From: Escherichia phage vB_EcoM-pEK20
Strand: one strand, 5' to 3'
DNA: 64,000 bases
Sequence record: MZ868638.1
Below are positions 1 to 64,000 of the stretch, one piece after another. The notes under the pieces were generated by a model, which did not search any database, was not told where the DNA came from, and saw only the letters and a list, made by a program, of their open reading frames with translations. Each line of letters starts with the position of its first letter. Positions within the stretch are counted from its first letter, which is position 1. Position numbers and translations under genes: made by a program.

Positions 1-306
1 TTTTATTTTAACGAACGTGAAACAGTTATTTCCGATAGGTTAATTAATTCGCTGTATCAGCATGCTGATTATGTCTATTTTCAAAATGAATTCGGACATT
101 GGAAGTTTCTTAAAAACCGTTCCGGGTTAACTAGTTTTGAATACTTTGACCGTAAAGACCTTTTAAACGAAATTCCATTACAACATAGGTTCCAGAAACG
201 CGAATCACTATACTATTGTCGTCATATACCAAATGCTGAATGTGTTGATGAAGTAATTAATCTATGGCGTAGACGTAGAGAACAAATTGATGATATGTCA
301 AAATAA
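1..306 (+). CDS. hypothetical protein, 5' end outside window (C-terminal ~101 aa)
   Basis: Frame 1 open from nt 1 to TAA 304-306; no homolog recognised. Confidence 0.4.
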   Translation, partial: FYFNERETVISDRLINSLYQHADYVYFQNEFGHWKFLKNRSGLTSFEYFDRKDLLNEIPLQHRFQKRESLYYCRHIPNAECVDEVINLWRRRREQIDDMSK

Positions 307-475
307 GAAGCCGGGTCGCTACCGGCAAGTCGTCGGACTGATGTTCCCTGAGTAAGGACTGGTCTTAATAAATCTTTATGATTTGTTAATATCCCCTTAC
401 ATCACAGCAGAAACGGCGCAAAGAATTATCGATTCGAGGAAATATCTTTGCCGTAAGCCGAGTAGCGTTTTTGAC

Positions 476-567
476 GGAACGTTCGGATATGGTCGAGATA
501 TGGCCTTTTAAAAATATTGAGTAGCGTCAACTGCTTAATAACCGGGTTCGAATCCCGGCGTTTCGTA
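476..567 (+). ncRNA. tRNA-like remnant or small stable RNA (non-canonical cloverleaf)
   Basis: T-arm ccggg-TTCGAAT-cccgg at 543-559; 476-482 cggaacg can pair with 560-566 cgtttcg; D and anticodon arms do not fold canonically. Confidence 0.2.
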
Positions 568-610
568 CAAACACTTGCCTTAGTAGGTGGAAACCCCGAC
601 AAGGTATATA

Positions 611-639
611 GCCCCTTCCGAAAGGTTGGGGCTTTTTTG
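611..639 (+). terminator. rho-independent terminator
   Basis: stem gcccc 612-616 / ggggc 629-633 followed by T-run 634-639. Confidence 0.7.
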
Positions 640-640
640 T

Positions 641-648
641 ATAAATAT
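641..648 (+). promoter_or_regulatory. T4-type late promoter core TATAAATA
   Basis: exact TATAAATA 35 nt upstream of internal-protein-like gene at 683. Confidence 0.5.
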
Positions 649-682
649 AGTAAACAATAAACCTACTTTCTAAGGACCATCA

Positions 683-1309
683 ATGTATACTTTTAATGAA
701 TTTTTAGCCGAAACGGAAGTAATCACCGAAGCCGGTGTACGTATGACAAAAGAGAAATGGCAAGCTGCTTACGATGCTATTTCTGGTACAAAAACTAGTA
801 CAGAGTTTTTCAAAAACGTTCAAGCCATGTATGGTATCGACACTTCCAGCCAAAAAGAATATTACAGAGCTTCTAAAGCATTCAAAGATATTGTTAGTGG
901 CGGTGTTTCTGCTAAATCGGGTTCGCCTAAAGTAAAACCTGCTCCTACCGTTCCTAAACCTGCGACCCCTAAAGCAATAGCAAAACCTGAGCCTAAGCCG
1001 GAAGTAAAAGCAACTCCTAAAGCTCCTGCTCTTAAGTTTGATACTTCTAGCCTGGAAAAAAAATATAAACAACTATCTTCGCTTGTTCGTGATATTGAAT
1101 CCGATACATCTTCACTCGTTCGTGAATTCAACAGTCTTCGTAATGGCCAACATATCAACAACCTTGATACCCCAGACCTTTATCGTCTTTATTTGACTAT
1201 CGAAGGTTTGAAGTATACTCAACCACTTCACGATGCGATTAAAGAAAAACTTCGTCAGGCAGGTCGTTTGGCTGCTGACGCTGCTCAGTATGCAAAAACT
1301 CGTAAGTAA
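683..1309 (+). CDS. internal (head-packaged) protein-like, Pro/Lys-rich, with capsid-targeting-like N-terminus
   Basis: N-terminus MYTFNEFLAE resembles T4 IP leader MKTYQEFIAE; SD taagga upstream; PKP repeats. Confidence 0.5.
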   Translation: MYTFNEFLAETEVITEAGVRMTKEKWQAAYDAISGTKTSTEFFKNVQAMYGIDTSSQKEYYRASKAFKDIVSGGVSAKSGSPKVKPAPTVPKPATPKAIAKPEPKPEVKATPKAPALKFDTSSLEKKYKQLSSLVRDIESDTSSLVREFNSLRNGQHINNLDTPDLYRLYLTIEGLKYTQPLHDAIKEKLRQAGRLAADAAQYAKTRK

Positions 1310-1314
1310 AGAAT

Positions 1315-1333
1315 GGGGACTTCGGTCCCCATT
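1315..1333 (+). terminator. UUCG-tetraloop hairpin (terminator/RNA stabiliser), no strong U-run
   Basis: ggggac-ttcg-gtcccc directly after stop of 683..1309. Confidence 0.4.
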
Positions 1334-1361
1334 AGGGGGTCTATAACTTACTGAAAAAGTT

Positions 1362-1390
1362 GTTTACTTCTTCCCTAGATGTGTTACTAT
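1362..1390 (+). promoter_or_regulatory. early promoter (T4 early type)
   Basis: -35 gtttac 1362-1367, 17-nt spacer, -10 tactat 1385-1390 preceded by tg. Confidence 0.6.
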
Positions 1391-1418
1391 AGACCTATAA
1401 AAACATGAGGAAAATGTT

Positions 1419-1922
1419 ATGAGTCTTTATACCGAACTGAATAAAAAATCTGAAGAATCTGCTGAAACTATTTTTAAAAACGTGCAAAAGCGTATTTTAG
1501 AAAAGATGTATAACACTGCAGCTAAAGGTGAAAAATCTTGCCGGTTTCCGATGAGGTGTTCTTCTGATTTATGCGCAAATACTATTGAATGGCTGGAAAG
1601 TGAAGGTCTTACGGTAGAGAAAAACCCGGCGACTTCTATTGACAGCGAATCATATATTAGTATTTCTTGGGATAAATCAAGGGTAGAAGAGAAAGATGGT
1701 GATTGGGTTGTAGATGTTAAAACTTCTGATGGTGGACGTTCTGTTGAAGTTTCAGCTGTAGTTAAAGGTACCCACGAACAAAGGACTTGGGGTTGGGGTG
1801 GTGAAGAAAAAGAAATTGTTCTTAGTGTGATTGCCAGGTCAACCAGTAATAAAATTGCACAAAGCATCATTGACGCTGCAATTGCTGAAGCAGAAAAAAT
1901 TTGCAAAATTAAAAATAAATGA
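1419..1922 (+). CDS. hypothetical protein
   Basis: ATG ORF with gagg SD 9 nt upstream; no homolog recognised. Confidence 0.5.
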   Translation: MSLYTELNKKSEESAETIFKNVQKRILEKMYNTAAKGEKSCRFPMRCSSDLCANTIEWLESEGLTVEKNPATSIDSESYISISWDKSRVEEKDGDWVVDVKTSDGGRSVEVSAVVKGTHEQRTWGWGGEEKEIVLSVIARSTSNKIAQSIIDAAIAEAEKICKIKNK

Positions 1923-1951
1923 TGTACAAACGCCAAGGACGGTGTTACTAT
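1923..1951 (+). promoter_or_regulatory. early promoter
   Basis: -35 tgtaca, -10 tactat 1946-1951; the listed ORF start at 1919 lies inside this promoter. Confidence 0.45.
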
Positions 1952-1981
1952 AGACTTATCAACTACAGAGGAGTAAACAAA

Positions 1982-2146
1982 ATGACTACTTTAATTATTT
2001 GGTTTGACGAAAATGAAGAAACATACTGTGTGAACATTGGCGAAAGCCCAATGCCTGAATTTGAATCCTCAGATAAAAACTCTGTTGTATCTTGGGCTGA
2101 AGGTTATAAAGCAGCTAAAGGTGACGTTGAAATAATTTACATCTAA
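1982..2146 (+). CDS. hypothetical small protein
   Basis: internal ATG (M22 of ORF 1919..2146) preceded by SD gaggag; upstream part of listed ORF is promoter sequence. Confidence 0.45.
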   Translation: MTTLIIWFDENEETYCVNIGESPMPEFESSDKNSVVSWAEGYKAAKGDVEIIYI

Positions 2147-2164
2147 GTAAGTTTATGTTATAGT
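2135..2164 (+). promoter_or_regulatory. early promoter
   Basis: -35 atttac, -10 tatagt 2159-2164 within tgttatagtag motif shared by many promoters here. Confidence 0.5.
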
Positions 2165-2192
2165 AGTCCTATCAAATCAAGAGGAAAACAAA

Positions 2193-2420
2193 ATGGCTAA
2201 AGTTAGTATTGATGTCGTTGATTATGAATACACCGAAGAAGTTATTCGCAACCGACACCCTGAAGTTCGTATCGATTCAGTCCAAGATTCCAAGTTCTGG
2301 ACAACTGAGCTTAATCTGAGCGGTCCTTATGAAGTTGTTAAGAAGTTCATGGTTGAAGAATACTGCGAAGGCATGCACCCGGAAGACGCCGAGTTTTATG
2401 TCAATTTGATTAAAAAATAA
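2193..2420 (+). CDS. hypothetical protein
   Basis: ATG ORF, SD agagga upstream. Confidence 0.5.
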   Translation: MAKVSIDVVDYEYTEEVIRNRHPEVRIDSVQDSKFWTTELNLSGPYEVVKKFMVEEYCEGMHPEDAEFYVNLIKK

Positions 2421-2449
2421 TTTACAAACTCTTGAGAGCAGAGTATAAT
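2421..2449 (+). promoter_or_regulatory. early promoter inside repeated stem-loop cassette
   Basis: -35 tttaca 2421-2426, -10 tataat 2444-2449 flanked by inverted repeat gagagc/gctctc. Confidence 0.55.
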
Positions 2450-2468
2450 GCTCTCGTTGGATAATAAA
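2425..2468 (+). repeat. promoter cassette copy A (near-identical to 32539..32584)
   Basis: caaactcttgagagcagagtataatgctctc...ttggataataaa occurs twice in window. Confidence 0.8.
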
Positions 2469-2490
2469 CCACCAATTGAAAGGTAATAAT

Positions 2491-3084
2491 ATGAACACAC
2501 TGAAGAAACTTGTTGAATTCATCCGCACTAAACTGGGTACTGCTATGGCTAAAAATCTGACTGTCGAAGAACAGTATAACGCAGCTGCAGATAAGTTGAT
2601 TACCCAAATCAAAGAACTAAAAACGGCTTCTGTTAAATCTATTAATGAAGAAAAACGTATTCGCGAACTTGTTATTGAAAAGAATAAGCAAGCCGCTTCT
2701 AAGGAACGTGAAATTCGTAAGCTCCTGGCTGAAGGACAAGATGTTACCATGCATGCTAAGCTTGGTCTTCTGTATCGTCGAACTGCCGAACAACTTAATA
2801 CAAAAGCTGACGGGTATGCCGCTATGCGAATTGAAATTGCTCGTAAGGTTGTTGAACTTGACGATGCTCGTCAGAATCTGGCAATCAAACTCGAATACAT
2901 TCGTGAAACTCGAGCAGCTAATGCCCTTGGTATCTCTACGGCTGATGATGTAATTGAAATCGCTGCACTGACTAAGGTTGATATCGAAGACACTCTGACT
3001 CGTGTTGAAACGTTCAATGGTACTCCAGCTGGTGTCGAAACCACTTCTGCTGATGTACAAGAATATATTAACTCTTTGAAATAA
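2491..3084 (+). CDS. hypothetical protein (likely coiled-coil)
   Basis: ATG at M6 of listed TTG-start ORF; heptad-like charged sequence. Confidence 0.5.
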
Positions 3085-3092
3085 AATAATAC

Positions 3093-3114
3093 GGAGGACT
3101 CCGGTCCTCCTTTT
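3093..3114 (+). terminator. rho-independent terminator
   Basis: stem ggaggac 3093-3099 / gtcctcc 3104-3110, loop tccg, then tttt. Confidence 0.7.
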
Positions 3115-3133
3115 GGATAATAAAGGAGTTAAC

Positions 3134-3730
3134 ATGCGAAACCAAAATAATGATATTGACTCAATGTTCGAAGAGTTCCGAGATAAGGTAAATCCACCTA
3201 CGTCTTTAGTTGATTCATTACGATATGTTGCAACTGGACGTAAATGGTACTGGTCGTCTTCTTATGAGACAACTGAATATGCAAATAACCGAAAATCTTT
3301 ATTAGCCCCAGGTATTATGATTCATGATATCGGAGCTATTGCTAAACTAGTTGCAGACCATGATATTAGATTCACTGATTTCGTTGCTCCTACGTGGTCT
3401 GTTTGTTGTTTAAACACTGAATGGGACTATATCAGTGAACGTTCAGATGATTACATAGGCTTTAGAGACAAGCTTTTAAGGTCTAACATGTTTTATATTG
3501 ATACAGAAGTTCTGGTCAATAATAAAAAATACTACTTCACTTTAATCGTCGATTCTGAAACTATGTATGAAGGCAAGCCTTTGCTTAAAAGAGTTGATGC
3601 TTTAAGTGCTATTGATGCGCTTTATGAAACCATGGTTGTTAGTCCTAATTTCACTAACAATTTAATCCTTGAGCAATTTATTATGGAATGTAGAGAATAT
3701 GTCAAAGCCAACCCTATACATGCCAAGTAA
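3134..3730 (+). CDS. hypothetical protein
   Basis: ATG with SD aaagga; C-terminus carries EQFIMECR junction motif. Confidence 0.5.
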   Translation: MRNQNNDIDSMFEEFRDKVNPPTSLVDSLRYVATGRKWYWSSSYETTEYANNRKSLLAPGIMIHDIGAIAKLVADHDIRFTDFVAPTWSVCCLNTEWDYISERSDDYIGFRDKLLRSNMFYIDTEVLVNNKKYYFTLIVDSETMYEGKPLLKRVDALSAIDALYETMVVSPNFTNNLILEQFIMECREYVKANPIHAK

Positions 3731-4094
3731 GCCCTGGGCGTATGAATACAAGCGTAAATTAATCCCAAATGAAGTACTATTTGGCCCTATTTTAGCTTTA
3801 GCGTTTTTAATCTTTATGTTTATAGGAGCTGTTTTAGATTCCAATAAAGTTATATCGTCTGATGCAGCGTTTTCATTAATGTTCGTCGCACCACTTATTG
3901 TACCGTTTTTATTAATGCCTATTAATTGGGCAGGATATTGGCACCAAGGCCGTCATCACAGAGCCCGATTAAGAGAATGGAAAGTTCAGTGCGCAAAAGC
4001 CCAAGCTCAGTATGATGAAGCTGTTAAAAAGTATGAATATGAAGAAGCTATGGAATTCGTTAAGGAAATAAGATGCAAAAACCTCAACTCTTAA
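3699..4094 (+). CDS. small membrane protein (2 predicted TM segments)
   Basis: first in-frame ATG of listed TTG ORF; hydrophobic segments; C-terminal EFVKEIRC motif; start uncertain (3720 also possible). Confidence 0.4.
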   Translation: MSKPTLYMPSKPWAYEYKRKLIPNEVLFGPILALAFLIFMFIGAVLDSNKVISSDAAFSLMFVAPLIVPFLLMPINWAGYWHQGRHHRARLREWKVQCAKAQAQYDEAVKKYEYEEAMEFVKEIRCKNLNS

Positions 4095-4315
4095 CCGTAT
4101 GGCCTTCTCTTGGTGAGAACGTTCTAATTTTTATTATGAGTATTGGCATGGGATTTGCCTTTGGATTAGTTGGATTTCTTATTGACGGCGTTGTGTTAGG
4201 ATTTATAGGGAACACTGTTGGATTCACAGACCAATGGCAGGACTTACGGTATACACAAGCCTTTGCATCCATCGCATCATTTTGTACTGTAGTCTATTTT
4301 TACTACGATTTATAA
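4073..4315 (+). CDS. small membrane protein
   Basis: ATG ORF, strongly hydrophobic 80 aa. Confidence 0.45.
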   Translation: MQKPQLLTVWPSLGENVLIFIMSIGMGFAFGLVGFLIDGVVLGFIGNTVGFTDQWQDLRYTQAFASIASFCTVVYFYYDL

Positions 4316-4426
4316 ACCATAACAAGAAAAATAAAAAGGTTTACGCTTCTCAAATGATTAGTTATAATGAACTCCTAGCTAGACGTGAAAATGAAACAAT
4401 CGAAAACTTTATTAAGGAATGTAGAA

Positions 4427-4732
4427 ATGAGTAAGATTATTGAAATTAAAGTACCAGAGTTTAATGATGCCAAATCCGCTTCAGATGCAATTTATAAACT
4501 TCTGAATCAAGCTGAACGTATCGAAGAAGAAGCAACAAAGATCGCAGACCAATATGCCGTATCATTTTCTGTAGGTGATTATGGTAGTGGTCGTACTTAT
4601 TATCCTAAGGGTGAAATCGTATCCCAGTGGATGAAAGATGAAATTGAAAATAATGGTGGCGATGTTAAGCGTGAAGGTAATGGTTACATTATTACTGAAG
4701 GTGCTTGGGTTTCGTCTTCTGCGTTGTGCTAA
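4427..4732 (+). CDS. small protein, paralog family with C-terminal GxW[VI]SSSxxC (copy 1)
   Basis: ATG at M15 of listed GTG ORF; C-terminus GAWVSSSALC. Confidence 0.5.
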   Translation: MSKIIEIKVPEFNDAKSASDAIYKLLNQAERIEEEATKIADQYAVSFSVGDYGSGRTYYPKGEIVSQWMKDEIENNGGDVKREGNGYIITEGAWVSSSALC

Positions 4733-4741
4733 GGAATCATT

Positions 4742-5014
4742 ATGTCTAAAGAACAAACCGAACTGGCTGAAGCCGTAGCAAAAATCTATGCAGCTATTGA
4801 GGCTGCCAAAGAAATTGCTGATAAACAAAACACAACATTCGACTTGTATCCAGCTTATGGTATGGGTGGAACCTATCATTCACCGGGACAACTTAAAGCC
4901 GATCTTGAACGTTGTACAAAAAACGGCTATGCTGAATGGGCTGACGTTTACCAATACGACTACAATCTGAGCCTCGAAACTGGTGGTTGGATTGCGTCTT
5001 CTCACACTTGCTAA
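4742..5014 (+). CDS. small protein, paralog family (copy 2)
   Basis: ATG ORF; C-terminus GGWIASSHTC. Confidence 0.5.
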   Translation: MSKEQTELAEAVAKIYAAIEAAKEIADKQNTTFDLYPAYGMGGTYHSPGQLKADLERCTKNGYAEWADVYQYDYNLSLETGGWIASSHTC

Positions 5015-5023
5015 GGAAATCAT

Positions 5024-5221
5024 ATGTCTCGTGAATTAGATTGTGCTGTACGTACGGCAGTAGCTGCCCTAGAAAACCTGTTCCAAATTGCAACAGAAGA
5101 ACGCGAAGAAGTTACATTATGGATTGAAGATAACGCAGGTCTGAATCTCCAGAATGCAATCTCGGTATCAAATAATAGTATTACTGTTCAAGGCTGGGTA
5201 TCATCTAGTTATTCTTGCTAA
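5024..5221 (+). CDS. small protein, paralog family (copy 3)
   Basis: ATG ORF; C-terminus QGWVSSSYSC. Confidence 0.5.
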   Translation: MSRELDCAVRTAVAALENLFQIATEEREEVTLWIEDNAGLNLQNAISVSNNSITVQGWVSSSYSC

Positions 5222-5225
5222 AACA

Positions 5226-5255
5226 GTTTACAACAAGATAGGGCTATGTTATAGT
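5226..5255 (+). promoter_or_regulatory. early promoter in stem-loop
   Basis: -35 gtttac 5226-5231, -10 tatagt 5250-5255; inverted repeat gatagg 5237-5242 / cctatc 5259-5264. Confidence 0.6.
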
Positions 5256-5283
5256 AGTCCTATCAAATTAAACGGAGACCACA

Positions 5284-5523
5284 ATGATTTATTACGAAAG
5301 TGTTGGAACCAAAGTGGTTGGTAAAACCATTACTCGTGAAAAGTTTGCAAAGATATTCGATATGCGTTATAAAAAATCTGAACACAAAGGCATCCGATTC
5401 GAAGATGCACACTGTACAATTTGCCCTTATAATGAAGACATAAATGGTACAATCGTTCCATTAGTAGAGGCTTCACACGATGACCTCTGGGATGAATATA
5501 ATATCGCATGTCGTGAAATTTAA
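5284..5523 (+). CDS. hypothetical protein
   Basis: ATG ORF with SD ggagacc upstream. Confidence 0.45.
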   Translation: MIYYESVGTKVVGKTITREKFAKIFDMRYKKSEHKGIRFEDAHCTICPYNEDINGTIVPLVEASHDDLWDEYNIACREI

Positions 5524-5547
5524 GTTAATTAATCCGAGGAAAATATT

Positions 5548-6504
5548 ATGATGTTAGTTATTGGTTCTCGTGCACTTCACTATCATGGTCTTATTGATTC
5601 TAGCGCTATCAAAAATAGCGATTGGGACTTTATTGCGGACCAAGGTTCTTGGAATGCATTCAAAAATCAAATGATGGGTGTATATGTTCACCAAGACAAC
5701 CCTGATGTCCAAGTTTTCAAATGCTTCCATAATGGACGCGAAACTCATTTTGAAGCATATATTGTTCCGGCAATCACTAATGTTCGTGAACTAGTCGGTG
5801 AACTCACTCCTGAAGATTTCACGTCTTCTTATGACCTTTTAAAATACGCCAAGAAAAATTTGACTAAAGATCGTTTGACCGGGTTTTACTGGGCAACTCC
5901 TGAGATATGTCTTGCAATTAAAATGTCTCATCGTTTCAAGAAAAATAATCCATTCTTTTTAAAGACTATGAACCATATTCAGTATCTTCGTGGTAAAGGT
6001 GTTACACTGAACGATGAACTTACTGAAATTATGCTGAAACGCCAGAAAGAAACTTTGAACTATGCTCACCCAGTTCTTGACACTTCTAAAAGTGCGTTCT
6101 TTAAAGATGACATCTATACATATGACCATGATACTATTCACGAAGCCATTGCACTAACAGACCGTCCGGCTTATACGTTTTACATGAAAGACGGTTCTGA
6201 AGTCATGACCTCACGCGAGAAGTTCGAATCGTTACCAGAAATGGTCAAATTGGCCGGCGTATATGAAGAATCATGTGTACTAGCGTTAGAACGTTCTCAG
6301 ATTCCTAATAACTTTGAAATTAACCCTGAAGCCAGTTTCATGATGGCATTAGAAAAAGTCTGCACAAGCATCACCTCCGGTTGGTTCCGTGAGTATGCCT
6401 GGGAGAACTATGGCAAAGTAGTAAGTATGTATCAAAGCTTAGGACACGACGATTACGTCAAGCGTTTCAAACAAAATTTTCATATGGTAAAACCTTTCAA
6501 ATAA
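5548..6504 (+). CDS. hypothetical protein (possible minimal nucleotidyltransferase fold, weak)
   Basis: 318-aa ORF, SD gagga; N-terminal IGSRALHY...DWD loosely resembles GS...DxD motif. Confidence 0.5.
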   Translation: MMLVIGSRALHYHGLIDSSAIKNSDWDFIADQGSWNAFKNQMMGVYVHQDNPDVQVFKCFHNGRETHFEAYIVPAITNVRELVGELTPEDFTSSYDLLKYAKKNLTKDRLTGFYWATPEICLAIKMSHRFKKNNPFFLKTMNHIQYLRGKGVTLNDELTEIMLKRQKETLNYAHPVLDTSKSAFFKDDIYTYDHDTIHEAIALTDRPAYTFYMKDGSEVMTSREKFESLPEMVKLAGVYEESCVLALERSQIPNNFEINPEASFMMALEKVCTSITSGWFREYAWENYGKVVSMYQSLGHDDYVKRFKQNFHMVKPFK

Positions 6505-6516
6505 CTTCACAAAACT

Positions 6517-6546
6517 GTTTACAACAAGATAGGACTATGTTATAGT
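6517..6546 (+). promoter_or_regulatory. early promoter in stem-loop
   Basis: -35 gtttac 6517-6522, -10 tatagt 6541-6546; inverted repeat ataggact/agtcctat. Confidence 0.6.
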
Positions 6547-6574
6547 AGTCCTATTAAAACATGAGGAGAATATT

Positions 6575-6880
6575 ATGAAATTAGGCGAAACCAACCGAAT
6601 TGGTCTTTTAACAATATTTGCATCACCTTTTTACGCAGCTCTTTCTGTTGCAGTATTACAAAAGGCTTACGATATGGATGGTGTTCCTGGTTGTATATTC
6701 TTATCACCATTTTTATTATTCGTCGGGGCTTTGTTATTATATGCCACGACTAGTTTTGACCATAATGTCTGGGTTAATTATAAATGTAAATTGTCTGAAG
6801 AAGAACACGCAGAAGCTCGTAAAAAAGCTATTGAATCTACCAATCTAGAAAATTTCATTAAAGAATGTCGAGGAAAATAA
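6575..6880 (+). CDS. small membrane protein with C-terminal ENFIKECR motif
   Basis: ATG ORF, SD gaggag; two hydrophobic segments. Confidence 0.5.
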   Translation: MKLGETNRIGLLTIFASPFYAALSVAVLQKAYDMDGVPGCIFLSPFLLFVGALLLYATTSFDHNVWVNYKCKLSEEEHAEARKKAIESTNLENFIKECRGK

Positions 6881-6881
6881 T

Positions 6882-7568
6882 ATGAATAGTTCTAAAGTGT
6901 TTAATAGTCAAGCTCGTGCAGTAGGTGGTTTCGCTGGCCGTATCAGTAATGATAAAATTAAAAATGAGCCTATGTTCTTCAACTGCGACCTGAAGTTTGC
7001 TTTTGATAATGGCGGTCCTATCACTCGTTCTTTCATCATGAATCTGCCTGATGACTGGAACACTAATGAAGTAGTATTCGATTCACGTGTTCATATGCTT
7101 ATGCCTGGTTGGTACCCTGCTATTCCTGGATATCACCATGACGATGTTCCTCGCCCTGATATTCCAGTCGGCCAACACTTTATTACTGCAGGACAACCTG
7201 ACTATGATAACCCTCGTTACCATTCTGAACATATTCTTGGTCTTGTTAACGCTGACGTGTGTCCTACTCATTTTGCAACAGGAACTGCAGAGTTCAGTCA
7301 GATTCCTGATGGCGAACTTATCTATCGCCAGTGGCACAAAGAAGTCCTCGAAAAAATTGAAAAAGGTGAACTAGAGAAATGGGAAGCTCCGGACCGTACT
7401 CTTCTTCAGTTTGATTGGCAAACATGGCACACTGGTTCTCGTGCAATTAGTAATGGATGGCGTTGGTTCGGACGTGTATCTCGTAATACAGACCGAGTTA
7501 AAAAGATTACCAATGAAATTCGTGTCAACGCTCAAGTTTATCTAGAATTCCCTATGGAAGGCTGGTAA
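6882..7568 (+). CDS. hypothetical protein
   Basis: 228-aa ATG ORF, start 1 nt after upstream stop. Confidence 0.5.
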   Translation: MNSSKVFNSQARAVGGFAGRISNDKIKNEPMFFNCDLKFAFDNGGPITRSFIMNLPDDWNTNEVVFDSRVHMLMPGWYPAIPGYHHDDVPRPDIPVGQHFITAGQPDYDNPRYHSEHILGLVNADVCPTHFATGTAEFSQIPDGELIYRQWHKEVLEKIEKGELEKWEAPDRTLLQFDWQTWHTGSRAISNGWRWFGRVSRNTDRVKKITNEIRVNAQVYLEFPMEGW

Positions 7569-8059
7569 TGATTAACAAAACATATTGGTCTAATATTGAC
7601 GACGGCAATGAAGGTATTTCGTACTATTCGGTGGATTGGACAGGATGTCCATCCTACTTAGTGAAACATATTTGCCAAGAATTTAAAATCGACCAGCCAG
7701 CAGGTATTATTGTGAACAGATACATTAACGGATATCAACCTATCGATGAAGTAATACGAACAACTCAAGCTGATCTTGAAAAGTTTTTCAATAAGTGCCA
7801 ATGGATAACAGGATGGATTATATTTGTACCGTCGGTATGGTTTTTTAGTACTAAAGTAAGTGCCTTTGCCATACCAGATATTATCGCTATCTTATTAGCA
7901 TCTACTATCGTAAGTATTATTGGTGGTATTATTGGTGGAGGTACTATAGGCATCATTATTAATCTTGTTAAAAGTAGTTTACAGGAACGTAAAGACAAGA
8001 TAAAGGCCAAGAATAATGAAGTTGAACGTTTTATTACCGAATGCAGGAATTTGAGATGA
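7568..8059 (+). CDS. membrane protein with C-terminal ERFITECR motif
   Basis: ATG overlapping upstream stop (taATGa); Gly/Ile-rich TM segment. Confidence 0.5.
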   Translation: MINKTYWSNIDDGNEGISYYSVDWTGCPSYLVKHICQEFKIDQPAGIIVNRYINGYQPIDEVIRTTQADLEKFFNKCQWITGWIIFVPSVWFFSTKVSAFAIPDIIAILLASTIVSIIGGIIGGGTIGIIINLVKSSLQERKDKIKAKNNEVERFITECRNLR

Positions 8060-8292
8060 GTATAGCAATTTACATTAAATCAGAATCATGTGATAGTTAT
8101 CTGTACACATACGATAAAGATGTGTCAGAAGAAAAAATCAAAGACGATCTTAATATGGACCTTGATTTGTTCAGTCCTATTGCAGATTACAAACTTGCGG
8201 TCTCTAATAGTGAAAGTCCATCTAAAGAAACGCGCATTGAAGAATTTATGTCCGAATTAATGGCCAAATCATGGGACCGAGATGATGAGTAA
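8056..8292 (+). CDS. hypothetical small acidic protein
   Basis: ATG at M6 of listed ORF, agga 9 nt upstream. Confidence 0.4.
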   Translation: MSIAIYIKSESCDSYLYTYDKDVSEEKIKDDLNMDLDLFSPIADYKLAVSNSESPSKETRIEEFMSELMAKSWDRDDE

Positions 8293-8740
8293 GAAAAATA
8301 AAGTGAAAGAACTATCAGCCGGTATTATTTTCCTTACCGAAAATAAAGAATTATTCATGGGTCGTGTAACTGGTTCTCGTCCTAAAGGTGCATTAGCTCA
8401 TCGGTGGGATATTCCTAAAGGCCGTGTCGAACCTGGCGAATCTCCTATTGAAGCCGCTATTCGTGAATGCGAAGAAGAAACTGGGTTTACACAATATGAT
8501 CCTGCCTTCCTGAAAGACCTAGGTGAACATCATTACTCAGACAATAAGAATATTCATCTGTTCCTATATACCATCCCTGTAGAGCACGAGCAATTCAGAA
8601 ACAGTGTTTGCAATTCCTATCATACATTCCCAGACGGACGTCAGATTCCTGAATTTGATGCATTCGCTTTAATTAAACCTTCTCAATGGGAATATGTAAT
8701 GGGCAAATCATTATATAAGGTGCTCACTACCCTCCTATAA
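8282..8740 (+). CDS. nudE: Nudix hydrolase (T4 NudE/e.1-like)
   Basis: Nudix box GRVEPGESPIEAAIRECEEETG; position immediately upstream of lysozyme as in T4. Confidence 0.75.
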   Translation: MMSKKNKVKELSAGIIFLTENKELFMGRVTGSRPKGALAHRWDIPKGRVEPGESPIEAAIRECEEETGFTQYDPAFLKDLGEHHYSDNKNIHLFLYTIPVEHEQFRNSVCNSYHTFPDGRQIPEFDAFALIKPSQWEYVMGKSLYKVLTTLL

Positions 8741-8774
8741 GTAATAAATACCTCCTATAAACGTGGGAGGTATT

Positions 8775-9263
8775 ATGAATATATTTGAAATGCTTCGTAA
8801 TGACGAAGGTCTTAGACTGACTTTATACAAAGACACTGAAGGCTTTTGGACGATTGGCATAGGCCATTTAGTAACAAAGAACCCGTCTTTAGCCGTAGCT
8901 AAAGCTGAACTTGACAGAATGATCGGACGTAAATGCAACGGTACAATTACCCTTGATGAGGCTGAAAAGTTATTTAATGAAGACGTTGATAAAGCTGTTC
9001 GCGGAATCTTGGGTAATGCTAAACTTAAACCGGTATATGATTCTTTAGATGCAGTTCGTCGATGTGCATTGGTCAATATGGTCTTCCAAATGGGTGTAGC
9101 AGGCGTCGCTGGTTTTACTAATTCTCTTCGTATGCTTCAACAGAAACGTTGGGACGAAGCGGCAGTAAATCTAGCCCAATCTAAATGGTATCGTCAGACA
9201 CCTAATCGCGCGAAACGCGTAATCTCAACATTTAAAACAGGAACTTGGAAAGCGTATATATGA
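8775..9263 (+). CDS. e: endolysin, T4 lysozyme
   Basis: MNIFEMLR...GHLLTK...[27 protein letters not shown] closely matches T4 gpe; SD gggagg. Confidence 0.95.
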
Positions 9264-9541
9264 AAACATATAGTGAATTTTTATCAGAATCTATTCTTAA
9301 CGAAGCTACTGACACATTTGCAACTAAGCTAGGTGCAGCTTTGGTTGAAGCTGAAAGTTTATTAGCACGTATTTCTGAACTTGCTAGTAAGATAGATACT
9401 CGCAAATTTGAGCGCACCAGTGATATCGTTAAGCTTGAAGCCTTGTTGCGTATGTGCGATAAACCGGAAGAAATCGCTAAGAACGGCTCGCTGATGAAAC
9501 AACGTCTTGAAAAATATATTTCAGGCGCTTCAGAAAAATAG
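9260..9541 (+). CDS. internal protein (capsid-targeting sequence [10 protein letters not shown]), IPII/IPIII-like
   Basis: T4 IP leader consensus at N-terminus; ATGA overlap with e stop; position between e and denV. Confidence 0.6.
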
Positions 9542-9542
9542 T

Positions 9543-9572
9543 GTTTACTTCCTCCAAGGGTTTTGATACTAT
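9543..9572 (+). promoter_or_regulatory. early promoter upstream of denV
   Basis: -35 gtttac 9543-9548, -10 tactat 9567-9572. Confidence 0.55.
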
Positions 9573-9599
9573 ACATTCATCAACTACTTGGAGGAAATT

Positions 9600-10013
9600 A
9601 TGACTCGTATCAATTTAACACTTGTTTCTGAACTGGCCGACCAACATCTTATGGCTGAGTATCGTGAATTACCACGCGTATTTGGTGCAGTCCGTAAACA
9701 TGTTCAAAACGGTAAACGTGTAAAGGATTTTAAAATCTCTCCAACATTTATCTTAGGCACAGGTCACGTAACATTCTTTTACGACAAACTCGAATTTTTA
9801 CGTTTACGCCAAATCGAGCTAATCGCTGAATGCTTGAAACGTGGTTTCAAAATCAAGGACACGACTGTCCAGGATATTTCCGACATCCCTGCCGAATTTC
9901 GTAATAATTATGTCCCGTCCGAAGCGTCCATTGCGATAAGTCAAGCACGCTTAGATGAAAAAATTGCTCAACGTCCGACTTGGTACAAATACTATGGTAA
10001 ATCAATTTACTAA
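9600..10013 (+). CDS. denV: endonuclease V, pyrimidine-dimer DNA glycosylase
   Basis: [28 protein letters not shown]... matches T4 DenV. Confidence 0.95.
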
Positions 10014-10019
10014 GGAAAA

Positions 10020-10136
10020 ATGAAAATGTATCAAGAATTTATCATTGAAGCAGAGGCCAAAGGTCCTAAAGTAGATGTTGACGATATTGGATATGATTTT
10101 AACAACTTCGGAATTATTTCTGGCGGTAAAGCTTAA
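10020..10136 (+). CDS. mini internal-protein-like ORF (38 aa) with capsid-targeting leader MKMYQEFIIE
   Basis: SD aagga then ATG 10020; not in ORF track because <60 aa. Confidence 0.35.
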   Translation: MKMYQEFIIEAEAKGPKVDVDDIGYDFNNFGIISGGKA

Positions 10137-10139
10137 ACG

Positions 10140-10169
10140 GTTTACGCTTAAGTATTAATATGGTATAAT
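10140..10169 (+). promoter_or_regulatory. early promoter
   Basis: -35 gtttac 10140-10145, extended -10 tggtataat, tataat 10164-10169. Confidence 0.65.
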
Positions 10170-10199
10170 TGCTCTATCAAAACAAACAAGGAAACAAAA

Positions 10200-10514
10200 A
10201 TGAAAACCTATAAAGAATTTATTGCAGAATCCGCCAACCAACGCGTTGAAGGTGGTTATATTTGGATTGAACAAGTTGAGCCACCGAGCCGCACTTCTAC
10301 AGGTAAATGGAAAATTACTGTTGATGGTCCTGGTGGTAAACGTAGGACTCTTAAAGAAATTAATGGGTACTATGAAGAAGCTCTTTCGGATGCAGGAACT
10401 TACATGATGCAAATCATGATTAAAAACCCTGAAAACCGTTTTGCAGCTAAAGTCTTCCGCCGTATTGGTAATAAACTTTATGATGCATATTCTAAAAACT
10501 TCCCTAAAGAATAA
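10200..10514 (+). CDS. internal protein (leader MKTYKEFIAE)
   Basis: T4 IP leader consensus; ~100 aa basic protein. Confidence 0.6.
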   Translation: MKTYKEFIAESANQRVEGGYIWIEQVEPPSRTSTGKWKITVDGPGGKRRTLKEINGYYEEALSDAGTYMMQIMIKNPENRFAAKVFRRIGNKLYDAYSKNFPKE

Positions 10515-10540
10515 CATAAATTAAAACAATAGGAAAAAAA

Positions 10541-10843
10541 ATGAAAACATATCAAGAATTTATTACTGAAGCGCGAGTGAGTGCAGGTAAATTAGAAGCC
10601 GCTATAAATAAAAAGGCCCATTCATTTCATGATTTGTCCGATAAAGACCGTAAGAAACTTGTAAGCCTTTATATTGACAAAGAGCGTATTCTCGCTCTTC
10701 CTGGCGCTAATGAAGGTAAACAGGCCAAGCCTTTGAATGCCGTCGAAAAGAAAATTGATAACTTTGCTTCTAAATTCGGTATGTCTATGGATGACCTTCA
10801 GCAAGCGGCTATCGAAGCAGCTAAAGTAATTAAAGGTAAATAA
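10541..10843 (+). CDS. internal protein (leader MKTYQEFITE)
   Basis: T4 IP leader consensus; SD aggaaa. Confidence 0.6.
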   Translation: MKTYQEFITEARVSAGKLEAAINKKAHSFHDLSDKDRKKLVSLYIDKERILALPGANEGKQAKPLNAVEKKIDNFASKFGMSMDDLQQAAIEAAKVIKGK

Positions 10844-10845
10844 CA

Positions 10846-10874
10846 GTTTACTTTCTCCTAGAATTGTGATAGTA
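10846..10874 (+). promoter_or_regulatory. early promoter (diverged copy of the denV promoter)
   Basis: -35 gtttac 10846-10851, -10 tagtat 10869-10874. Confidence 0.5.
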
Positions 10875-10900
10875 TATTCATAATTACTTGGATGGGTAAA

Positions 10901-10999
10901 ATGACTTATATTAATTTGACTTTAGTATCTAAATTTGCTGATCAACATTTAATCGCCGAATACTGTGAATTGCCACGTGTTTTTTGGTATAATTCGTAA
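10901..10999 (+). pseudogene. denV 5' fragment (frameshifted, truncated second copy)
   Basis: [28 protein letters not shown] then stop; deleting one T restores GIIRKHV matching DenV GAVRKHV. Confidence 0.6.
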
Positions 11000-11172
11000 A
11001 CACGTGGCAAAAATATTTACATTCAAATAAAATGGGAACAACCTGGACCTCATGATTCTATGAGGGATTCCCGCCAACCTGTAATAAGGTCGAGCCCAAG
11101 TGCGGTAATGGGTAAATACAGAAATGGACAATTCATGCGCCACGGAACGGCCCCAACCTTAAGAGAAACTAA

Positions 11173-11712
11173 ATGAGAACATTTTTAACCGGACCTTATC
11201 TATCCCTGATGAATGCTTTTACACACCATTCTGATGCTAGAGTAGAAGAAATTTGTAAGAACGGTTATGCCCCACCATTTGAAGACGTACTCAAGCAGTA
11301 CTGTACACTTCGTTTAGACGGTGGCAGACAATCCGGTAAATCAATTGCTGTGACTAATTTTGCTGCTAATTGGTTGTATGATGGCGGAACGGTTATTGTT
11401 CTTTCTAATACTTCAGCTTATGCTAAAATTTCTGCTGGCAACATTGAAAAAGAATTTTCTCGTTATTCTAGCGACGATATTCGATTCCGTTTATTTACTG
11501 ATTCTGTTCGTAGTTTTATTGGTAATGAAGGACATAAATTCCGTGGATTAACACTTTCTCGTATTCTGTACATAATTGACGAGCCTATTAAAGCTCCTGA
11601 TATGGATAAGATTTACGACATCCATATTAAAACAGTCCAACACTGTTGCAAAAGCAAATATTGCATCGGCGGTAATGCTCGTCCTCAATTTTTTGTGATT
11701 GGAATGCAATGA
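11173..11712 (+). CDS. P-loop NTPase, function unknown
   Basis: Walker A DGGRQSGKS and Walker B-like LYIIDEP. Confidence 0.5.
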   Translation: MRTFLTGPYLSLMNAFTHHSDARVEEICKNGYAPPFEDVLKQYCTLRLDGGRQSGKSIAVTNFAANWLYDGGTVIVLSNTSAYAKISAGNIEKEFSRYSSDDIRFRLFTDSVRSFIGNEGHKFRGLTLSRILYIIDEPIKAPDMDKIYDIHIKTVQHCCKSKYCIGGNARPQFFVIGMQ

Positions 11713-12017
11713 TGACCGCTATTGAAGTTTTTGAGTACTGTTATAACAGCCCAGTATGCAATAAAAGGGCCCTTGTAGAAAATTATGAGATTTACCATTT
11801 TAAACCTAAACGATACCGTTTGACTAAAGGTCCGTTCGCAGGGCAGCAGGTTCTTTGTACTGCTCCTAATGCACGGTTGATGACTAGTATTCCACATTTC
11901 AAAATGGAATTTATTGATGGGCCATTTAAAGGATTAATCACTCAAAGTTTAATGGCGTTTAATTCCGACCCATTTTTGATTAAAGAAAAAACTTGGATAA
12001 ATTTATTTTCTAATTGA
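11709..12017 (+). CDS. hypothetical protein
   Basis: ATG overlapping upstream stop (ATGATGA). Confidence 0.45.
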   Translation: MMTAIEVFEYCYNSPVCNKRALVENYEIYHFKPKRYRLTKGPFAGQQVLCTAPNARLMTSIPHFKMEFIDGPFKGLITQSLMAFNSDPFLIKEKTWINLFSN

Positions 12018-12023
12018 GGTTAT

Positions 12024-12386
12024 ATGAAAGCATATCAAATTCTTGAAGGTGAACATAAAGGCACTATTTATTTTGAAGACGGTACTCAAGCCCGGATTAT
12101 TGTCTCTAAGACTTTTAAAGAAGACACTATTGTAGACCCGGAAATTTTCTACGGTTTGAATGCTCGTGAAATTGAAATTGAACATCAACCTAAAGTTAAA
12201 ATTGAAGGTGGTCAACACCTGAACGTTAACGTTCTGCGTCGCGAAACTCTGGAAGATGCAGTTAAGCATCCAGAAAAATATCCGCAGCTGACCATCCGTG
12301 TATCCGGTTATGCAGTTCGCTTTAACTCTCTGACTCCGGAACAGCAGCGCGACGTTATCGCTCGTACCTTTACCGAGAGTCTATAA
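12024..12386 (+). CDS. grcA: autonomous glycyl-radical cofactor GrcA/YfiD-like protein
   Basis: C-terminal ~60 aa ...[59 protein letters not shown] matches E. coli GrcA as I recall it; 3' half GC-rich. Confidence 0.8.
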
Positions 12387-12610
12387 TGGCTAAATTGATT
12401 ATAGAAGGGTCTGAAGATGTTTTAAAATGTTTTGCCGCCTGGTTTAGTTGCCCAGGCGAGCAATCATTCATTGAAGCATTTAGAACGGGTGATATTACTG
12501 GAAACTATCCGACAACTGATATCACTGTACGTGGATATGGTATTAATGAGCCTATCCAATTGGTCGAATATGACCTTGCCACCGATGAGGAAATTCCTTA
12601 TGTCGATTGA
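12386..12610 (+). CDS. hypothetical protein
   Basis: ATG overlapping grcA stop (TAATG). Confidence 0.4.
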   Translation: MAKLIIEGSEDVLKCFAAWFSCPGEQSFIEAFRTGDITGNYPTTDITVRGYGINEPIQLVEYDLATDEEIPYVD

Positions 12611-12845
12611 AGACATCAAAGGCTACAAGCCGCATACCGATGATAAAATCGGTAAAGTGAACGCTATTAAAGATGCCGAAGTTCGTTTAGGACTTATTCT
12701 AGACGCCCTGGCAGAAGAAGCATTATCAGCAAATACTCCTGAAGCTCTGACGGCTTTGTCCCAATTGAACTGTGCTAAAGAACGCCTAAAGGAAGCTAGT
12801 ATGTGGGCTTGTCGTGCGGTATTTCAACCAGAGGAAAAATACTAA
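12600..12845 (+). CDS. hypothetical protein
   Basis: ATG at M57 of listed ORF 12432; SD gagg; upstream part overlaps the previous gene in another frame. Confidence 0.4.
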
Positions 12846-13144
12846 TGGCTCAAATCCTATCAGGCTTTGGAACTCATTATGAAGCATCTCGACGCATAAC
12901 TGAAAGCAATCCTTTTGGCCTTGTTCCGAAGCACAAGAAAATTCAAAGCCTTGATGACTTTGAGAATCGCCTATGGGCCCTCTTTAATGAGTACAAGGCA
13001 TATCTGAAAGAAGACGCTGACGATTGTCTTGAAGAAGATGAGATTGCGTATTACGAACAACGCCTTGAACAGCTCAAGAACTTCCACCAGGTTCGTGACG
13101 AAGTATCTAAAGCAGTTAAAAAGTTAATTCCTTTCAAAGAGTAG
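12845..13144 (+). CDS. hypothetical protein
   Basis: ATG overlapping upstream stop (TAATGG). Confidence 0.45.
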
Positions 13145-13172
13145 TTTACTTCTCCTCTAGTTGTGTTACTAT
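13144..13172 (+). promoter_or_regulatory. early promoter in stem-loop, upstream of regB
   Basis: -35 gtttac 13144-13149, -10 tactat 13167-13172; inverted repeat tctcctctagttg / caactagaggaga. Confidence 0.65.
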
Positions 13173-13200
13173 AGACCTGTCAACTAGAGGAGAAATCAAA

Positions 13201-13659
13201 ATGACTATCAATTCAGACGTTTTTATCCGCCGCAATAAACTCCGTCGAATCTTTGAAACGGAGTTCCGCAAAATAAATGCCAGTATAAAAGATGCTGCAA
13301 AGTCTCTTGGACTACCGGGCTTTCATATCAAGTATTCTCAACATCTCTTAGATCGTGCCATCCAGAGAGAAATAGATGAGAATTACGTTTTTGAATTATT
13401 TCATAAAGTAAAAAATCATGTTAAAGAAGTTGCAGAATTTTTATCAATGCCGGCACGTCCAGATGTTGATGAAGATTTTGTCGAAGGTGTCGAATATCGC
13501 CCAGGCCGTTTAGAAATAACTGATGGAAATCTTTGGTTAGGACTTACAGTTTGTCGCGAAAATCCAGCATTCAAAATGAAGACTCTTCAATGCAGAATGG
13601 CTATTATTAACAATAAACGACTACCAGGAAAAGCTTCTAAAGCAGTGATTAAAATCTAG
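13201..13659 (+). CDS. regB: RegB site-specific endoribonuclease
   Basis: MTINSDVFIRRNKLRR...YSQHLLDRAIQREIDE...LQCRMAIINNKRLPGKASKAVIK matches T4 RegB. Confidence 0.9.
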   Translation: MTINSDVFIRRNKLRRIFETEFRKINASIKDAAKSLGLPGFHIKYSQHLLDRAIQREIDENYVFELFHKVKNHVKEVAEFLSMPARPDVDEDFVEGVEYRPGRLEITDGNLWLGLTVCRENPAFKMKTLQCRMAIINNKRLPGKASKAVIKI

Positions 13660-13667
13660 AGGTAAAC

Positions 13668-14210
13668 ATGAGAAAAGCACTACTCGCTGGTCTATTTGCT
13701 CTTTCATTATCAGCACATAGCTCCGAGCATACTTTTAGTAATGTCCAACTCGATAACTTGAATTATGCTTATCAGTTTGGGGAACAGTTTTCTAAGGATG
13801 GAAAATTTAAAACGCATGAAAATATGCATAAGAAAGGACTTGGATACATAATGGCCGCAATACTATGGCAGGAATCATCTGCCGGTATTAATCTTAAAGA
13901 TAAGAAAGGTCACCATGCGTATGGAATGTTCCAAAATTATCTACCAACAATGAGGGCAAGAATTAACCAACTTGGTTATAATATGACTGATGCCCAAATT
14001 AAGAAAATGCTATCTAAGCGGTCTAATTCAGCCAGATGGGCTTATATAGAATTTTCTTATTGGTTAAATATACATAACGGGGATATAAGGAAAGCCTTAT
14101 CCTCATATAATGCGGGATGGAAGACAAGTGCTGGAAGTAAATATGCTTCTGAAGTCCTAGAAAAGGCTAATTACCTTAAATCAAATAAACTACTGGAAAT
14201 AAAAGAATGA
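13668..14210 (+). CDS. secreted lytic-transglycosylase-like protein (signal peptide)
   Basis: N-terminal signal peptide; WQESSAG...GMFQ resembles Slt-domain catalytic motif. Confidence 0.45.
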   Translation: MRKALLAGLFALSLSAHSSEHTFSNVQLDNLNYAYQFGEQFSKDGKFKTHENMHKKGLGYIMAAILWQESSAGINLKDKKGHHAYGMFQNYLPTMRARINQLGYNMTDAQIKKMLSKRSNSARWAYIEFSYWLNIHNGDIRKALSSYNAGWKTSAGSKYASEVLEKANYLKSNKLLEIKE

Positions 14211-14554
14211 CCAAAATGTTGGCTTTAATAGTTGGCTTGGTTTCATTTAACGCTCTTGCTAATACTACATATACTGATGTAACGGAGTATACAAACAGAA
14301 CGGCGTCTGATTATTGTGGTAAAAGTCAAGAGTGTAAAGTAGATTTTTCACAAAAATTGTTATATGCGTATAAAGACGGAGAAAAAGACGGGGCGTCTAG
14401 TAGGTTCAAGGCGTCTACTTTAATTAAAAGATACTATAAAAAATGGCAAATATTAGAATGCTCGGTGGCGGAACCTAAAGATAAGGCGGCATGCAATTCT
14501 ATGGTGGACCGTCTAGTTGACTCTTATACTAGAGGACTTGTAGCAAGTGATTAA
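14207..14554 (+). CDS. small secreted/periplasmic protein
   Basis: signal-peptide-like N-terminus MTKMLALIVGLVSFNALA. Confidence 0.45.
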   Translation: MTKMLALIVGLVSFNALANTTYTDVTEYTNRTASDYCGKSQECKVDFSQKLLYAYKDGEKDGASSRFKASTLIKRYYKKWQILECSVAEPKDKAACNSMVDRLVDSYTRGLVASD

Positions 14555-15014
14555 AAACTATATCAAGGGCGATATTGTCGCCCTGTTTTCTAAAGGTAAT
14601 AATATTGCTCATGGGTGCAATTGTTTTCATACAATGGGCGCCGGTGTAGCAGGTCAATTGGCAAAGGCTTATCCAAAAATTTTAGAAGCCGATAAACTTC
14701 AAACCGAATTCGGAGATGAGTCTAAACTCGGGACTTATTCGGTTTATGAAAAATATTTTAAGACCCATAAAGCTTATTGCTTTAATCTTTATACACAGTT
14801 TGAGCCGGGACCTAATTTTGAGTACTATGCTTTAATGAATTGTATAATAGAATTAAATGAATTCGGAAAAAATAAGATAACAAAGCCTGTAATTTATATG
14901 CCAAGAATTGGTGCAGGTATAGGTGGTGGAAACTGGGATATCATTGAAGAAATTCTTGATACATATTCCACTAAACTAGAAATTGTGATTGTTGATTGGG
15001 AACCATTATTATGA
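14547..15014 (+). CDS. macro-domain protein (ADP-ribose binding/hydrolase family)
   Basis: HGCNCFHTMGAGVAGQL and PRIGAGIGGGNW resemble macro-domain glycine-rich motifs; GTG start, no in-frame ATG near N-terminus. Confidence 0.55.
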   Translation: MIKNYIKGDIVALFSKGNNIAHGCNCFHTMGAGVAGQLAKAYPKILEADKLQTEFGDESKLGTYSVYEKYFKTHKAYCFNLYTQFEPGPNFEYYALMNCIIELNEFGKNKITKPVIYMPRIGAGIGGGNWDIIEEILDTYSTKLEIVIVDWEPLL

Positions 15015-15223
15015 ATGTGCATTACCCACATCCGTTTGATCCTAAAAATAAAGCAGTAATTATTCGTCAATGGGAACGCATTTGTCGTACTAAATGTCCA
15101 ATTAATAGTCCACATGATGTAGATAAAGACTACATCGGAACATTCGTTGAATATACCTTTATTGATAAGAAAGGTCGTAAACAACATGTAGAAGAATATT
15201 GCTTAAAGGTTACATGGTTATGA
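15011..15223 (+). CDS. hypothetical small protein
   Basis: ATG at M6 of listed ORF. Confidence 0.4.
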   Translation: MNVHYPHPFDPKNKAVIIRQWERICRTKCPINSPHDVDKDYIGTFVEYTFIDKKGRKQHVEEYCLKVTWL

Positions 15224-15405
15224 GTTTAAGTAAAGAACAAAAAGACATACTATTTTCTCTTATTCACGAAGTTATGGATAAAAATAGTGAATTGGAAAAA
15301 GTTTGCGATGAATGCGGTCCTTTTAATACCGACGAATACGAAGAACTGTGTAAAGATTTCGACGATAAAGAACAAGAACTTATTGATTATATAAATTCCT
15401 TATGA
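15214..15405 (+). CDS. hypothetical small protein
   Basis: ATG with aaagg 6 nt upstream. Confidence 0.4.
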   Translation: MVMSLSKEQKDILFSLIHEVMDKNSELEKVCDECGPFNTDEYEELCKDFDDKEQELIDYINSL

Positions 15406-15599
15406 TTACTCGCGAACAAAAGAATGAAATACGATTTTTAATCAGCGAAATTATTAGTTTAGAACGAGATTTATCTTTTGAATTGGCTTCGGATTATGGA
15501 GATGCTGAAACATACTACGAATTAGTAAAATCTATCGATAAAGCTGAAAATGATTTAGAAACATATTTAGAAAATTTAACTAAGGACTCTTATGGCTAG
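15402..15599 (+). CDS. hypothetical small acidic protein
   Basis: ATG overlapping upstream stop. Confidence 0.4.
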   Translation: MITREQKNEIRFLISEIISLERDLSFELASDYGDAETYYELVKSIDKAENDLETYLENLTKDSYG

Positions 15600-16173
15600 T
15601 TTAATTTTTACATATGCCGCTATGAACGCTGGTAAGTCTGCTTCATTACTTACTGCCGCTCATAACTATAAAGAACGTGGCATGGGTGTATTAGTTCTTA
15701 AACCGGCTATTGATACTCGCGATTCAAAAGGTGAAATAGTCTCTCGTATTGGTATTCGTCAGGACGCCAATATAATTACAAAAGACATGGATATCTTTGA
15801 ATTCTATAAATGGGCTGCAGCACAAAAGGATATTCATTGTGTATTTGTTGACGAAGCTCAATTCTTAACTACTGAAAAGGTGTATCAACTTAGTCGTATT
15901 GTTGACGTATACAATGTGCCGGTAATGGCATATGGACTACGAACAGATTTTAAAGGTAATCTATTTGAAGGTTCTCAAGCATTAATGGCTATTGCCGATA
16001 AGCTTGTTGAACTTAAAGGTGTCTGTCATTGTGGTAAAAAGACCACAATGGTAGCTAGAGTCACGGAAGACGGACTTCCAATTATAGATGGCAGTCAAAT
16101 TGAAATTGGTGATACTGATAGATATGTGTCATTATGCCGGAAGCATTGGAATGATTTGACAGGGTTGTTATAA
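15592..16173 (+). CDS. tk: thymidine kinase
   Basis: P-loop AAMNAGKS, FVDEAQF, C-terminal CxCG zinc ribbon; matches T4 Tk. Confidence 0.95.
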   Translation: MASLIFTYAAMNAGKSASLLTAAHNYKERGMGVLVLKPAIDTRDSKGEIVSRIGIRQDANIITKDMDIFEFYKWAAAQKDIHCVFVDEAQFLTTEKVYQLSRIVDVYNVPVMAYGLRTDFKGNLFEGSQALMAIADKLVELKGVCHCGKKTTMVARVTEDGLPIIDGSQIEIGDTDRYVSLCRKHWNDLTGLL

Positions 16174-16176
16174 ATA
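16169..16176 (+). promoter_or_regulatory. late promoter core TATAAATA
   Basis: exact TATAAATA upstream of 16201 and rI. Confidence 0.45.
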
Positions 16177-16200
16177 CTAATATCTAACCAAGAGGTATAT

Positions 16201-16413
16201 ATGCAGCAATTAAACGAAAGACAACTTCGTAATCTTACTGTAACCCAATTGGATGAAATCCGAAGAGAATTAGGACATTCTATTTCTCATTTAAACGAGG
16301 ATATCCGTCAAACTGGTTCTAAAGCTGATTATACACGCAAGCGCAAGCTGGAAAAATACCTCACAGATGTTAAGGCCGTCCAAAGGCGAAAAATAAATAC
16401 TGGCCAAAATTAA
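16201..16413 (+). CDS. hypothetical protein
   Basis: ATG ORF, SD agagg. Confidence 0.45.
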
Positions 16414-16425
16414 CAGGAGGCCTAT

Positions 16426-16728
16426 ATGGCCTTAAGAGCGATAGCTGTCATAGCGATGCTGGGGTTTTTTGCAGCAACAACTCCTATCGTTGGTACTGCA
16501 CATATCGACCCATATTTTGATAACTTTATGGAATCAGGGATTAAAAACGTATATACTTTGTTTGAAATTCAAAATGTCGAGAATTCTGAAAAATTCTATA
16601 AGTATATGGCAAAGCATTACAAAAATAGCCCCTGTGATGATGCATTTGAATGTCATGAACAAGGCATAAAAACCGCCAGACAATTTGCCGAGTTCATGAA
16701 AATAAAATTAGAGCCTACATCTATCTAA
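16426..16728 (+). CDS. rI: lysis-inhibition regulator RI (antiholin)
   Basis: signal-anchor N-terminus and DPYFDNFMESGI...FECHEQG resemble T4 RI; adjacent to tk. Confidence 0.75.
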   Translation: MALRAIAVIAMLGFFAATTPIVGTAHIDPYFDNFMESGIKNVYTLFEIQNVENSEKFYKYMAKHYKNSPCDDAFECHEQGIKTARQFAEFMKIKLEPTSI

Positions 16729-16734
16729 TTTACT

Positions 16735-16762
16735 AGCCCCTTCCTTATGGTTGGGGCTTTTT
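16735..16762 (+). terminator. rho-independent terminator
   Basis: agcccc 16735-16740 / ggggct 16753-16758 then T-run. Confidence 0.7.
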
Positions 16763-16773
16763 GGCATTTAGCA

Positions 16774-16802
16774 GTTTACTTCTCCTCAGGTTGTGTTATA
16801 GT
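16774..16802 (+). promoter_or_regulatory. early promoter
   Basis: -35 gtttac 16774-16779, -10 tatagt 16797-16802. Confidence 0.6.
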
Positions 16803-16829
16803 AGTCCTTACTTACTAGAGGAGAACGTT

Positions 16830-17009
16830 ATGACACGTAAAGAAAAAATTTCTAAGTTAATGTTTTTGATTGAAGAGTACGCTAATGCGGTATCTGATTG
16901 GGAAAATGCTCATGGTTGCGAAGATGGAGACATCGACATTAACAGAGCTATGAAAAAGATGGCTGAAGCCCACACCGAATTGCAAATGTATGTTAACGAG
17001 ATTATGTGA
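16830..17009 (+). CDS. hypothetical small protein
   Basis: ATG after SD agaggag; upstream part of listed ORF 16761 is promoter. Confidence 0.35.
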   Translation: MTRKEKISKLMFLIEEYANAVSDWENAHGCEDGDIDINRAMKKMAEAHTELQMYVNEIM

Positions 17010-17016
17010 GGATATT

Positions 17017-17226
17017 ATGCTTTACGATTATACTGGAAAATCTGAAGACGGTGTACTTGAACTTTTACCTGAAAGCGCTGAAGATGACGATATGACGACG
17101 GTGATGTTTTGTAAAAATGGCCCTGGGGATAAGGGATGGATTTATCTTCGTCAAGAAAATGACTTAATTGTTTTGGACCCTAAACAAGTTGAAGAACTTT
17201 ATCAACATTTAAAACACAATCGGTAG
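17017..17226 (+). CDS. hypothetical small acidic protein
   Basis: ATG at M10 of listed ORF, SD gagga. Confidence 0.4.
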   Translation: MLYDYTGKSEDGVLELLPESAEDDDMTTVMFCKNGPGDKGWIYLRQENDLIVLDPKQVEELYQHLKHNR

Positions 17227-17255
17227 TTTACGTCTTGGTAGGACTATGATATAGT
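17226..17255 (+). promoter_or_regulatory. early promoter in stem-loop
   Basis: -35 gtttac 17226-17231, -10 tatagt 17250-17255; inverted repeat ttggtaggact / taatcctaccaa. Confidence 0.6.
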
Positions 17256-17390
17256 AATCCTACCAAAACAAATGGAGAACAAAATGAAACTTTTGCTTAT
17301 CGCTTATGTTGTAGTACAATACAATTATCCGATGTTTACTTATAACATGGTAAACGGCATAGTGAATCTTATTGAAACGAGTATGGTAAA

Positions 17391-17570
17391 ATGACCCGTG
17401 AACAAGCTAATAAATTGATGGACCTTATCCGTGACTTACGTGAAGCCGATTCAGATTTGAATGATGTAGCTTATCATGCGGTAAATGATAACGAAGACTT
17501 TTATGAAAATCAGGTTGATGCTTGCCAGAATGCTTTGGTGAATTTTGTTGAAACTTTAATTGGTGAATAA
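17391..17570 (+). CDS. hypothetical small protein (59 aa)
   Basis: ATG ORF not in track (<60 aa); stop overlaps next start. Confidence 0.3.
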   Translation: MTREQANKLMDLIRDLREADSDLNDVAYHAVNDNEDFYENQVDACQNALVNFVETLIGE

Positions 17571-17571
17571 T

Positions 17572-18105
17572 ATGAAAACTGTAATTGAAACAACCGAGTT
17601 GTTTGGTGATTTATGTATCGAAAAACGTGGTTATGTGTATGTTCTGACACAAGAAGATGATGCTGCTACTATTCTTCCTATGGAACTGGACAAGATTTTG
17701 AAACTCAATCCGTCTGGACGTCGTCGAGAGGTAATTAACATTGGTAAAGACCTCCAAGTTCGTTTTTATCCTGGTCTTTACAATGTGGCTAATATCGAAA
17801 CTGAAGACGAATGTTTTTCTATTAATAATTGGAAAACATTCGTCACTAAGGTGAAAGAATTAATGGAATCTGAAACAGCCAAAAAGGCCAAACTTCAATG
17901 GGCTAAATGCCGTAATGCTTTTATTACAAATCAGGACCGCCCTGACTATACAACAGTCCTAGGCGTTAATCCTTCTTATGAAGATGGTGATGTCGTAGTT
18001 ATTCGTCAAATTGATGACCTTCGTCAACATATCGTTACATTAGACAAAGATGAAGCAGTTGCTCTTAAAGCTTATCTTGATTCTATTATCCCGACTTTGA
18101 AATAA
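17572..18105 (+). CDS. hypothetical protein
   Basis: ATG at M5 of listed ORF. Confidence 0.5.
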   Translation: MKTVIETTELFGDLCIEKRGYVYVLTQEDDAATILPMELDKILKLNPSGRRREVINIGKDLQVRFYPGLYNVANIETEDECFSINNWKTFVTKVKELMESETAKKAKLQWAKCRNAFITNQDRPDYTTVLGVNPSYEDGDVVVIRQIDDLRQHIVTLDKDEAVALKAYLDSIIPTLK

Positions 18106-18114
18106 GGAATTATT

Positions 18115-18588
18115 ATGATTATCAATGAAAACTCTTGGCACTTTAAAATTTATGCCGCGTTCAATAGTACATGGAATCGCCCGAAAACGTTGTGTGCTTA
18201 TTTTTGGAAAACGTTAATCCCGGTATTGGCTGTTTCAATTATTGGATTTGCGATTTTAGCAGCAGTCGTAATCATTGGCCAGGAAATTTTAACTAAATTC
18301 TTTGTTTTTAGCAGTCTATGGACATTAGTTCCAGCCTCAATTGGCGTAGGCATTTTAATGGTAGCAGTCATGGCTTTTATTGCTACCGGGTTGGTAATTG
18401 GCCCGTCTTGGCTGTTAGACAAATATAACGACAGAAAATATTATAAAGAAATTGAGCTCATTGCGCAAAACCAAGAACGAATTAAAAATGGACTAGAGCC
18501 TATTGAACGTAAGAAATCATTAATAGGTGAATACCTTAAAGCTCGTAAAGAAAAAATCTGTCCTACTCTTGAATATAAGGCTAAATGA
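18115..18588 (+). CDS. membrane protein
   Basis: multiple hydrophobic segments. Confidence 0.5.
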   Translation: MIINENSWHFKIYAAFNSTWNRPKTLCAYFWKTLIPVLAVSIIGFAILAAVVIIGQEILTKFFVFSSLWTLVPASIGVGILMVAVMAFIATGLVIGPSWLLDKYNDRKYYKEIELIAQNQERIKNGLEPIERKKSLIGEYLKARKEKICPTLEYKAK

Positions 18589-19574
18589 TGAAAACGATTG
18601 TTAAGGCTTACTTTGGTAGCCATCTTTATGGAACGTCTACTCCTGAATCTGACATCGATTTTAAAGAAATTTATGTCCCTCATGCTCGTGATATCTTGAC
18701 CGGTAACGTTAAAGAACACATGAGCAAGAACACGAATAACACATCTTCTAAGAACACAAAAGACGACGTGGACCATGAGTTGTATAGTCTCAAATATTTC
18801 TTTAAACTAGCTGCAGATGGCGAAACCGTCGCATTAGATATGCTTCACACTCCACCAAGTTTAGTAGTTAAATCTGATTTGCCTGATGTATGGAAGTATA
18901 TTCAAGATAACAGGTCTCGTTTCTATACCACTAACATGAAATCTTATTTAGGGTATGTCCGTAAGCAAGCTTCTAAATACGGTGTCAAGGGTTCTCGACT
19001 GGCTGTTCTTCGTCAAGCCCTTAAACGTTCTAATGAATGGGGACAATACTTTGATAATGGTGCAGTAATTCGTTTATCACATATGAAGAATGTTCTGCCT
19101 GTAGGTGAATTTGCTTCGTGGATTGAAACTGAAAACGAGAAAACAGGTAAGCAAACATTCTATAATCTGTTAGACCGTAAATTCCAAGACACGTTAACCA
19201 ATAAAGAGTTCAATGCCATCCTGGTTAAACTGGAAGAGAACTATGGTGAACGTGCTCGTAAGGCAGAAGCTAACGAAGGTATTGATTGGAAAGCATTGAG
19301 TCATGCATGTCGTGGTGGACTTCAACTATTAGAAATTTATAAAACCGGCGACCTGGTTTACCCACTTCAGGATGCTCCATTTATTCTCGATGTTAAGCTC
19401 GGTAAACATACGTTTAAAACTGTACAAGAATTCCTAGAAGATATCGTCGACCAAGTTGAACATGCGTCAGAACAAGCTGCCAAGAACGGTATGCAACAAA
19501 AAGTAGATATGAGTTTCTGGGATGATTTCCTTGAACAAGTCTATCTCGAAAATCATAATTCTTACTATAAATAA
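18585..19574 (+). CDS. predicted nucleotidyltransferase (pol-beta-like fold)
   Basis: N-terminal FGSHLYGTSTPESDID fits hG[GS]-x(9-13)-DxD nucleotidyltransferase signature. Confidence 0.45.
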   Translation: MMKTIVKAYFGSHLYGTSTPESDIDFKEIYVPHARDILTGNVKEHMSKNTNNTSSKNTKDDVDHELYSLKYFFKLAADGETVALDMLHTPPSLVVKSDLPDVWKYIQDNRSRFYTTNMKSYLGYVRKQASKYGVKGSRLAVLRQALKRSNEWGQYFDNGAVIRLSHMKNVLPVGEFASWIETENEKTGKQTFYNLLDRKFQDTLTNKEFNAILVKLEENYGERARKAEANEGIDWKALSHACRGGLQLLEIYKTGDLVYPLQDAPFILDVKLGKHTFKTVQEFLEDIVDQVEHASEQAAKNGMQQKVDMSFWDDFLEQVYLENHNSYYK

Positions 19575-19605
19575 GTAGATAAATAACCATTAACTTGAGG
19601 TAAAT

Positions 19606-19872
19606 ATGAAAAAATTAGTAATTGGTTTATTCGCAGTAATGATGGCATTCTCTGTTGGTGCTACCACGGGTGCAGGAGCTGGTGGTAACCAGTCTTCTGG
19701 GCCTTCTAATGGTTCGGTAAATGCATCACATTCTCAGGGTATTGAGAACATTAGATCAAGCTATATTAATAGCACCGCCGGACAAGCAACTGAAGCATGG
19801 TCAAAGGGCCGAGTAGTTACTCGCTCCGTATTCTGTGATATGCCTAATTATGTTGCTAAGTGCGATAAGTAA
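19606..19872 (+). CDS. small secreted Gly/Ser-rich protein
   Basis: signal peptide MKKLVIGLFAVMMAFSVGA. Confidence 0.5.
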   Translation: MKKLVIGLFAVMMAFSVGATTGAGAGGNQSSGPSNGSVNASHSQGIENIRSSYINSTAGQATEAWSKGRVVTRSVFCDMPNYVAKCDK

Positions 19873-19877
19873 ATGTG

Positions 19878-19896
19878 GGGACCTTCGGGTCCCTTT
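19878..19896 (+). terminator. UUCG-tetraloop hairpin terminator
   Basis: gggacc-ttcg-ggtccc then ttt. Confidence 0.5.
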
Positions 19897-19968
19897 AGGG
19901 GGTTAAAATATTTAAAAAAGTGGTGTACATGCTTTTAGGATATGTTATTATAGACCTATCGAAACGAA

Positions 19969-20970
19969 ATGAGTAAATTGGAGAATAAAATGTTCAACGT
20001 TCAAATCAAAAAAGGTATCTATCGTAATAACGAAATCTCTGGTTCTTATGTTGCCACAAAGACCTGGTTCCCGGCAAAGCTTAATCCTGAATGTTCCCAC
20101 TTAGGTGATGGTAAAATTTTCGTTATGATTGATGGTTCTGAACGTGGAGTATGGGTCTTCAAATCAGACATCGTAATGGAAGGAGTTGAGACGTCACCAG
20201 TTGCAGTTGTTGAAAGCACTGAAGATATGAAAACTCGTATCAACAAACGCTTTAAAGTAATGAACATGATGACGAATGGCATTATCGATGGCAAAATTCG
20301 TTCACTCATTATTTCAGGTGCAGCCGGTATTGGTAAGACGTATTCTCTGGATAAAGCACTTAATAATGCTAATGATAACGGTTTCATCAAATACAAAAGC
20401 ATTAATGGTAAAATCTCCGGTATTGGCCTTTACGAACAACTTTGGCTCAACCGTGATGCGGACAGCGTTCTCTTAATCGACGACGTTGACGTATTCTCGG
20501 ATATGGACATCTTGAACCTTCTTAAAGCAGCATTAGATACCGGAGATAAACGCAAAGTTTGCTGGAGCACTGCGTCATCTTATCTCGATGATAAGGGTAT
20601 TGATAAAGAATTTGAGTTTGAAGGTACTATCGTTTTCATTACAAACGTTGATATCGATAAAGAGTTAGAACGCGGTTCGAAACTTGCCCCACACCTTCAA
20701 GCTTTAGTATCTCGTTCAGTGTATCTCGACCTTGGAGTACACTCTAATGAAGAGATTATGGTTCGAGTTGAAGATGTAATATTATCTACTGACATGATGC
20801 AGAAACGTGGTCTGACAGATGCAGAAACGTATAAAGCATTGTCCTGGATGAAGGCTAACGTATCTCGTCTTCGCAATGTATCATTACGTACGGCTCTTTA
20901 CGTAGCAGATTTTATTTCAACTGATAAAGATGGTTGGGAGGAAATCTCTGAAGTAACTTTACTGAAATAA
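19969..20970 (+). CDS. AAA+/P-loop ATPase
   Basis: Walker A SGAAGIGKT, Walker B LLIDDVD. Confidence 0.6.
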   Translation: MSKLENKMFNVQIKKGIYRNNEISGSYVATKTWFPAKLNPECSHLGDGKIFVMIDGSERGVWVFKSDIVMEGVETSPVAVVESTEDMKTRINKRFKVMNMMTNGIIDGKIRSLIISGAAGIGKTYSLDKALNNANDNGFIKYKSINGKISGIGLYEQLWLNRDADSVLLIDDVDVFSDMDILNLLKAALDTGDKRKVCWSTASSYLDDKGIDKEFEFEGTIVFITNVDIDKELERGSKLAPHLQALVSRSVYLDLGVHSNEEIMVRVEDVILSTDMMQKRGLTDAETYKALSWMKANVSRLRNVSLRTALYVADFISTDKDGWEEISEVTLLK

Positions 20971-21108
20971 GCTTATAGGAAGTTCTGAGGTAACAAAAGC
21001 CATAAAGATGAATAATCATATGGCTTACCTCAAAGAAGGACACCAGGAACCTACTGAGGGCATAGAAATATTTAAAAATAATGATGTACAAATCAAAGAG
21101 GATATGTT

Positions 21109-21396
21109 ATGGATTTTATGCAAAAAATTAAAGCCGCAGTAGAACTCTATGCTCATCGTATGGTTAGTTCTACAATGCAATATAGCGAGGAGGTTCGCCA
21201 GGACTCTTCCTTGAAAGGAAAAACTAAAGCCTTAATTACCTTAGATCGTTTGCAAAAGAATGCCATAGAGATGCTCCAGTACGACAAGGCTGTATATAAG
21301 AAAGAACAGGAAGAGAAACTTAAATCTGAAAAATTACAGAAAATTCCGAAATCGGTTTGGTTCAGTGGAAAAAATACCGAAAAAAGTTTCTTTTAG
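21109..21396 (+). CDS. hypothetical protein
   Basis: ATG ORF. Confidence 0.4.
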   Translation: MDFMQKIKAAVELYAHRMVSSTMQYSEEVRQDSSLKGKTKALITLDRLQKNAIEMLQYDKAVYKKEQEEKLKSEKLQKIPKSVWFSGKNTEKSFF

Positions 21397-21398
21397 TT

Positions 21399-21427
21399 GT
21401 TTACAAGGTCTATAGTTATGTTATTAT
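21399..21427 (+). promoter_or_regulatory. early promoter in stem-loop
   Basis: -35 gtttac 21399-21404, -10 tattat 21422-21427; inverted repeat ggtctatag / tatagacc. Confidence 0.6.
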
Positions 21428-21454
21428 AGACCTATCAACTACTGGAGGTAAAAC

Positions 21455-21982
21455 ATGAACGCTAAAGATATTTTCAACCTGGTAAATTATAACGACGGTA
21501 AATTTAAATCTGAAGCACAAAGCAAGTTCTTTAATGACGTTGCTTATGGTAACGAGATTACCGTGGACGGAGGTCAGATTTTCAAATCTCGCTGGAATTG
21601 GATTGCTATCATCGATTCAGTTGGAATTGTGGAAGTCTACAAAAACACTAACAAAAAACGTACATTATTCTGGTCTCGTGAAACTAACGAGCAGTACAAA
21701 AAGGATAAAGCATCTCGTTTATCCAAAGTAACCCAGGAAGATATCGAGTTTATCAAGAAAGATATCGAGATGTACGAAAATTTAATCGCTGAAGACCAGG
21801 CAGTACTCGACAAGTTTGACGAAATTAAAGCTTCTCGTGAAATCCCTGACTTCATGAAAGAAACAGTAAATGAACGATACGCTCTCACTTCAGAACGTAT
21901 TGCAAACTATACAAAACAGAAAGCAGAACGTATTAGTACTCTTCGGAAATTTGAAGAACGTTTAAAGACGGTTCACGCATAA
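21455..21982 (+). CDS. hypothetical protein
   Basis: ATG ORF, SD ggaggt. Confidence 0.5.
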   Translation: MNAKDIFNLVNYNDGKFKSEAQSKFFNDVAYGNEITVDGGQIFKSRWNWIAIIDSVGIVEVYKNTNKKRTLFWSRETNEQYKKDKASRLSKVTQEDIEFIKKDIEMYENLIAEDQAVLDKFDEIKASREIPDFMKETVNERYALTSERIANYTKQKAERISTLRKFEERLKTVHA

Positions 21983-22009
21983 ACGCTTTACCCAAGGACG
22001 GGTTATAAT
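21983..22009 (+). promoter_or_regulatory. middle promoter (MotA-box type)
   Basis: acGCTTTA 21983-21990, 13-nt spacer, tataat 22004-22009. Confidence 0.5.
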
Positions 22010-22044
22010 GGTTTTGAGTTCCAATTCAATCTGAGGAAATAGTT

Positions 22045-23040
22045 ATGAGCATTACATCTGATGCGGTAAAACATGAAATTAACGGTTTATGTGCTTCACA
22101 GATTAAAGTGTGGTTTAAAGACCATAATGATCGCAGAGCACTTAATTATGAGCAAATTGCTATCCAAGTTCATCAATTACTGACTAGTAAATTTGATTTT
22201 CATATGCCGTCTGAAATTTATACTAATCTACCACGAGCGCTTATTAAAGCGTGTAAAGGTTACGGAAAATCAATGGCCGATGGAATCTTCAGCGCGCTGA
22301 ATAAACTTAACGTTCTGTCGATGATTAACTCTAACAACATCCTGCGTAATCTAGGACGTACTGATTTGTTCGGCCGTGAACAGTGTAAAATGCCTTTGAA
22401 ATGGATTGTTGCTCATCTTAACGAGAACCAAACACGTTTTATGGCCGTATCAGCACGCTTACAAATGGGTCTAGATCGTCAGATGAACTTTAAAACTCAT
22501 CCACGTTATTCAGGTTCAACAGACTTTTATAAATGTGAGCTTCAAAAGGTTGCAGGTAAAACTGTCTTAGTAGTTCGTGTAACGTTTGAAGGACGACGTC
22601 AAGGATATTTTGACCTAATCGGCTCTGGACTTAAACATTGTGGATTTATTGACGAAGTTGATATCAAGCGAGACAGCATTGGATACCGTATTGGATATGT
22701 TTGTACTCTTAAAGAAGAGATTTCAGGACCAGCACCAGGACTAAAAGACGTTAGATATAAAGACGAACTCGTTGAAGAAATAAAAGAAGTTGAATATGAT
22801 ATCAACCAAGAAGATGCTCTTAAAGACCTTATTGATGAACTAAACCAAGACGTTATTCCGGTTCAGAAATTTGAATCAAAACATGCTGAGCAAATCAAAT
22901 ACTTTGAAGCTTTGATTAACGAACTTAATGTAACTATTCAACAGACTGATGATGAAATCTCACGATTAGCAGGCTTAAACGGTAAAAATAAAACAGAACG
23001 AGCTAATCTTATCCAGGTAGTAAAACTTCTTAAGGAATGA
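22045..23040 (+). CDS. hypothetical protein with C-terminal coiled coil
   Basis: 331-aa ATG ORF. Confidence 0.5.
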   Translation: MSITSDAVKHEINGLCASQIKVWFKDHNDRRALNYEQIAIQVHQLLTSKFDFHMPSEIYTNLPRALIKACKGYGKSMADGIFSALNKLNVLSMINSNNILRNLGRTDLFGREQCKMPLKWIVAHLNENQTRFMAVSARLQMGLDRQMNFKTHPRYSGSTDFYKCELQKVAGKTVLVVRVTFEGRRQGYFDLIGSGLKHCGFIDEVDIKRDSIGYRIGYVCTLKEEISGPAPGLKDVRYKDELVEEIKEVEYDINQEDALKDLIDELNQDVIPVQKFESKHAEQIKYFEALINELNVTIQQTDDEISRLAGLNGKNKTERANLIQVVKLLKE

Positions 23041-23069
23041 TGTACAACCAAGGATGGTTGGAGTATAAT
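23041..23069 (+). promoter_or_regulatory. early promoter in stem-loop
   Basis: -35 tgtaca, -10 tataat 23064-23069; inverted repeat caacca/tggttg; same cassette as 24036..24065. Confidence 0.5.
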
Positions 23070-23095
23070 AAATTTTTCAACATGAGGAATATAAA

Positions 23096-24031
23096 ATGGC
23101 TTCTATTACACGTAGAGAACTTATCAAAGAATTTACCTCGAACGCATATACCCCAGGACCTAATCCTATCCGTATGCCTGTAAAGACTCCTGAAGAGATT
23201 GAGGAAATCTGTTCATATTATGGGATTAATTCTCGTAAGTTTACTCAATTTGAATGCGTTACTAACACACCCGTTAAAGAGTTCATTAAAAATGGTGAGT
23301 TCAGCCGTTTATTAGCCAAACAGAAACTTCGTAATTTTTGTATTGGCGGTGAAGGACAATATTTCGCTAAGCAGTTCAGGAATAACCTTAACAATCTGAT
23401 GGCCATTGCTTCTCGTATTCGTCCTCAAGCAATTAACATGAAACATTTGAAATATACTTACGATAAGTTAGAAATCATGGTTATCAGTGAGAACGAGTTC
23501 ACTCTTACGTATAAACCTAAGAATGATAACGTTGCTCGTGTATTCCACCAAGCGTTGGAAGTTTTAGGTGATAATATCCACCAGATTAAAGCAATTTATT
23601 CTCGTGAGCTTAATATTATCAACCCTATCAAGAATAAGGGCCATATCGCTATCCAGGCTCGTGTATCTGTTGGTAAAAAGGTTCCTGCGCCATGGTGGCA
23701 CAAAGACTCTGAATACTATCAAAATCTTAAAAAGGAAAATGCAACGTTCGAAGCGTCAATTACTACAACCCCAATTGGCAATGCTGAAGTTCAAGGTGCA
23801 TATTTTACTGCTCCATCTATATACACTTCACCGTCGACTAAACTGGAAATCTCTAACGGTCTTCTTCCTGCCGAAGATTACTATTATAATCAAATCAAAG
23901 CCACTGTGGACCAACTGTCTGTTGAACTTGACAAAGCACAAGCTAAGCTTCGTGATGCTCAACAAGTAGTTACCAAGCTCCAGTTGCAGTACTCTAAACT
24001 TTTTAACGCAATGAATGCATTAAAATCATAA
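23096..24031 (+). CDS. hypothetical protein with C-terminal coiled coil
   Basis: 311-aa ATG ORF. Confidence 0.5.
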   Translation: MASITRRELIKEFTSNAYTPGPNPIRMPVKTPEEIEEICSYYGINSRKFTQFECVTNTPVKEFIKNGEFSRLLAKQKLRNFCIGGEGQYFAKQFRNNLNNLMAIASRIRPQAINMKHLKYTYDKLEIMVISENEFTLTYKPKNDNVARVFHQALEVLGDNIHQIKAIYSRELNIINPIKNKGHIAIQARVSVGKKVPAPWWHKDSEYYQNLKKENATFEASITTTPIGNAEVQGAYFTAPSIYTSPSTKLEISNGLLPAEDYYYNQIKATVDQLSVELDKAQAKLRDAQQVVTKLQLQYSKLFNAMNALKS

Positions 24032-24035
24032 ATCA

Positions 24036-24065
24036 GTTTACAACCAAGGATGGTTGGAGTATAAT
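24036..24065 (+). promoter_or_regulatory. early promoter in stem-loop
   Basis: -35 gtttac 24036-24041, -10 tataat 24060-24065. Confidence 0.6.
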
Positions 24066-24093
24066 CTTTCTATCTTAACGAGAGGAAAATATT

Positions 24094-25038
24094 ATGACAC
24101 GTTCACATTACATTGATTATTTTGCAGGTCTTATCGCTAACGTTCATGCCCAACGTGCTTCTGGTTCATTAGGATTTGATGTTCCACACCGAGTTGTAGT
24201 AAGTGGTATTCTTCGCGATTTTGGTACATACACAGGCCAAGAAAATCATATCTGTAAAGATACTCAGAATGCATATTCTCATTCATTAGGGACACTGCTT
24301 CAATGGTTCAAACGTTCTCGTTTATTATCTTCTACTGTAGCTCGCGATAACATTAAAAACTTTATGAAGCCGAGCTTTATTAAATCTGTGACATCTAAAA
24401 CCGATTTGGTTGAATTCACTATTGTTAATGATGTTAAAAAGACTCATTTGGCTGATTGGTTATCTACCATTCCTGAAACTAAATTTGCTGATAAATTTGC
24501 TTGTGAATTCAATAACCAAGTGAATATGCTTTTTAAACATTCTCGTAAATTATTCACAGGCGGCGATGATCGTACAAATAAAGTTCATGTTAAAGATTGG
24601 GTTACTGCAGTATTCAAACCAACCGGTAATGGTAACGCATCATTATCAATTGATATCCAGGTTCCTTATTACTACTCACGTAATCTCGGTACCATGAAAG
24701 CCGAAGAAATTAATAAGCACAACAAAACCATTCGTTCGCTGTCTTATAAACTTCGCATGATGTTAAGAATCATGGACGTGGTAGAAATGTATGATGAAAC
24801 CGAAGATAATGGTTCAATGTTATACAGTTCTCGCATTCAAATTAAGTTGAAGAACCCTAACGAGTATAAGCCTATTAAAGAGCCTAAAGCAGAAAAAGTT
24901 GATAACTTAAGAGAAGAACGCGAATATCTCAAATCTCGTCTGAAAGAAGTCGAAGCCCAGATTGCAGAACAAACTAAATCGTTAAAAGCTCTGAATGCGA
25001 AAGCGGATGGCTTACGAAATGCCATTGAGGTGTTATAA
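24094..25038 (+). CDS. hypothetical protein with C-terminal coiled coil
   Basis: 314-aa ATG ORF. Confidence 0.5.
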   Translation: MTRSHYIDYFAGLIANVHAQRASGSLGFDVPHRVVVSGILRDFGTYTGQENHICKDTQNAYSHSLGTLLQWFKRSRLLSSTVARDNIKNFMKPSFIKSVTSKTDLVEFTIVNDVKKTHLADWLSTIPETKFADKFACEFNNQVNMLFKHSRKLFTGGDDRTNKVHVKDWVTAVFKPTGNGNASLSIDIQVPYYYSRNLGTMKAEEINKHNKTIRSLSYKLRMMLRIMDVVEMYDETEDNGSMLYSSRIQIKLKNPNEYKPIKEPKAEKVDNLREEREYLKSRLKEVEAQIAEQTKSLKALNAKADGLRNAIEVL

Positions 25039-25343
25039 TGAAACTACGTCTTTTAGAGGATATTGATATGAGCACTAATCATGGCTTGGTTAAGTTTATT
25101 GACGATAGTTCAAAGATTGAATTTGTTCAGCGAGATAAAATCCACGGTGAAGAAGAGTTCGTTCCTCCGGCATGGAACGAAATCATGAAAATGGTTGAAC
25201 GACGTGAAAATGCTGCCAAATCGGCAGCAAAACATCCATGTCCGGAATGTGGAACTATCCAAGTCCAACTGGTTAACTGGACCACTGATAACTTGAAATT
25301 GAAATGCCGTAAATGCTTCCACAAATTTGAGAGAACATTATAA
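25038..25343 (+). CDS. hypothetical protein with C-terminal zinc ribbon
   Basis: CPECG...CRKC motif. Confidence 0.45.
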   Translation: MKLRLLEDIDMSTNHGLVKFIDDSSKIEFVQRDKIHGEEEFVPPAWNEIMKMVERRENAAKSAAKHPCPECGTIQVQLVNWTTDNLKLKCRKCFHKFERTL

Positions 25344-25756
25344 TGAGATATAGCTTTCGTTGTTTTATCGCAGCTTTAGTTTTTGCTATTATTCCATTCA
25401 TTTGGAACAGCCAGAATACTTACATGGAAACTAAAGTAATTCCTGTGGAGGTAGTGGAATTAATCTCAGGCCAATCTACAGGAAAATATTCTAAATTAGA
25501 ATTTATTGCAGTCTATAAAGATGAGCAAGGACGAGTTTTTGACAGGCGTGTATCGCCGTCGTTTTATACGCTTCTGAATAAAGGTGATACGATAGCTATA
25601 GAAATTCGTGAGATGGATATAAAACAAACTACTAAAGATAACTTGATTTGGTTCTTTGGTACAGTGTTGTTGGTTTCTATCTGTATCACAGGTTTTATTA
25701 CATGTATTGTATTTGGCATTGCATATTTAATCGATGAAAGGAAAAATAATGTTTAA
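25343..25756 (+). CDS. membrane protein
   Basis: N- and C-terminal hydrophobic segments. Confidence 0.45.
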   Translation: MRYSFRCFIAALVFAIIPFIWNSQNTYMETKVIPVEVVELISGQSTGKYSKLEFIAVYKDEQGRVFDRRVSPSFYTLLNKGDTIAIEIREMDIKQTTKDNLIWFFGTVLLVSICITGFITCIVFGIAYLIDERKNNV

Positions 25757-26012
25757 AGTGTACGGGTATGACTCTACTATTCATAAATGCATTTATTGCG
25801 ATAATGCGAAACGATTGCTGACTGTTAAGAAACAACCATTCGAATTCATTAATGTTATGCCAGAAAAAGGTGTGTTCGATGATGAGAAAATTGCTGAGCT
25901 TCTGGTTAAGCTTGGTCGTGAATCACAAGTTGGATTGACTATGCCTCAAGTGTTTGCTCCTGATGGAACTTCGATCGGTGGCTTTGACCAACTACGAGAA
26001 TATTTTAAATGA
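25749..26012 (+). CDS. nrdC: glutaredoxin/thioredoxin NrdC
   Basis: MFKVYGYD...CIYCDNAKRLL...MPQVFAPDG matches T4 NrdC. Confidence 0.9.
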   Translation: MFKVYGYDSTIHKCIYCDNAKRLLTVKKQPFEFINVMPEKGVFDDEKIAELLVKLGRESQVGLTMPQVFAPDGTSIGGFDQLREYFK

Positions 26013-26365
26013 CATATTCATTAAATCTTAAAGATTTCCAAGATGTATACGAAGTTTGTGCCAATGAACTTGGTCCTGATGCTCCAACTATTATTGAAGT
26101 TTTAAATGTGCTCCCTTCATCATTAGCTTACGAAGCCAAATCATGGGGTTGGAACGACACTGTCGTTCGTGATGACCTTTACGTCCTGATGAACGATATG
26201 ATGGTTAAAAAGGCAGAACCGGTTGCACCAATGGTTACCATTACCGTTGAAGAATATAATCGCCTGCAAGCCATTGAAGAGCTTCTGTGGAACATTGAAT
26301 GTGACCTGCCATCCGGACTAGAATCCTGGATTGATTATGAAGAGCTCAATAAACTCCGGGGTTAA
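26009..26365 (+). CDS. hypothetical protein
   Basis: ATG overlapping nrdC stop. Confidence 0.45.
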   Translation: MTYSLNLKDFQDVYEVCANELGPDAPTIIEVLNVLPSSLAYEAKSWGWNDTVVRDDLYVLMNDMMVKKAEPVAPMVTITVEEYNRLQAIEELLWNIECDLPSGLESWIDYEELNKLRG

Positions 26366-26493
26366 ACCGTGGTATTCGGCTCGATGGGAGACAGTCGAGC
26401 CAGACGTCGAAACAGTTTACAATGACGAAGAAACGTGTTATGATGAACCTTCAATAAATGAATTAATTGATATGGAAATGGGAAGAGATTATT

Positions 26494-26664
26494 ATGCAAG
26501 TTAAATTATTGTACCGTTTATTAAAAAATGGCAAGCATGATTGGTATTTGCTTATTAAAACCGATCCGAATTTTTTCTCTGGACAACCATTTACAGTTCG
26601 TCCTACTAAACGTCAGCTTCGCAAAGCTAAACGTTCTCATCGTAACTTTTATAGAGAATATTGA
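26494..26664 (+). CDS. small basic protein, RPTKRQ-motif family (copy 1)
   Basis: C-terminus VRPTKRQLRKAKRSHRNFY. Confidence 0.4.
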   Translation: MQVKLLYRLLKNGKHDWYLLIKTDPNFFSGQPFTVRPTKRQLRKAKRSHRNFYREY

Positions 26665-26665
26665 T

Positions 26666-27079
26666 ATGAATATTTCTGAAACTCGCGGTAAATGGTTCAA
26701 GATTGTTAAAGAAGACGAAGAACTCCAAGATAAGTTTCCTGAATTAAAGAAAGATACGATCATCAAGGTAATTGGTACTACTACCGAAGATGGTTATGGC
26801 GACCATGGCATTATCGAAGTGATGTTGAACACAGGTGAGAAACTTTGCATCTATGACCGTGATACTTCTCTTTGGTGCTTCTGGGAATCCCATTCAATAG
26901 ATGAACTCGAAGAAATTGACCAAGTAGTTTGTGATGGTGGACTTGGCGAATTCAAAGGTGAACGTATTTCTTATGCTTTAGCTAAATTAGCCGCCCAAGA
27001 AAATAATGACGGTTATGAAGGTAATCTGATGCAAGCCGCAGCGGAATACATTGAATATTTAGAAAGACGTTTAAGTTAA
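26666..27079 (+). CDS. hypothetical acidic protein
   Basis: ATG at M47 of listed ORF 26528. Confidence 0.45.
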   Translation: MNISETRGKWFKIVKEDEELQDKFPELKKDTIIKVIGTTTEDGYGDHGIIEVMLNTGEKLCIYDRDTSLWCFWESHSIDELEEIDQVVCDGGLGEFKGERISYALAKLAAQENNDGYEGNLMQAAAEYIEYLERRLS

Positions 27080-27088
27080 GGGCTTATT

Positions 27089-27268
27089 ATGAAAACTGCA
27101 TTATTTTTTGGCGAAAGAACAAACGGTCAAAAATCTTGGAAATTTGTTATAATTGGTGCTCCAAACAATCCGAACATGAGGACTTCAATCATTTCGGTAA
27201 CACGTCCTACTAAAAGAATGATTCGCCAATACAAACGTTTTCATCGAGACTTTTATAACGTTTACTAA
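27089..27268 (+). CDS. small basic protein, RPTKRQ-motif family (copy 2)
   Basis: 59-aa ORF not in track; C-terminus TRPTKRMIRQYKRFHRDFY. Confidence 0.35.
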   Translation: MKTALFFGERTNGQKSWKFVIIGAPNNPNMRTSIISVTRPTKRMIRQYKRFHRDFYNVY

Positions 27269-27270
27269 AT

Positions 27271-27278
27271 TATAAATA
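27271..27278 (+). promoter_or_regulatory. late promoter core TATAAATA upstream of gene 49
   Basis: exact TATAAATA 30 nt upstream of 49. Confidence 0.5.
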
Positions 27279-27307
27279 CCCTTATCTATTTAAGGTAAGG
27301 GTTTATC

Positions 27308-27781
27308 ATGTTATTATCAGGCGCAAAATATAAAGAAGAAAAACAAAAATTTTATGATGCACAGAACGGTAAGTGTCCTATTTGCCACCGTGAATTAGAC
27401 CCTGATGTTCAAGGTAACCATCTTGACCACGACCACGAATTAAACGGGCCAAAAGCCGGTAGAGTTCGTGGATTACTCTGTAATCTGTGCAACGCAGCAG
27501 AAGGTCAAATGAAGCATAAGTTCAACCGTTCCGGTCTTAAAGGACGTGATGTCGACTACCTCGAATGGCTTGAAGCTCTTCTTGCTTATTTGAAACAAGA
27601 TTATTCTGATAATAATATCCATCCTAATTTTGTTCCAGACAAAACTAAAGAGTTCTCAAGACTAGGTAAAGAGGAAATGATGGCTGAGATGCTTCAAAGA
27701 GGATTTGAATATAATGAATCTGATACCAAAACACAATTAATAGCTTCATTCAAAAAGCAGCTTAGAAAGAGTTTAAAATGA
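27308..27781 (+). CDS. 49: endonuclease VII (Holliday junction resolvase)
   Basis: near-identical to T4 gp49 over whole length (CPICHREL...GLLCNLCNAAEGQ). Confidence 0.95.
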   Translation: MLLSGAKYKEEKQKFYDAQNGKCPICHRELDPDVQGNHLDHDHELNGPKAGRVRGLLCNLCNAAEGQMKHKFNRSGLKGRDVDYLEWLEALLAYLKQDYSDNNIHPNFVPDKTKEFSRLGKEEMMAEMLQRGFEYNESDTKTQLIASFKKQLRKSLK

Positions 27782-29595
27782 AAATTGAAAAAGAAATTGA
27801 AGGATTAATTCATAAAACTAATAAAGATCTTTTGAACGAGAATGCTAATAAAGATTCTCGTGTTTTTCCAACTCAACGGGACCTTATGGCTGGTATTGTG
27901 TCTAAGCACATTGCCAAAAATATGGTCCCGTCTTTTATTATGAAAGCACATGAAAGCGGAATTGTCCATTTCCATGATATTGATTATTCCCCTGCTCTTC
28001 CATTTACTAATTGCTGTTTAGTAGATTTAAAAGGAATGCTTGAAAACGGGTTTAAGCTAGGTAATGCTCAAATTGAAACGCCTAAATCGATTGGTGTTGC
28101 TACTGCAATTATGGCACAAATTACCGCACAGGTTGCTTCACATCAGTACGGCGGAACGACTTTTGCTAATGTAGATAAAGTACTTTCTCCTTATGTTAAA
28201 CGCACCTATGCAAAACATATTGAGGATGCAGAAAAATGGCAAATCGCTGATGCGTTGAATTATGCCCAATCTAAAACAGAAAAAGACGTATACGATGCAT
28301 TTCAAGCTTATGAGTATGAAGTAAATACTCTTTTTAGCTCAAACGGTCAAACGCCTTTTGTAACAATTACATTTGGTACTGGAACTGACTGGACTGAACG
28401 AATTATTCAGAAAGCAATTCTTAAAAACCGCATTAAAGGCCTTGGTCGTGATGGAATAACTCCTATTTTCCCTAAACTTGTTATGTTCATTGAAGAGGGT
28501 GTCAATCTTTATAAAGACGACCCGAACTATGATATTAAGCAGCTTGCTCTAGAGTGTGCAAGCAAAAGAATGTATCCTGATATTATTTCAGCTAAGAACA
28601 ATAAAGCTATCACTGGTTCATCTATTCCTGTTTCTCCAATGGGTTGTCGTAGTTTCTTGAGTGTATGGAAAGATTCGACTGGAAATGAAATTCTTGATGG
28701 ACGTAATAATCTTGGTGTTGTAACACTGAATCTTCCTCGTATTGCGTTAGATTCTTATATTGGAACACAATTCAATGAACAGAAATTTGTTGAGCTATTT
28801 AATGAACGAATGGATCTGTGTTTTGAAGCCTTGATGTGTAGAATTAGTTCTTTAAAGGGTGTTAAAGCAACAGTTGCTCCTATTCTTTACCAAGAAGGTG
28901 CATTTGGGGTTCGTCTTAAACCTGATGATGATATAATTGAGCTATTTAAAAACGGTAGAAGTTCAGTGTCTTTAGGATACATTGGTATTCACGAATTGAA
29001 TATTCTTGTCGGTCGTGATATTGGACAGGAAATTTTGACTAAAATGAATGCTCGTCTTAAGCAGTGGACTGAAAGAACCGGTTTTGCTTTTAGCTTGTAT
29101 TCTACTCCTGCTGAAAACCTGTGCTATCGCTTCTGTAAACTTGATACTGAAAAATATGGAAGTGTAAAAGATGTTACTGATAAAGGCTGGTACACTAATA
29201 GTTTCCATGTTTCAGTAGAAGAAAATATCACTCCGTTTGAAAAGATTTCTCGCGAAGCCCCATATCATTTCATTGCGACTGGCGGACACATTTCTTATGT
29301 TGAACTTCCTGATATGAAAAATAACCTAAAAGGTCTTGAGGCTGTCTGGGATTATGCTGCGCAACATTTAGATTATTTTGGTGTTAATATGCCAGTAGAT
29401 AAATGTTTTACGTGTGGAAGTACCCATGAAATGACTCCTACCGAAAACGGATTTGTTTGTTCTATTTGTGGAGAAACTGATCCTAAAAAGATGAACACAA
29501 TAAGAAGAACTTGTGGTTATCTTGGAAATCCTAACGAACGTGGATTTAATCTCGGCAAAAATAAAGAAATCATGCATAGGGTTAAACACCAATGA
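27778..29595 (+). CDS. nrdD: anaerobic ribonucleoside-triphosphate reductase
   Basis: 605 aa, glycyl-radical motif RTCGYLG and zinc-site cysteines at C-terminus; uninterrupted (no intron). Confidence 0.95.
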   Translation: MKIEKEIEGLIHKTNKDLLNENANKDSRVFPTQRDLMAGIVSKHIAKNMVPSFIMKAHESGIVHFHDIDYSPALPFTNCCLVDLKGMLENGFKLGNAQIETPKSIGVATAIMAQITAQVASHQYGGTTFANVDKVLSPYVKRTYAKHIEDAEKWQIADALNYAQSKTEKDVYDAFQAYEYEVNTLFSSNGQTPFVTITFGTGTDWTERIIQKAILKNRIKGLGRDGITPIFPKLVMFIEEGVNLYKDDPNYDIKQLALECASKRMYPDIISAKNNKAITGSSIPVSPMGCRSFLSVWKDSTGNEILDGRNNLGVVTLNLPRIALDSYIGTQFNEQKFVELFNERMDLCFEALMCRISSLKGVKATVAPILYQEGAFGVRLKPDDDIIELFKNGRSSVSLGYIGIHELNILVGRDIGQEILTKMNARLKQWTERTGFAFSLYSTPAENLCYRFCKLDTEKYGSVKDVTDKGWYTNSFHVSVEENITPFEKISREAPYHFIATGGHISYVELPDMKNNLKGLEAVWDYAAQHLDYFGVNMPVDKCFTCGSTHEMTPTENGFVCSICGETDPKKMNTIRRTCGYLGNPNERGFNLGKNKEIMHRVKHQ

Positions 29596-30062
29596 ATTAT
29601 GATAGATTTTATCCTTGCGATTTTGTGAATGGCCCTGGTTGCAGGGTCGTTCTTTTCGTTACAGGTTGTTTGCATAAATGCGAAGGGTGTTATAATAAAT
29701 CAACATGGAATGCTAGAAATGGTATTCCATTCACAGGTGAAACACTAGAGCAATTAATTGAATGTTTGAATAATGATTATATAGAAGGATTAACTATAAC
29801 TGGAGGAGACCCTCTCTATCCCGATAACAGAGATGTTGTTCATTGCATTGCTCAAACAGTAAAAAATCTTTATCCCAATAAAAGCATTTGGTTGTGGACA
29901 GGATATAAGTTTGAAGATATTAAACAACTAGAAATGCTTAAATATGTTGATGTTATTATTGATGGGAAGTATGAGAAAAATCTTCCGACCAAAAAACTGT
30001 GGCGAGGATCAGATAATCAGCGACTTTGGTCAAATACCGATGGGGTGTGGAAACATGATTAA
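29592..30062 (+). CDS. nrdG: anaerobic RNR activating enzyme (radical SAM)
   Basis: CxxxCxxC-type cluster CLHKCEGCYN; immediately downstream of nrdD. Confidence 0.9.
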   Translation: MNYDRFYPCDFVNGPGCRVVLFVTGCLHKCEGCYNKSTWNARNGIPFTGETLEQLIECLNNDYIEGLTITGGDPLYPDNRDVVHCIAQTVKNLYPNKSIWLWTGYKFEDIKQLEMLKYVDVIIDGKYEKNLPTKKLWRGSDNQRLWSNTDGVWKHD

Positions 30063-30172
30063 ATTGAATTACATTATGGATACTATAAATGATATGATTT
30101 TTCGTTTTGGTCCAGAATTTTATTCGCAGTATAGTTTGGTGTTTATCAATGCTTAGTTAATTAAGGGTAAAT

Positions 30173-30388
30173 ATGTATAAATTTCGTAAAGGTTTAGCTG
30201 ATTTTCTTACAACTGTAACGTTCTTTTTGTTTATGGCAGTTGGAGCTATTTTTCTTATTCCTTTTACTGTTGTATTTTTCTTGATTAGTTTAATTTCTCC
30301 GGAAAAGGGTTTATCCTCCAGCGAATTCAATGAACGTTTGGACAAAATTACTAATAAACTGAATTCTGTTCTTGATAAAAAGGCTTAA
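30173..30388 (+). CDS. small membrane protein
   Basis: hydrophobic 71-aa ORF. Confidence 0.4.
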   Translation: MYKFRKGLADFLTTVTFFLFMAVGAIFLIPFTVVFFLISLISPEKGLSSSEFNERLDKITNKLNSVLDKKA

Positions 30389-30390
30389 TT

Positions 30391-30708
30391 ATGATTAGTT
30401 TTGAGCGGTATGTGGTAGAGAGTTGGAAAGGTTTTGATATGTTCGGTAATGACTATTATTTTTACGAATGTAATCTAAATCCTAGTTTTTGGGCTGGACG
30501 TGAACGAGATCTCGAAGAAATTAATGCTCGTGCCGAATTGTTAGGTGAACTGCCTACAGTTTATTTTACCTTTGATGAATCTGGATTTGTTATCCAGGTT
30601 TATTTTCCTGAAGAAAACTCTGGCGAGGATTCTGTTAATCCTCCTTATTGGGCTTACCAAGGAATTATTTCTCGTGGAACAAAACTCGAACTTAAAGAAC
30701 AAGATTGA
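30391..30708 (+). CDS. hypothetical protein
   Basis: ATG ORF. Confidence 0.45.
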   Translation: MISFERYVVESWKGFDMFGNDYYFYECNLNPSFWAGRERDLEEINARAELLGELPTVYFTFDESGFVIQVYFPEENSGEDSVNPPYWAYQGIISRGTKLELKEQD

Positions 30709-30997
30709 AATTTATGGCATCCCTGAAGAAGTAGGACGTTGTCCGGGATGTTATACTGTTACAAAACTTTTAAAGGAGCTCAATGCTCCTTATACGTTTT
30801 ATAAAGTCCTCACTAATAATGGTAAGATTGAATATGACCGTCCTTTAATCGTATCTCTTGCTAAACGTGCAGGATTCACTTCACTTAATATTCGTTATCC
30901 TGTCATATTTTTAAATGATAAGAAACAAAAGAATATTGCAGAGTTTAAAAAGTCCTTGATTTCATTAGGATATGACTCCGATATCATAGAAGATTGA
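30674..30997 (+). CDS. nrdH: glutaredoxin-like protein NrdH
   Basis: CPGCY redox motif; no in-frame ATG near N-terminus, start assigned to GTG 30674 (ATT 30704 also possible). Confidence 0.55.
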   Translation: MEQNSNLKNKIEIYGIPEEVGRCPGCYTVTKLLKELNAPYTFYKVLTNNGKIEYDRPLIVSLAKRAGFTSLNIRYPVIFLNDKKQKNIAEFKKSLISLGYDSDIIED

Positions 30998-31020
30998 CCA
31001 GGTGCCGCCTGGTCTTCTTT
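30996..31020 (+). terminator. rho-independent terminator
   Basis: gaccagg 30996-31002 / cctggtc 31008-31014 then ttcttt. Confidence 0.6.
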
Positions 31021-31106
31021 ATCTCATTTCTAATATAATCCATTGGAATCTTCACTTCACTATCTCCTTGTGCCCCTCTCAAATCAAAAAATATTTTCAT
31101 AAAACA

Positions 31107-31135
31107 GTTTACATCCTCAATAGATGTGTTAAGAT
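31107..31135 (+). promoter_or_regulatory. early promoter
   Basis: -35 gtttac 31107-31112, -10 taagat 31130-31135. Confidence 0.5.
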
Positions 31136-31163
31136 TAAACCATCTACTATAGAGGAAAATAAA

Positions 31164-31346
31164 ATGACAATTGAAGATAAAGAAATTAAGGTCGACCAGT
31201 ACTATTCTGTCAACGGTAGTGCAGTACAGATAACCAGAGTTTCAAGCCTGGATGTTTGGTACCGTTCGATCAAATATCCAGAAATTGGTGAAATGCTTTG
31301 TGACCGTGGTATCTTCTGTTCAATTGCGAAGGAAATTAAGCCATGA
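31164..31346 (+). CDS. hypothetical small protein
   Basis: ATG at M55 of listed ORF, SD agagga. Confidence 0.35.
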   Translation: MTIEDKEIKVDQYYSVNGSAVQITRVSSLDVWYRSIKYPEIGEMLCDRGIFCSIAKEIKP

Positions 31347-31591
31347 TTAGTTTAGATTCAAAGAAAGTTGTTCTAACCCTTAAAGTTAATGATGAGCGTC
31401 TAGTATTCGTTACCATTTCAGATTTGCATGTTGAAATTGCTAATGGCGTCCGTACTTATCAAACGTCTAAAACACAATGGGACTATATCCCAATGTTGAC
31501 GCTTACTCAGCGTTTAGAATCAATCGGTCTTAAAGACCTTTCAGTAAGTGAAGTGAATTTTATCAAACGCGTTGTATCAATCAACCTCTGA
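31343..31591 (+). CDS. hypothetical protein
   Basis: ATG overlapping upstream stop. Confidence 0.4.
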   Translation: MISLDSKKVVLTLKVNDERLVFVTISDLHVEIANGVRTYQTSKTQWDYIPMLTLTQRLESIGLKDLSVSEVNFIKRVVSINL

Positions 31592-31598
31592 GGTACTT

Positions 31599-31892
31599 AT
31601 GGGTAAAACGTATCGTCGTAAAGATTTGAAAGTTCGTGATTACGACTATTTTGGTAAACGTAAAGCTCCTGACGGTGTTAGCCACAAAGACATGGTTGAA
31701 AACATTTTCCGCTCAGATAAATGGAAACGTATGAAAGGCGTTGATTCTGAAGTCAAGAACGAAATGAATCGACAACTCCGCAAAGAAGTTCGTAAGTTGA
31801 AAAAAGATGTTTACAGTAAAGAAGATTATGATTATAATACTTCTCATACTGAAGCCAAACGTAAAGCTAATGAATGTTATCGTTACAGTTGA
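31599..31892 (+). CDS. hypothetical basic protein
   Basis: ATG at M10 of listed ORF. Confidence 0.4.
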   Translation: MGKTYRRKDLKVRDYDYFGKRKAPDGVSHKDMVENIFRSDKWKRMKGVDSEVKNEMNRQLRKEVRKLKKDVYSKEDYDYNTSHTEAKRKANECYRYS

Positions 31893-32030
31893 GGAAATTA
31901 TGAATATCAAACGAATGCTTTTTAAGCAGGGATTATATACTTTAAATGTTAATCCAAAGGGTGATACAACTAAATGGTCTGTAAATGACTGGATTAAGTT
32001 CATCGATGAAAATGGGGCGTGGAACACAAA

Positions 32031-32231
32031 ATGAATCCTGAAAATATTGTGTCATGGCAACTTCGTGAAGAACGTGCCGAATTCTTTGCCAATATGAAAC
32101 TCAACGGCGTTGAGGACGAAGACTTTTTACGTTGGTTCTGGATTTACAAATACAAAGAATGCCAGCACGCTGTACTACTGACTTGTGCAGCTATGTATGA
32201 AGGCTGGAAAGGCGCTAAAAAGTTCGGTTAA
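32031..32231 (+). CDS. hypothetical small protein
   Basis: ATG at M5 of listed ORF. Confidence 0.4.
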   Translation: MNPENIVSWQLREERAEFFANMKLNGVEDEDFLRWFWIYKYKECQHAVLLTCAAMYEGWKGAKKFG

Positions 32232-32294
32232 TAATGTACAACGATAGGAAGACGTGTTATTATCTTCCTATCGTCTTAAAATGAGGAAAATATC

Positions 32295-32534
32295 ATGGAA
32301 CAAGAATTAGACGTTATTACATCGAAAAAACGTCTTGAAGTCGTAGTGAATGGCTCAACTATTAAGTTTGTATATGACACTTTAACTGATGCTATTACCG
32401 TTAGTTGTGGTGGAAAGGCTTTTAGTCTAGATTCTACTGAAAACAAATACCCGTTCTATAAAGGTATCTTTGATATGGGTGTTGATATCAGTGTTCGTCA
32501 AGCAAACTATTTACATTATCTTATCACGGAATAA
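32295..32534 (+). CDS. hypothetical protein
   Basis: ATG ORF, SD gagga; upstream inverted repeat gacgataggaaga/tcttcctatcgtc. Confidence 0.45.
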   Translation: MEQELDVITSKKRLEVVVNGSTIKFVYDTLTDAITVSCGGKAFSLDSTENKYPFYKGIFDMGVDISVRQANYLHYLITE

Positions 32535-32563
32535 TGCACAAACTCTTGAGAGCAGAGTATAAT
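32535..32563 (+). promoter_or_regulatory. early promoter inside repeated stem-loop cassette
   Basis: -35 tgcaca, -10 tataat 32558-32563. Confidence 0.5.
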
Positions 32564-32584
32564 GCTCTCTCATTGGATAATAAA
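32539..32584 (+). repeat. promoter cassette copy B (near-identical to 2425..2468)
   Basis: caaactcttgagagcagagtataatgctctc shared with 2425-2455. Confidence 0.8.
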
Positions 32585-32602
32585 ATAACCGAGGAAAATA
32601 AT

Positions 32603-32935
32603 ATGTCTACTAAAATCAAAAACGTAGTTAATTCTTTCGCTTTCGATAAAGTTGTTGCTCTTCTGGAATCCGGCAATATTGTTACTCCTCAAGTCCTTGA
32701 CGCGTGGGAATTCCGTCTTTATGAAATCATGCAAAAACACGACCAGAAAATTGGACGTAATTCTATTCGTGAAATTCTAGTACAATATATTCTTTCTGAA
32801 TTTGACGTTGCTGCATTTGGTGTTGAATCTAAAGCTTATCAGAAACATGAAATCTCTGAAAAGACTATCCGTCGTATGAAAAATCAACGTAAGAAAAAAT
32901 TCGTTGACCTGAAAATTGTTAAGGCGGTAAAATGA
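32603..32935 (+). CDS. hypothetical protein
   Basis: ATG at M24 of listed ORF, SD gagga. Confidence 0.45.
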   Translation: MSTKIKNVVNSFAFDKVVALLESGNIVTPQVLDAWEFRLYEIMQKHDQKIGRNSIREILVQYILSEFDVAAFGVESKAYQKHEISEKTIRRMKNQRKKKFVDLKIVKAVK

Positions 32936-33159
32936 GTGTATTAACAGAATCTTTGATTAATGACCTGCGTCTAGCTGGTTACGAAGTTGGTACAAATAGC
33001 CTAGGTCTTTCTCAGATTGAAGGGCTTGGATTTATCCTAGAATATGAATTCAAACAATGGTGGCTATATGCTACGGCTGACGATGCGTTGAATATCGATT
33101 TCGTTGACCAATTTGATTCGTTGGATGATGCTCTTGAAGCAGCAAAGGAACTAGAATGA
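32932..33159 (+). CDS. hypothetical acidic protein
   Basis: ATG overlapping upstream stop. Confidence 0.4.
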   Translation: MSVLTESLINDLRLAGYEVGTNSLGLSQIEGLGFILEYEFKQWWLYATADDALNIDFVDQFDSLDDALEAAKELE

Positions 33160-33425
33160 AATTAACTCGAATCAGTATAACTGAAGAAAAGCTGGGCGAA
33201 TTTTATGTTGACGAATACATGAAAGTCACGTATTTTCCATTCGTTAAAGGTGTTGGTTTTTGGGAAACTCATGTATCTCAATTAAACGAAGGCGACTATA
33301 ACGAAACACATGAGAACTTTTTAGATTTTCTTTATAATGCCGGTCTTACTGAGCTTTATATCGATATCCATGAGTTCAAACGTTTAATGGAAAAAGTGTT
33401 TCAGGCTTATTGTTTGCTCCGATAG
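33156..33425 (+). CDS. hypothetical protein
   Basis: ATG overlapping upstream stop. Confidence 0.4.
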   Translation: MKLTRISITEEKLGEFYVDEYMKVTYFPFVKGVGFWETHVSQLNEGDYNETHENFLDFLYNAGLTELYIDIHEFKRLMEKVFQAYCLLR

Positions 33426-33432
33426 TATCTCG

Positions 33433-33477
33433 TGCTTTAAGATAGGTCTCTAAATATTATGATATAATAGACCTATG
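33433..33477 (+). promoter_or_regulatory. promoter-containing stem-loop upstream of gene 55 (MotA-box-like tgcttta)
   Basis: tgcttta 33433-33439; inverted repeat ataggtct 33442-33449 / agacctat 33470-33477 enclosing tattat and tataat. Confidence 0.4.
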
Positions 33478-33497
33478 AATTGAGCTAAGAGGTACTT

Positions 33498-34055
33498 ATG
33501 ACCGAACAAAAACCTAAAAATAACTATGTGAATAATAAAGAGCTTCTCGCCGCTATAATCGAGTGGAAAAAGGAGCTCTTAAATAATAAAGACCCAAACA
33601 AAATTATTCGTCAGAATGATACCATCGGTTTAGCAATTATGCTTATCGCCGAAGGCCTGTCCAAACGTTTCAACTTTTCAGGATATACCCAGTCTTGGAA
33701 GCAGGAGATGATTGCAGATGGGATTGAAGCCTCTATTAAGGGACTTCATAATTTCGACGAAACTAAGTACAATAACCCACATGCATACATAACTCGAGCT
33801 TGTTTTAATGCTTTTGTCCAACGTATCAAAAAAGAACGTAAGGAAGTTGCAAAGAAATATAGTTACTTCGTTCATAACGTCTACGACAGTCATGACGATG
33901 ATATGGTAGCGTTGGTAGATGAAACGTTTATTCAAGACATCTACGATAAAATGACGCATTATGAAGAATCCGCTTATAAAGCTCCTGGGGCTGAAAAGAA
34001 GGAAGTTGTTAGCGATTCGCCTAGTTTGGATTTTTTATATGAGGATGACAATTGA
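33498..34055 (+). CDS. 55: late-transcription sigma factor gp55
   Basis: near-identical to T4 gp55 (YVNNKELL...[39 protein letters not shown]). Confidence 0.95.
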
Positions 34056-34254
34056 CATCTCTAACTACTTAGAAGAACCTTTTGACGAAGCAATCCCTTA
34101 TTTGGTAAAACTGTTGGGTCGTGAATTTAAAATTAATTTTGACATCGACCCTTTGAACCCACATGACGTGTCATTTTCGATAAATGGGACTCCGGTTGAG
34201 TATGAGTTCTGTATTGAAGAGGATGGACGTTTTTATTTTAATTTAATGAGATAA
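34039..34254 (+). CDS. hypothetical small protein
   Basis: ATG at M27 of listed ORF 33961, overlapping 55 stop. Confidence 0.35.
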
Positions 34255-34255
34255 T

Positions 34256-34579
34256 ATGACTACCGAGATTATTGAAAATAAAGAAGCAGAAGATGCAGTA
34301 GCTAAAATGCTACAAGAAATCCAAAAGAAAAATGAAGCTGAAGCACGTAAAAAATCCGAAAAGATTCTTAAAAAGAATCGTTTTGAACTAAACCGTCTTT
34401 ATGCTCATGCTCAAGAAGCAGCAATTCAAAACAACTTCGAAGCTTACGAATATGCTATTAAGAAATCTCGGGATATTCTACGACAACCATATAATGACAA
34501 GTTAATTAAAATCCAGTGGATTACTACTCGTCAGGCTATTGAGGACATCATTAATGGCGCTAGTTCAAACAAAGTTTAA
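34256..34579 (+). CDS. hypothetical protein
   Basis: ATG ORF. Confidence 0.45.
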   Translation: MTTEIIENKEAEDAVAKMLQEIQKKNEAEARKKSEKILKKNRFELNRLYAHAQEAAIQNNFEAYEYAIKKSRDILRQPYNDKLIKIQWITTRQAIEDIINGASSNKV

Positions 34580-34760
34580 ACGTCTGAAGCTGAACGCAGG
34601 GTTCACCCTTAAATTGGGAGGTCCTCTTTGTGTTAAAATTTCTGAAAAGGAATATCACGACGGTTCTATTACAGAAATTTGTCCGCCTATTGTAAAGGCA
34701 GACCCAAAACAACTCGTGTGGGTTGATTCATTTCAAGTTAAGAAATGGTGGAAACGATGA
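34554..34760 (+). CDS. hypothetical small protein
   Basis: ATG at M6 of listed ORF. Confidence 0.35.
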   Translation: MALVQTKFKRLKLNAGFTLKLGGPLCVKISEKEYHDGSITEICPPIVKADPKQLVWVDSFQVKKWWKR

Positions 34761-34799
34761 GAGAAATCGATTTAGGCATTTTCTGAGAGGTGCTTATGC

Positions 34800-34973
34800 A
34801 TGACGAACATCCCGACTTCTGAAAATTTCGATAAAATCCGTAAAGGCAAAGCAGAAAGAATGAGACGTTTTAAAGAGTCTTATGATAAAGCTAAAGCCGA
34901 AGGAACTATTACATACAAGCCCATTCGATTTAAAAGTTCAAATGAGCCTCTGTACGGTGTACTATGTGGATAG
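34800..34973 (+). CDS. hypothetical small basic protein (57 aa)
   Basis: ATG ORF not in track; followed directly by terminator. Confidence 0.3.
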   Translation: MTNIPTSENFDKIRKGKAERMRRFKESYDKAKAEGTITYKPIRFKSSNEPLYGVLCG

Positions 34974-34996
34974 GAACTCTTCGGAGTTCCTTTTTT
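34972..34996 (+). terminator. rho-independent terminator
   Basis: aggaactc-ttcg-gagttcct then T6 34991-34996. Confidence 0.7.
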
Positions 34997-35042
34997 GCTT
35001 TATAAACGGATGATAGAATGAATTAACTAATGAGGAAATAAT

Positions 35043-36062
35043 ATGAAAATTTTAAATTTAGGTGATTGGCATTTAGGTGTTAAAGCCGATGATGAGTGGG
35101 TTCAATCCATTCAGTTGGATGGAATTAAGCAGGCGATAGAATATTCTAAGAAAAATGGAATTACTACATGGATTCAATACGGCGATATTTTTGATGTGCG
35201 AAAAGCAATCACGCATAAAACTATGGAGTTCGCACGTGAAATAGTTCAAATGCTTGATGATGCTGGTATTACCCTACATACTGTTGTAGGAAACCATGAT
35301 ATGCACTTTAAAAATACTTTAACTCCAAACGCTTCTACTGAGCTTTTAGCTAAATATCCTAATGTTAAAGTATATGATAAGCCTACTACAGTAGATTTTG
35401 ACGGATGTTTGATTGATTTAATTCCTTGGATGTGCGAAGAAAATACTGGTGAAATTCTTGAACATATCAAAACTTCATCTGCTTCTTTTTGTGTTGGGCA
35501 CTGGGAACTGAATGGTTTTTATTTCTATAAAGGAATGAAGTCTCATGGGCTTGAACCTGATTTTTTAAAGACCTATAAACAAGTCTGGTCCGGCCACTTC
35601 CACACAATCTCTGAAGCTGCTAACGTCAAATATATTGGGACACCATGGACCCTTACTGCAGGTGATGAAAACGACCCTCGAGGATTCTGGGTATTTGACA
35701 CCGATGTTGAACGTATGGAATTTATTCCTAATGAAACAACATGGCATCGACGAATCACTTATCCGTTTAAAGGCAAAATCAATTATTCTGATTATACTAA
35801 TCTAGCCGTACGTGTTATAGTATCAGAAATTGATTCAGAGTTGACTAAGTTTGAATCTGAACTTGAAAAAGTAGTTCACTCTCTTCGTATGGTTTCTAAA
35901 GTTGATAACAGTGTTGAATCTGATGACGACCAGGAAATCGAGATTAAATCACTTCAAGATATCATTAAAGAATATATTGACGCGATTCCAGATATCTCAG
36001 ACGAAGACAGAGAAGCGCTGGTCAAATATTCCAACGAACTTTATATTGAGGCAACACAATGA
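35043..36062 (+). CDS. 47: recombination endonuclease subunit gp47 (Mre11-like)
   Basis: 339 aa; phosphoesterase motifs DWHLG, GDIFD, GNHD; matches T4 gp47. Confidence 0.95.
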   Translation: MKILNLGDWHLGVKADDEWVQSIQLDGIKQAIEYSKKNGITTWIQYGDIFDVRKAITHKTMEFAREIVQMLDDAGITLHTVVGNHDMHFKNTLTPNASTELLAKYPNVKVYDKPTTVDFDGCLIDLIPWMCEENTGEILEHIKTSSASFCVGHWELNGFYFYKGMKSHGLEPDFLKTYKQVWSGHFHTISEAANVKYIGTPWTLTAGDENDPRGFWVFDTDVERMEFIPNETTWHRRITYPFKGKINYSDYTNLAVRVIVSEIDSELTKFESELEKVVHSLRMVSKVDNSVESDDDQEIEIKSLQDIIKEYIDAIPDISDEDREALVKYSNELYIEATQ

Positions 36063-36316
36063 CTTTAGATGAATTTAACAATGCTGGACTCAGGCTTGAA
36101 GTTGAAATGGACGTTAAAGATGATGATGGATTCGAGAACACTATCAAGTATTGGATTGAGCCATTACGTGTTGAAGGCAATGAAGTTAAAGCAGTTCATG
36201 TCTGCACCGACTGGGCTATTGAATTTAGCTTTAATATAATGGACAACGATACTCCTGGCTCTATTCTTAAAATGGCTGAAGCGTGTATTGAGGACGCGTA
36301 TAATGACGAAGACTGA
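36059..36316 (+). CDS. hypothetical acidic protein
   Basis: ATG overlapping 47 stop. Confidence 0.45.
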   Translation: MTLDEFNNAGLRLEVEMDVKDDDGFENTIKYWIEPLRVEGNEVKAVHVCTDWAIEFSFNIMDNDTPGSILKMAEACIEDAYNDED

Positions 36317-37163
36317 CTATGAAACTCAAATTTATAAAATTCTTAAAACCTCCTTCCCTTCGTGGGAAGGACTTGATGAGTATTTAAACTTTATAAAAAC
36401 TAATTCCACTAATAAAGTAAAAGGACTGACTCAGGTTCACCATATACTACCAAAATCTATTTTTCCAGATTTTAAAACATGTAAATGGAACTTGTGTCAT
36501 TTAAGTCATTATAACCATTTTATTGCACATAGCATTTTGGCAAAAACTGGCAACCACAAGATGATTAACGCGCTTCAAAGAATGTATACCGGGCGATTTA
36601 ATTTAAATTGTACAACGCATGAACTAAATAATATAGCCGAGGCGTATTCTTTAGAATTCGAAAATGTTTGTAAAGTTAATTCTATAAAAATGACATTATA
36701 CTATTCCAATCAGGATAATAGAATTAAGATTAGTCAAGCTTTAAAAGCATGGTTTAAAAATCCGGAAAATTTAAAGAAACATAGAATTATGACAAGTTCA
36801 AAGGAATTTAAAGAAACCGTCTCTATTATGACCCAAAAGTGGTTTAGTGACCCTATTAATAAACAAAAACATTTGGATGCTTGTCGTAAAATATCTAAAA
36901 CAACCGAATATAGAGAATCATTATCGGCTGGAGTTTCACGCAGTTGGAAAAATCCTAAAGTTAGAGACACTCATTTGAAATCTAGAAGAAAAGGATATCA
37001 TTGGGAAAATTTTGATATGCTTTACGTTGAATGGGTTAAAATGAACAAACCTAAATATGTAACTTTTTCTAAAAATTTAGTCAATTTAGGATATCCTATA
37101 CAAAGTTCTTTACAGGCTTTAGTTTCTGAATTCATGAGGAAAAATTTAAGTGAAAACATTTAA
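36303..37163 (+). CDS. HNH homing endonuclease with NUMOD-like repeats
   Basis: HNH core VHHILPKS...NLCHLSHYNHFIAH; three KxWxNPxxxKxH-type repeats; ATG at M6 of listed TTG ORF. Confidence 0.6.
   Translation: MTKTDYETQIYKILKTSFPSWEGLDEYLNFIKTNSTNKVKGLTQVHHILPKSIFPDFKTCKWNLCHLSHYNHFIAHSILAKTGNHKMINALQRMYTGRFNLNCTTHELNNIAEAYSLEFENVCKVNSIKMTLYYSNQDNRIKISQALKAWFKNPENLKKHRIMTSSKEFKETVSIMTQKWFSDPINKQKHLDACRKISKTTEYRESLSAGVSRSWKNPKVRDTHLKSRRKGYHWENFDMLYVEWVKMNKPKYVTFSKNLVNLGYPIQSSLQALVSEFMRKNLSENI
36303..37163 (+). mobile_element. free-standing homing endonuclease gene between genes 47 and 46
   Basis: HNH endonuclease ORF in a slot that holds only small ORFs in T4. Confidence 0.5.
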
Positions 37164-38838
37164 ATTAAATCGTGTTCGTTATAAAAATATAATGTCTGTT
37201 GGGCAAAATTTTATCGATATCCAATTAGATAAAGTCCAAAAGACCTTAATCACAGGTAAAAATGGTGGTGGTAAATCTACGATGTTAGAAGCCATTACTT
37301 TCGGACTTTTCGGTAAACCATTTCGTGATGTTAAGAAAGGGCAAATCATTAATAGCACGAACAAGAAAGAGCTCTTAGTTGAGCTTTGGATGGAATTCGA
37401 TGGTAAAAAATACTTCATTAAACGTGGCCAAAAACCCAATATTTTCGAAATCTCCGTTGACGGTGTTCGTCTTGATGAATCTGCCAGCAGTCGTGACTTC
37501 CAAGAAGAATTTGAACGCAGCATCGGAATGTCATACGCGTCTTTTAAACAAATCGTTGTGCTTGGGACGGCAGGGTATACCCCTTTCATGGCTCTTAGCA
37601 CCCCTGCTCGCAGAAAACTTGTCGAAGACCTTTTAGAAGTCGGCACACTCGCTGAAATGGATAAAATCAATAAGTCTCAAGTTCGAGAACTTAATTCCCA
37701 GGGACAAGTTCTCGATGCCAAGAAAGATGGTATTATCCAACAAATTAAGATTTATAACGAGAATATCGAACGTCAAAAGAAATTATCTGGTGATAATGTA
37801 GCGCGTCTACAGAATATGTATGACGACCTAGCCAAAGAAGCTCGTTCATTAAAAGCAGAAATCGAAGAAGCTAATGAGCGACTACTTAATATCGTTCTTG
37901 ATGAAGACCCTACTGAGGCATTCAACAAGATAGGACAAGAAGCATTCTTGATTAAATCTAAAATCGACTCATATAACAAAGTTATTAAGATGTATCATGA
38001 CGGTGGCACATGTCCTACTTGTGCATCACAGTTGCACCAGGGTGATCCTATTGTCTCTAAGATTACCGATAAGCTTCACGAATGTAATCACTCATTCGAA
38101 CAACTTACATGTCACAGAGATAATCTGAGTGTCTTAGTGGACGAATATAGAGCTAATGTTAAGACTAAACAGGACCTTGCATCTGATATTCGTACCAAGA
38201 AACAAGCAATGATTGCCACTATTGATAAAGCTAAGAAAGTTAAAGCTGCAATAGAACAAGCCTCAGCGGAATTTATCGACCATGCCGATGAGATAGCTTT
38301 GCTTCAAAAAGAACTTGATAAAATCATTAAAACAAAATCGGATATCGTTCTTGAAAAATACCATCGTGGTATTATCACAGATATGTTAAAAGATTCTGGT
38401 ATTAAAGGTGCTATCATTAAAAAATATGTGCCTCTGTTCAACAAACAGATTAACCATTATCTTAAAATCATGGAAGCTGATTACGTGTTTTCTATTGACG
38501 AAGAATTCAATGAATCTATAAAATCACGTGGTCGTGAAGAGTTCAGTTATGCTTCATTTAGTCAAGGTGAAAAGGCACGTATCGATATCGCATTGTTGTT
38601 TACATGGCGAGATATTGCTGAAAAGGTCTCTGGTGTTAGAATCAATACATTAATTATGGACGAAGTCATGGATTCCGCGACTGATTCTGAAGGTATTAAA
38701 GCTATTTCAACAATTCTTAACTCTCTAACCGATGCAAACGTGTTTATAATTAGTCACAGAGACCATGACCCACAAGCTTATGGACAACATCTTCAAATGA
38801 GCAAAGTTGGACGATTTACTGTAATGACTGTTTCATAA
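37150..38838 (+). CDS. 46: recombination endonuclease subunit gp46 (Rad50/SbcC-like)
   Basis: Walker A GKNGGGKST, coiled-coil middle, CPTC zinc hook, signature FSQGEKARI; GTG start overlapping HEG end. Confidence 0.95.
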   Translation: MKTFKLNRVRYKNIMSVGQNFIDIQLDKVQKTLITGKNGGGKSTMLEAITFGLFGKPFRDVKKGQIINSTNKKELLVELWMEFDGKKYFIKRGQKPNIFEISVDGVRLDESASSRDFQEEFERSIGMSYASFKQIVVLGTAGYTPFMALSTPARRKLVEDLLEVGTLAEMDKINKSQVRELNSQGQVLDAKKDGIIQQIKIYNENIERQKKLSGDNVARLQNMYDDLAKEARSLKAEIEEANERLLNIVLDEDPTEAFNKIGQEAFLIKSKIDSYNKVIKMYHDGGTCPTCASQLHQGDPIVSKITDKLHECNHSFEQLTCHRDNLSVLVDEYRANVKTKQDLASDIRTKKQAMIATIDKAKKVKAAIEQASAEFIDHADEIALLQKELDKIIKTKSDIVLEKYHRGIITDMLKDSGIKGAIIKKYVPLFNKQINHYLKIMEADYVFSIDEEFNESIKSRGREEFSYASFSQGEKARIDIALLFTWRDIAEKVSGVRINTLIMDEVMDSATDSEGIKAISTILNSLTDANVFIISHRDHDPQAYGQHLQMSKVGRFTVMTVS

Positions 38839-38839
38839 A

Positions 38840-38864
38840 CGCTTTAACACGATGTGGTTATAAT
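38840..38864 (+). promoter_or_regulatory. middle promoter (MotA-box type)
   Basis: cGCTTTA 38840-38846, 12-nt spacer, tataat 38859-38864; inverted repeat gatgtggt/accacatc. Confidence 0.55.
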
Positions 38865-38892
38865 GACCACATCAAATTAAATGGAGAACAAC

Positions 38893-39081
38893 ATGGAGTA
38901 TTCAACTGGCCAACATCTTCTCGTTGTCCCTGAAATTAAAAAATATGTTTTGACCAATACGTTTTCAGGTGAAGAACATATTGTTACTGAACAAATGCTC
39001 AAATCTGCTTTTAAAGATGAGTATAATAAAATAATGTCTAATCGCAATTCCGCATGGACAGTTACCGACTTCTACGAATAA
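38893..39081 (+). CDS. 45.2: small protein 45.2-like
   Basis: ATG at M5 of listed ORF; position upstream of rpbA/45. Confidence 0.5.
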   Translation: MEYSTGQHLLVVPEIKKYVLTNTFSGEEHIVTEQMLKSAFKDEYNKIMSNRNSAWTVTDFYE

Positions 39082-39093
39082 GAGAGAAATAAT

Positions 39094-39510
39094 ATGTTTA
39101 CTACTGCTAAAGGTTTCACTGCTGCTGATCTGAAAGTTACTTCTATCCGTACTGACGCTAACCCACATAACCATAATCGTGTTCGTAAAGCATGGGTCCT
39201 GCATTGTGATGACGCAAGTGCTAAAAAGCTTCAATCTCTTCCACAAGAAACTCGTTTTATGATTTATGGTTTTATTGATAACGATGTATCTGATATGTGG
39301 ATTCATCTGATGCGTAAGCACTATAAAGATTCTATTGAAGCCGGCGGAAAAATCGTTCTTGATAAAGATGGTTCTGAGCGTCTGGAAGATTTCTACTGTG
39401 TTGATGCCGACGAACAACTAATTGCAGCTGGCGAAATTGTTGCTTCTAAAATTCCAGAATATATTGAATCACTGCCTGAAGCTATTAAAAAGCAAATGGT
39501 TGCTGCATAA
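39094..39510 (+). CDS. rpbA: RNA polymerase-binding protein RpbA
   Basis: position immediately upstream of gene 45 and size as in T4. Confidence 0.65.
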   Translation: MFTTAKGFTAADLKVTSIRTDANPHNHNRVRKAWVLHCDDASAKKLQSLPQETRFMIYGFIDNDVSDMWIHLMRKHYKDSIEAGGKIVLDKDGSERLEDFYCVDADEQLIAAGEIVASKIPEYIESLPEAIKKQMVAA

Positions 39511-39550
39511 TAAATTTGTTAAACTTTGAATTGTCTTGAAAGGAAATAAA

Positions 39551-40237
39551 ATGAAACTGTCTAAAGATACTATCGCTATTCTGAAAAACTTTGCCTCTAT
39601 TAACTCCGGCATTCTGCTGAGTCAAGGTAAATTTATTATGACTCGTGCAGTTAATGGCACAACTTATGCGGAAGCAAATATCTCTGATGAAATTGATTTT
39701 GACGTAGCACTTTATGATTTGAATAGCTTCTTAAGCATTTTGAGTCTAGTGTCTGATGATGCTGAAATTTCAATGCACACCGATGGCAATATTAAAATTG
39801 CAGATACACGTTCCACGGTTTATTGGCCTGCCGCTGACAAGAGCACCATTGTTTTTCCTAATAAGCCAATTCAATTTCCAGTGGCTTCTGTGATTACTGA
39901 AATTAAAGCTGAAGACCTTCAACAATTGCTTCGAGTTTCACGTGGTCTTCAGATTGATACAATTGCTATTACAAATAAAGATGGTAAAATTGTTATCAAT
40001 GGCTATAATAAAGTTGAAGATTCTGGACTAACTCGTCCTAAGTATTCTTTGACTCTTACCGATTATGATGGTTCTAACAACTTTAACTTCGTAATCAATA
40101 TGGCTAATATGAAAATCCAGCCAGGTAACTATAAAGTAATGTTGTGGGGAGCTGGTGATAAAGTTGCAGCCAAGTTTGAAAGCTCTCAAGTAAGTTATGT
40201 TATTGCGATGGAAGCCGATTCTACTCACGACTTCTAA
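39551..40237 (+). CDS. 45: sliding clamp gp45
   Basis: MKLSKDT..LKNFASINSGILL matches T4 gp45 N-terminus; 228 aa. Confidence 0.95.
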   Translation: MKLSKDTIAILKNFASINSGILLSQGKFIMTRAVNGTTYAEANISDEIDFDVALYDLNSFLSILSLVSDDAEISMHTDGNIKIADTRSTVYWPAADKSTIVFPNKPIQFPVASVITEIKAEDLQQLLRVSRGLQIDTIAITNKDGKIVINGYNKVEDSGLTRPKYSLTLTDYDGSNNFNFVINMANMKIQPGNYKVMLWGAGDKVAAKFESSQVSYVIAMEADSTHDF

Positions 40238-40312
40238 GTCAAAGCTTTACGTTTAATGTAGTACTATTATGGAGGAGAAATCCTCCAGTTTAATGATAAT
40301 GAGGAAAATTAC

Positions 40313-41275
40313 ATGATTACTATCAATTCCAAAGAACACATTCTAGAACAGAAATATCGTCCTTCTTCCATTGACGAATGTATTCTGCCTGCGTATGACC
40401 ATGAAACATTCAAGTCTTTAGTATCTAAAGGAAAACTTCCTCATATTATTTTGCACTCTCCTTCTCCTGGTACAGGTAAAACAACCGTAGCAAAAGCATT
40501 ATGTAATGATATCAATGCCGAAATGATGTTCGTCAACGGTTCTGATTGTAAGATTGATTTTGTGCGTGGTCCGTTAACCGCATTCGCTCGTTCAGTCTCA
40601 ATGGAAGGCAAGCCTAAAGTTATTGTTATTGATGAATTTGACCGTAGTGGCCTCGCCGAATCACAACGTCACCTTCGTACATTCATGGAAGAATTCTCTA
40701 GTAACTGCTCTATTATTATTACTGCTAACAACATCGATGGAATTATTGAACCATTACGTAGTCGTTGTCGAGTTATCGAATTCGGACGTCCAACCGAAGA
40801 AGATAAAATCTCGATGATGAAGAAAATGATTCATCGTATGGTTGAAATCTGTAAGAACGAAAATATCGAAATCGCTGATATGAAAGTTGTTGCAGCTCTG
40901 GTTAAAAAGAACTTCCCGGACTTTCGTCGCACAATTGGACAATTAGACCAGTACTCGTCTAAAGGTGTTCTTGATGCGGGTATTTTGTCTATCGTAACTA
41001 ATGACCGTGGCACGGTCTCTGATGTTATCGAAGCAATGAAGAACAAAGATATCAAACAGCTTCGTGCATTAGCTCCAAAATATGCCGCAGATTATTCATG
41101 GTTCATCGATAAATTAGTTTCAGAATGTTATGACCAAGTTGCACCTGGTAAAAGTATTATTTCGCTTTATGAAATTGCAGGCGAAAACAATAAGTTTCAT
41201 GGATTAGCAAGTAATATTGAATTACATGTTATGTATATGCTTCTTCAACTGACCTGCGAACTGACTTGGAAATAA
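40313..41275 (+). CDS. 44: clamp loader large subunit gp44 (AAA+)
   Basis: Walker A SPGTGKTT, Walker [12 protein letters not shown] motif. Confidence 0.95.
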
Positions 41276-41276
41276 T

Positions 41277-41840
41277 ATGAACTTATTCGATGATGACGTC
41301 CAGCTTAACGAGCACCAAATTGCATGGAAGTCTAATGACGCTGATGCGATTCAAAAATGTGCTGATATGTTTAAAGAAAAACCTGAGAATGAATTCTTTA
41401 AAATCATTAATGCTATTAATGAAAAGAAATCTATGTCAATTGCTCAGGTCGACTACTCAAAATTTATGGTTGAGAACTCATTATCCCAGTTCCCAGAATG
41501 TATGCCAGCTGTTTACATGATGAACTTAGTCGGTTCTGAATTAAGTGATGAAGCGCACTTCAACTATATGATGGCGGCAATTCCGCGTGGTCGTCGATTC
41601 TCTAAATGGGCTAAACTAGTCGAAGACACTTCAGAGTTACTAGTTATCAAACTGTTGATGAAACATTACACAATCAACATGAATGATGCTACTGAGTATA
41701 AGCGGCTCCTTGAAAAAAATAACAAGTTGCCAATAGTCCTTAAAGAACTGAAGGCCATGGTCACTGATGAGTTTCTCAAAGAAGTTACAAAAAATGTGAA
41801 AGAACAAAAACAATTTAAAAAATTAGCATTGGAATGGTAA
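41277..41840 (+). CDS. 62: clamp loader small subunit gp62
   Basis: 187 aa, directly follows 44 as in T4. Confidence 0.9.
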
Positions 41841-41842
41841 AA

Positions 41843-42211
41843 ATGATTGAAATTAAATTGAAGAACCCTGAAGATTTTCTGAAAGTCAAAGAGACTTTGA
41901 CCCGTATGGGCATCGCTAATAACAAGGATAAAGTCCTTTACCAGTCTTGTCATATCCTCCAAAAGCAAGGTAAATACTATATCGTCCACTTTAAAGAAAT
42001 GCTGCGTATGGACGGACGTCAGGTTGATATTGATGGTGAAGACTATCAGCGACGTGATTCGATTGCTCAGTTGCTTGAAGACTGGGGATTGATTGTTATT
42101 GAAGACTCTGCTCGTGAAGATCTGTTTGGTCTGACTAATAACTTCCGCGTTATCTCTTTTAAACAGAAAGATGACTGGACTTTGAAAGCAAAATATACAA
42201 TTGGTAATTAA
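41843..42211 (+). CDS. regA: translational repressor RegA
   Basis: MIEIKLKNPEDFLKVKETLTRMGIANNKDKVLYQSCHILQK matches T4 RegA. Confidence 0.95.
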   Translation: MIEIKLKNPEDFLKVKETLTRMGIANNKDKVLYQSCHILQKQGKYYIVHFKEMLRMDGRQVDIDGEDYQRRDSIAQLLEDWGLIVIEDSAREDLFGLTNNFRVISFKQKDDWTLKAKYTIGN

Positions 42212-42216
42212 AGCAA

Positions 42217-42235
42217 TGGGACTTCGGTCCCATTT
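42217..42235 (+). terminator. UUCG-tetraloop hairpin between regA and 43
   Basis: tgggac-ttcg-gtccca then ttt; followed by tataat 42240-42245. Confidence 0.45.
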
Positions 42236-42292
42236 GGAGTATAATAAGTTCATCAACAAACAAAAGACAATAACTCGTCTAAAGGAAATTAA

Positions 42293-45004
42293 ATGAAAGA
42301 ATTTTACTTAACGGTTGAACAGATTGGTGATTCAATTTTTGAACGTTACATCGATTCTAACGGTCGTGAACGTACTCGTGAAGTAGAATATAAACCATCA
42401 CTGTTTGCTCATTGTCCAGAAAGTCAGGCTACGAAATATTTCGATATCTACGGTAAGCCGTGTACTCGTAAGTTGTTCGCCAATATGCGTGATGCCTCCC
42501 AATGGATTAAACGCATGGAAGATATCGGACTTGAAGCACTTGGCATGGACGATTTCAAATTGGCGTATTTGTCCGACACTTATAACTATGAAATAAAATA
42601 CGACCATACAAAAATTCGTGTGGCTAACTTCGACATCGAAGTAACATCTCCAGATGGGTTCCCTGAGCCATCACAAGCAAAACATCCGATTGATGCTATC
42701 ACTCATTATGACTCAATTGACGACAGGTTCTACGTATTTGACCTTTTGAATTCTCCATACGGTAATGTAGAAGAATGGTCTATCGAAATTGCGGCTAAGC
42801 TTCAAGAACAAGGTGGTGATGAAGTTCCATCCGAAATTATCGATAAAATCATTTATATGCCGTTTGATAACGAAAAAGAATTGTTGATGGAATATCTCAA
42901 CTTCTGGCAACAGAAAACTCCTGTCATTTTGACTGGATGGAACGTTGAGTCATTTGATATTCCATATGTGTATAACCGAATCAAGAATATTTTTGGCGAA
43001 TCTACTGCGAAACGTTTATCACCACATCGTAAAACTCGTGTTAAAGTTATCGAAAACATGTATGGTTCTCGTGAAATCATTACATTGTTCGGTATCTCTG
43101 TTCTTGATTACATTGACCTTTACAAAAAATTCTCTTTTACCAATCAACCATCATATTCTCTGGATTACATTTCAGAATTTGAATTGAACGTTGGTAAACT
43201 GAAATATGACGGCCCTATTTCTAAGCTTCGTGAAAGCAATCACCAACGATATATTTCTTATAACATTATCGACGTATATCGTGTATTGCAAATTGACGCT
43301 AAGCGTCAGTTCATCAACTTGAGTTTGGACATGGGTTATTATGCTAAGATACAGATTCAATCTGTGTTTAGCCCAATTAAAACATGGGATGCTATTATTT
43401 TTAATAGCCTTAAAGAGCAGAACAAGGTGATTCCACAAGGTCGTTCTCACCCGGTTCAACCTTATCCAGGCGCTTTTGTTAAGGAACCTATTCCAAATCG
43501 GTACAAATATGTAATGAGTTTCGACCTTACATCTCTGTATCCAAGTATTATTCGCCAAGTGAATATTAGCCCAGAAACAATAGCAGGAACGTTTAAAGTA
43601 GCTCCATTGCATGATTATATTAACGCTGTTGCTGAACGTCCTTCTGATGTGTACAGTTGTTCTCCTAACGGCATGATGTATTATAAAGACCGTGACGGTG
43701 TTGTTCCAACTGAAATCACTAAGGTCTTTAATCAACGTAAAGAACATAAAGGTTACATGCTTGCAGCTCAACGTAATGGTGAAATAATTAAAGAGGCATT
43801 GCATAATCCTAATCTTTCTGTTGACGAACCATTAGATGTTGATTATCGTTTCGACTTCAGTGATGAGATTAAAGAAAAGATTAAAAAGTTGTCTGCTAAA
43901 TCTCTTAACGAAATGTTGTTTAGAGCTCAACGTACTGAAGTTGCAGGTATGACTGCCCAAATTAACCGTAAATTGCTTATCAACTCACTTTATGGTGCAC
44001 TTGGCAACGTTTGGTTCCGTTATTATGATTTGCGTAATGCTACTGCAATCACAACATTCGGGCAAATGGCTTTACAGTGGATTGAACGTAAAGTTAATGA
44101 ATATTTGAATGAAGTTTGTGGCACAGAAGGTGAAGCTTTCGTTCTTTATGGTGATACAGACTCTATTTACGTATCTGCTGATAAAATTATCGATAAGGTT
44201 GGTGAATCTAAATTCCGTGATACCAACCATTGGGTAGACTTCTTAGATAAGTTTGCACGTGAACGTATGGAACCAGCTATTGATAGAGGTTTCCGTGAAA
44301 TGTGTGAATACATGAACAATAAACAACACTTAATGTTCATGGACCGAGAAGCTATCGCTGGGCCTCCACTCGGTTCTAAAGGTATTGGTGGATTCTGGAC
44401 TGGTAAGAAACGTTATGCATTAAACGTGTGGGATATGGAAGGTACTCGTTACGCTGAGCCTAAACTCAAAATCATGGGTCTAGAGACTCAGAAATCTTCG
44501 ACTCCTAAAGCAGTACAGAAAGCTCTTAAAGAATGTATTCGTCGTATGCTTCAAGAAGGTGAAGAATCATTACAAGAATATTTTAAAGAGTTTGAAAAAG
44601 AATTCCGTCAATTGAATTATATTAGCATCGCGTCGGTATCTTCTGCGAATAACATTGCTAAATATGATGTAGGTGGATTCCCTGGTCCCAAATGCCCGTT
44701 CCATATTCGTGGAATTCTGACGTATAACCGGGCTATCAAAGGTAATATCGATGCACCACAAGTTGTAGAAGGTGAAAAAGTATATGTTCTGCCTTTACGT
44801 GAAGGAAACCCATTCGGTGATAAATGTATCGCATGGCCTTCTGGTACTGAAATCACAGATTTAATTAAAGACGATGTACTTCATTGGATGGACTACACTG
44901 TTCTCCTTGAGAAGACATTTATTAAACCACTTGAAGGATTCACATCAGCAGCGAAACTCGATTACGAGAAGAAAGCATCTCTGTTCGATATGTTCGATTT
45001 TTGA
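42293..45004 (+). CDS. 43: DNA polymerase gp43 (family B)
   Basis: 903 aa; exo motif FDIEV, pol motifs SFDLTSLYPSII, KILINSLYGALG, YGDTDS; N-terminus as I recall for RB69 gp43. Confidence 0.98.
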   Translation: MKEFYLTVEQIGDSIFERYIDSNGRERTREVEYKPSLFAHCPESQATKYFDIYGKPCTRKLFANMRDASQWIKRMEDIGLEALGMDDFKLAYLSDTYNYEIKYDHTKIRVANFDIEVTSPDGFPEPSQAKHPIDAITHYDSIDDRFYVFDLLNSPYGNVEEWSIEIAAKLQEQGGDEVPSEIIDKIIYMPFDNEKELLMEYLNFWQQKTPVILTGWNVESFDIPYVYNRIKNIFGESTAKRLSPHRKTRVKVIENMYGSREIITLFGISVLDYIDLYKKFSFTNQPSYSLDYISEFELNVGKLKYDGPISKLRESNHQRYISYNIIDVYRVLQIDAKRQFINLSLDMGYYAKIQIQSVFSPIKTWDAIIFNSLKEQNKVIPQGRSHPVQPYPGAFVKEPIPNRYKYVMSFDLTSLYPSIIRQVNISPETIAGTFKVAPLHDYINAVAERPSDVYSCSPNGMMYYKDRDGVVPTEITKVFNQRKEHKGYMLAAQRNGEIIKEALHNPNLSVDEPLDVDYRFDFSDEIKEKIKKLSAKSLNEMLFRAQRTEVAGMTAQINRKLLINSLYGALGNVWFRYYDLRNATAITTFGQMALQWIERKVNEYLNEVCGTEGEAFVLYGDTDSIYVSADKIIDKVGESKFRDTNHWVDFLDKFARERMEPAIDRGFREMCEYMNNKQHLMFMDREAIAGPPLGSKGIGGFWTGKKRYALNVWDMEGTRYAEPKLKIMGLETQKSSTPKAVQKALKECIRRMLQEGEESLQEYFKEFEKEFRQLNYISIASVSSANNIAKYDVGGFPGPKCPFHIRGILTYNRAIKGNIDAPQVVEGEKVYVLPLREGNPFGDKCIAWPSGTEITDLIKDDVLHWMDYTVLLEKTFIKPLEGFTSAAKLDYEKKASLFDMFDF

Positions 45005-45044
45005 TATAATGTCATGGACGGTAAACTAATTAAATGAGAGAAAT

Positions 45045-45680
45045 ATGAAAACTACTCCTATTACTATCGCTATTGACGCAATCATAAAACAAGCTTCTTC
45101 TTTGGCCGCTATGGCCAAAGTAATTAGTCAAAACCCTGCTCGTTATAATGCTATTCTAGAAACTCTTCGACGCCCGGGACTTAGTAATTATGAAAGTCGT
45201 GTAATTATTACAGGTGTGGGTAAGAATGCTAATATTGCAACTAAAGCTTCTGAGACATTTGCTTCACTTGGTATCCCGAGTATGTACTTGAACACCGGGC
45301 ATTATTCTCACGGTGATGCAGGATTCATTGCGCCTAATGATGTGTTGATTCATATTAGTCGTTCTGGTAAAACTGAAGAAATGATAGGCGTGGCTAAGCA
45401 TCTTAAAATGATTCGTCCGAACGTCAAACAGATTCTGTTGCATTGTAACCCAGACATTCCACAAGAAAATGAAGCCCTTTTTGATTACTCTTTCTGTACA
45501 GGCATCGCAGTAGAGGTTGATGAGAATTCTCTGGCTCCGACTATGTCCACTACATTGTTGTTAGCGCTTATCGATACGTTTGCTATCAACCTTTCGTCTG
45601 AACGTGGATTTACCTCTAATGACTTCCTTAAGTTCCACCCTGGCGGTGCACTAGGTGCCATGTTACGAGGCGAACAATGA
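45045..45680 (+). CDS. SIS-domain sugar-phosphate isomerase (arabinose-5-phosphate isomerase-like, no CBS domains)
   Basis: SIS motifs VIITGVGKNANIATKA, LIHISRSGKTEE and KpsF/KdsD-type FHPGGALG. Confidence 0.75.
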   Translation: MKTTPITIAIDAIIKQASSLAAMAKVISQNPARYNAILETLRRPGLSNYESRVIITGVGKNANIATKASETFASLGIPSMYLNTGHYSHGDAGFIAPNDVLIHISRSGKTEEMIGVAKHLKMIRPNVKQILLHCNPDIPQENEALFDYSFCTGIAVEVDENSLAPTMSTTLLLALIDTFAINLSSERGFTSNDFLKFHPGGALGAMLRGEQ

Positions 45681-45820
45681 AAGCAATAACAATAGGACTT
45701 TTACTATTGATGCTTGTCATGACTATCTACTGGAGCTTAACGGCTCCAGTAATGATTCCGACTCTTATAATCGGATGGATTATGATTGGACTACAAGCAA
45801 AGTATGAATGCTTTAACTAG
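45677..45820 (+). CDS. tiny hydrophobic protein (47 aa)
   Basis: ATGA overlap with SIS stop; single TM segment; not in track. Confidence 0.3.
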   Translation: MKAITIGLLLLMLVMTIYWSLTAPVMIPTLIIGWIMIGLQAKYECFN

Positions 45821-45833
45821 AATAGTGTACAAT
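45809..45833 (+). promoter_or_regulatory. middle promoter (MotA box) upstream of nucleotidyltransferase-kinase gene
   Basis: TGCTTTA 45809-45815, 12-nt spacer, tacaat 45828-45833. Confidence 0.55.
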
Positions 45834-45861
45834 ACTCCTACTTACCAATGAGGACCACAAC

Positions 45862-47550
45862 ATGAAAAAAGCTGTTATTCTTGGTGCTGGACTGGCAACT
45901 CGTTTGTATCCAATAACGCATCATATTCCTAAGGTGCTTGTTAACTATAAACAAGACACTATTCTGAGCAATTTGTATACAATTTATTCTGACCTTGGCG
46001 CAGATGAAATTATTGTAGTAGTTCATTCAAAATTTGCTGAAACTGTTCGAGCTTATTGTGAGCAAGAAGGGTTCAATGTGACTATTCGTACAGTTGATGA
46101 AGCGTATGGTTCCGCTTATGCTCTTGCTAAATTACACAAAGATTTAGACGGCCATAATGTAATTGTTAACTGGTGTGATATTATTCCCGATTTTGGTTCA
46201 TGGTCTTGGAATGTTAACGCAATCTATGTTAAGGGCGACGAATGTCGTTATAATTTCGACGGTGAAAATATCACTAACGTAGGTTCAACAGGTGGTAATG
46301 TTGTAGGAATTTATCAGTTCAAAGACTGGGAATTCTATATGGGTTCTACTGATGAGGAAATTCATGAATACTGCAAAGGACGTGATTTCGTAGAATTCCT
46401 TTACGGCAGCGCATTCAATAAATCAGAGCTTATGAATATCATCGACCTTGGTGATATGCCTAAACTTGAAAAAGCTCATGAAGTTCGTGAACTTAATCGT
46501 AGTTTTAATGCAGTTGAAATTGGCGAAGAAACGGTAACAAAGATTGCTTTAACAGAACAGGGCGTTGCACTTCAAAAAGATGAAGTCAATTGGTATAAGA
46601 AAGTTAAATCAGATTCAGTTCCACGGATTGTAAGTTATCATCCTGGCGGCCACTTTATTATGGAACGCATTAAAGGTAAGCCAGCATTTGAATATATTAA
46701 ATCCAAATCGAGTCTTGCTCGTCCACAAATTGTTGATGCAATTTTAGACGCACTGAAATTCAGCACAGACACTTATTTTGTAAGTCCTGAAACTGTTCGT
46801 CGTGATTTCACTAAAGAATTCTATACGAAAGTTATTGATCGTTGTGAAAGTATTCAACCATTGATTGATTCATTTGGTAAAATCACACATGTGAACTACA
46901 CTAAGATTGGGCGTCTGAAGCCAATGCTGAAACAAGCTTTAGAACACCTTATTCGTTATCATAACCGTTCTCAGGGACAGTACTCTGTTATTCATGGTGA
47001 CCCGAACTTCAGTAATACTATGATTACTGATAATGGTGAAGTCAAGTTTATCGACCCTCGTGGATATTTTGGTGAAACCAAGATTTATGGGCCAAAATTG
47101 TATGATGAAGCTAAAGTGCTTTATGCTGTTTCAGGTTATGATGAATTCAACGCTAATCCGACCTGGGGTCAGTTTACTATTGATGAAACAACTTGTAATG
47201 TGACTATTAACATCAATCCATTAGTTTACAAATATGGAAAGATGAGTTCGTTTAATGAGTATCATCATTTGGCTGTAGCAATTATCTGGATTGCATTAGG
47301 TGGTTATTTCAAGAATAATCCACTTAAAGCGGTAGCCGCATATTATAAAGGTATGGAACTTCTGACTAAGCAATTACGTAACATGGGCCGTGTACTTCAG
47401 GACGGCACTATTAGTTATGATGTAGCAGAACCTGTAACGGCTACTCTGATTACAAAAAATCCTGGTAAATGGGTACTAACTGATAAAGAAACTGGTGTTT
47501 CTTATCGTCCAATCGGTGGCGATATCACTCATCAATGGGAACGAATCTAA
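45862..47550 (+). CDS. bifunctional sugar-1-phosphate nucleotidyltransferase / anomeric sugar kinase
   Basis: N-terminal GAGLATRLYPIT (RmlA/GlmU-type NT); C-terminal HGDPNFSNTMI...IDPRG (APH/choline-kinase-type kinase). Confidence 0.7.
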   Translation: MKKAVILGAGLATRLYPITHHIPKVLVNYKQDTILSNLYTIYSDLGADEIIVVVHSKFAETVRAYCEQEGFNVTIRTVDEAYGSAYALAKLHKDLDGHNVIVNWCDIIPDFGSWSWNVNAIYVKGDECRYNFDGENITNVGSTGGNVVGIYQFKDWEFYMGSTDEEIHEYCKGRDFVEFLYGSAFNKSELMNIIDLGDMPKLEKAHEVRELNRSFNAVEIGEETVTKIALTEQGVALQKDEVNWYKKVKSDSVPRIVSYHPGGHFIMERIKGKPAFEYIKSKSSLARPQIVDAILDALKFSTDTYFVSPETVRRDFTKEFYTKVIDRCESIQPLIDSFGKITHVNYTKIGRLKPMLKQALEHLIRYHNRSQGQYSVIHGDPNFSNTMITDNGEVKFIDPRGYFGETKIYGPKLYDEAKVLYAVSGYDEFNANPTWGQFTIDETTCNVTININPLVYKYGKMSSFNEYHHLAVAIIWIALGGYFKNNPLKAVAAYYKGMELLTKQLRNMGRVLQDGTISYDVAEPVTATLITKNPGKWVLTDKETGVSYRPIGGDITHQWERI

Positions 47551-47936
47551 TGCACCGTGTAGAAAACATGCTTAATCTTTGTTTTGATGTCGATGATTGT
47601 ATAACAGAGTGGAATAACAACCGTGATTACGTGAACTTCAAACCAGACGTCGAAATGGTGACTGCCATTAATGCCCTGTACGATGCAGGGCATACCATAA
47701 CGCTTTACACTGCTCGCGGTATGAAGTCAGTCGGTCCTGGTCGTATAGCAATTGACATTCTCCCAAGTCTGATTCAGAACTTGGCAAACATTGGATTGAA
47801 GTACCATAATTTGCTAACACATAAACCAGTATATGATTGGATTATCGACGACAAAGCTATGCGTCCTGACGAATTCAAAGCTCTTATGAATAAAGGCGAA
47901 TTCGAAACATTTAAATCGTATAAACCGAATCTATAA
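47550..47936 (+). CDS. HAD-superfamily phosphatase
   Basis: motif I LCFDVDDCIT at N-terminus; ATG overlapping upstream stop. Confidence 0.6.
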   Translation: MHRVENMLNLCFDVDDCITEWNNNRDYVNFKPDVEMVTAINALYDAGHTITLYTARGMKSVGPGRIAIDILPSLIQNLANIGLKYHNLLTHKPVYDWIIDDKAMRPDEFKALMNKGEFETFKSYKPNL

Positions 47937-47992
47937 TAATTTAAGTAAGACCTGCAAAAACCATCGCGTCAATTAACGTGAGATGCAAAAAA

Positions 47993-49153
47993 ATGAATAC
48001 TTTTAAAATCGGAACGAATTTTGATTTAGCTCTTCTTGATAAAATCGTAGAGCTCAATAAAACTTATCCTAATAGCTTGATAAACGAAGTATACGGCTCT
48101 ACAAGAGAAATGGCTTTTGTAGCAGCCAGACCTGATTTTAGGCTTCCTGACGTTGACAAAAAGATGTTAGAAGATTACGTTAAACGTTGTAACGAATTAG
48201 GTATTTGCTTTAACTATACACTCAACACGATAAATCCTGGTTCAAAAAGAGAACTAGTTGAGTGGAAGAAGAAAGCTATTCAGGATTATGTTCAGTATCT
48301 TTGGTCAATAGGCGTATGGCGTATTACTATCGCTAACCCTGTTGTTATGGAAATTGTTCGTGAAGTCAATAAAGACATTGAGATTGAAGTTTCAACAATT
48401 CTACATGTCGATGCTGTAACTCAAATCAAATACTTGCATGACCAGTATAATATCAAAAAGGTCTGCTGTGGAATTCATAAGAACCGTTCGGTTTCTTTCC
48501 TGAAGCGTGCAGCAGAGTTTTGCAATAAGAACAATATAATATTTGAAGTTCTTGTAAATGAGTTCTGTTCTAATGCTGGTAAAGGGTATACAACACATTG
48601 TAGCTATCGTGACTCTTGCTATATTTTCCATAGTACTGATGTTACCGCTGATGATGCTAAATCCTTAAATGGATATCCAATGCAACACTGCATTAAAGCT
48701 CGTGATACAGATCCATTTAACTGGTTGAGAACTCGTTTTGTTCGTCCTCAAGATTTGAAACTTTATAATGATATTGGTATCACTCAATTCAAAGTTTCAG
48801 GACGTACAGGTAGCACAGACTACATTTTGAAAGTTCTTGAAGCTTATGCTTCCGAAAAATTTGAAGGTAATTTGTTGGAATTGTGGAAGCCTTTAGAGAC
48901 CATTTTCACTCTTGAAAATGAGACCGAGTTTTCACATACGGTAAATATTGAAACCTCTTTGTTAGATGGCTTTTTAGAAAAAAGGTGGTTCAGACATCCA
49001 GATTTCGATTGTGCTAATGAAATCTGTGGGACGACGTGTACATATTGTGAAAGATATTATAAACGTCAATTATCTAAAAATGGGTTATCAGAAAACTCTA
49101 TATCTATTATTGATATAACTAACTCTGACGACGCTTTGAGGTACCCAGAATGA
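47993..49153 (+). CDS. peptidase-U32-family-like protein (putative Fe-S/radical enzyme), function unknown
   Basis: LGICFNYTLNT, NEFCSNAGKGYTTHC and FKVSGRTGSTDYILKVLEAY resemble U32 family motifs; C-terminal Cys cluster CGTTCTYC. Confidence 0.4.
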   Translation: MNTFKIGTNFDLALLDKIVELNKTYPNSLINEVYGSTREMAFVAARPDFRLPDVDKKMLEDYVKRCNELGICFNYTLNTINPGSKRELVEWKKKAIQDYVQYLWSIGVWRITIANPVVMEIVREVNKDIEIEVSTILHVDAVTQIKYLHDQYNIKKVCCGIHKNRSVSFLKRAAEFCNKNNIIFEVLVNEFCSNAGKGYTTHCSYRDSCYIFHSTDVTADDAKSLNGYPMQHCIKARDTDPFNWLRTRFVRPQDLKLYNDIGITQFKVSGRTGSTDYILKVLEAYASEKFEGNLLELWKPLETIFTLENETEFSHTVNIETSLLDGFLEKRWFRHPDFDCANEICGTTCTYCERYYKRQLSKNGLSENSISIIDITNSDDALRYPE

Positions 49154-49388
49154 TTTCTAGAAAAACTTTTAACCACCAACTTAATGAAGAGATTTTGACT
49201 ATGAAAATTAACAGCAACGAACAAATTCTTAAAAAGGCCCTTATGGGCCTGTTTGAAACCAAAGCGGCTTAAAGTGATTAAAGAACCTGTTCAATTGTAA
49301 TACTACGCTGATGCATTTCTTCATAGTGTCCTTGGAAGTATCGATGCCGAAGCTCTACGTTATATCAACATCGCTAAGAAATTCAAAT

Positions 49389-49413
49389 AAGCTTTATGAA
49401 TTGAGTATATAAT
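49389..49413 (+). promoter_or_regulatory. middle-type promoter upstream of gene 42
   Basis: aGCTTTA 49390-49396, 11-nt spacer, tataat 49408-49413. Confidence 0.45.
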
Positions 49414-49432
49414 AAATTGTATTGAGGTAAAC

Positions 49433-50149
49433 ATGGGAAAACATAACACAATGAAATATATTAAAGCCGCAGATTTTCAATCCGCATTTAAAGCTGTCAA
49501 TCGTGAAATTTTAGAAAACCCGGAATTCGTAACTGATTCTCGTATTGGACGTTGTAATGAAATTGGGTCTATGACAGTAGTTGTTGACACTCCATCATCA
49601 TTCAAAATGACCGACCCACGTATTAACCGCATCTCTTATGAATATGCTGAAGACTTCTGGAAGTTTATGGTTTCTGGTGGTACTGATGCAGAAGAAGCAT
49701 TTAAGGCATATCCTAACGTTGCTAAATTTATTTCTAAACCTAAATCAGACGCTTTGCCTGCAAACTTCAACACTTTCTACGGTCCACGAATTGCGGCCCA
49801 ATTACCAGCTCTTTTAAAAGAACTTAAAGAGAAGCCTAACTCTCGAAGAGTTGTGTTTCAAATTCTTGAAAGTTCTGATCAGGCTTTGCTTGATTCGGAC
49901 GAAACGCTTGAATATCCATGTACTGACTCAGTGACTTATTATATTCGTGATGGTAAGCTTTATACCCACTGCCATATGCGTTCTCAGAACTGTGCTGTTG
50001 TTATGCAGTTGGATTTTTATCTCCAAGGAAAATTACTTCATTATATCGCTAACGAATGTGGTGTAGAAGTTGGTGATTATACTCATACCATGGTAAGTGC
50101 CCATGTGTTTGAACGTGATTTTGATTATGTTAAAGGATTCCTTGACTAA
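49433..50149 (+). CDS. 42: dCMP hydroxymethylase
   Basis: thymidylate-synthase-like motifs PNSRRVVFQI and TDSVTYYIRDGKLYTHCHMRSQN parallel T4 gp42. Confidence 0.9.
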   Translation: MGKHNTMKYIKAADFQSAFKAVNREILENPEFVTDSRIGRCNEIGSMTVVVDTPSSFKMTDPRINRISYEYAEDFWKFMVSGGTDAEEAFKAYPNVAKFISKPKSDALPANFNTFYGPRIAAQLPALLKELKEKPNSRRVVFQILESSDQALLDSDETLEYPCTDSVTYYIRDGKLYTHCHMRSQNCAVVMQLDFYLQGKLLHYIANECGVEVGDYTHTMVSAHVFERDFDYVKGFLD

Positions 50150-51048
50150 TGGCTATTTTCCGCGTACCTATCTTGAGTATGCGGTCTTATGAAACTGGAC
50201 AGTATGCTATCCTTAAGGATGGCAACTTCCAACTTCATTTGCACCGTGCTAATCCAGGTGATGTGATTACATATCCACGTAATGCATCTGATATTAAAGA
50301 ATGTGAACGTCTTTTCCCAGAATTTAAGTTTGTTCCATTATGGTATAAAGATAACGCGTATAACACTCGTAAATATTTCTGGTCTGAAAATGAATTTGTG
50401 GTTGATTCATTAATTGCTTATTATGATTGTGATTTTCTAATAACAGATATCACTGGATATGATGGTGCTTTTGATGTAGAATTCAATTTCAATATCACCG
50501 CAGACCCTAATAAACCGCGTTTTTATATTGACGAATTCTTAAAAACCGACATGTTGTCGGTTAATCGTTCACTTCAAACTACTGTGTTGAATGAACGTCA
50601 AAAGGAAGTGCTGGTTAACGCTGGTGCGGATGGTAATAAGATTATCGTAACGCAGAAAGTTATACGTCCTTCCATCATGCAGCGTCTTGTAGGTGATTTG
50701 GCTCCTATTCATCTAGATGGTATTTTTCATCCATTTCGAATTAGTGACCCGTGCTATCGTTTTGAACAAGTGGTTGAATGTGCAATTCAATTAGGCCAAC
50801 CGCTTTATATAACCGATCCAAATAATAGCTTCGACAGAAATAAGTATCCTGAAGAAGCGCTGATTCGAATTTTTAAACCAACTAAAACCGAGTACTATCA
50901 AATTCTTAAAGGACGTCCAAAGATTCAATATTTCGAAAATCCTGAAGAAGTATTCCATCCAGGTCTTGGTGAGTTCATCTACTTTAATGCTTTAATTTCT
51001 TCGCCGTATAATATACCTAAATACGAAGATGTCGTAATCGAGGAATAA
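50149..51048 (+). CDS. hypothetical protein in the beta-glucosyltransferase slot (candidate hmC glycosyltransferase)
   Basis: 299-aa ORF between 42 and uvsX; no similarity to T4 Bgt noted; assignment by synteny only. Confidence 0.3.
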   Translation: MAIFRVPILSMRSYETGQYAILKDGNFQLHLHRANPGDVITYPRNASDIKECERLFPEFKFVPLWYKDNAYNTRKYFWSENEFVVDSLIAYYDCDFLITDITGYDGAFDVEFNFNITADPNKPRFYIDEFLKTDMLSVNRSLQTTVLNERQKEVLVNAGADGNKIIVTQKVIRPSIMQRLVGDLAPIHLDGIFHPFRISDPCYRFEQVVECAIQLGQPLYITDPNNSFDRNKYPEEALIRIFKPTKTEYYQILKGRPKIQYFENPEEVFHPGLGEFIYFNALISSPYNIPKYEDVVIEE

Positions 51049-51049
51049 A

Positions 51050-51598
51050 ATGGCTAAAATTATTTTAGTAGATGGCCCGGATAATGCTGGTAAAACAACT
51101 TTCATTAATGACATAATGGAAATTAGTGAAAGATATGTAAAGATTGATTTCCCTAAACGAACGGTTGATGGACGTTTCGATGTTAAGTCTCGAAATGAAG
51201 TTGGCTGTTTCGAAACGATGCTGAATTATTTAGACCCTACTAAGATTTATCTGTTAGATCGTGGATATATTAGTAACTGGGTTTACGGACGTATTCGACA
51301 AGATGCGGACTCGGTTCTTGACGTTTATGAACAGGATTATGTTCGTCTTTGCCAAAACCATGATGTGTTCACAATTATTTTAACACGTAACGAAATGACT
51401 GAAAGTTTTGAAGACGACCTTATTACTTTGTCTTCATTCGGTTTTAATACAGTAATTTCATATTTTGAAGAGTTTGCAATCCATAACGAAATCCAAACGT
51501 ATCAATTACTTAATCATGATGGTGCTAACAAAGTTATAGGATTTAATGCAAGCGAACGTAATAATTTGATTACAGAAATTATCAAATGGGCTCGTTAA
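51050..51598 (+). CDS. P-loop kinase-like protein
   Basis: Walker A VDGPDNAGKTT; LLDRGY resembles nucleotide-kinase DRx motif. Confidence 0.5.
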   Translation: MAKIILVDGPDNAGKTTFINDIMEISERYVKIDFPKRTVDGRFDVKSRNEVGCFETMLNYLDPTKIYLLDRGYISNWVYGRIRQDADSVLDVYEQDYVRLCQNHDVFTIILTRNEMTESFEDDLITLSSFGFNTVISYFEEFAIHNEIQTYQLLNHDGANKVIGFNASERNNLITEIIKWAR

Positions 51599-51619
51599 GA
51601 GCCTGTTTAAAGTTTTAAA

Positions 51620-51644
51620 TGCTGTATAACCCTTAGTATATAAT
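51620..51644 (+). promoter_or_regulatory. middle promoter upstream of uvsX
   Basis: TGCTGTA 51620-51626, 12-nt spacer, tataat 51639-51644. Confidence 0.5.
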
Positions 51645-51697
51645 CGTCTTATCTTTTAAACATGAGTAAAATATAATGATGCCTATGGAAAAATACA

Positions 51698-52870
51698 ATG
51701 TCTGATTTAAAATCTCGTCTGATTAAAGCTTCTACTTCTAAAATGACTGCAGACTTGACTAAGTCTAAGTTGTTTAATAATCGCGATGAAGTCCCTACTC
51801 GTATTCCGATGTTGAATATTGCATTAGGTGGTGCACTGAATGCTGGGTTGCAATCAGGCTTAACTATTTTTGCTGCTCCTTCTAAACACTTTAAAACGTT
51901 GTTTGGACTGACCATGGTTGCAGCATATATGAAGAAATATAAAGATGCAATTTGTTTGTTCTATGATTCAGAATTTGGTGCTTCAGAATCTTATTTTCGT
52001 TCGATGGGTGTTGATTTAGACCGTGTAGTTCATACTCCGATTCAATCTGTCGAACAACTTAAAGTTGATATGACTAATCAGCTTGACGCGATTGAACGCG
52101 GTGATAAAGTTATTATCTTTATCGATTCAATTGGTAATACTGCATCTAAGAAAGAAACCGAAGATGCGTTGAACGAGAAAGTTGTAGGTGATATGTCTCG
52201 TGCTAAGGCACTTAAATCTCTGTTCCGCATTGTGACTCCTTATCTGACTATTAAAGATATTCCGTGTGTTGCAATCAACCATACAGCAATGGAAATTGGC
52301 GGACTATATCCTAAAGAGATTATGGGTGGTGGTACAGGTATTCTTTACTCTGCTAACACTGTATTCTTTATCTCTAAACGTCAGGTTAAAGAAGGTACAG
52401 AATTGACCGGTTATGACTTCACGTTGAAAGCAGAAAAATCTCGTACAGTTAAAGAGAAATCTACTTTCCCAATCACAGTCAATTTCGATGGCGGTATCGA
52501 CCCATTCAGTGGCTTGTTAGAAATGGCAACTGAAATTGGTTTTGTAGTTAAGCCTAAAGCCGGGTGGTATGCTCGAGAATTCCTTGACGAAGAAACAGGC
52601 GAAATGATTCGTGAAGAGAAATCATGGCGTGCTAAAGCTACTGATTGTGTAGAATTCTGGGGACCGTTGTTTAAACACAAACCTTTCCGAGATGCAATTG
52701 AAACTAAATATAAACTAGGTGCTATCTCTTCTATTAAAGAAGTCGATGACGCTGTTAACGACCTTATTAATTGCAAAGCAACAACTAAAGTTCCGGTTAA
52801 AACTTCTGATGCTCCGTCTGCAGCAGATATAGAAAACGACCTTGACGAAATGGAAGATTTCGATGAATAA
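51698..52870 (+). CDS. uvsX: recombinase UvsX (RecA-like)
   Basis: 390 aa; RecA-fold motifs; matches T4 UvsX. Confidence 0.95.
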   Translation: MSDLKSRLIKASTSKMTADLTKSKLFNNRDEVPTRIPMLNIALGGALNAGLQSGLTIFAAPSKHFKTLFGLTMVAAYMKKYKDAICLFYDSEFGASESYFRSMGVDLDRVVHTPIQSVEQLKVDMTNQLDAIERGDKVIIFIDSIGNTASKKETEDALNEKVVGDMSRAKALKSLFRIVTPYLTIKDIPCVAINHTAMEIGGLYPKEIMGGGTGILYSANTVFFISKRQVKEGTELTGYDFTLKAEKSRTVKEKSTFPITVNFDGGIDPFSGLLEMATEIGFVVKPKAGWYAREFLDEETGEMIREEKSWRAKATDCVEFWGPLFKHKPFRDAIETKYKLGAISSIKEVDDAVNDLINCKATTKVPVKTSDAPSAADIENDLDEMEDFDE

Positions 52871-53204
52871 TCTCGATGATTTAAATCTAGAAATCGTTGA
52901 TGAATCCCCTTCTTCGGAAGGGGAAGACATTCGCAAAGAACGAGTGTTTAATGAATCTCTTAAAATTGTCCGTTCAGCAATGGAAAATGTCATTCAAGAG
53001 ATTCTGATTACGCTTGAAGATGGTTCTCATCATATAGTCTATATTACAAAACTAGACTGGGTTGATGGTAAAATCGTAATGGACTTTGCAGTTCTTGACC
53101 AGGACAGAAAAGCAGAACTTGCACCACATGTTGAAAAATGTGTTACAATGCAAGTACAACAAGCTTTTAATGAACGGGCCAAGAAAAAATTTAGATTCTT
53201 TTAA
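52863..53204 (+). CDS. 40: gp40-like protein (head vertex assembly chaperone)
   Basis: position between uvsX and 41 as in T4; ATG overlapping uvsX stop. Confidence 0.5.
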   Translation: MNNLDDLNLEIVDESPSSEGEDIRKERVFNESLKIVRSAMENVIQEILITLEDGSHHIVYITKLDWVDGKIVMDFAVLDQDRKAELAPHVEKCVTMQVQQAFNERAKKKFRFF

Positions 53205-53213
53205 GGAGTTATC

Positions 53214-54656
53214 GTGGTAGAAATTATTTTGTCTCATCTAGTATACGACCAGGCTTATTTTTCTAAGGTCTGGCCTTATATGGATTCTGAGTATTTTGAG
53301 CGTGGACCGGCAAAAAATGTCTTTAAAATTATAAAGAGCCACGTTAACGAATATAATGCAATGCCGTCTATCAATGCATTAAAGGTGGCTTTAGATAACA
53401 GTTCTTTAACTGAAGCCGAATATAAAGGAACTTCAGACCTAATTGAAAAATTGGCTGATACTCCTGAAGACCACGAATGGTTGGTTAAAGAAACTGAGAA
53501 ATATGTCCAGCAAAAAGCGATGTATAATGCTACATCCAAAATCATTGAGATTCAGTCTAATGCTGAACTACCTCCAGAACAACGTAACAAGAAAATGCCT
53601 GACGTAGGAGCTATTCCTGATATTATGCGTCAAGCACTTTCAATTTCGTTTGATAGTTATGTTGGACATGACTGGATGGAAGACTATGAAGCACGCTGGC
53701 TTTCTTATCTGAACAAAGCACGTAAGGTCCCGTTCAAATTAAACATTCTGAATAAAATCACTAAAGGTGGTGCTGAAACCGGTACACTGAATGTTTTAAT
53801 GGCTGGTGTTAACGTTGGTAAATCTTTAGGCCTTTGTTCACTTGCTGCAGATTATCTTCAAACAGGTCATAATGTTCTTTATATTTCCATGGAAATGGCT
53901 GAAGAAGTTTGTGCTAAGCGTATAGATGCAAACATGCTTGACGTATCACTCGATGATATCGATGATGGTAACGTATCTTATGCTGAATATAAAGCCAAGA
54001 TGGAAAAATGGCGTTCAAAATCCACATTAGGACGTTTAGTGGTTAAACAGTATCCTACTGGCGGAGCTAATGCTAATACATTCCGTGCATTGCTTAATGA
54101 ATTGAAACTCAAGAAGAACTTTGTGCCATCTGTAATCATGGTTGATTACTTAGGTATTTGTGGGTCTTGTCGTATCAGAGTTTACACTGAAAATAGCTAC
54201 ACATTAGTTAAAGCTATCGCAGAAGAACTTCGTGCATTAGCAGTAGAATCTGAAACAGTTCTATGGACTGCAGCTCAAGTAGGACGTGCAGCATGGGATG
54301 CTTCGGATATGAACATGAGCGATATTGCAGAATCAGCAGGTTTACCAGCAACGGCAGATTTCATGTTGGCCGTAATTGAAACCGAAGAACTTGCACAAGC
54401 TGAACAACAACTTATCAAACAAATCAAATCACGATATGGTGATAAGAATAAGTGGAATAAATTCCTGATGGGTGTACGTAAAGGCAACCAGAAATGGATT
54501 GAGATTGAGCAAGAAGGCATGAACACATCTAACACAGTAAATGAAAACGCAGGTGCTCAGATGCGTCAGGCAGAGGTGAATCGTACGGAACGCGTAGGTA
54601 AAGCCAAAGCAACACGTGCTGACCTAGATAGCTTAGCCAATGAGTTAAAATTTTAA
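53214..54656 (+). CDS. 41: replicative DNA helicase gp41 (DnaB-like)
   Basis: MVEIILSHL..., Walker A GVNVGKS; matches T4 gp41; GTG start. Confidence 0.95.
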   Translation: MVEIILSHLVYDQAYFSKVWPYMDSEYFERGPAKNVFKIIKSHVNEYNAMPSINALKVALDNSSLTEAEYKGTSDLIEKLADTPEDHEWLVKETEKYVQQKAMYNATSKIIEIQSNAELPPEQRNKKMPDVGAIPDIMRQALSISFDSYVGHDWMEDYEARWLSYLNKARKVPFKLNILNKITKGGAETGTLNVLMAGVNVGKSLGLCSLAADYLQTGHNVLYISMEMAEEVCAKRIDANMLDVSLDDIDDGNVSYAEYKAKMEKWRSKSTLGRLVVKQYPTGGANANTFRALLNELKLKKNFVPSVIMVDYLGICGSCRIRVYTENSYTLVKAIAEELRALAVESETVLWTAAQVGRAAWDASDMNMSDIAESAGLPATADFMLAVIETEELAQAEQQLIKQIKSRYGDKNKWNKFLMGVRKGNQKWIEIEQEGMNTSNTVNENAGAQMRQAEVNRTERVGKAKATRADLDSLANELKF

Positions 54657-54662
54657 TAAAAA

Positions 54663-54681
54663 GGAGACTTCGGTCTCCTTT
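54663..54681 (+). terminator. UUCG-tetraloop hairpin terminator
   Basis: ggagac-ttcg-gtctcc then ttt. Confidence 0.55.
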
Positions 54682-54685
54682 CGGG

Positions 54686-54715
54686 GTTTACATCTTCCTC
54701 TAGGCATGATATGAT
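54686..54715 (+). promoter_or_regulatory. early promoter
   Basis: -35 gtttac 54686-54691, -10 tatgat 54710-54715. Confidence 0.5.
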
Positions 54716-54744
54716 GTACTTACACAAACCAAGAGGAAAACATT

Positions 54745-55119
54745 ATGAATATGTCTCAAGCAATTTTTACTGCAATCACCGAAAACACAACTGTTGAAGT
54801 AGTTTCTCCGCTGGCAACCTACGTTATTCTTGCTCCTAAAACTATTGTATCTCGTATGGAAAACATGGGCAAACGTATCGTACAAATTGTTGGAGCCGGA
54901 AATCAAAAACTTGATTATCTGCGAACCATCAAAGCTTATGAACATTTCCAACTCGAAAAAGGTTCTCCTATCCAGGTAGAACTCGTAAATGGTGATATTG
55001 TTCGAGCAATGTTCCATCATTTCTATGCATTGAATGACCCATCTAAAGCGGTTCGTTTAATTGCATACGACGCAAACCAAAACGAAATCAACGCAGATGT
55101 ATCTAAATTACGTTTTTAA
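54745..55119 (+). CDS. hypothetical protein
   Basis: ATG ORF, SD agagga. Confidence 0.5.
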   Translation: MNMSQAIFTAITENTTVEVVSPLATYVILAPKTIVSRMENMGKRIVQIVGAGNQKLDYLRTIKAYEHFQLEKGSPIQVELVNGDIVRAMFHHFYALNDPSKAVRLIAYDANQNEINADVSKLRF

Positions 55120-55148
55120 GTTTACTTCTCCAGTAGTTGTGTTATTAT
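55120..55148 (+). promoter_or_regulatory. early promoter in stem-loop
   Basis: -35 gtttac 55120-55125, -10 tattat 55143-55148; inverted repeat ctccagtagttg / caactactggag. Confidence 0.65.
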
Positions 55149-55174
55149 AGACCTATCAACTACTGGAGAACAAA

Positions 55175-55492
55175 ATGAAAACCATCGATTGTAAAGCAGA
55201 ATTTAAGATTTTTTATCACGGTTCAAGTAGTTCAGCTAACATCGAAAACATGCTTTGTCCTCCTGAGGAAACAGGAGTTCTGTCTGAAACCGGACGTAAG
55301 AAAAACTTGGATCGTGTATTCTTTACTGAAGATATCGGTTTAGCAAAGATTTATGCAGGACGAGCAGCACGCTCTTATGGAGGTGAACCACGTCTCTATC
55401 GAGTAATTTCTCCGGTAGACGTAGTTCAAATGAATAATACTAAAGGTGCTACAGTTTATCACGCTGAATGGGCATTTTGCGAGGAAATATGA
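55175..55492 (+). CDS. hypothetical protein
   Basis: ATG ORF. Confidence 0.5.
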   Translation: MKTIDCKAEFKIFYHGSSSSANIENMLCPPEETGVLSETGRKKNLDRVFFTEDIGLAKIYAGRAARSYGGEPRLYRVISPVDVVQMNNTKGATVYHAEWAFCEEI

Positions 55493-55680
55493 GCAAATTA
55501 ACTAAAGTTACTTTTATTGGTTGGTTTAAAAGTGGTGAGATGTTCACTAAAGATATCATGTTATCAGGTGACCGTGAAGAAATCGAGTGGGTTGCTGTAC
55601 AACTCGCTGAAGTGAACAGTGCACTTGTTAAAGCATTTGTTAATGACGAGAAAGTTTTTGAAGCTGATTTCAGAGGATAA
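55489..55680 (+). CDS. hypothetical small protein
   Basis: ATG at M8 of listed ORF. Confidence 0.4.
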   Translation: MSKLTKVTFIGWFKSGEMFTKDIMLSGDREEIEWVAVQLAEVNSALVKAFVNDEKVFEADFRG

Positions 55681-55681
55681 T

Positions 55682-55894
55682 ATGTATTCAACTGTGTTTA
55701 AACCATCAACATACGAATTTGCATCAACTACACAATGGAAAGCTCTTATTCTGGAAGGATGGGAACTAATGATGGACTGTGAAGCATCTGAAAAGTTTCC
55801 ACACGGCAAAGTGGACTTCGTTAAATTTGCTGTACGTCCGACTAAACGACAGATTCGTCAAGAAAAACGCAAATTTCGCAAAAGTTTAAAATAA
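55682..55894 (+). CDS. small basic protein, RPTKRQ-motif family (copy 3)
   Basis: C-terminus VRPTKRQIRQEKRKFRKSLK. Confidence 0.4.
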   Translation: MYSTVFKPSTYEFASTTQWKALILEGWELMMDCEASEKFPHGKVDFVKFAVRPTKRQIRQEKRKFRKSLK

Positions 55895-55896
55895 CT

Positions 55897-55926
55897 GTTT
55901 ACAAGCACCACATACTGTGTTACTAT
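55897..55926 (+). promoter_or_regulatory. early promoter
   Basis: -35 gtttac 55897-55902, -10 tactat 55921-55926. Confidence 0.6.
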
Positions 55927-55954
55927 CTTTTTATCAACTACAGAGGAAATTGAA

Positions 55955-56323
55955 ATGAAAAAATTAATCGCTTTAGCAATGGTATTTGGATTAACCGGAT
56001 GTGGTGCCCATGGCTTTATCCCTAATAACGTTGGCCAACTGATTTACAATCCGAATGTTAAACAGTATGACCAACCTAAAGTTGAAGTGGAAGACCCGGT
56101 TACTGTAGGTAATCGAATGATTCAAGCTGATGCCCATGCTCAACGTTATCGTGACTCTGATACTGTAGCATTGTCAAAAGAACAACGCGTTAAAGAACAT
56201 TGTCTACAATCTACTGAAATCGCATTCATTCGCTATGTTGAAACAACTGGTAAAGAGCCTACCCAGAAACAAATCGCAAATAACTACGTCCAGTGTATTG
56301 AACGTTTAAACAAATTTAACTAA
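55955..56323 (+). CDS. lipoprotein
   Basis: signal peptide with lipobox LTGC. Confidence 0.55.
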   Translation: MKKLIALAMVFGLTGCGAHGFIPNNVGQLIYNPNVKQYDQPKVEVEDPVTVGNRMIQADAHAQRYRDSDTVALSKEQRVKEHCLQSTEIAFIRYVETTGKEPTQKQIANNYVQCIERLNKFN

Positions 56324-56326
56324 TTG

Positions 56327-56356
56327 GTTTACACCAAAGTTAAAATAAGATACTAT
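56327..56356 (+). promoter_or_regulatory. early promoter
   Basis: -35 gtttac 56327-56332, -10 tactat 56351-56356. Confidence 0.55.
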
Positions 56357-56384
56357 AAACATAACAAATCAAGAGGAAATTAAC

Positions 56385-56633
56385 ATGGAATTATTCGTAG
56401 CTAGTTCAGTAGCAGTTTTAATCGCAGGTATTGGTTCAATCATCATTTACATGTTGCCTTGGGTAATCGCACTTATTCGTGGCACAAAAAGCACAACAGC
56501 AATCTTCTTTGTATCTTTACTCTTTAACTGGACGATGATTGGTTGGATTGGAACTTTAATTTGGTCTATCGTTGCCGAAAAGAAATCTGCTCAGCAGCCT
56601 CAACAAGTAATTATTATTCGCGAAAAAGAATAA
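56385..56633 (+). CDS. small membrane protein
   Basis: two hydrophobic segments. Confidence 0.5.
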   Translation: MELFVASSVAVLIAGIGSIIIYMLPWVIALIRGTKSTTAIFFVSLLFNWTMIGWIGTLIWSIVAEKKSAQQPQQVIIIREKE

Positions 56634-56637
56634 ACTT

Positions 56638-56667
56638 GTTTACATTATAGATGGACTATAGTATAGT
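56638..56667 (+). promoter_or_regulatory. early promoter in stem-loop
   Basis: -35 gtttac 56638-56643, -10 tatagt 56662-56667; inverted repeat ggactat/atagtcc. Confidence 0.6.
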
Positions 56668-56696
56668 AGTCCTATCAAATCAACTAAGGAGTTAAA

Positions 56697-56990
56697 ATGA
56701 AAAAGTTATCATTGGCAGCAATCTTACTTGCAGTATCATGTGCACCAGCTCCAGTTACGGCAGGTTATGATAAAGACCTCTGTGAGTGGTCAATGACTGC
56801 AAATCAAGAAGATGTTGAACAACAAATCTTCTCTGATATCATGAACATCACTAAACGAGACCGTCCTAATATGGTTAATAAAGTTGTTGAACAACTTAAG
56901 TCTGGCGGTATCATGCAGTACAACTATGTTTTGTATTGTGACCCTAATTTCGATAACAAAGATATCGTAACCGAAATCACAGGTGAATAA
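56697..56990 (+). CDS. sp: periplasmic protein, spackle (Sp)-like
   Basis: signal peptide; 97 aa; GYDKDLCEWSMTA resembles my recollection of T4 Sp; lies between 41 and 61. Confidence 0.45.
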   Translation: MKKLSLAAILLAVSCAPAPVTAGYDKDLCEWSMTANQEDVEQQIFSDIMNITKRDRPNMVNKVVEQLKSGGIMQYNYVLYCDPNFDNKDIVTEITGE

Positions 56991-56991
56991 C

Positions 56992-57642
56992 ATGATTTAT
57001 TACATGCACAAAAATGCGCCATTTAAATATGGTAAATTTCCTAATGCGCAATGTTATAATATAACGCCGAATGAAAATAATAACGGATATCATATTGGTG
57101 TAATTTTTGTAATTGTTAAAGATAACGAAATCGTTGCCTGGGCAGATTTTAAAGGTACAACATATGATGTTAATCCTGTGCCTTTCACATATTACAATAT
57201 AATGGATTTGGCATATGATTATAATTGGTTTAATCACGACGCGTTGGCTCATATTGAAGGTGTAGGATTTGACATCTCTTATTCTAGCTATTCATTATGT
57301 CCTATGAGCCGAGCTCACGGTAAAGATGCATCATATCTTTCATTTCGGAAACGTGTAAACTTCAAACGTAGTACAGAGTATGTCGGTGGACTCTTTGTTA
57401 AAGATAATAAAATAACCCGTATTAGTTATCCTCTAAGTGTAGGTCAAAAAGATGTTGATGTTGATTTAGACTTAACTGAAAATAACATTAATCATATTGC
57501 TTCTGTATATTTTGATATCGATGAAAAAATTGTAGTGTGTGGATACGAATTACCACCCGAAGAAAAGGCTGAAGCAATTGAAGTCGAATTAGAAATTTCT
57601 GTCGATGACCAAATATTTAATGCATTTATGAATCGAGGTTAA
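56992..57642 (+). CDS. hypothetical protein
   Basis: ATG at M4 of listed GTG ORF. Confidence 0.5.
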   Translation: MIYYMHKNAPFKYGKFPNAQCYNITPNENNNGYHIGVIFVIVKDNEIVAWADFKGTTYDVNPVPFTYYNIMDLAYDYNWFNHDALAHIEGVGFDISYSSYSLCPMSRAHGKDASYLSFRKRVNFKRSTEYVGGLFVKDNKITRISYPLSVGQKDVDVDLDLTENNINHIASVYFDIDEKIVVCGYELPPEEKAEAIEVELEISVDDQIFNAFMNRG

Positions 57643-57643
57643 A

Positions 57644-57841
57644 ATGACTACTGCAATTTGCACTGGTTCTAAAATTAGTGTTTTTACAAGTTTTGAAGAT
57701 TATGAAGTTATTTCAAAACACCAATGCCATATTAGCGTAAAAGCTAATGACGGTGTAATTTGGAATATTCCACAGTATGAAGGCACTACATATGAAGTCA
57801 CAGATATAAATGGTGACAAAGCAATCTTTGTAATTGATTAA
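57644..57841 (+). CDS. hypothetical small protein
   Basis: ATG ORF. Confidence 0.4.
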   Translation: MTTAICTGSKISVFTSFEDYEVISKHQCHISVKANDGVIWNIPQYEGTTYEVTDINGDKAIFVID

Positions 57842-57860
57842 ATATACTCAGGAGGTACCT

Positions 57861-58328
57861 ATGGGTATTATTAACACTGCAATAGATTCTGTTTACGCAT
57901 ATAAGTTTATTCGACTAATGCAAAAACCTTTTACTGAATGGAAAGCATACGAAGCCAAAATCATCGATGAACGTGGAAGTGTTCTTAAACGTCCTTCCAC
58001 TCCTGAAGAGAAAGCGGCTTATACACCTTTTCATGCTTCAGTTCGTTCAATGAAGCGAATGATGAGCACTGTTCCAGGTCTTAATGGAATGGCCTCAATG
58101 ATGTCTGCCTGGAGTGCTGTAGCTTCACGCTATAACATTACGGAAGAACAGCAGAAAGAAATATTTAAAGAACTCCCTTTATTTGAGGATATGGTTGCTG
58201 GTGATTCAGGTGGCAGCCCTCAAGCTATTGCATCAGGAACAACTACAGGTGCAGTAGTAAATAAAGGTCCAGAACAAATTCCTTCCAAGAAAAGAAAGCG
58301 AATTAAAGTAAATATTAATAAGTTGTGA
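57861..58328 (+). CDS. hypothetical protein
   Basis: ATG at M10 of listed ORF, SD ggaggt. Confidence 0.45.
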   Translation: MGIINTAIDSVYAYKFIRLMQKPFTEWKAYEAKIIDERGSVLKRPSTPEEKAAYTPFHASVRSMKRMMSTVPGLNGMASMMSAWSAVASRYNITEEQQKEIFKELPLFEDMVAGDSGGSPQAIASGTTTGAVVNKGPEQIPSKKRKRIKVNINKL

Positions 58329-58367
58329 TAAGATGGCCTTATTAATTTAAGGCCTCTGGAGAATACT

Positions 58368-59390
58368 ATGGCTGAATGGATAGATAATGAATTTGCTTAT
58401 CGCGCGTTTTCTCACCTACCTCGTTTTAGACAAATCAATAATTCAAGCACATTTAAATTAACATTTCGATGTCCAGTTTGTGGCGACTCCCAGACAGATG
58501 CAATGAAAGCTCGCGGATGGTATTATGGCGGTACTCCTGGTAATGTACATTGTTATAATTGCCAATACCACAATACAATTTCCGGATACTTAAAAGAGTA
58601 TGATGAAGAGCTTTATCGCGAATATCTAATGGAAGTTCGTAAAGAAAAAGCTAGAATGGAACCAAAGATTGAAAAGGTTCCTGAACATAAACCAGAACCG
58701 GAGAAAAAGACTATAAATTCTTTGCCGTCTTGTTCTCGTCTGGACAAGCTGCCCGAAGAGCATCCTATTGTGAAATATGTTAAGTCTCGGTGTATTCCTA
58801 AAGAATCGTGGAACAGATTATGGTTCACATTAGAATGGCCTAAATTGGTCAACAAGATTCAACCTGGTACGTATAAGAAAGAGATTCCCGAACCACGTTT
58901 AGTGATTCCTATTTTTAATAAAGATGGGAAGGCCGAGTCATTCCAAGGACGTGCACTTCGTAAAGATGCTCCTCAGAAATATATCACTATTAAAGCGTTT
59001 GAGTCTGCAACAAAAATTTATGGTGTTGAACGTGTTAAGGAAGGGGACGTCTGGGTAATGGAAGGCCCTATTGATAGTTTATTCATACCCAATGCAATCG
59101 CTATTACAGGCGGCTCAATAGATTTAGATGTGGTACCATTTAAAGAACGTCGGGTATGGGTAATGGATAATGAACCTAGGCATCCGGATACTATAGCTCG
59201 CATGAAGCGATTAGTTGATGCAGGCGAACGTGTCATGTTCTGGGACCGAGCTCCGTGGAGATCAAAGGATGTGAATGATATGGTAATGAAAGAAAATGCA
59301 ACACCACAAGAAATTTTAGAATATATGAAACAGAATATTTCAAGTGGGTTGCATGCTAAAATGAGATTATCTCGTTATTCGAAGATTTAA
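58368..59390 (+). CDS. 61: DNA primase gp61
   Basis: N-terminal zinc ribbon CPVCGDS...CYNC, TOPRIM-like motifs; matches T4 gp61. Confidence 0.95.
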   Translation: MAEWIDNEFAYRAFSHLPRFRQINNSSTFKLTFRCPVCGDSQTDAMKARGWYYGGTPGNVHCYNCQYHNTISGYLKEYDEELYREYLMEVRKEKARMEPKIEKVPEHKPEPEKKTINSLPSCSRLDKLPEEHPIVKYVKSRCIPKESWNRLWFTLEWPKLVNKIQPGTYKKEIPEPRLVIPIFNKDGKAESFQGRALRKDAPQKYITIKAFESATKIYGVERVKEGDVWVMEGPIDSLFIPNAIAITGGSIDLDVVPFKERRVWVMDNEPRHPDTIARMKRLVDAGERVMFWDRAPWRSKDVNDMVMKENATPQEILEYMKQNISSGLHAKMRLSRYSKI

Positions 59391-59584
59391 ACAAGCCCTA
59401 TAATAGCAAAGGCCAAATCAACTACAGTATCCAATGGAACAGAAGGAACCATAACACCATGGGCAACTAACAATGGTGCAATCCCGAAGTTCCATGAAAT
59501 AATGCCACCTACAACTATTGCAGCGATAGCAGTTTTCTTTTTATTGCCTTTAATAGCGTTGATTAACGATGGAAGTTTAAACAT
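59387..59584 (-). CDS. small hydrophobic membrane protein (minus strand)
   Basis: only minus-strand ORF in an intergenic gap; strong SD aaggag 5 nt upstream of ATG (complement of 59590-59595). Confidence 0.45.
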   Translation of the reverse strand: MFKLPSLINAIKGNKKKTAIAAIVVGGIISWNFGIAPLLVAHGVMVPSVPLDTVVDLAFAIIGLV

Positions 59585-59614
59585 AATATCTCCTTAGTTA
59601 CCTATTATTTATTA

Positions 59615-59639
59615 CGCTTTATAAAATTAATGTTAGAAT
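59615..59639 (+). promoter_or_regulatory. middle promoter (MotA box) upstream of gene 56
   Basis: cGCTTTA 59615-59621, 12-nt spacer, tagaat 59634-59639. Confidence 0.5.
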
Positions 59640-59673
59640 TAACTTCTCTTATACTGAATTGAAAGGAAAAATA

Positions 59674-60195
59674 ATGGCACACTTTAACGAATGTTCACAA
59701 CTTATTTCTGGTGTTGATAAAGCAGAAGAAGCTTATTTTAATGCTCTGATTCACGAAGATAAAGACCCTCTGCAGGTAATGCTTGATATGCAGAAATCTT
59801 TACAGGTTCGTCTGGCAAATGACAAGCCTGAACATAACAAACATCCTGATGAATTGGCCACTGCTGGTGATGTTGTTGATTGGCTGCGTAATCAGAAAGA
59901 TTATATTGATGATGAATTCCGTGAACTGTTGACTTCACTTGGTGGTATGAGCAATGGTGAAAAAGCCGCTAGCTCTGTATGGAAGCCGTGGAAAGCACAA
60001 CATGCTGAATATCGAAATCGTCGTATCGATGAACTGTCTCCTGAAGACCAGCTTGAAATTAAATTTGAAATGATTGATATTCTGCATTTCGTTCTAAATA
60101 TGTTCCAAGGTCTAGGACTTTCTGCTGAAGAAATCTTCAAACTGTATTACCTGAAAAACCAACACAACTTTGAACGCCAGGATAATGGTTACTAA
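59674..60195 (+). CDS. 56: dCTPase/dUTPase gp56 (MazG-like)
   Basis: MAHFNEC...DPLQVMLDMQ...ELATAGDVVDWLR...IDDEFRELLTSLGG matches T4 gp56. Confidence 0.95.
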   Translation: MAHFNECSQLISGVDKAEEAYFNALIHEDKDPLQVMLDMQKSLQVRLANDKPEHNKHPDELATAGDVVDWLRNQKDYIDDEFRELLTSLGGMSNGEKAASSVWKPWKAQHAEYRNRRIDELSPEDQLEIKFEMIDILHFVLNMFQGLGLSAEEIFKLYYLKNQHNFERQDNGY

Positions 60196-60201
60196 TTAAG
60201 T

Positions 60202-60209
60202 TATAAATA
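60202..60209 (+). promoter_or_regulatory. late promoter core TATAAATA upstream of soc
   Basis: exact TATAAATA 31 nt upstream of soc ATG. Confidence 0.6.
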
Positions 60210-60240
60210 CACCTGTAATTAAACAACAAAGGAGTTAATT

Positions 60241-60477
60241 ATGGGTGGTTACGTTAATATCAAAACCTTTACGCATCCTGCAGGTGAAGGCAAAGAAGTT
60301 AAAGGTATGGAAGTTTCTGTACCGTTTGAGATTTATTCAAACGAACATCGGATTGCGGATTCTCATTACCAAATCTTTCCGTCAGAAAAGGCAGCTTATT
60401 CTGATGTCGTTTCTGATGCAGCAACTTGGAAAACTAAGAACGCTGCAATGTTTACCCCTACACCAGTAAGTGGTTAA
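60241..60477 (+). CDS. soc: small outer capsid protein Soc
   Basis: GYVNIKTF...HYQIFPSEKAAYS matches T4 Soc; downstream of 56 as in T4. Confidence 0.85.
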   Translation: MGGYVNIKTFTHPAGEGKEVKGMEVSVPFEIYSNEHRIADSHYQIFPSEKAAYSDVVSDAATWKTKNAAMFTPTPVSG

Positions 60478-60486
60478 ATAATTTAA

Positions 60487-60511
60487 GGAATCCTTCGGGA
60501 TTCCTTTTTTT
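60487..60511 (+). terminator. rho-independent terminator
   Basis: ggaatcc-ttcg-ggattcc then T7 60505-60511. Confidence 0.8.
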
Positions 60512-60520
60512 GTTTCTACA

Positions 60521-60550
60521 GTTTACAACCACTAAAAACTGTGTTAAGAT
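60521..60550 (+). promoter_or_regulatory. early promoter
   Basis: -35 gtttac 60521-60526, -10 taagat 60545-60550. Confidence 0.5.
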
Positions 60551-60578
60551 ATTATTACTTACTCAAGAGGAGAACAAT

Positions 60579-60806
60579 ATGTTAAATCGTTGGATTAAAC
60601 CTAATAACACATTAGGTGCTTTGATTGCTCAAGAAGTTTCGTTGAAATATGGTCTTGGATATTATGACGACGTAGTCGTACACTCATTCATGATGGATGG
60701 TGAAGACGTCAAATTTAATGCCGAAATCCGTTGGGATGATGGTGGTGTTCGTTTTGTTCGAGGAACAATTAATGCTTACGATGCTGAAGAAGTTGTTTGC
60801 TGTTAA
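60579..60806 (+). CDS. hypothetical small protein
   Basis: ATG at M24 of listed ORF, SD agaggag. Confidence 0.4.
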   Translation: MLNRWIKPNNTLGALIAQEVSLKYGLGYYDDVVVHSFMMDGEDVKFNAEIRWDDGGVRFVRGTINAYDAEEVVCC

Positions 60807-60819
60807 ACCAGGCGAAGGT

Positions 60820-61008
60820 ATGATGCCTATTCCTGATACACGTGAAAAGGCTTGGGAATACATTGGTGACGGCATGATGGAAGAAGTTATTCGTCCAAAG
60901 TCTGCTTCAAGCTCTTCAAGTTATAATCATTCATACGTATCGTCTTGGTCTGGTGATTCTGGGTCAAGTTATTCTGATTGTGATTCAAGCTCAGGGAGCT
61001 GCGAATGA
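60820..61008 (+). CDS. small protein with Ser-rich low-complexity C-terminus
   Basis: ATG with SD gaagg; C-terminus SASSSSSYNHSYVSSWSGDSGSSYSDCDSSSGSCE. Confidence 0.35.
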   Translation: MMPIPDTREKAWEYIGDGMMEEVIRPKSASSSSSYNHSYVSSWSGDSGSSYSDCDSSSGSCE

Positions 61009-61184
61009 ACAAGATAGTTAAATGGTTTAAAAGCTGGGACGATGGTGTCGGTCCAGAAGATTGGCTGGATGTTCTTGAAGAGAATATGGCTAAAGAATTC
61101 CAGAAACATGAAGAAAAGCTCGTCGAAGATGAAGGCGAACGTATTGTAAAACTTTATATGGGTGAACCATCGAGGAAATTATAA
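61005..61184 (+). CDS. hypothetical small acidic protein (59 aa)
   Basis: ATG overlapping upstream stop; not in track. Confidence 0.3.
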   Translation: MNKIVKWFKSWDDGVGPEDWLDVLEENMAKEFQKHEEKLVEDEGERIVKLYMGEPSRKL

Positions 61185-61543
61185 TGGATGCTATGCTATT
61201 TAAAATGTATTTGCTTGAAGCCAAGTCATTTAAACATATACCAGTGGAAGATAAGACTCCACTAGAAATAGCTATTCTAATTAACAAAAGTCTAAATAAT
61301 CCGCAATATATCGTAGAAGAATTCTGCAAATTGCAGATTCCTAAAGGTTACAAAATTCGTGTAGAGCGAGTTGGAGCTATTACTCGTTCTAAAAATTCTC
61401 CGTTTAGTCTTGAAGAAGGCATAAAGGACTTAGGTTATGAATCTACGGAAAATGCAGTTTATGTGAATCCTGAAAAGCGTTTAGACTTGTTTGAAAAGCG
61501 AGACCATAAGTATTTTGCCAAAAATACTTTATTACATCATTAG
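61184..61543 (+). CDS. hypothetical protein
   Basis: ATG overlapping upstream stop. Confidence 0.45.
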   Translation: MDAMLFKMYLLEAKSFKHIPVEDKTPLEIAILINKSLNNPQYIVEEFCKLQIPKGYKIRVERVGAITRSKNSPFSLEEGIKDLGYESTENAVYVNPEKRLDLFEKRDHKYFAKNTLLHH

Positions 61544-61639
61544 CAGATTTAGTCCATTTGCAACGAGCTATTTGGAAATTTTTTAAGACAAAAGGTGTAG
61601 CGCTAGAAACATTCTCTGAACCTGCTAGTTTTTATCTAG

Positions 61640-61828
61640 GTGAATAATATGGACCTTATGAGTATGTTTGACGAGCCTGAAGTTGAGGCTCCTAAAGTGC
61701 ATCGTAGTGAACTTATTGATGAACTAGATAGTATTATACAACGACACGGCTTTAGTTTACCTGTTGAAGCCCTGAAAGACCTTGCATCTTATTATGACGA
61801 CCCTCCACCATGGAGTCCTTGGAAATGA
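61640..61828 (+). CDS. hypothetical small acidic protein
   Basis: ATG ORF. Confidence 0.4.
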   Translation: MNNMDLMSMFDEPEVEAPKVHRSELIDELDSIIQRHGFSLPVEALKDLASYYDDPPPWSPWK

Positions 61829-61989
61829 AAGAGAAATTGAAAGAGAAATTCTTACTAGAAATCAAGGAAAAAGACTTTGAGACATGGTATCGAATGGTGA
61901 AAGGGCTGACATTGCTTTTTAAAGCATCGTTATTCATGTTAGAACAACCTGGTCCTGATGGGCCTTTAGTAGGAAAGCTTAAAAAGTAG
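61825..61989 (+). CDS. hypothetical small protein (54 aa)
   Basis: ATGA overlap with upstream stop; not in track. Confidence 0.3.
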   Translation: MKEKLKEKFLLEIKEKDFETWYRMVKGLTLLFKASLFMLEQPGPDGPLVGKLKK

Positions 61990-62017
61990 TTTACATTCCC
62001 TCCTCTCGTGTTATGAT
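61989..62017 (+). promoter_or_regulatory. early promoter
   Basis: -35 gtttac 61989-61994, -10 tatgat 62012-62017. Confidence 0.5.
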
Positions 62018-62044
62018 AGGCTTATCTTTAAATGGAGGTCTATC

Positions 62045-62626
62045 ATGACATGTCAATCTGAACTTCAAGAACGCGAATACCTAACAAATCTGATTGATAG
62101 CAAATTCACCCGCCAAGAACAAAACATTCTCTGGGCCTGCACCGATTCTAAGGAAGACCCGGATTTCCACTATGAATTAGACCATCTTGTTCGTAAGCAT
62201 ATGACTTCTACAGTGCCAGTAGAACTCTACCGTGGTGTAACTCCAGAAGAAGTAGAACGTCTTTCCCTTCTTTCTGTGGGATGCCATTGGTCTCCTGGAC
62301 GAGTAACATCGTTCACAACTGATTTCAGTACAGCTCGTCAATTCTCCGGGAGATGGGAATATCAGACGTACACTATTCTTAGTCTCAGGAATGCTCCATT
62401 CATTTTTGATTACTACCAAAACATGGTTAACATTGTACTTGCCGGAAAGAACCCTAAGCATGTTATGGAAGAAACGCGTGTTGACGTCCTAGATATGATT
62501 GAATCTGAACAAGAATACATGGTCTCAGGTATCTCTAGATTTGAGATTGTGGAAATTGAAGAGTTAGAGTATGACCCTTTGTCTCGAGTATACAAAATCA
62601 TTCACTTAAAGATGTTGAATTTTTAG
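62045..62626 (+). CDS. ADP-ribosyltransferase, ModA/ModB-like
   Basis: R-S-E ART motifs: YRG, SFTTDF, EQEYMVSG; paralog of next gene; position downstream of soc as for T4 modA/modB. Confidence 0.55.
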   Translation: MTCQSELQEREYLTNLIDSKFTRQEQNILWACTDSKEDPDFHYELDHLVRKHMTSTVPVELYRGVTPEEVERLSLLSVGCHWSPGRVTSFTTDFSTARQFSGRWEYQTYTILSLRNAPFIFDYYQNMVNIVLAGKNPKHVMEETRVDVLDMIESEQEYMVSGISRFEIVEIEELEYDPLSRVYKIIHLKMLNF

Positions 62627-62655
62627 TGTACAAACTCTACCTACGATGATACTAT
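62626..62655 (+). promoter_or_regulatory. early promoter
   Basis: -35 gtgtac 62626-62631, -10 tactat 62650-62655. Confidence 0.5.
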
Positions 62656-62683
62656 ACTTTTATCAACCACAGGAGAAACCTAA

Positions 62684-63292
62684 ATGTTTATGCCGTATAA
62701 CGAGTGTGAAATTGAAGAAATGGTTCGTCGTGCTCAAAACCCCGAATATCAAGATGTATTGCAGTACGAAATTGATAGTCAATTCAGCGACATTGAACAA
62801 AGTGTACTGTGGCAGTGTATGGAAAACAAGCCAGACTGTATTCAACAGGAGTTAAGTTCAATCGTTCGTAGAAATTGGACGTCTTCTGTTCCTGAGACAA
62901 TGTATCGTGGAATCTCTAAGAAAACTATAGCCACACTCGATGATAAAGGTATTGGTAGTATTATTAAATTTGACAGAGTAATGAGCTTCAGCCCAGTGTT
63001 CGGTGTAGCACGTAACTTTGCTTCGTATAATTTTTACGGAACATTTAATATGTTCTGCATCAAAGATGCACCATTTGCTTTCAACTTCCGTGAACATATG
63101 CTTAATATGATTCTGGCTGCACCATCTTGTGAGTTCAATGGAGCTTTCCCTGAAGCGACAAGACGGTCTAATGCTAGACTTATATCTGACGAATGTGAAT
63201 TTATGCTCCCTATAGGGACTACACTGCGTGTAGATTCTATTATTCAAGATGGACGTTATACAATCTGGAATCTGTCTATTGTCAGTTACTGA
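62684..63292 (+). CDS. ADP-ribosyltransferase, ModA/ModB-like
   Basis: R-S-E ART motifs: YRG, SFSPVF, ECEFMLPIG. Confidence 0.55.
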   Translation: MFMPYNECEIEEMVRRAQNPEYQDVLQYEIDSQFSDIEQSVLWQCMENKPDCIQQELSSIVRRNWTSSVPETMYRGISKKTIATLDDKGIGSIIKFDRVMSFSPVFGVARNFASYNFYGTFNMFCIKDAPFAFNFREHMLNMILAAPSCEFNGAFPEATRRSNARLISDECEFMLPIGTTLRVDSIIQDGRYTIWNLSIVSY

Positions 63293-63444
63293 CTGAATTG
63301 GAATAACCGGATGGAACTCAGAACCATTATAACACATAAAAAATTAAAGCATTTTATGAAAAAAGAGTGTACACTACCTGAGGGCATGATATTATAAGCT
63401 TATCAGCTAAATGACCTAACGTCCGTAAGACAGAGGAAAATATT

Positions 63445-64000
63445 ATGTTGTCAAATAATAAAATTAACAAAATCAATCGTCGTCTTGACCACACCAGAGC
63501 TTCTGCGAAGAGACGCTCTAAGGATTTTAACTTAGACTTTAATTACCTTAAAAACATTCTTGATCAAAAGGTCTGCGCTTACTCAGGTGAATCTTTTAAT
63601 AACTCTGTTGAAGGTGAGAAATTATCCTTAGAACGTTTTAATAATGATATCGGCTACATTAAAGGTAATGTTATCCCAGTTAAGAAAAAATATAACACGG
63701 CTCGTTCTGATTTAACATTAGAAGAACTTATTGAGAAACGTGATGCCATTGCAAGACGTATCGCTAATCCTTCTGCCCGTAAAGTAGAGAAACTTAATCT
63801 CGACGAGAAGAAATGGGCCCAAATTAAAAAGGTTTATGGTACTATTTTAAAAATCCGAGCAAAACGTGAAAATCGTGTTAAGCATATGGCGAACATGATG
63901 AAAAATCAACCTTTATCTAACGAATCTAAACTTAGAATTGTTGCTTTGAAAGCACGCATTAATGGCTCACATCAAGCAGAAGGCCATGAACTTACTAAAC
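63445..64000 (+). CDS. hypothetical basic protein, 3' end outside window
   Basis: ATG 63445 after SD agaggaaaa; open to window end. Confidence 0.4.
   Translation, partial: MLSNNKINKINRRLDHTRASAKRRSKDFNLDFNYLKNILDQKVCAYSGESFNNSVEGEKLSLERFNNDIGYIKGNVIPVKKKYNTARSDLTLEELIEKRDAIARRIANPSARKVEKLNLDEKKWAQIKKVYGTILKIRAKRENRVKHMANMMKNQPLSNESKLRIVALKARINGSHQAEGHELTK

Follow-up and report, generated by a model that had tools for sequence, protein, structure and literature searches.

The analysed window, a stretch of 64,000 nucleotides from Escherichia phage vB_EcoM-pEK20 (sequence record MZ868638.1), is a portion of an RB69-like (Mosigvirus) T4-type phage genome. It contains a DNA-hypermodification cassette in which a gene for a U32-family protein is located at 47993-49153. 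This segment shares 99.9% identity with Escherichia phage HY126 and 98% with some 150 further Mosigviruses. Upstream of the U32 gene are the genes for the gp43 DNA polymerase, an A5P isomerase, a nucleotidyltransferase/kinase and a HAD phosphatase, in this order. On the 3' side it is followed by a 40-aa ORF with about 160 nt of non-coding sequence, a thymidylate-synthase (TS) homologue, a 299-aa protein, a thymidylate-kinase-like protein and UvsX. The features used in this study are:

27778-29595, + strand: NrdD, anaerobic ribonucleotide reductase
29592-30062, + strand: NrdG, activase of the anaerobic ribonucleotide reductase
45045..45680, + strand: SIS-domain D-arabinose-5-phosphate (A5P) isomerase
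45862..47550, + strand: bifunctional arabinose-phosphate kinase / UDP-arabinose pyrophosphorylase (AfhE of HY126)
47535..47936, + strand: HAD-type phosphatase (AfhF of HY126); the HY126 start corresponds to about 47550
47993..49153, + strand: U32-family protein gene, 386 aa, orthologue of RB69p050 and HY126 XAN60477.1
49150..49272, + strand: 40-aa ORF in overlap with the U32 stop codon; the non-coding stretch (49273-49432) comes directly after it
49433..50149, + strand: TS homologue, flavin/O2-dependent 5-hydroxy-dCMP synthase, orthologue of RB69 gp48 (99% identical)
50149..51048, + strand: first DNA arabinosyltransferase, 299 aa, orthologue of RB69 gp46:47
51050..51598, + strand: thymidylate-kinase-like nucleotide kinase, orthologue of RB69 gp45

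The U32 gene is a single plus-strand ORF starting with the ATG at 47993, and the same start is annotated in HY126. A scan for promoters and terminators around the gene gave no excess over the shuffled expectation. Within Mosigvirus, 22 synonymous and 1 non-synonymous codon changes were counted; the gene is under purifying selection. Most GenBank records label it as 'peptidase' or 'collagenase-like protease'.

For the family assignment of the encoded protein, Pfam membership was counted above the gathering score, which is 22.4 for PF01136 (Peptidase U32 family). The protein reaches 42.2 bits (E 7.3e-11) and its orthologues in the phages LC53 and Thanatos-2 also pass the cut-off. Its identity to the four E. 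coli U32 paralogues is 15-22%, and profile-profile comparison with them (hhalign) gave a probability of 96.9% over 211 columns. An AlphaFold2 model with 80 homologues as input (pLDDT 93.2, pTM 0.91) predicts a U32-type TIM barrel. These results show that the gene product belongs to the U32 family and fold; judged by its sequence, it is a distant member. The observation of a U32-family-like gene at this position, made earlier in a sequence-only reading, is thereby confirmed, and so is the assignment itself, which had been motif-based. The PF01136 score, the profile-profile match and the confident model all agree with U32 and not with a glycosyltransferase or another non-U32 fold. The sole NCBIfam match was a weak one to UbiU (NF047963; 18.5 bits), far below the equivalog cut-off of 440 bits, and the protein is thus not a UbiU. 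PDB sequence searches with the single protein and with the 80-sequence profile gave no real match, a hit to BIM1 (E 0.0085) being judged spurious. From the viral structure library BFVD only its own orthologue was retrieved.

Nine cysteines of the protein (C158, C192, C203, C209, C233, C340, C345, C349 and C352) are invariant in an alignment of 80 sequences with 47-87% identity. C177 is found in 77 of the 80 sequences, and numerous arginine and lysine residues are likewise invariant. In canonical U32 proteins a 4Fe-4S cluster is ligated by the motif CX6CX15CX3/4C (Pelosi et al., 2019). This motif was detected in none of 250 full-length members of the phage subfamily, with RlhA and TrhP as positive controls; the proposal of an Fe-S cluster therefore rests on a different set of invariant cysteines. 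According to the profile alignment, only the first two of the four canonical cysteines have counterparts, C203 and C209, which are spaced CX5C. A beta-hairpin insertion of 10 residues (193-202), described as carrying C192, precedes C203. MAFFT placed C192 on the third canonical cysteine of the E. coli paralogues, but the profile-profile register is more convincing, the register being ambiguous in this region. The C-terminal group C340-x4-C345-x3-C349-x2-C352 is invariant across the 80 sequences and varies slightly in spacing among more distant members (Cx3-4Cx2-3Cx2C). Its CX3CX(aromatic)C portion could be read as a radical-SAM motif. This reading was set aside because a fourth invariant cysteine is present and no radical-SAM family was matched.

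In RlhA, the residues E161, C169 and C176 are required for ho5C formation, and the C-terminal C580 and C611 are essential (Kimura et al.). By hhalign, E185, C203 and C209 of the phage protein are aligned on the first three. Counterparts of the essential RlhA residues are thus present as E185, C203, C209 and the invariant C-terminal cysteine cluster, although the latter does not align residue by residue to C580 and C611. As both the central cysteines and the C-terminal cluster are invariant, two metal sites are plausible. Fe-S binding is a prediction from conserved residues, and the earlier description as a putative Fe-S enzyme gains support from the many invariant cysteines in a U32-family member.

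The DNA of RB69 carries mono- and di-arabinosylated 5-hydroxycytosine and not hydroxymethylcytosine (Lee et al., NAR 2026, PMC13326640). Its TS homologue gp48 binds flavin, makes 5-hydroxy-dCMP and incorporates 18O from 18O2 (PMC13326640). O2 as the oxygen source was confirmed in vitro for the HY126 enzyme by He et al. (Nat Chem Biol 2026), as reported in PMC13326640. The downstream neighbour of the U32 gene, previously called gene 42, is therefore not a dCMP hydroxymethylase but this flavin/O2-dependent 5-hydroxy-dCMP synthase. For the U32 protein, a further chemical step of undefined nature, on the sugar or on the base, had been suggested. However, (poly)arabinosyl-5-hydroxycytosine fully explains RB69 DNA, and the same base is formed without U32 in Acinetobacter phage DLP3 (PMC13326640), so that no additional step is required. 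The placement in a 'sugar module' is correct insofar as the gene lies inside the hypermodification cassette. On the other hand, no glycosyltransferase or sugar-nucleotide enzyme family of Pfam or NCBIfam is matched by the U32 TIM-barrel protein, and the sugar pathway is complete without it. Overall, the U32 assignment, the putative Fe-S character and the location in the cassette as given by the sequence-only reading find support, and the undefined extra step does not.

The NrdD and NrdG genes in the window equip the phage for anaerobic DNA synthesis. The only characterised cytosine hydroxylase of the phage needs O2, despite the presence of NrdD/NrdG for anoxic replication.

In addition, we analysed the distribution of the U32 protein outside the T4-like phages. 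A word-indexed homologue search revealed about 250 further relatives of about 360 aa with 48-58% identity. When 1.84 billion representatives were searched exhaustively with a profile, 1,703 matches were obtained, 481 of them with E <= 1e-30 (counted as representatives at 50% identity). Loci were gathered from 7 metagenomic contexts, from 185,579 species genomes (13 loci) and from IMG/VR (49 viral loci), and their six-frame ORFs were scanned with HMMs of each cassette component. The 72 U32-carrying loci form 46 clusters at 90% identity, 4 of them T4-like and 42 not. The neighbour counts cover 7-10 kb on each side of U32. The non-T4-like contigs have a phage-like gene content (holin, amidase, primase, RecA, DnaE-type polymerase, Mu F), and some of them are 190-466 kb long.

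No TS homologue was detected within 7-10 kb of U32 in any of the 42 non-T4-like clusters, and the Thymidylat_synt and TET domains are absent from the supplied Pfam annotations of the 7 metagenomic loci. The most frequent neighbour of U32 in these phages is a homologue of the first arabinosyltransferase, which occurs in 25 of the 42 clusters and in 13 of them within 700 bp. Thymidylate-kinase-like kinases were found in 14-18 clusters, an AfhE homologue in 13, an A5P isomerase in 10, a dCMP deaminase in 9 and a UDP-galactopyranose mutase in 4. Chorismate mutase (CM) and/or DAHP synthase were identified in 11 of the 42 clusters, 10 of which have them within 700 bp of U32.

The linkage to CM is also seen in T4-like phages. 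Other T4-like genera have a type II CM gene in overlap with the U32 stop codon. The Pfam cut-off is passed by the proteins of Serratia phage LC53 (E 1.7e-11), Enterobacter phage Entb_45 (E 2.4e-10) and Shewanella phage Thanatos-2 (32.8 bits; cut-off 27). The cassette of Thanatos-2 is rearranged (TS, glycosyltransferase, kinase, U32, CM) and still keeps the U32-CM pair together. The slot is filled by CM in Winklervirus, Kanagawavirus and phages of Klebsiella, Yersinia, Proteus and Edwardsiella, and by the 40-aa ORF in the window. With the LC53 CM as tblastn query, 54 of 50,697 phage records were retrieved, all of them T4-like phages of Enterobacterales or Shewanella and all from U32-bearing lineages. 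Wherever the annotation of these records shows the neighbours, CM is located between U32 and the TS homologue. In the lineage of the window (Mosigvirus) CM was not found. The 40-aa ORF (49150..49272) has no Pfam match, and a decayed yet recognisable CM gene at 49150-49432 was searched for by tblastn with three phage CMs and by six-frame inspection, with nothing significant. Host PheA/TyrA would therefore have to supply prephenate in Mosigvirus.

In 3 of the 4 T4-like clusters and in 10 of the 42 others, U32 has CM or DAHP synthase, in some cases as a fusion, as its immediate neighbour. The identity of the DAHP synthase is clear in locus L014, with E 2.6e-70 as DAHP synthase versus 2.9e-17 as KDO8P synthase. 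In locus L021, a DAHP synthase domain is fused to a CM domain (E 8.9e-13). Shikimate-pathway genes are found next to U32 in no fewer than five distinct arrangements. The product of chorismate mutase is prephenate. RlhA-dependent formation of 5-hydroxycytidine in 23S rRNA requires prephenate (PMC5727448), and isotope labelling identified prephenate as the oxygen donor of the O2-independent hydroxylation by the U32 proteins UbiU/UbiV (PMC10990095). The characterisation of U32 proteins as O2-independent hydroxylases in the earlier reading was correct. From the gene linkage we infer that the phage U32 protein would likewise use prephenate.

The host range of the phages was compared with the presence of the two genes. 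Among cultured phages, U32 was identified in 221 records, whose hosts are all Enterobacterales or Shewanella and hence facultative anaerobes. The TS homologue occurs in 377 records, including 57 Acinetobacter and 22 Rhizobium phages as well as Tenacibaculum and Sphingomonas phages with aerobic hosts. U32 is absent from all Acinetobacter, Rhizobium, Tenacibaculum and Sphingomonas phages in this set. Acinetobacter phage Konradin has the cassette order of the window, with the HAD stop abutting the TS start codon, and lacks just the U32/CM slot. In 2,864 NrdD-bearing phage records, the ten most frequent host names do not include Acinetobacter, a result given no weight here since it is no proof of absence. 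All 13 U32 loci from the genome collection belong to anaerobic or gut-associated lineages, among them Erysipelotrichales, Oscillospiraceae, Romboutsia, Gastranaerophilaceae, Tannerella, Phocaeicola faecalis, colon Clostridia and Angelakisella. The correlation with oxygen runs in one direction only, as some E. coli phages have the TS pathway and lack U32, like Dhakavirus VR5. Therefore, U32 is accessory and not essential. It appears from these gene inventories that U32 is the only cassette hydroxylase in phages of anaerobes, that phages of facultative anaerobes have both enzymes and that those of strict aerobes have the O2-dependent one only. The phage U32 protein itself would then act independently of O2.

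Taken together, the U32 protein is most likely an O2-independent, prephenate-dependent cytosine C5-hydroxylase, a reading drawn from sequence comparisons that we hold to be probable. It would serve as the anaerobic stand-in for the adjacent O2-requiring enzyme. In the proposed mechanism, a divergent U32-family metalloenzyme would hydroxylate C5 of cytosine without O2, probably at the level of dCMP, with prephenate as oxygen donor as proposed for RlhA, TrhP and UbiU/UbiV. This would provide an anaerobic route to 5-hydroxy-dCMP parallel to the flavin/O2-dependent TS homologue, which is encoded about 280 bp downstream. The product of either route would enter the shared nucleotide kinase, DNA polymerase and arabinosyltransferases. 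Such a parallel route is favoured by several observations: U32 is linked to CM and DAHP synthase, it occurs together with deoxynucleotide genes and the first glycosyltransferase, and it is absent where the phage host is a strict aerobe. As to the substrate, the kinase, dUTPase and dCMP deaminase genes that are often nearby argue for a mononucleotide, of which dCMP would be the candidate. Hydroxylase activity has so far been reconstituted in vitro for no U32 protein (PMC10990095).

The chances are roughly even that the proposal extends to the phage-borne U32 subfamily as a whole (the 481 representatives with E <= 1e-30). The subfamily would then consist of deoxypyrimidine C5-hydroxylases that use prephenate and need no O2, and these would be the hydroxylase of glycosyl-5-hydroxypyrimidine DNA hypermodification in the phages of anaerobes, gut jumbo phages among them. 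The enterobacterial T4-like phages would keep one of them beside a later O2-dependent enzyme, and a small soluble substrate would be a first for a U32 enzyme.

The same chemistry could take place at another substrate level, with cytosine in DNA (compare RlhA on rRNA), dCTP or dUMP instead of dCMP as the substrate. We regard this as unlikely, even if the characterised nucleic-acid U32 enzymes work on polymers and a dCMP deaminase, which forms dUMP, is encoded immediately upstream of U32 in megaphage-like relatives. A mononucleotide product that needs phosphorylation fits the frequent dedicated NMP kinase and dUTPase/dCTP deaminase neighbours. Moreover, it is established T4 biology that T4-type phages destroy dCTP, and therefore little unmodified cytosine would enter the DNA. 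A dCTPase is listed in PMC13326640.

It is improbable that the protein acts in the sugar branch or carries out a redox step on the sugar or heterocycle. The final modification in RB69 is plain arabinose on 5-hydroxycytosine, and it is formed in DLP3 as well as Konradin-type phages by the same cassette without U32. The label 'Sugar or heterocycle reductase' given to the gene in Table 1 of PMC13326640 is in line with such a role, but is derived from fold matches only, and the TIM barrel is common to many sugar enzymes. The gene is indeed located between sugar-activation and base-modification genes; however, the sugar pathway is already complete with the isomerase, AfhE and AfhF. Pentose activation gives no rationale for the linkage to CM and DAHP synthase, and many relatives lack sugar-activation genes yet have nucleotide genes.

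A role as RNA hydroxylase, forming ho5U in tRNA or ho5C in rRNA of the host or phage and thereby tuning translation during infection, has in our view a very small probability. RlhA and TrhP, the closest characterised relatives, do modify RNA with the same cofactor logic, and T4-like phages carry tRNA genes. However, U32 is consistently found within DNA-modification and deoxynucleotide cassettes, where it is paired with a homologue of a DNA glycosyltransferase, and among cultured phages it is strictly limited to lineages with the 5-hydroxycytosine pathway. The protein also lacks both the DUF3656 domain of RlhA and the C-terminal domain of TrhP.

A peptidase or collagenase, the reading suggested by the historical Pfam family name and the database annotations, is hardly credible, and neither is an inactive relic: the gene context is non-proteolytic, no catalytic basis is known for U32 'peptidase' activity itself, and a relic is disfavoured by the strong purifying selection and the nine invariant cysteines.

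If the proposed cytosine C5-hydroxylase function is true, phages with glycosylated 5-hydroxycytosine have two hydroxylation routes, one with flavin and O2 and one with U32 and prephenate. Ubiquinone and tRNA ho5U, each with an aerobic and an anaerobic route, would be the parallel cases. It would also explain how RB69-type coliphages can replicate in the anoxic gut despite an O2-requiring known hydroxylase. Hydroxypyrimidine hypermodification would be predicted to be widespread in viromes of anaerobes, where it is missed by the TS marker now used for 5hoC. With one chain and a mononucleotide as substrate, such a U32 enzyme would be much more tractable than systems with ribosome precursors, tRNA or membrane-bound quinone intermediates, and would bring in vitro reconstitution of the unsolved U32/prephenate hydroxylation mechanism within reach. 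The DNA modification status under anaerobic conditions is relevant for phage therapy and engineering as well.

The U32 gene and its U32 similarity are already known from databases and one published table. New with respect to the searchable papers are the functional proposal, the linkage to CM and DAHP synthase, the large phage-borne subfamily with non-canonical cysteines and the distribution between aerobes and anaerobes. Among these papers, none was found that links U32, prephenate or chorismate mutase to phage hydroxycytosine. Papers on these phages mention the U32 gene at most as 'homologs among peptidases', and in the Discussion of PMC13326640 RlhA and the tRNA hydroxylation pathways are cited only as unrelated routes of pyrimidine hydroxylation. 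No accessible paper assigns the proposed function; He et al. (2026), on HY126, and Mahler et al. (2025) may contain data.

In comparison with known systems, the 5-hydroxy-dCMP synthase of RB69 (gp48) and HY126 has the same product and pathway as proposed for U32, but differs by its TS fold, its flavin and O2 as the oxygen source. The TS homologue is present in phages of strict aerobes without U32, and none was detected near U32 (7-10 kb) in anaerobe-associated phages. The only U32 crystal structure is that of Mk0906 (PDB 5D88), a protein of unknown function with 14% identity to the phage protein. The latter differs by the beta-hairpin insertion (residues 193-202) and by a cysteine-rich C-terminal extension of about 100 residues.

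RlhA (YdcP), the 5-hydroxycytidine synthase for C2501 of the E. coli 23S rRNA, shares the U32 domain with the phage protein and introduces the hydroxyl group at C5 of cytosine, which is the same change as proposed here. It depends on prephenate and on Fe-S biogenesis. Both proteins have an extra C-terminal cysteine cluster, and E161/C169/C176 of RlhA align with E185/C203/C209. RlhA consists of 653 aa, contains DUF3656 and acts on a pre-50S particle, whereas the phage protein has 386 aa, is about 22% identical and lacks DUF3656. It further shows CX5C instead of CX6C and no CX3C pair, and its proposed substrate is a deoxynucleotide.

UbiU/UbiV, the O2-independent ubiquinone hydroxylases, are U32 proteins that represent the anaerobic counterpart to the flavin/O2 monooxygenases UbiI/H/F, which catalyse identical hydroxylations. 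Each binds a 4Fe-4S cluster through four cysteines. They are heterodimeric, with a cluster in each subunit, and modify a lipid with UbiT as carrier, in contrast to the single chain with two groups of invariant cysteines in the phage. TrhP (YegQ), another U32 protein, is responsible for O2-independent C5 hydroxylation of a pyrimidine, yielding ho5U34 in tRNA. It differs from the phage protein by its tRNA substrate, the canonical CX6CX15CX3C motif and a C-terminal domain that is missing in the phage protein. TrhP acts in parallel to the O2-dependent TrhO, which is the same dual-route logic as proposed here for the phage.

The thymidylate-synthase homologue at 49433-50149, called "gene 42" in the sequence-only reading, is not a dCMP hydroxymethylase. 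It shares 99% identity with its RB69 orthologue, a 5-hydroxy-dCMP synthase that depends on flavin and O2. Therefore, earlier readings of the window which presume hydroxymethylcytosine chemistry need to be revisited. Between this gene and the U32 gene (47993-49153, plus strand) lies the position occupied by a chorismate mutase gene in other genera (window 49150-49432). Here it contains a 40-aa ORF without Pfam match and then a non-coding stretch of about 160 nt; a search of this interval for a chorismate mutase remnant found none. The further genes considered are:

27308-27781, endonuclease VII, upstream in the window
27778-29595, NrdD, anaerobic ribonucleotide reductase, upstream in the window
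29592-30062, NrdG, radical-SAM activase of NrdD, upstream in the window
about 45679-45822, small ORF of ~47 aa, between the arabinose-5-phosphate isomerase and AfhE genes
49150-49272, 40-aa ORF overlapping the U32 stop codon, annotated in phage HY126 as XAN60476.1

NrdD and NrdG are evidence of an anaerobic capability of the phage, which is the sole use made of them here. The ~47-aa ORF is annotated in both HY126 and the Serratia phage LC53, in the latter with the remark "transmembrane segment", and its position is kept across genera. In LC53, the HAD phosphatase and U32 genes are separated by an inserted NUMOD3 homing-endonuclease gene (3852-4490 of that locus), which has no counterpart in the window.

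Residues 340-352 of the U32 protein (DNA about 49010-49048) form an invariant C-x4-C-x3-C-x-Tyr-C motif. Its CX3CX(aromatic)C core resembles the cluster motif of radical-SAM enzymes and might be read as a site of that type, but the fourth cysteine, also invariant, speaks against this reading, as does the lack of any radical-SAM family match for the protein.

U32 relatives were also found in other gene contexts. Two megaphage-like contigs, L007 (466 kb) and L010 (60 kb), carry a dCMP deaminase gene directly upstream of U32 and, also upstream, a UDG domain adjoining or fused to a split DnaE-type polymerase. Downstream follows a conserved 250-aa protein (58% identity between the contigs) without family match. 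In a Bacillota MAG contig (L008/L019), the U32 gene is accompanied, at a distance of 4 kb, by a second, very divergent U32 paralogue (13227-14360), which shares 22% identity with the protein encoded in the window. This paralogue adjoins genes for a radical SAM/SPASM protein, a nucleoside 2-deoxyribosyltransferase-like protein, NT5C, a deoxynucleoside kinase and an NMN transporter. The pair could represent a two-subunit arrangement like UbiU/UbiV, or else a second modification.

In several non-T4-like phages, a UDP-galactopyranose mutase gene is located near U32 and glycosyltransferase genes (L015, 12073-13179, TIGR00031, E 9e-115; also L049, L054 and L080). In L015, a TAGT-type glycosyltransferase (weak match) is encoded immediately downstream of U32. 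This gene content suggests that these phages may carry galactofuranosylated hydroxypyrimidines. Such hydroxypyrimidines are present in Rhizobium phage RL38J1, from which the U32 loci with UDP-galactopyranose mutase differ in showing no thymidylate-synthase homologue within 7-10 kb.

Follow-up and report, generated by a model that had tools for sequence, protein, structure and literature searches.

A predicted arabinosyltransferase and a linked thymidylate-kinase-fold protein in the cytosine-arabinosylation cluster of Escherichia phage vB_EcoM-pEK20

Arabinosylated 5-hydroxycytosine guards the DNA of many T4-like phages against restriction enzymes, DNA glycosylases and some CRISPR systems, in hosts that include Escherichia, Klebsiella, Serratia, Acinetobacter and others, and complicates both the sequencing and the engineering of this DNA. 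In the T4 record, the genes in the corresponding part of the genome run 42, β-gt, segA and uvsX. T4 β-GT is a GT-B enzyme and glycosylates a C5-oxygenated cytosine. In the arabinosylation pathway, a ThyA homologue makes 5-hydroxy-dCMP (5hodCMP) from dCMP with flavin and O2, and UDP-arabinofuranose (UDP-Araf) is made by a module encoded upstream, for which the activity of the HY126 homologue of the AfhE-type protein has been reported (Lee 2026). Two transferases are distinguished, one predicted to add the first, base-proximal arabinose and another, of the RB69 ORF003c type, assigned to the second, beta-linked arabinose (Lee 2026). The orthologues RB69 gp46:47, DLP3 gp79 and Thanatos TH1_063 carry the prediction 'arabinosyltransferase 1'.

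Here we analyse a 64,000-nucleotide stretch of the genome of Escherichia phage vB_EcoM-pEK20 (MZ868638.1), hereafter the window. A first-pass annotation made from the sequence had placed two unknown genes in the β-glucosyltransferase slot between gene 42 and uvsX, and had proposed that the first encodes the transferase for a sugar on hydroxymethylcytosine (hmC) and the second a kinase. The slot is indeed that of β-gt in T4, and the locus and both proteins have already been described, by prediction, as part of the cytosine-arabinosylation pathway. The region is thus a known cluster, and its framing in terms of hmC and gene 42 needs correction.

Gene arrangement and the modified base

Both open reading frames lie exactly where the first-pass annotation put them (Table 1). 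They are genuine genes and not chance ORFs, because the 299-aa protein has homologues in many phages, both proteins give confident structure models, the ORFs on the opposite strand are short (no more than 55 aa in the ORF list) and an Rfam scan of the region gave no match. Candidate sites in a scan for sigma-70 promoters and terminators were no more numerous than in shuffled sequence. The stop codon of the upstream 238-aa gene overlaps the start of the transferase gene (TAATG, 50147-50151), and a GAGGA Shine-Dalgarno-like sequence lies within the 3′ end of the transferase gene, whose TAA stop (51046-51048) is followed by the kinase ATG at 51050. Transferase and kinase genes are tightly coupled here; across related loci the two usually overlap by 4-26 nt, with the kinase starting inside the end of the transferase gene. 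They are the second and third members of a conserved core of three genes, for 5-hydroxy-dCMP synthase, glycosyltransferase and kinase.

Table 1. Features of the arabinosylation cluster in the window
Feature	Coordinates	Strand	Evidence or remark
Arabinose-5-phosphate isomerase (SIS domain), first sugar-donor step	45045..45680	+	NCBIfam KpsF/GutQ E 2e-32, KdsD E 7e-31; literature
562-aa bifunctional protein (AfhE type), sugar kinase plus sugar-1-phosphate nucleotidyltransferase, for UDP-arabinofuranose synthesis	45862..47550	+	Pfam NTP_transferase E 1e-9, weak APH-like kinase matches, NCBIfam
133-aa HAD-type sugar-phosphate phosphatase (AfhF type)	47535..47936	+	NCBIfam capsule biosynthesis phosphatase E 4.6e-13; literature
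391-aa U32-family protein (RB69 gp50)	47978..49153	+	Pfam Peptidase_U32 E 7.5e-11
238-aa thymidylate-synthase homologue, predicted 5-hydroxy-dCMP synthase	49433..50149	+	Pfam Thymidylat_synt E 2e-15
299-aa GT-B fold glycosyltransferase	50149..51048	+	ATG start
Transferase/kinase junction	51040..51052	+	Sequence read directly
182-aa thymidylate-kinase-fold P-loop kinase (RB69 gp45)	51050..51598	+	ATG start
uvsX, downstream of both genes	51698..52870		T4_UVSX_C E 1e-38

The gene that precedes the transferase had been taken for gene 42. It is a counterpart of that gene in position and superfamily only: its product is 24% identical to T4 gp42, reads MRSQN where T4 gp42 has MRSND, and represents a different enzyme. 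The mark of a dCMP hydroxymethylase, an aspartate aligned with D169 of E. coli ThyA, is present in T4 gp42, but the window protein has an asparagine there and an aspartate at the position of ThyA N177. Asparagine at the D169 position is diagnostic for 5hodCMP synthases (Lee 2026), and 235 of the 238 residues are identical to those of the structurally solved HY126 5-hydroxy-dCMP synthase (PDB 9iqc/9ir2). Judged by its sequence, the 238-aa protein is a flavin- and O2-dependent 5-hydroxy-dCMP synthase and not a dCMP hydroxymethylase, and the near-identity and the diagnostic asparagine together identify the base as 5-hydroxycytosine, not hmC. A search of the window for a flavodoxin-like gene found none. 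The transferase gene lies directly downstream of a synthase with the D169N signature in the window and in 34 of 44 non-redundant loci. Among the other genes upstream, the U32-family protein has 10 invariant cysteines in addition to E195, and its co-occurrence pattern was examined across loci.

Fold, family and predicted role of the 299-residue protein

The confident structure model of the 299-residue protein contains two Rossmann-like β/α/β domains with a cleft between them, and fold comparison places it in the GT-B class, the same broad class as T4 β-GT, whose slot between a ThyA-family gene and uvsX it occupies. For the placement of this family only fold comparison was informative. Searches of Pfam (E ≤ 0.1) and NCBIfam gave no match, including to Glycos_transf_1 and Glyco_trans_4, and a profile search of PDB sequences returned nothing. 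The lack of visible similarity to Bgt noted in the first-pass annotation was borne out by hhalign (probability 0.09% against T4 β-GT), and the family profile likewise has no similarity to the other two DNA glycosyltransferases compared, T4 α-GT and RB69 ORF003c. The last of these, represented in HY126 by a 366-aa glycosyltransferase (PDB 9iqz), belongs to a separate family with a basic N-terminal domain and is encoded between rIIA and gene 39, outside the window. A transferase that maps elsewhere, which the first-pass annotation had named as evidence against its proposal, therefore does exist, but it is the one assigned to the second arabinose and not the first.

Compared with retaining GT4-type GT-B enzymes (sucrose-phosphate synthase 6kih, BshA, PimA and WaaG) and T4 α-GT, the protein shows 7-12% identity and is 60-100 residues shorter. 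It carries E267-X7-E275, reminiscent of the E-X7-E motif of the GT4 C-terminal domain, but its family keeps only the HPG..E275 part and, unlike in GT4-type enzymes, the position of the first glutamate varies. An exhaustive profile search with the family recovered 226 representative clusters and did not merge into cellular glycosyltransferase families; homologues were found by tblastn in 348 phage records, and at least 138 clusters are present in a 5.8-billion protein set.

No substantive difference separates the protein from RB69 gp46:47, DLP3 gp79 and Thanatos TH1_063, and it matches their group, PHROG 3891, with E 3e-156. The region is 98.1% identical in nucleotide sequence to that of RB69, with 18 substitutions and one indel in the 900 nt of the gene. 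The indel is an extra T at nucleotide 545 that splits the RB69 reference gene, while the window copy is intact. We rejected the annotation of RB69 ORF047c/046c as two real genes, which reflects this single-base difference, as there is one ORF in all other genomes.

With respect to function, the GT-B fold, the sugar-nucleotide module of the cluster and the literature prediction all support the first-pass proposal that the protein is a sugar transferase, but the acceptor proposed there, hmC, does not stand. We suggest a compact GT-B transferase of the retaining type, which would transfer the first, alpha-linked arabinofuranose from UDP-Araf to the 5-hydroxyl of cytosine. No enzymatic activity of either this protein or the adjacent kinase is reported in the accessible literature. 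Purified single DLP3 transferases, including gp79, did not arabinosylate 5hoC-DNA with either UDP-Araf or UDP-Arap, a result given as 'data not shown', and two DLP3 transferases work only together (Lee 2026). The one assayed orthologue, the 48%-identical Thanatos TH1_063, reportedly formed UDP-xylose when given UTP and xylose-1-phosphate but left DNA, dCMP, dCTP and cytosine unglycosylated; 5-hydroxy substrates were outside this assay. These activities fit a different role, in which the 299-residue protein forms a sugar nucleotide, as a UDP-pentose pyrophosphorylase or a phosphorylase-like GT-B enzyme, and addition of the first sugar falls to a different transferase, for example of the ORF003c type. 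Fusions of a HAD sugar phosphatase to the glycosyltransferase, which also tie the family to sugar-phosphate metabolism, are in keeping with such a role, which we nevertheless regard as highly improbable. Leaving aside the order in which the two proteins act, their identities and roles as arabinosyltransferase and deoxynucleoside-monophosphate kinase appear very likely.

The linked P-loop kinase

The first-pass description of the 182-residue protein as P-loop kinase-like proved accurate. Its confident structure model has the overall fold of thymidylate kinase, and its P-loop, G9-P-D-N-A-G-K15-T16, is invariant in 23 sequences and aligns with GLEGAGKTT of E. coli Tmk. The pair D70-R71, aligned to DRH of E. 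coli Tmk, is also invariant in this 23-sequence alignment of the window-type clade, while the third residue of the motif is G in the window and F in a metagenomic clade. With its P-loop intact, the protein is probably catalytic. Of the two kinds of substrate that had been proposed, a nucleotide or a sugar, a deoxynucleotide is the one favoured by fold and motifs; the cluster has its sugar kinase in the 562-aa protein encoded upstream, as the C-terminal half. Similarity to Tmk is low (~15% identity) and the protein is 20-30 residues shorter. It did not match Pfam PF02223 and scored 15.6 bits against TIGR00041, for which the cut-off is 83; its only strong match was to PHROG 761, 'thymidylate kinase', a label it bears in many records. 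Searches against PDB sequences with the single sequence and with a profile gave weak P-loop or chance matches only. Like the T4 gene 1 dNMP kinase (RB69 gp159), it is a phage P-loop kinase of a modified-cytosine pathway, though comparison with T4 gp1 did not reveal the corresponding fold and sequence similarity.

Unlike Tmk, the kinase is always found inside a cytosine-modification cluster and is sometimes fused to the glycosyltransferase. It adjoins or overlaps the glycosyltransferase gene in 32 of the 44 loci, and abuts it in loci that have no ThyA homologue (L053, L054, L056 and L058). Fusions of glycosyltransferase and kinase exist in both orientations; their P-loop domain was linked to the window kinase by profile-profile comparison, while a plain HMM search gave no link with one weak exception. 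In one clade the kinase is two or three genes away from the glycosyltransferase, and minimal metagenomic modules include the kinase. This gene context makes a modified dC nucleotide, rather than dTMP, the expected substrate. We propose a deoxynucleoside-monophosphate kinase with the fold of thymidylate kinase, which would phosphorylate such a nucleotide with ATP and whose product could then be used by host NDP kinase and phage polymerase.

Two other roles were considered. The protein might be an ordinary or redundant dTMP or 5hodCMP kinase, inherited from an ancestral mobile module, that duplicates the gene 1 kinase in T4-like phages and acts independently of the glycosyltransferase. Its fold, motifs and database label, its separation from the glycosyltransferase in one clade and its presence in the minimal modules, as in a self-contained cassette with a kinase of its own, are consistent with this. 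Fusion to the glycosyltransferase in both orders, retention beside it in loci without a ThyA homologue, scores below the Pfam and TIGR thresholds for dTMP kinases and the many residues that are invariant among members of ~45% identity, which argue for a selected, specific function, weigh against it, and we consider it unlikely. Alternatively, the kinase could act on the polymer as a DNA-base kinase, on a sugar as an arabinose kinase, or as a non-catalytic partner that the transferase needs. Thymidine hypermodification offers known examples of P-loop kinases that phosphorylate hydroxymethyl-uracil within DNA, and the fusions, the inactivity of single transferases in vitro and the mutual requirement of two DLP3 transferases could be read in the same way. 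The final base, on the other hand, has no reported phosphate, phosphorylation of the 5-hydroxyl would be expected to block O-glycosylation rather than help it, the invariant DR motif is of the acceptor-side type found in dNMP kinases, the P-loop is intact and the AfhE-type protein already supplies a sugar kinase. Any of these latter functions seems very doubtful.

Order of phosphorylation and sugar transfer

In the published working model, the kinase uses 5hodCMP as its substrate, and sugar transfer follows at the level of DNA. We give this order about an even chance. The reverse order, somewhat less probable in our assessment, is pre-replicative: the glycosyltransferase would arabinosylate free 5hodCMP, the kinase would then phosphorylate the arabinosylated nucleotide, the polymerase would incorporate a dCTP that carries its first sugar, and the second alone would be added on DNA. 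On this reading, arabinosyl-5-hydroxy-dCMP would be too bulky for a dNMP kinase of the gene 1 type, hence the enzyme with a thymidylate-kinase fold.

Several features of the locus favour this reverse order. The gene order of ThyA homologue, glycosyltransferase and kinase would be the order of the reactions, and the kinase follows the glycosyltransferase, not the hydroxylase, as judged from its adjacency, the ThyA-less loci and the fusions. Conversely, adjacency is weak evidence, given that T4 β-gt also lies beside gene 42 and yet encodes an enzyme that works on DNA; the HAD phosphatase fusions indicate that fused enzymes need not act one after the other; and one clade has moved the kinase away. 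A second 5hodCMP kinase looks redundant beside RB69 gp159, which converts 5hodCMP to 5hodCDP (Lee 2026), yet it is kept across many genera. Expression of gp48 and gp159, on the other hand, led to 5hodCTP being made and incorporated (Lee 2026), which speaks against the reverse order.

The properties of the transferase itself are also relevant. In addition to its lack of sequence similarity to the three DNA glycosyltransferases, its family is acidic (median pI 5.15; N-terminal domain 4.9), unlike T4 β-GT (9.05) and the N-terminal domain of RB69 ORF003c (8.55). Since T4 α-GT is mildly acidic too, calculated charge is suggestive only as a sign of whether the protein binds DNA. The negative in vitro result would also suit a transferase that acts on nucleotides, although its status as data not shown reduces its weight. 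To our knowledge, there is no precedent for phage incorporation of a glycosylated dNTP, and all characterised phage DNA glycosylations are post-replicative.

If the reverse order were true, it would be, as far as we know, the first DNA sugar modification installed before replication, and it would explain both the linkage and fusion of the kinase to the glycosyltransferase and the resistance of the first transferase to reconstitution on DNA. The first sugar transfer is the sole step of the pathway for which the accessible literature reports no activity. Establishing whether it takes place on DNA or on the nucleotide, together with the role of the linked kinase, would complete the pathway, would make it possible to reconstruct the modification in vitro or in other phages, and would settle whether pre-glycosylated nucleotides can be polymerised by phages.

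Gene order and the upstream 5-hydroxy-dCMP synthase

The 299-aa and 182-aa ORFs are co-directional and lie exactly where the first-pass annotation had placed them. As read from the sequence, the start of the 299-aa ORF overlaps the stop codon of its 5′ neighbour (TAATG), and the 182-aa ORF starts one base past the 299-aa stop codon with a GAGGA motif ahead of it. Base composition across the region is unremarkable, the opposite strand carries short ORFs only and an RNA family scan of the region gave no match. The gap before uvsX contains AAATGCTGTA, then 12 nt, then TATAAT, which upstream of uvsX resembles a middle (MotA-dependent) promoter of the T4 type, with one mismatch to the T4 consensus TGCTT(T/C)A; this candidate was not among the sites listed by a generic sigma-70 scan. 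The T4 record has the order 43 - imm.1 - imm - 42 - b-gt - segA - uvsX - 40 - 41, so b-gt does occupy the equivalent slot between 42 and uvsX, as had been noted.

The 5′ neighbour had been taken for gene 42 and the presumed acceptor for hmC, and both assignments are wrong. The neighbour encodes a 238-aa protein with 24% identity to T4 gp42 that is identical at 235 of 238 positions to a solved enzyme (PDB 9iqc/9ir2), which we infer to be that of phage HY126 from the HY126 crystal structure mentioned by Lee et al. Where E. coli ThyA has D169 the protein carries Asn, as against Asp in T4 gp42, and where ThyA has N177 it carries Asp. The D169N change is diagnostic of enzymes that make 5-hydroxy-dCMP (5hodCMP), which RB69 gp48 produces from dCMP, O2 and flavin (Lee et al., 2026). 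RB69 DNA contains mono- and di-arabinosylated 5-hydroxycytosine (5hoC), whose sugar is joined directly to C5 through an ether bond; an assignment as arabinosyl-hmC (Thomas et al., 2018) has since been revised. In several phage records the neighbouring 5hodCMP synthase is named 'dCMP hydroxymethylase', and some UniRef entries in the cluster of the 299-aa protein name the transferase 'RNA polymerase binding protein'; both names appear to be annotation errors that might spread to further records.

At the DNA level the region shares 98% identity with Escherichia phage RB69 and many other Mosigvirus genomes, among them JS09 and HY126. The RB69 reference splits the 299-aa gene into ORF047c and ORF046c; the 182-aa gene corresponds to ORF045c, which RefSeq calls 'thymidylate kinase'. 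Direct alignment traces the split to a single extra T (CTTGTAG-T-GTGATT) at ~7294 of RB69 NC_004928, corresponding to window position 50693 and gene nucleotide 545. The transferase is one intact ORF in the window, HY126 and all other homologs, in agreement with the statement that the split is a sequencing error (Lee et al., 2026). The 562-aa sugar-activation gene, too, is in two parts in RB69 (ORF053c/052c) but intact in the window. It belongs with the upstream UDP-arabinofuranose genes, which literature and family matches identify as encoding an arabinose-5-phosphate isomerase, a bifunctional AfhE-type kinase/uridylyltransferase and an AfhF-type phosphatase. RB69 gp46:47 is a predicted 'arabinosyltransferase 1' and gp45 a 'nucleotide kinase' (Lee et al., 2026), and the structural matches for both proteins here are the same as in that study. 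The first-pass interpretation is supported in part: the transferase fold and, of the substrates suggested for the kinase, a nucleotide are right at the level of prediction, whereas the acceptor base and the identity of the 5′ neighbour are not. Both genes have already been reported in 2025-26 papers on near-identical phages, and as such the finding is not new.

Coordinates of features in the window and in compared loci (L) and proteins (P)
Feature	Location	Strand	Remark
U32-family gene (RB69 gp50)	47978..49153	+	
238-aa thymidylate-synthase-family gene	49433..50149	+	5′ neighbour of 299-aa ORF
299-aa ORF	50149..51048	+	co-directional with 182-aa ORF
182-aa ORF	51050..51598	+	co-directional with 299-aa ORF
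Candidate middle promoter	51618..51644	+	kinase-uvsX gap
uvsX	51698..52870		3′ of kinase; then gene 40 and gene 41 homologs
U32 observation loci	window, L053, L054, L056, L058, L063, L067, L068, L069		
Transferase/kinase fusion loci	L067:5412-7064, L068:7001-8662		
HAD phosphatase-transferase fusions	P0167, P0176, P0178, P0179, P0191, P0196, P0230, P0250; L052:6452-8107		
Flavodoxin_2-family gene	L004:6739-7293, L005:6715-7275, L003:2-523		9/44 non-redundant loci
dCMP deaminase gene	L068:6555-7004, L069:57-506		

The predicted transferase family and its linked kinase

Pfam and NCBIfam searches with the 299-aa protein gave no match; it belongs to PHROG 3891, to which no function is attached, and its homologs form at least 138 clusters, which come without exception from phages or metagenomes and contain no Pfam domain. 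When 1.84 billion representatives were searched exhaustively with a profile, only 226 clusters matched, and the family is therefore small and self-contained, not merging into cellular glycosyltransferase families. The AlphaFold2 model (51-sequence alignment) is very confident (pLDDT 95.3, pTM 0.89), and the fold check that had been proposed was positive, with a predicted glycosyltransferase fold of the GT-B type. Profile comparison with T4 b-GT, T4 a-GT and RB69 ORF003c revealed no relationship at the sequence-profile level, and the reported lack of similarity to Bgt thus holds for sequence. That the predicted structure prefers retaining-type relatives is in keeping with reports that the arabinose nearest the base in RB69 DNA is alpha-linked.

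We compared 58 related loci taken from viral contigs, plus six taken from assemblies of metagenomes and sequencing runs, and scored them using profiles of the window's own proteins; counts refer to the 44 non-redundant loci with both flanks. The ThyA homolog is present in 38 and directly adjoins the transferase in 34, and the Asn signature occurs in 52 of 54 linked ThyA homologs (redundant set). The kinase is a separate ORF in 38 loci, directly adjoining the transferase in 32, where it usually overlaps the transferase 3′ end by 4-26 nt, and is fused to it in two; in one Enterobacterales phage clade it lies between the phosphatase and the U32 or ThyA gene. In a metagenomic clade the module is reduced to a flavodoxin-like gene, ThyA homolog, transferase and kinase; sugar-activation genes are absent for 7 kb around it, and its kinase matches the window kinase family (E 1e-27 to 1e-30). 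The Flavodoxin_2-family (flavin reductase-like) gene of this clade lies directly 5′ of the 5hodCMP-synthase homolog, which makes sense for a flavin-dependent hydroxylase; the window has none.

Exhaustive searching recovered transferase-kinase fusions in both orders, kinase first in P0258 and transferase first in P0253, P0256, P0263, P0269, P0278, P0286 and P0239. Along its entire length the fused P-loop domain shows homology to the window kinase family (hhalign probability 97%, E 7e-11), and the fusion clusters contain a SIS isomerase, an AfhE-like enzyme, a HAD phosphatase and U32, with no ThyA homolog. It is the thymidylate-kinase-fold enzyme, and not gp159 (the RB69 T4 gene-1-type kinase), that travels with the transferase, even in loci without a ThyA homolog. 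In a second fusion class the transferase domain is preceded at its N-terminus by a KdsC-like HAD phosphatase (DFDG...GDD.YD), which matches the L003 phosphatase at phmmer E 7e-22 to 6e-11. In L068 and L069 the kinase-transferase fusion comes directly after a dCMP deaminase gene and is followed by a HAD-like gene and U32, which hints that such phages may glycosylate 5-hydroxyuracil and not a cytosine derivative.

The U32-family gene

The window also encodes a U32-'peptidase'-family protein, listed for RB69 gp50 only as 'sugar or heterocycle reductase' (Lee et al., 2026). U32 lies beside the transferase/kinase in 6/6 non-redundant loci that lack a ThyA homolog and never co-occurs with the flavodoxin-like gene (19 and 9 of the 44 loci, respectively); most Enterobacterales phage loci have it, but none of the Acinetobacter or Pseudomonas phage loci does. 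Its conservation far exceeds that of the transferase (E 1e-109 to 1e-148), and it has E195 and ten invariant Cys, including C345-X4-C-X3-C-X2-C357. In RNA, cytidine and uridine are hydroxylated at C5 (ho5C, ho5U) by an O2-independent, prephenate-dependent route that requires the U32-family proteins RlhA and TrhP, in which an E...C...C motif is essential; the ThyA-type 5hodCMP synthase requires O2 (Lee et al., 2026). On the strength of this distribution, the conserved residues, the RlhA/TrhP role and the O2 requirement, it is a reasonable hypothesis that phage U32 may provide an anaerobic (O2-independent) route to the 5-hydroxypyrimidine, a link made by no paper in the library searched.

The first acceptor and the role of the kinase

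In the published proposal the first arabinose is attached by gp46:47, the second by gp3 (ORF003c) (Lee et al., 2026). We placed the gp3 gene between rIIA and gene 39, outside the window; as to the reservation that the transferase might map elsewhere in the genome, a further transferase does, but it is the one assigned to the second sugar. The accessible literature reports no activity for either the 299-aa or the 182-aa protein, and a June 2026 paper still treats both transferases as putative and the pathway as incompletely characterised. Thanatos TH1_063, an ortholog 48% identical to the 299-aa protein, reportedly makes UDP-xylose from UTP and xylose-1-phosphate and did not glycosylate DNA, dCMP or dCTP, substrates that included no 5-hydroxy acceptor. 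Readings in which the transferase is a sugar-nucleotide-forming enzyme, or the kinase acts only as a partner or on a polymer or sugar, are together improbable.

In the canonical order the kinase would act on 5hodCMP and the transferase on DNA, and we give this order roughly an even chance. RB69 gp159 turns 5hodCMP into 5hodCDP, and gp159 and gp48 suffice for 5hoC incorporation into E. coli DNA (Lee et al., 2026), so the kinase step of this route is already covered. Somewhat less probably, the first sugar would be placed on 5hodCMP and the linked kinase would then phosphorylate the arabinosyl nucleotide. The linkage of a thymidylate-kinase-fold enzyme to the transferase, sometimes as one polypeptide, although gp159 covers 5hodCMP, fits such an order, as does the gene order hydroxylase, transferase, kinase; however, T4 b-gt also adjoins gene 42, yet b-GT acts on DNA, and the HAD fusions show that two enzymes can be fused without acting in successive steps. 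DLP3 transferases, the ortholog among them, failed to arabinosylate 5hoC-DNA when tried singly, which fits a nucleotide acceptor, but this in vitro result is an unpublished detail, and by the authors' own account their data leave mononucleotide and DNA undistinguished as first acceptor (Lee et al., 2026). The transferase family is acidic (median pI 5.15, N-terminal domain 4.9, whereas T4 b-GT has 9.05 and the ORF003c N-domain 8.55) and has no sequence kinship to the DNA glycosyltransferases compared, both consistent with transfer to a nucleotide, although T4 a-GT is also mildly acidic. To our knowledge there is no precedent for pre-replicative glycosylation, which weighs against it. The linkage and fusion data sharpen the question of which acceptor receives the first sugar and what the kinase does.

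Follow-up and report, generated by a model that had tools for sequence, protein, structure and literature searches.

The question raised by this locus is whether a short open reading frame, lying on the opposite strand between the primase and dCTPase genes of Escherichia phage vB_EcoM-pEK20, is a true gene and, if so, when it is expressed and what its product might do. The DNA analysed, referred to here as the window, is a stretch of 64,000 nucleotides from record MZ868638.1, whose plus strand is the strand of early and middle transcription. Gene 61, encoding the primase (phrog_47), occupies 58368..59390 on this strand, and gene 56, encoding the dCTPase (phrog_173), starts at 59674 on the same strand; both are identified by the ORF listing together with family matches. 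An earlier note, made from the sequence alone, had claimed a 65-codon minus-strand frame between them, and the ORF listing places it, with an ATG start, at 59387..59584. Its product is a 65-aa membrane microprotein (MFKLPSLINAIKGNKKKTAIAAIVVGGIISWNFGIAPLLVAHGVMVPSVPLDTVVDLAFAIIGLV), the ortholog of RB69ORF029w and a member of phrog_2024.

The immediate surroundings of this frame are compact. The minus strand around the start reads ...GTAATAAATAATAGGTAACTAAGGAGATATTATG, in which the ATG (59584-59582) is preceded by a 5-nt spacer, ATATT, and by the Shine-Dalgarno sequence AAGGAG (59590..59595, minus strand), just as had been described. Further upstream, at 59606..59613 on the minus strand, lies a box, AATAAATA, that resembles the T4 late promoter consensus TATAAATA. 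The convergent overlap with the end of gene 61 is also borne out: 4 nt (59387..59390) are common to both genes, the TAA of gene 61 being 59388-59390 on the plus strand and that of the microprotein frame the reverse complement of 59387-59389, and the two stop codons interlock. Over positions 58900-60200 the window is 99.1% identical to Escherichia phage PNJ-9 and 98-98.6% identical to phages ST0, F2, APCEc01, and HX01, all members of the genus Mosigvirus, the RB69/JS09-like T-even phages. The claim that this is the sole minus-strand gene is matched by PNJ-9, the closest annotated relative, in which all CDSs but this one, over the equivalent of the whole window, are annotated on the plus strand.

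The gene itself is already known. RB69 and hundreds of other genomes carry it under the label of hypothetical protein, and it forms family 2024 of the PHROGs collection. In RB69 it was annotated in 2003 as RB69ORF029w (NP_861719.1; 16061..16258), whose product shares 97% identity with the window protein; the two genes are equally long, lie at the same place and in the same direction, and each shares 4 nt with gene 61. Nolan et al. (2006) predicted a transmembrane segment at residues 21-41 with no signal peptide, counted the gene among the RB69 "novel ORFs", meaning those for which T4 has no ortholog, and did not include a late promoter for it in their list. In contrast to that account, an intact T4 homolog and a conserved late-type box are now found. 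Database entries name the family "hypothetical protein" everywhere, with the exception of a single UniRef entry, from phage OE5505, that reads "Holin". A search of the full-text literature, by locus and family name and through T4 work on ribosome profiling and proteogenomics, returned no paper that discusses the gene. What is added here is the recognition of a conserved late-gene cassette, its distribution throughout the Tevenvirinae, and its omission from the T4 reference record.

The T4 homolog lies at 17738..17938 on the plus strand of NC_000866 (L002 2239-2439) and encodes 66 amino acids with 55% identity to the window protein. Its stop codon overlaps that of gene 61 convergently and it has a ribosome-binding site (RBS), here AAGGAGG, both as in the window; a GATAAATA box is located 21 nt before the ATG. 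The arrangement differs from that of the window in that dam lies between the microprotein cassette and gene 56. The homolog falls in the 309-bp gap between dam and gene 61, where NC_000866 carries no feature, and it is called in an automated re-annotation of T4, OZ209023. As the reference record omits the homolog, T4 work that is keyed to the reference gene list would not have examined it, and Nolan et al. (2006) accordingly treated the RB69 gene as having no counterpart in T4.

The window protein matches the phrog_2024 HMM along its entire length (E=2.6e-27, positions 1-65 of 65), as do all 17 of the diverse family members that were compared (best E=1.5e-31). With tblastn, a homolog is found in 692 phage records. 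Identity to the window protein is highest in Mosigvirus, at 90-100%; it is about 55% in Tequatrovirus, to which T4 belongs, and falls to about 45% in the Gaprivervirus and Yersinia phages. At 80% identity or above there are about 153 records for the microprotein, compared with 154 for gp61 at the Mosigvirus level. A first, word-indexed protein search recovered close relatives only and a profile search reached further, returning just 8 clusters from 1.84 billion representative proteins. Four of these 8 (P0076-P0079; 60-68 aa) are weak matches, with E values of 4e-5 to 4.5e-4. They are encoded on metagenomic T-even contigs, between the dCTPase and primase genes and in the orientation opposite to both, and it is this common genomic position that validates their remote homology.

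For other genera, the region at the 3' end of gene 61 was retrieved using gp61 as an anchor. A convergent small frame with the same core motif was found in Klebsiella phage K65, in Proteus and Salmonella Gelderlandvirus, and in a Kosakonia Kanagawavirus. The gene is convergent with 61 and upstream of 56 in ST0, RB69, T4, CJ20, and P8, and likewise in four metagenomic lineages, Klebsiella phage K65, Gelderlandvirus, and Kanagawavirus. Conservation in relatives, a check named beforehand in the earlier note, is therefore found as the same position and orientation across the Tevenvirinae, with protein identity falling as low as 22-32%. The interlocked stops are shared by T4, RB69, two further lineages (L021 and L022), Proteus phage ABTNLPp2, and Kosakonia phage 305, and another gene separates the frame from gene 61 in lineage L023 and in Yersinia phage P8. 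The gene is present in each of the six Tevenvirinae groups that were sampled (Tequatrovirus, Mosigvirus, Gaprivervirus, Gelderlandvirus, Kanagawavirus, and the Klebsiella phage), and also in metagenomic T-even phages. Six T4 relatives outside the subfamily, comprising five other Straboviridae genera and Yersinia phage JC221, were also sampled; no opposite-strand ORF is annotated at the site in Tulanevirus, Lazarusvirus, JC221, Slopekvirus, Krischvirus, or Pseudotevenvirus, and the last four named have genes 61 and 56 as immediate neighbors. On the basis of its presence in every Tevenvirinae group sampled and at the site in none of the six distant relatives, the gene is characteristic of the subfamily Tevenvirinae as far as the sampled genera represent it.

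The pattern of substitution is that of a coding sequence. When 16 distinct sequences are aligned by codon, 45, 19, and 56 columns vary at codon positions 1, 2, and 3, respectively. Nei-Gojobori dN/dS values within clades are 0.09-0.35, and between clades the synonymous sites are saturated with dN at only 0.4-0.5. Among the six possible frames, the microprotein frame has the lowest pN/pS, 0.47 as against 0.60-1.79 in the others. No other gene overlaps the frame, so the pattern reflects selection on the protein itself, and the ORF is under purifying selection and protein-coding. Together with the 692 phage records that carry a homolog, this makes it far more than a chance ORF. The overall reading of the earlier note, that a genuine small membrane protein gene lies between genes 61 and 56, is thus upheld by purifying selection, the phrog_2024 match, synteny, the RBS, and the predicted transmembrane helix. 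Truncated or frameshifted alleles do occur in some Tequatrovirus genomes (P0068, P0071-P0074; phage a48, L006 2483-2608), for which reason the gene may be dispensable in the laboratory. In phage a48 the frameshift comes from the loss of one nucleotide in a run of A, AATAAGAAAC, and this loss, like some of the other broken alleles, may be a sequencing error.

The signals for expression are conserved along with the protein. In all homologous loci examined, the ATG is preceded at 4-7 nt by GGAG or GGAGG. Upstream of this comes ATAAATA, at 16-36 nt from the start codon; the one exception among the lineages is Gelderlandvirus, where the corresponding ATTAAATA is two positions off the consensus. The base that precedes the heptamer varies: Mosigvirus and some Tequatrovirus have AATAAATA, T4 has GATAAATA, Gaprivervirus has CATAAATA, and the metagenomic lineages and Klebsiella phage K65 have G or C before ATAAATA. 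The canonical TATAAATA occurs in Kosakonia phage 305 only, and on account of this phage a proposed rule that the -13 base is never T was dropped. The box is kept while the sequence on both sides of it is unalignable between clades. On its minus strand the 64-kb window has just two copies of ATAAATA, one of them that before the microprotein frame, and the chance of finding it in a 31-nt zone is 0.003 from its window-wide frequency or 0.04 from local base composition. The other copy, at 12065-12071, is inside plus-strand coding sequence and is followed by no convincing ORF.

These signals can be compared with what is known of T4 transcription. The T4 late promoter is TATAAATA at -13 to -6 with no -35 element, and A at -13 is its commonest variant, present at 9 of 50 sites (PMC2988020). 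The same source records that T4 early and middle transcripts are all of one polarity, whereas late transcripts may be of either, and that both T4 strands are transcribed at several sites (PMC2988020). In RB69-type phages the T at -13 is poorly conserved (PMC1524935). The arrangement seen here resembles that of the T4 late genes, which depend on gp55, gp33, and gp45, in having a lone -10-type box without a -35 element, in either orientation and near the start codon. It differs in that the window box has A rather than T at -13, other lineages having G or C, and in that the start position proposed here is deduced from the sequence. No sigma-70-like promoter was found upstream of the frame on the minus strand. 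Taken together, the conserved ATAAATA box, the published T4 rules, and the lack of a sigma-70-like promoter lead us to infer that the gene is transcribed late in a gp55-dependent manner. Transcription would begin near 59598-59601, giving a predicted leader of about 15 nt. Most lineages lack the T at -13 and have A, G, or C instead, so the promoter may be a weak one. The divergent Gelderlandvirus box and the absence of this site from the RB69 late promoters listed by Nolan et al. (2006) also count against the assignment.

Two other promoter-like elements are found close by on the plus strand. The soc gene is preceded by a canonical late box, TATAAATA, at 60202-60209, 31 nt before its start codon at 60241; its RB69 counterpart is "Pl:15279", a late promoter in the predictions of Nolan et al. 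(2006). Upstream of gene 56 there is a MotA-box-like sequence, ACGCTTTA (59614-59621), followed after 12 nt by TAGAAT (59634-59639). This pair resembles a T4 middle promoter. The apparent middle promoter (59614-59639, plus strand) stands back-to-back with the late-type box of the microprotein gene (59613-59606, minus strand).

The downstream end of the transcription unit varies between lineages. Where gene 61 is not overlapped, a stable hairpin directly follows the ORF stop (CJ20, L018, L023, and K65), accompanied by a T run in CJ20 and L023; the post-ORF hairpins are located at L005 2750-2795, L018 5593-5615, L023 6204-6230, and L026 2805-2830. Such hairpins may act as bidirectional terminators between convergent genes. 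A scan of 58300-60300 in the window detected no terminator, and none was detected in T4; because of this, the late transcript may run on, antisense, into gene 61. An Rfam scan of 58900-60100 gave nothing meaningful. Within the 3' end of gene 61, the minus-strand RNA from 59296-59354 contains an inverted repeat, GCAACCCAC...GUGGUGUUGC, followed by UUUUCUUUC, with a folding z-score of -2.2; it was considered as a candidate terminator for the late transcript. At the corresponding place AACCCCTG...CAGGGGTT is found in T4, Gaprivervirus, Kosakonia phage 305, and two metagenomic lineages. In a covariation check over 15 lineages, 70% of cells were paired, compared with 63% in shuffles, and the repeat may simply reflect conserved ATP...GL codons.

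The protein is small and strongly hydrophobic. The hydrophobicity that had been claimed for it extends from about residue 18 to the C-terminus, the best 19-residue window being 22-40 with a mean Kyte-Doolittle value of 1.93; across 17 members of the family the best such window ranges from 1.8 to 2.6. AlphaFold2, run with a 20-sequence alignment, gives a mean pLDDT of 82 and predicts helices at 3-11, 15-41, and 51-64. Every one of the 17 members has 4-7 K or R residues before the membrane helix, and the net charge of the segment that follows lies between -2 and +1. The window protein has no K or R beyond residue 17, its C-terminal segment has a net charge of -2, and it ends ...DLAFAIIGLV. One consequence of the absence of K and R after residue 17 is that trypsin-based proteomics would rarely detect the protein. 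By prediction there is a single hydrophobic helix, at least 19 residues long and positively charged on its N-terminal side, as in a bitopic protein of N-in/C-out topology, and the difference in charge before and after the helix fits this orientation. We infer from these models an inner-membrane protein with a single transmembrane helix, its N-terminus inside and its C-terminus outside.

Conservation within the protein is concentrated between W31 and P47, which corresponds to the outer half of the membrane helix and the loop that follows. Across 17 sequences, down to 22% identity, W31, P37, and G43 are invariant and N32 and P47 nearly so. A conserved helix face, of the kind associated with oligomerization, was sought by means of the conservation moment and was not significant (p=0.7). 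Two further types of membrane segment were considered and judged unlikely. A signal peptide cleaved by SPase I, at an A-x-G before residue 44, fits poorly with a hydrophobic stretch of about 24 residues and an N-terminal extension of 17 residues, and is also disfavored by the negative SignalP result reported for RB69 (Nolan et al. 2006). A SAR-type releasable helix is unlikely since the content of Gly, Ala, Ser, and Thr is not consistently high across lineages.

The explanation that best accounts for these features, and one in which we place considerable confidence, is that the locus is a monocistronic late T-even gene for an inner-membrane microprotein of 60-74 residues. The gene would lie on the strand that T4 early and middle transcription never uses, and would be transcribed only late, by the gp55/gp33/gp45-modified RNA polymerase acting at the (N)ATAAATA box. 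The transcript would carry a leader of some 15 nt with a strong ribosome-binding site, and in lineages where gene 61 is not abutted it would end at the terminator hairpin directly after the ORF. In the protein, a short N-terminal helix would end in a cluster of K and R residues kept in the cytoplasm, to be followed by one transmembrane helix at approximately residues 18-41. The conserved core, W-N-(F/Y)-x3-P-x5-G-x3-P, would form the outer half of this helix and the loop, and the short hydrophobic C-terminal helix would either lie on the periplasmic side or dip back into the membrane.

Two other explanations bear on whether the protein is the selected product of the locus at all. That the frame is a chance ORF, or a decaying relic in an open intergenic gap, might be suggested by its shortness, by the omission of the homolog from the T4 reference annotation, and by the frameshifted alleles; yet it is intact across lineages whose synonymous sites are saturated and has a dN/dS well below 1, its W, P, and G residues are invariant down to 22% identity, and its start codon, RBS, promoter box, and position are all conserved, which together make this reading extremely improbable. 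The late promoter could alternatively be the selected feature, driving an antisense RNA that covers the 3' end of gene 61 and shuts primase off late, with the ORF merely incidental. Such an idea draws on the fact that in the window (scan of 58300-60300), T4, and several lineages the ORF abuts gene 61 without a detected terminator, and on the transcription of both T4 strands at several sites (PMC2988020). It is very unlikely all the same, given that an antisense RNA needs neither purifying selection at the amino acid level nor a conserved RBS, that the hairpins right after the ORF in CJ20, L018, L023, and K65 would block antisense read-through, and that the ORF of L023 and that of Yersinia phage P8 are not next to gene 61 at all, a further gene lying in between. 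A secondary antisense effect on gene 61 may nonetheless operate in some lineages.

Other explanations accept the membrane protein and differ as to its timing or its action. Small phage membrane proteins often block the entry of a second phage, and as imm and sp (spackle) are encoded a few kb upstream in the same region, the protein might be an early superinfection-exclusion or immunity protein like Imm, expressed from a host-type promoter. The hhalign probabilities are only 0.15% against the Imm of the window and 0.3% against its RI homolog, the minus strand shows no sigma-70-like promoter upstream of the frame, and T4 early and middle transcription is all of the opposite polarity (PMC2988020), leaving this a highly improbable account. 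A lysis effector of the holin or pinholin type, that is, a small late membrane protein that oligomerizes into lethal membrane lesions, would agree with a product that is small, hydrophobic, and probably late, with the "Holin" name of the phage OE5505 entry, and with a very weak match (E=0.1) of one of the 17 members to GTA_holin_3TM. Against this, neither Pfam nor NCBIfam gives a consistent holin match and the window protein itself is unmatched; holins typically carry a charged cytoplasmic C-terminal tail, whereas the C-terminus here is hydrophobic and without one; the endolysin (lysozyme) gene is some 51 kb away, at about 7.6-8.1 kb in the window, and the neighbors are a primase and a dCTPase rather than a lysis cassette; T-even phages already encode a holin, T; and the remaining database names are all "hypothetical protein". 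Holin membership was accordingly rejected on three counts, namely family match, C-terminal tail, and genomic context, and we regard the idea as quite unlikely. In size, hydrophobicity, and probable timing the protein is like the class II holins and pinholins, such as S21 68, but unlike them it has no charged tail, no second full-length transmembrane helix, and no lysis-cassette context.

If the preferred reading of a late inner-membrane microprotein is taken, its function can be approached only by analogy. Searches of Pfam, NCBIfam, PDB sequences, and, with Foldseek, viral models gave no informative family or structural lead, and the locus offers no operon partner or neighboring gene that hints at function. 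AcrZ, MgrB, and KdpF exemplify small regulators of the bacterial inner membrane that work by binding larger membrane proteins. Like the window protein, regulators of this type are single-pass microproteins with conserved residues in or next to the membrane; the likeness is one of analogy only, as no sequence relationship was found. By way of a guess, which we hold tentatively, the conserved core, at the outer leaflet and periplasmic face of the inner membrane, may bind another membrane protein, or itself, late in infection and so tune envelope- or lysis-related events, acting neither as an enzyme nor as a pore-forming holin. That the protein has, through its W-N...P...G...P core, an unrecognized part in how T-even phages time or inhibit lysis or control the envelope is a more doubtful proposal. 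Should the late assignment be correct, T4 studies built on the reference gene list would have missed a late Tevenvirinae microprotein. If the protein affects lysis timing or envelope integrity, it would be a new player in one of the best-studied phage systems; otherwise, it would be one more dispensable accessory microprotein.

The flanks of the cassette are a hotspot for insertion (L003 600-1379; L004 2786-3553; L029 3327-3977). In T4, dam is inserted between the microprotein ORF and gene 56, in Yersinia phage P8 a homing endonuclease gene lies between the ORF and gene 61, and in Kosakonia phage 305 another homing endonuclease gene is found between the ORF and gene 56. Despite these flanking insertions, the unit of promoter, RBS, and ORF is intact in all three phages.
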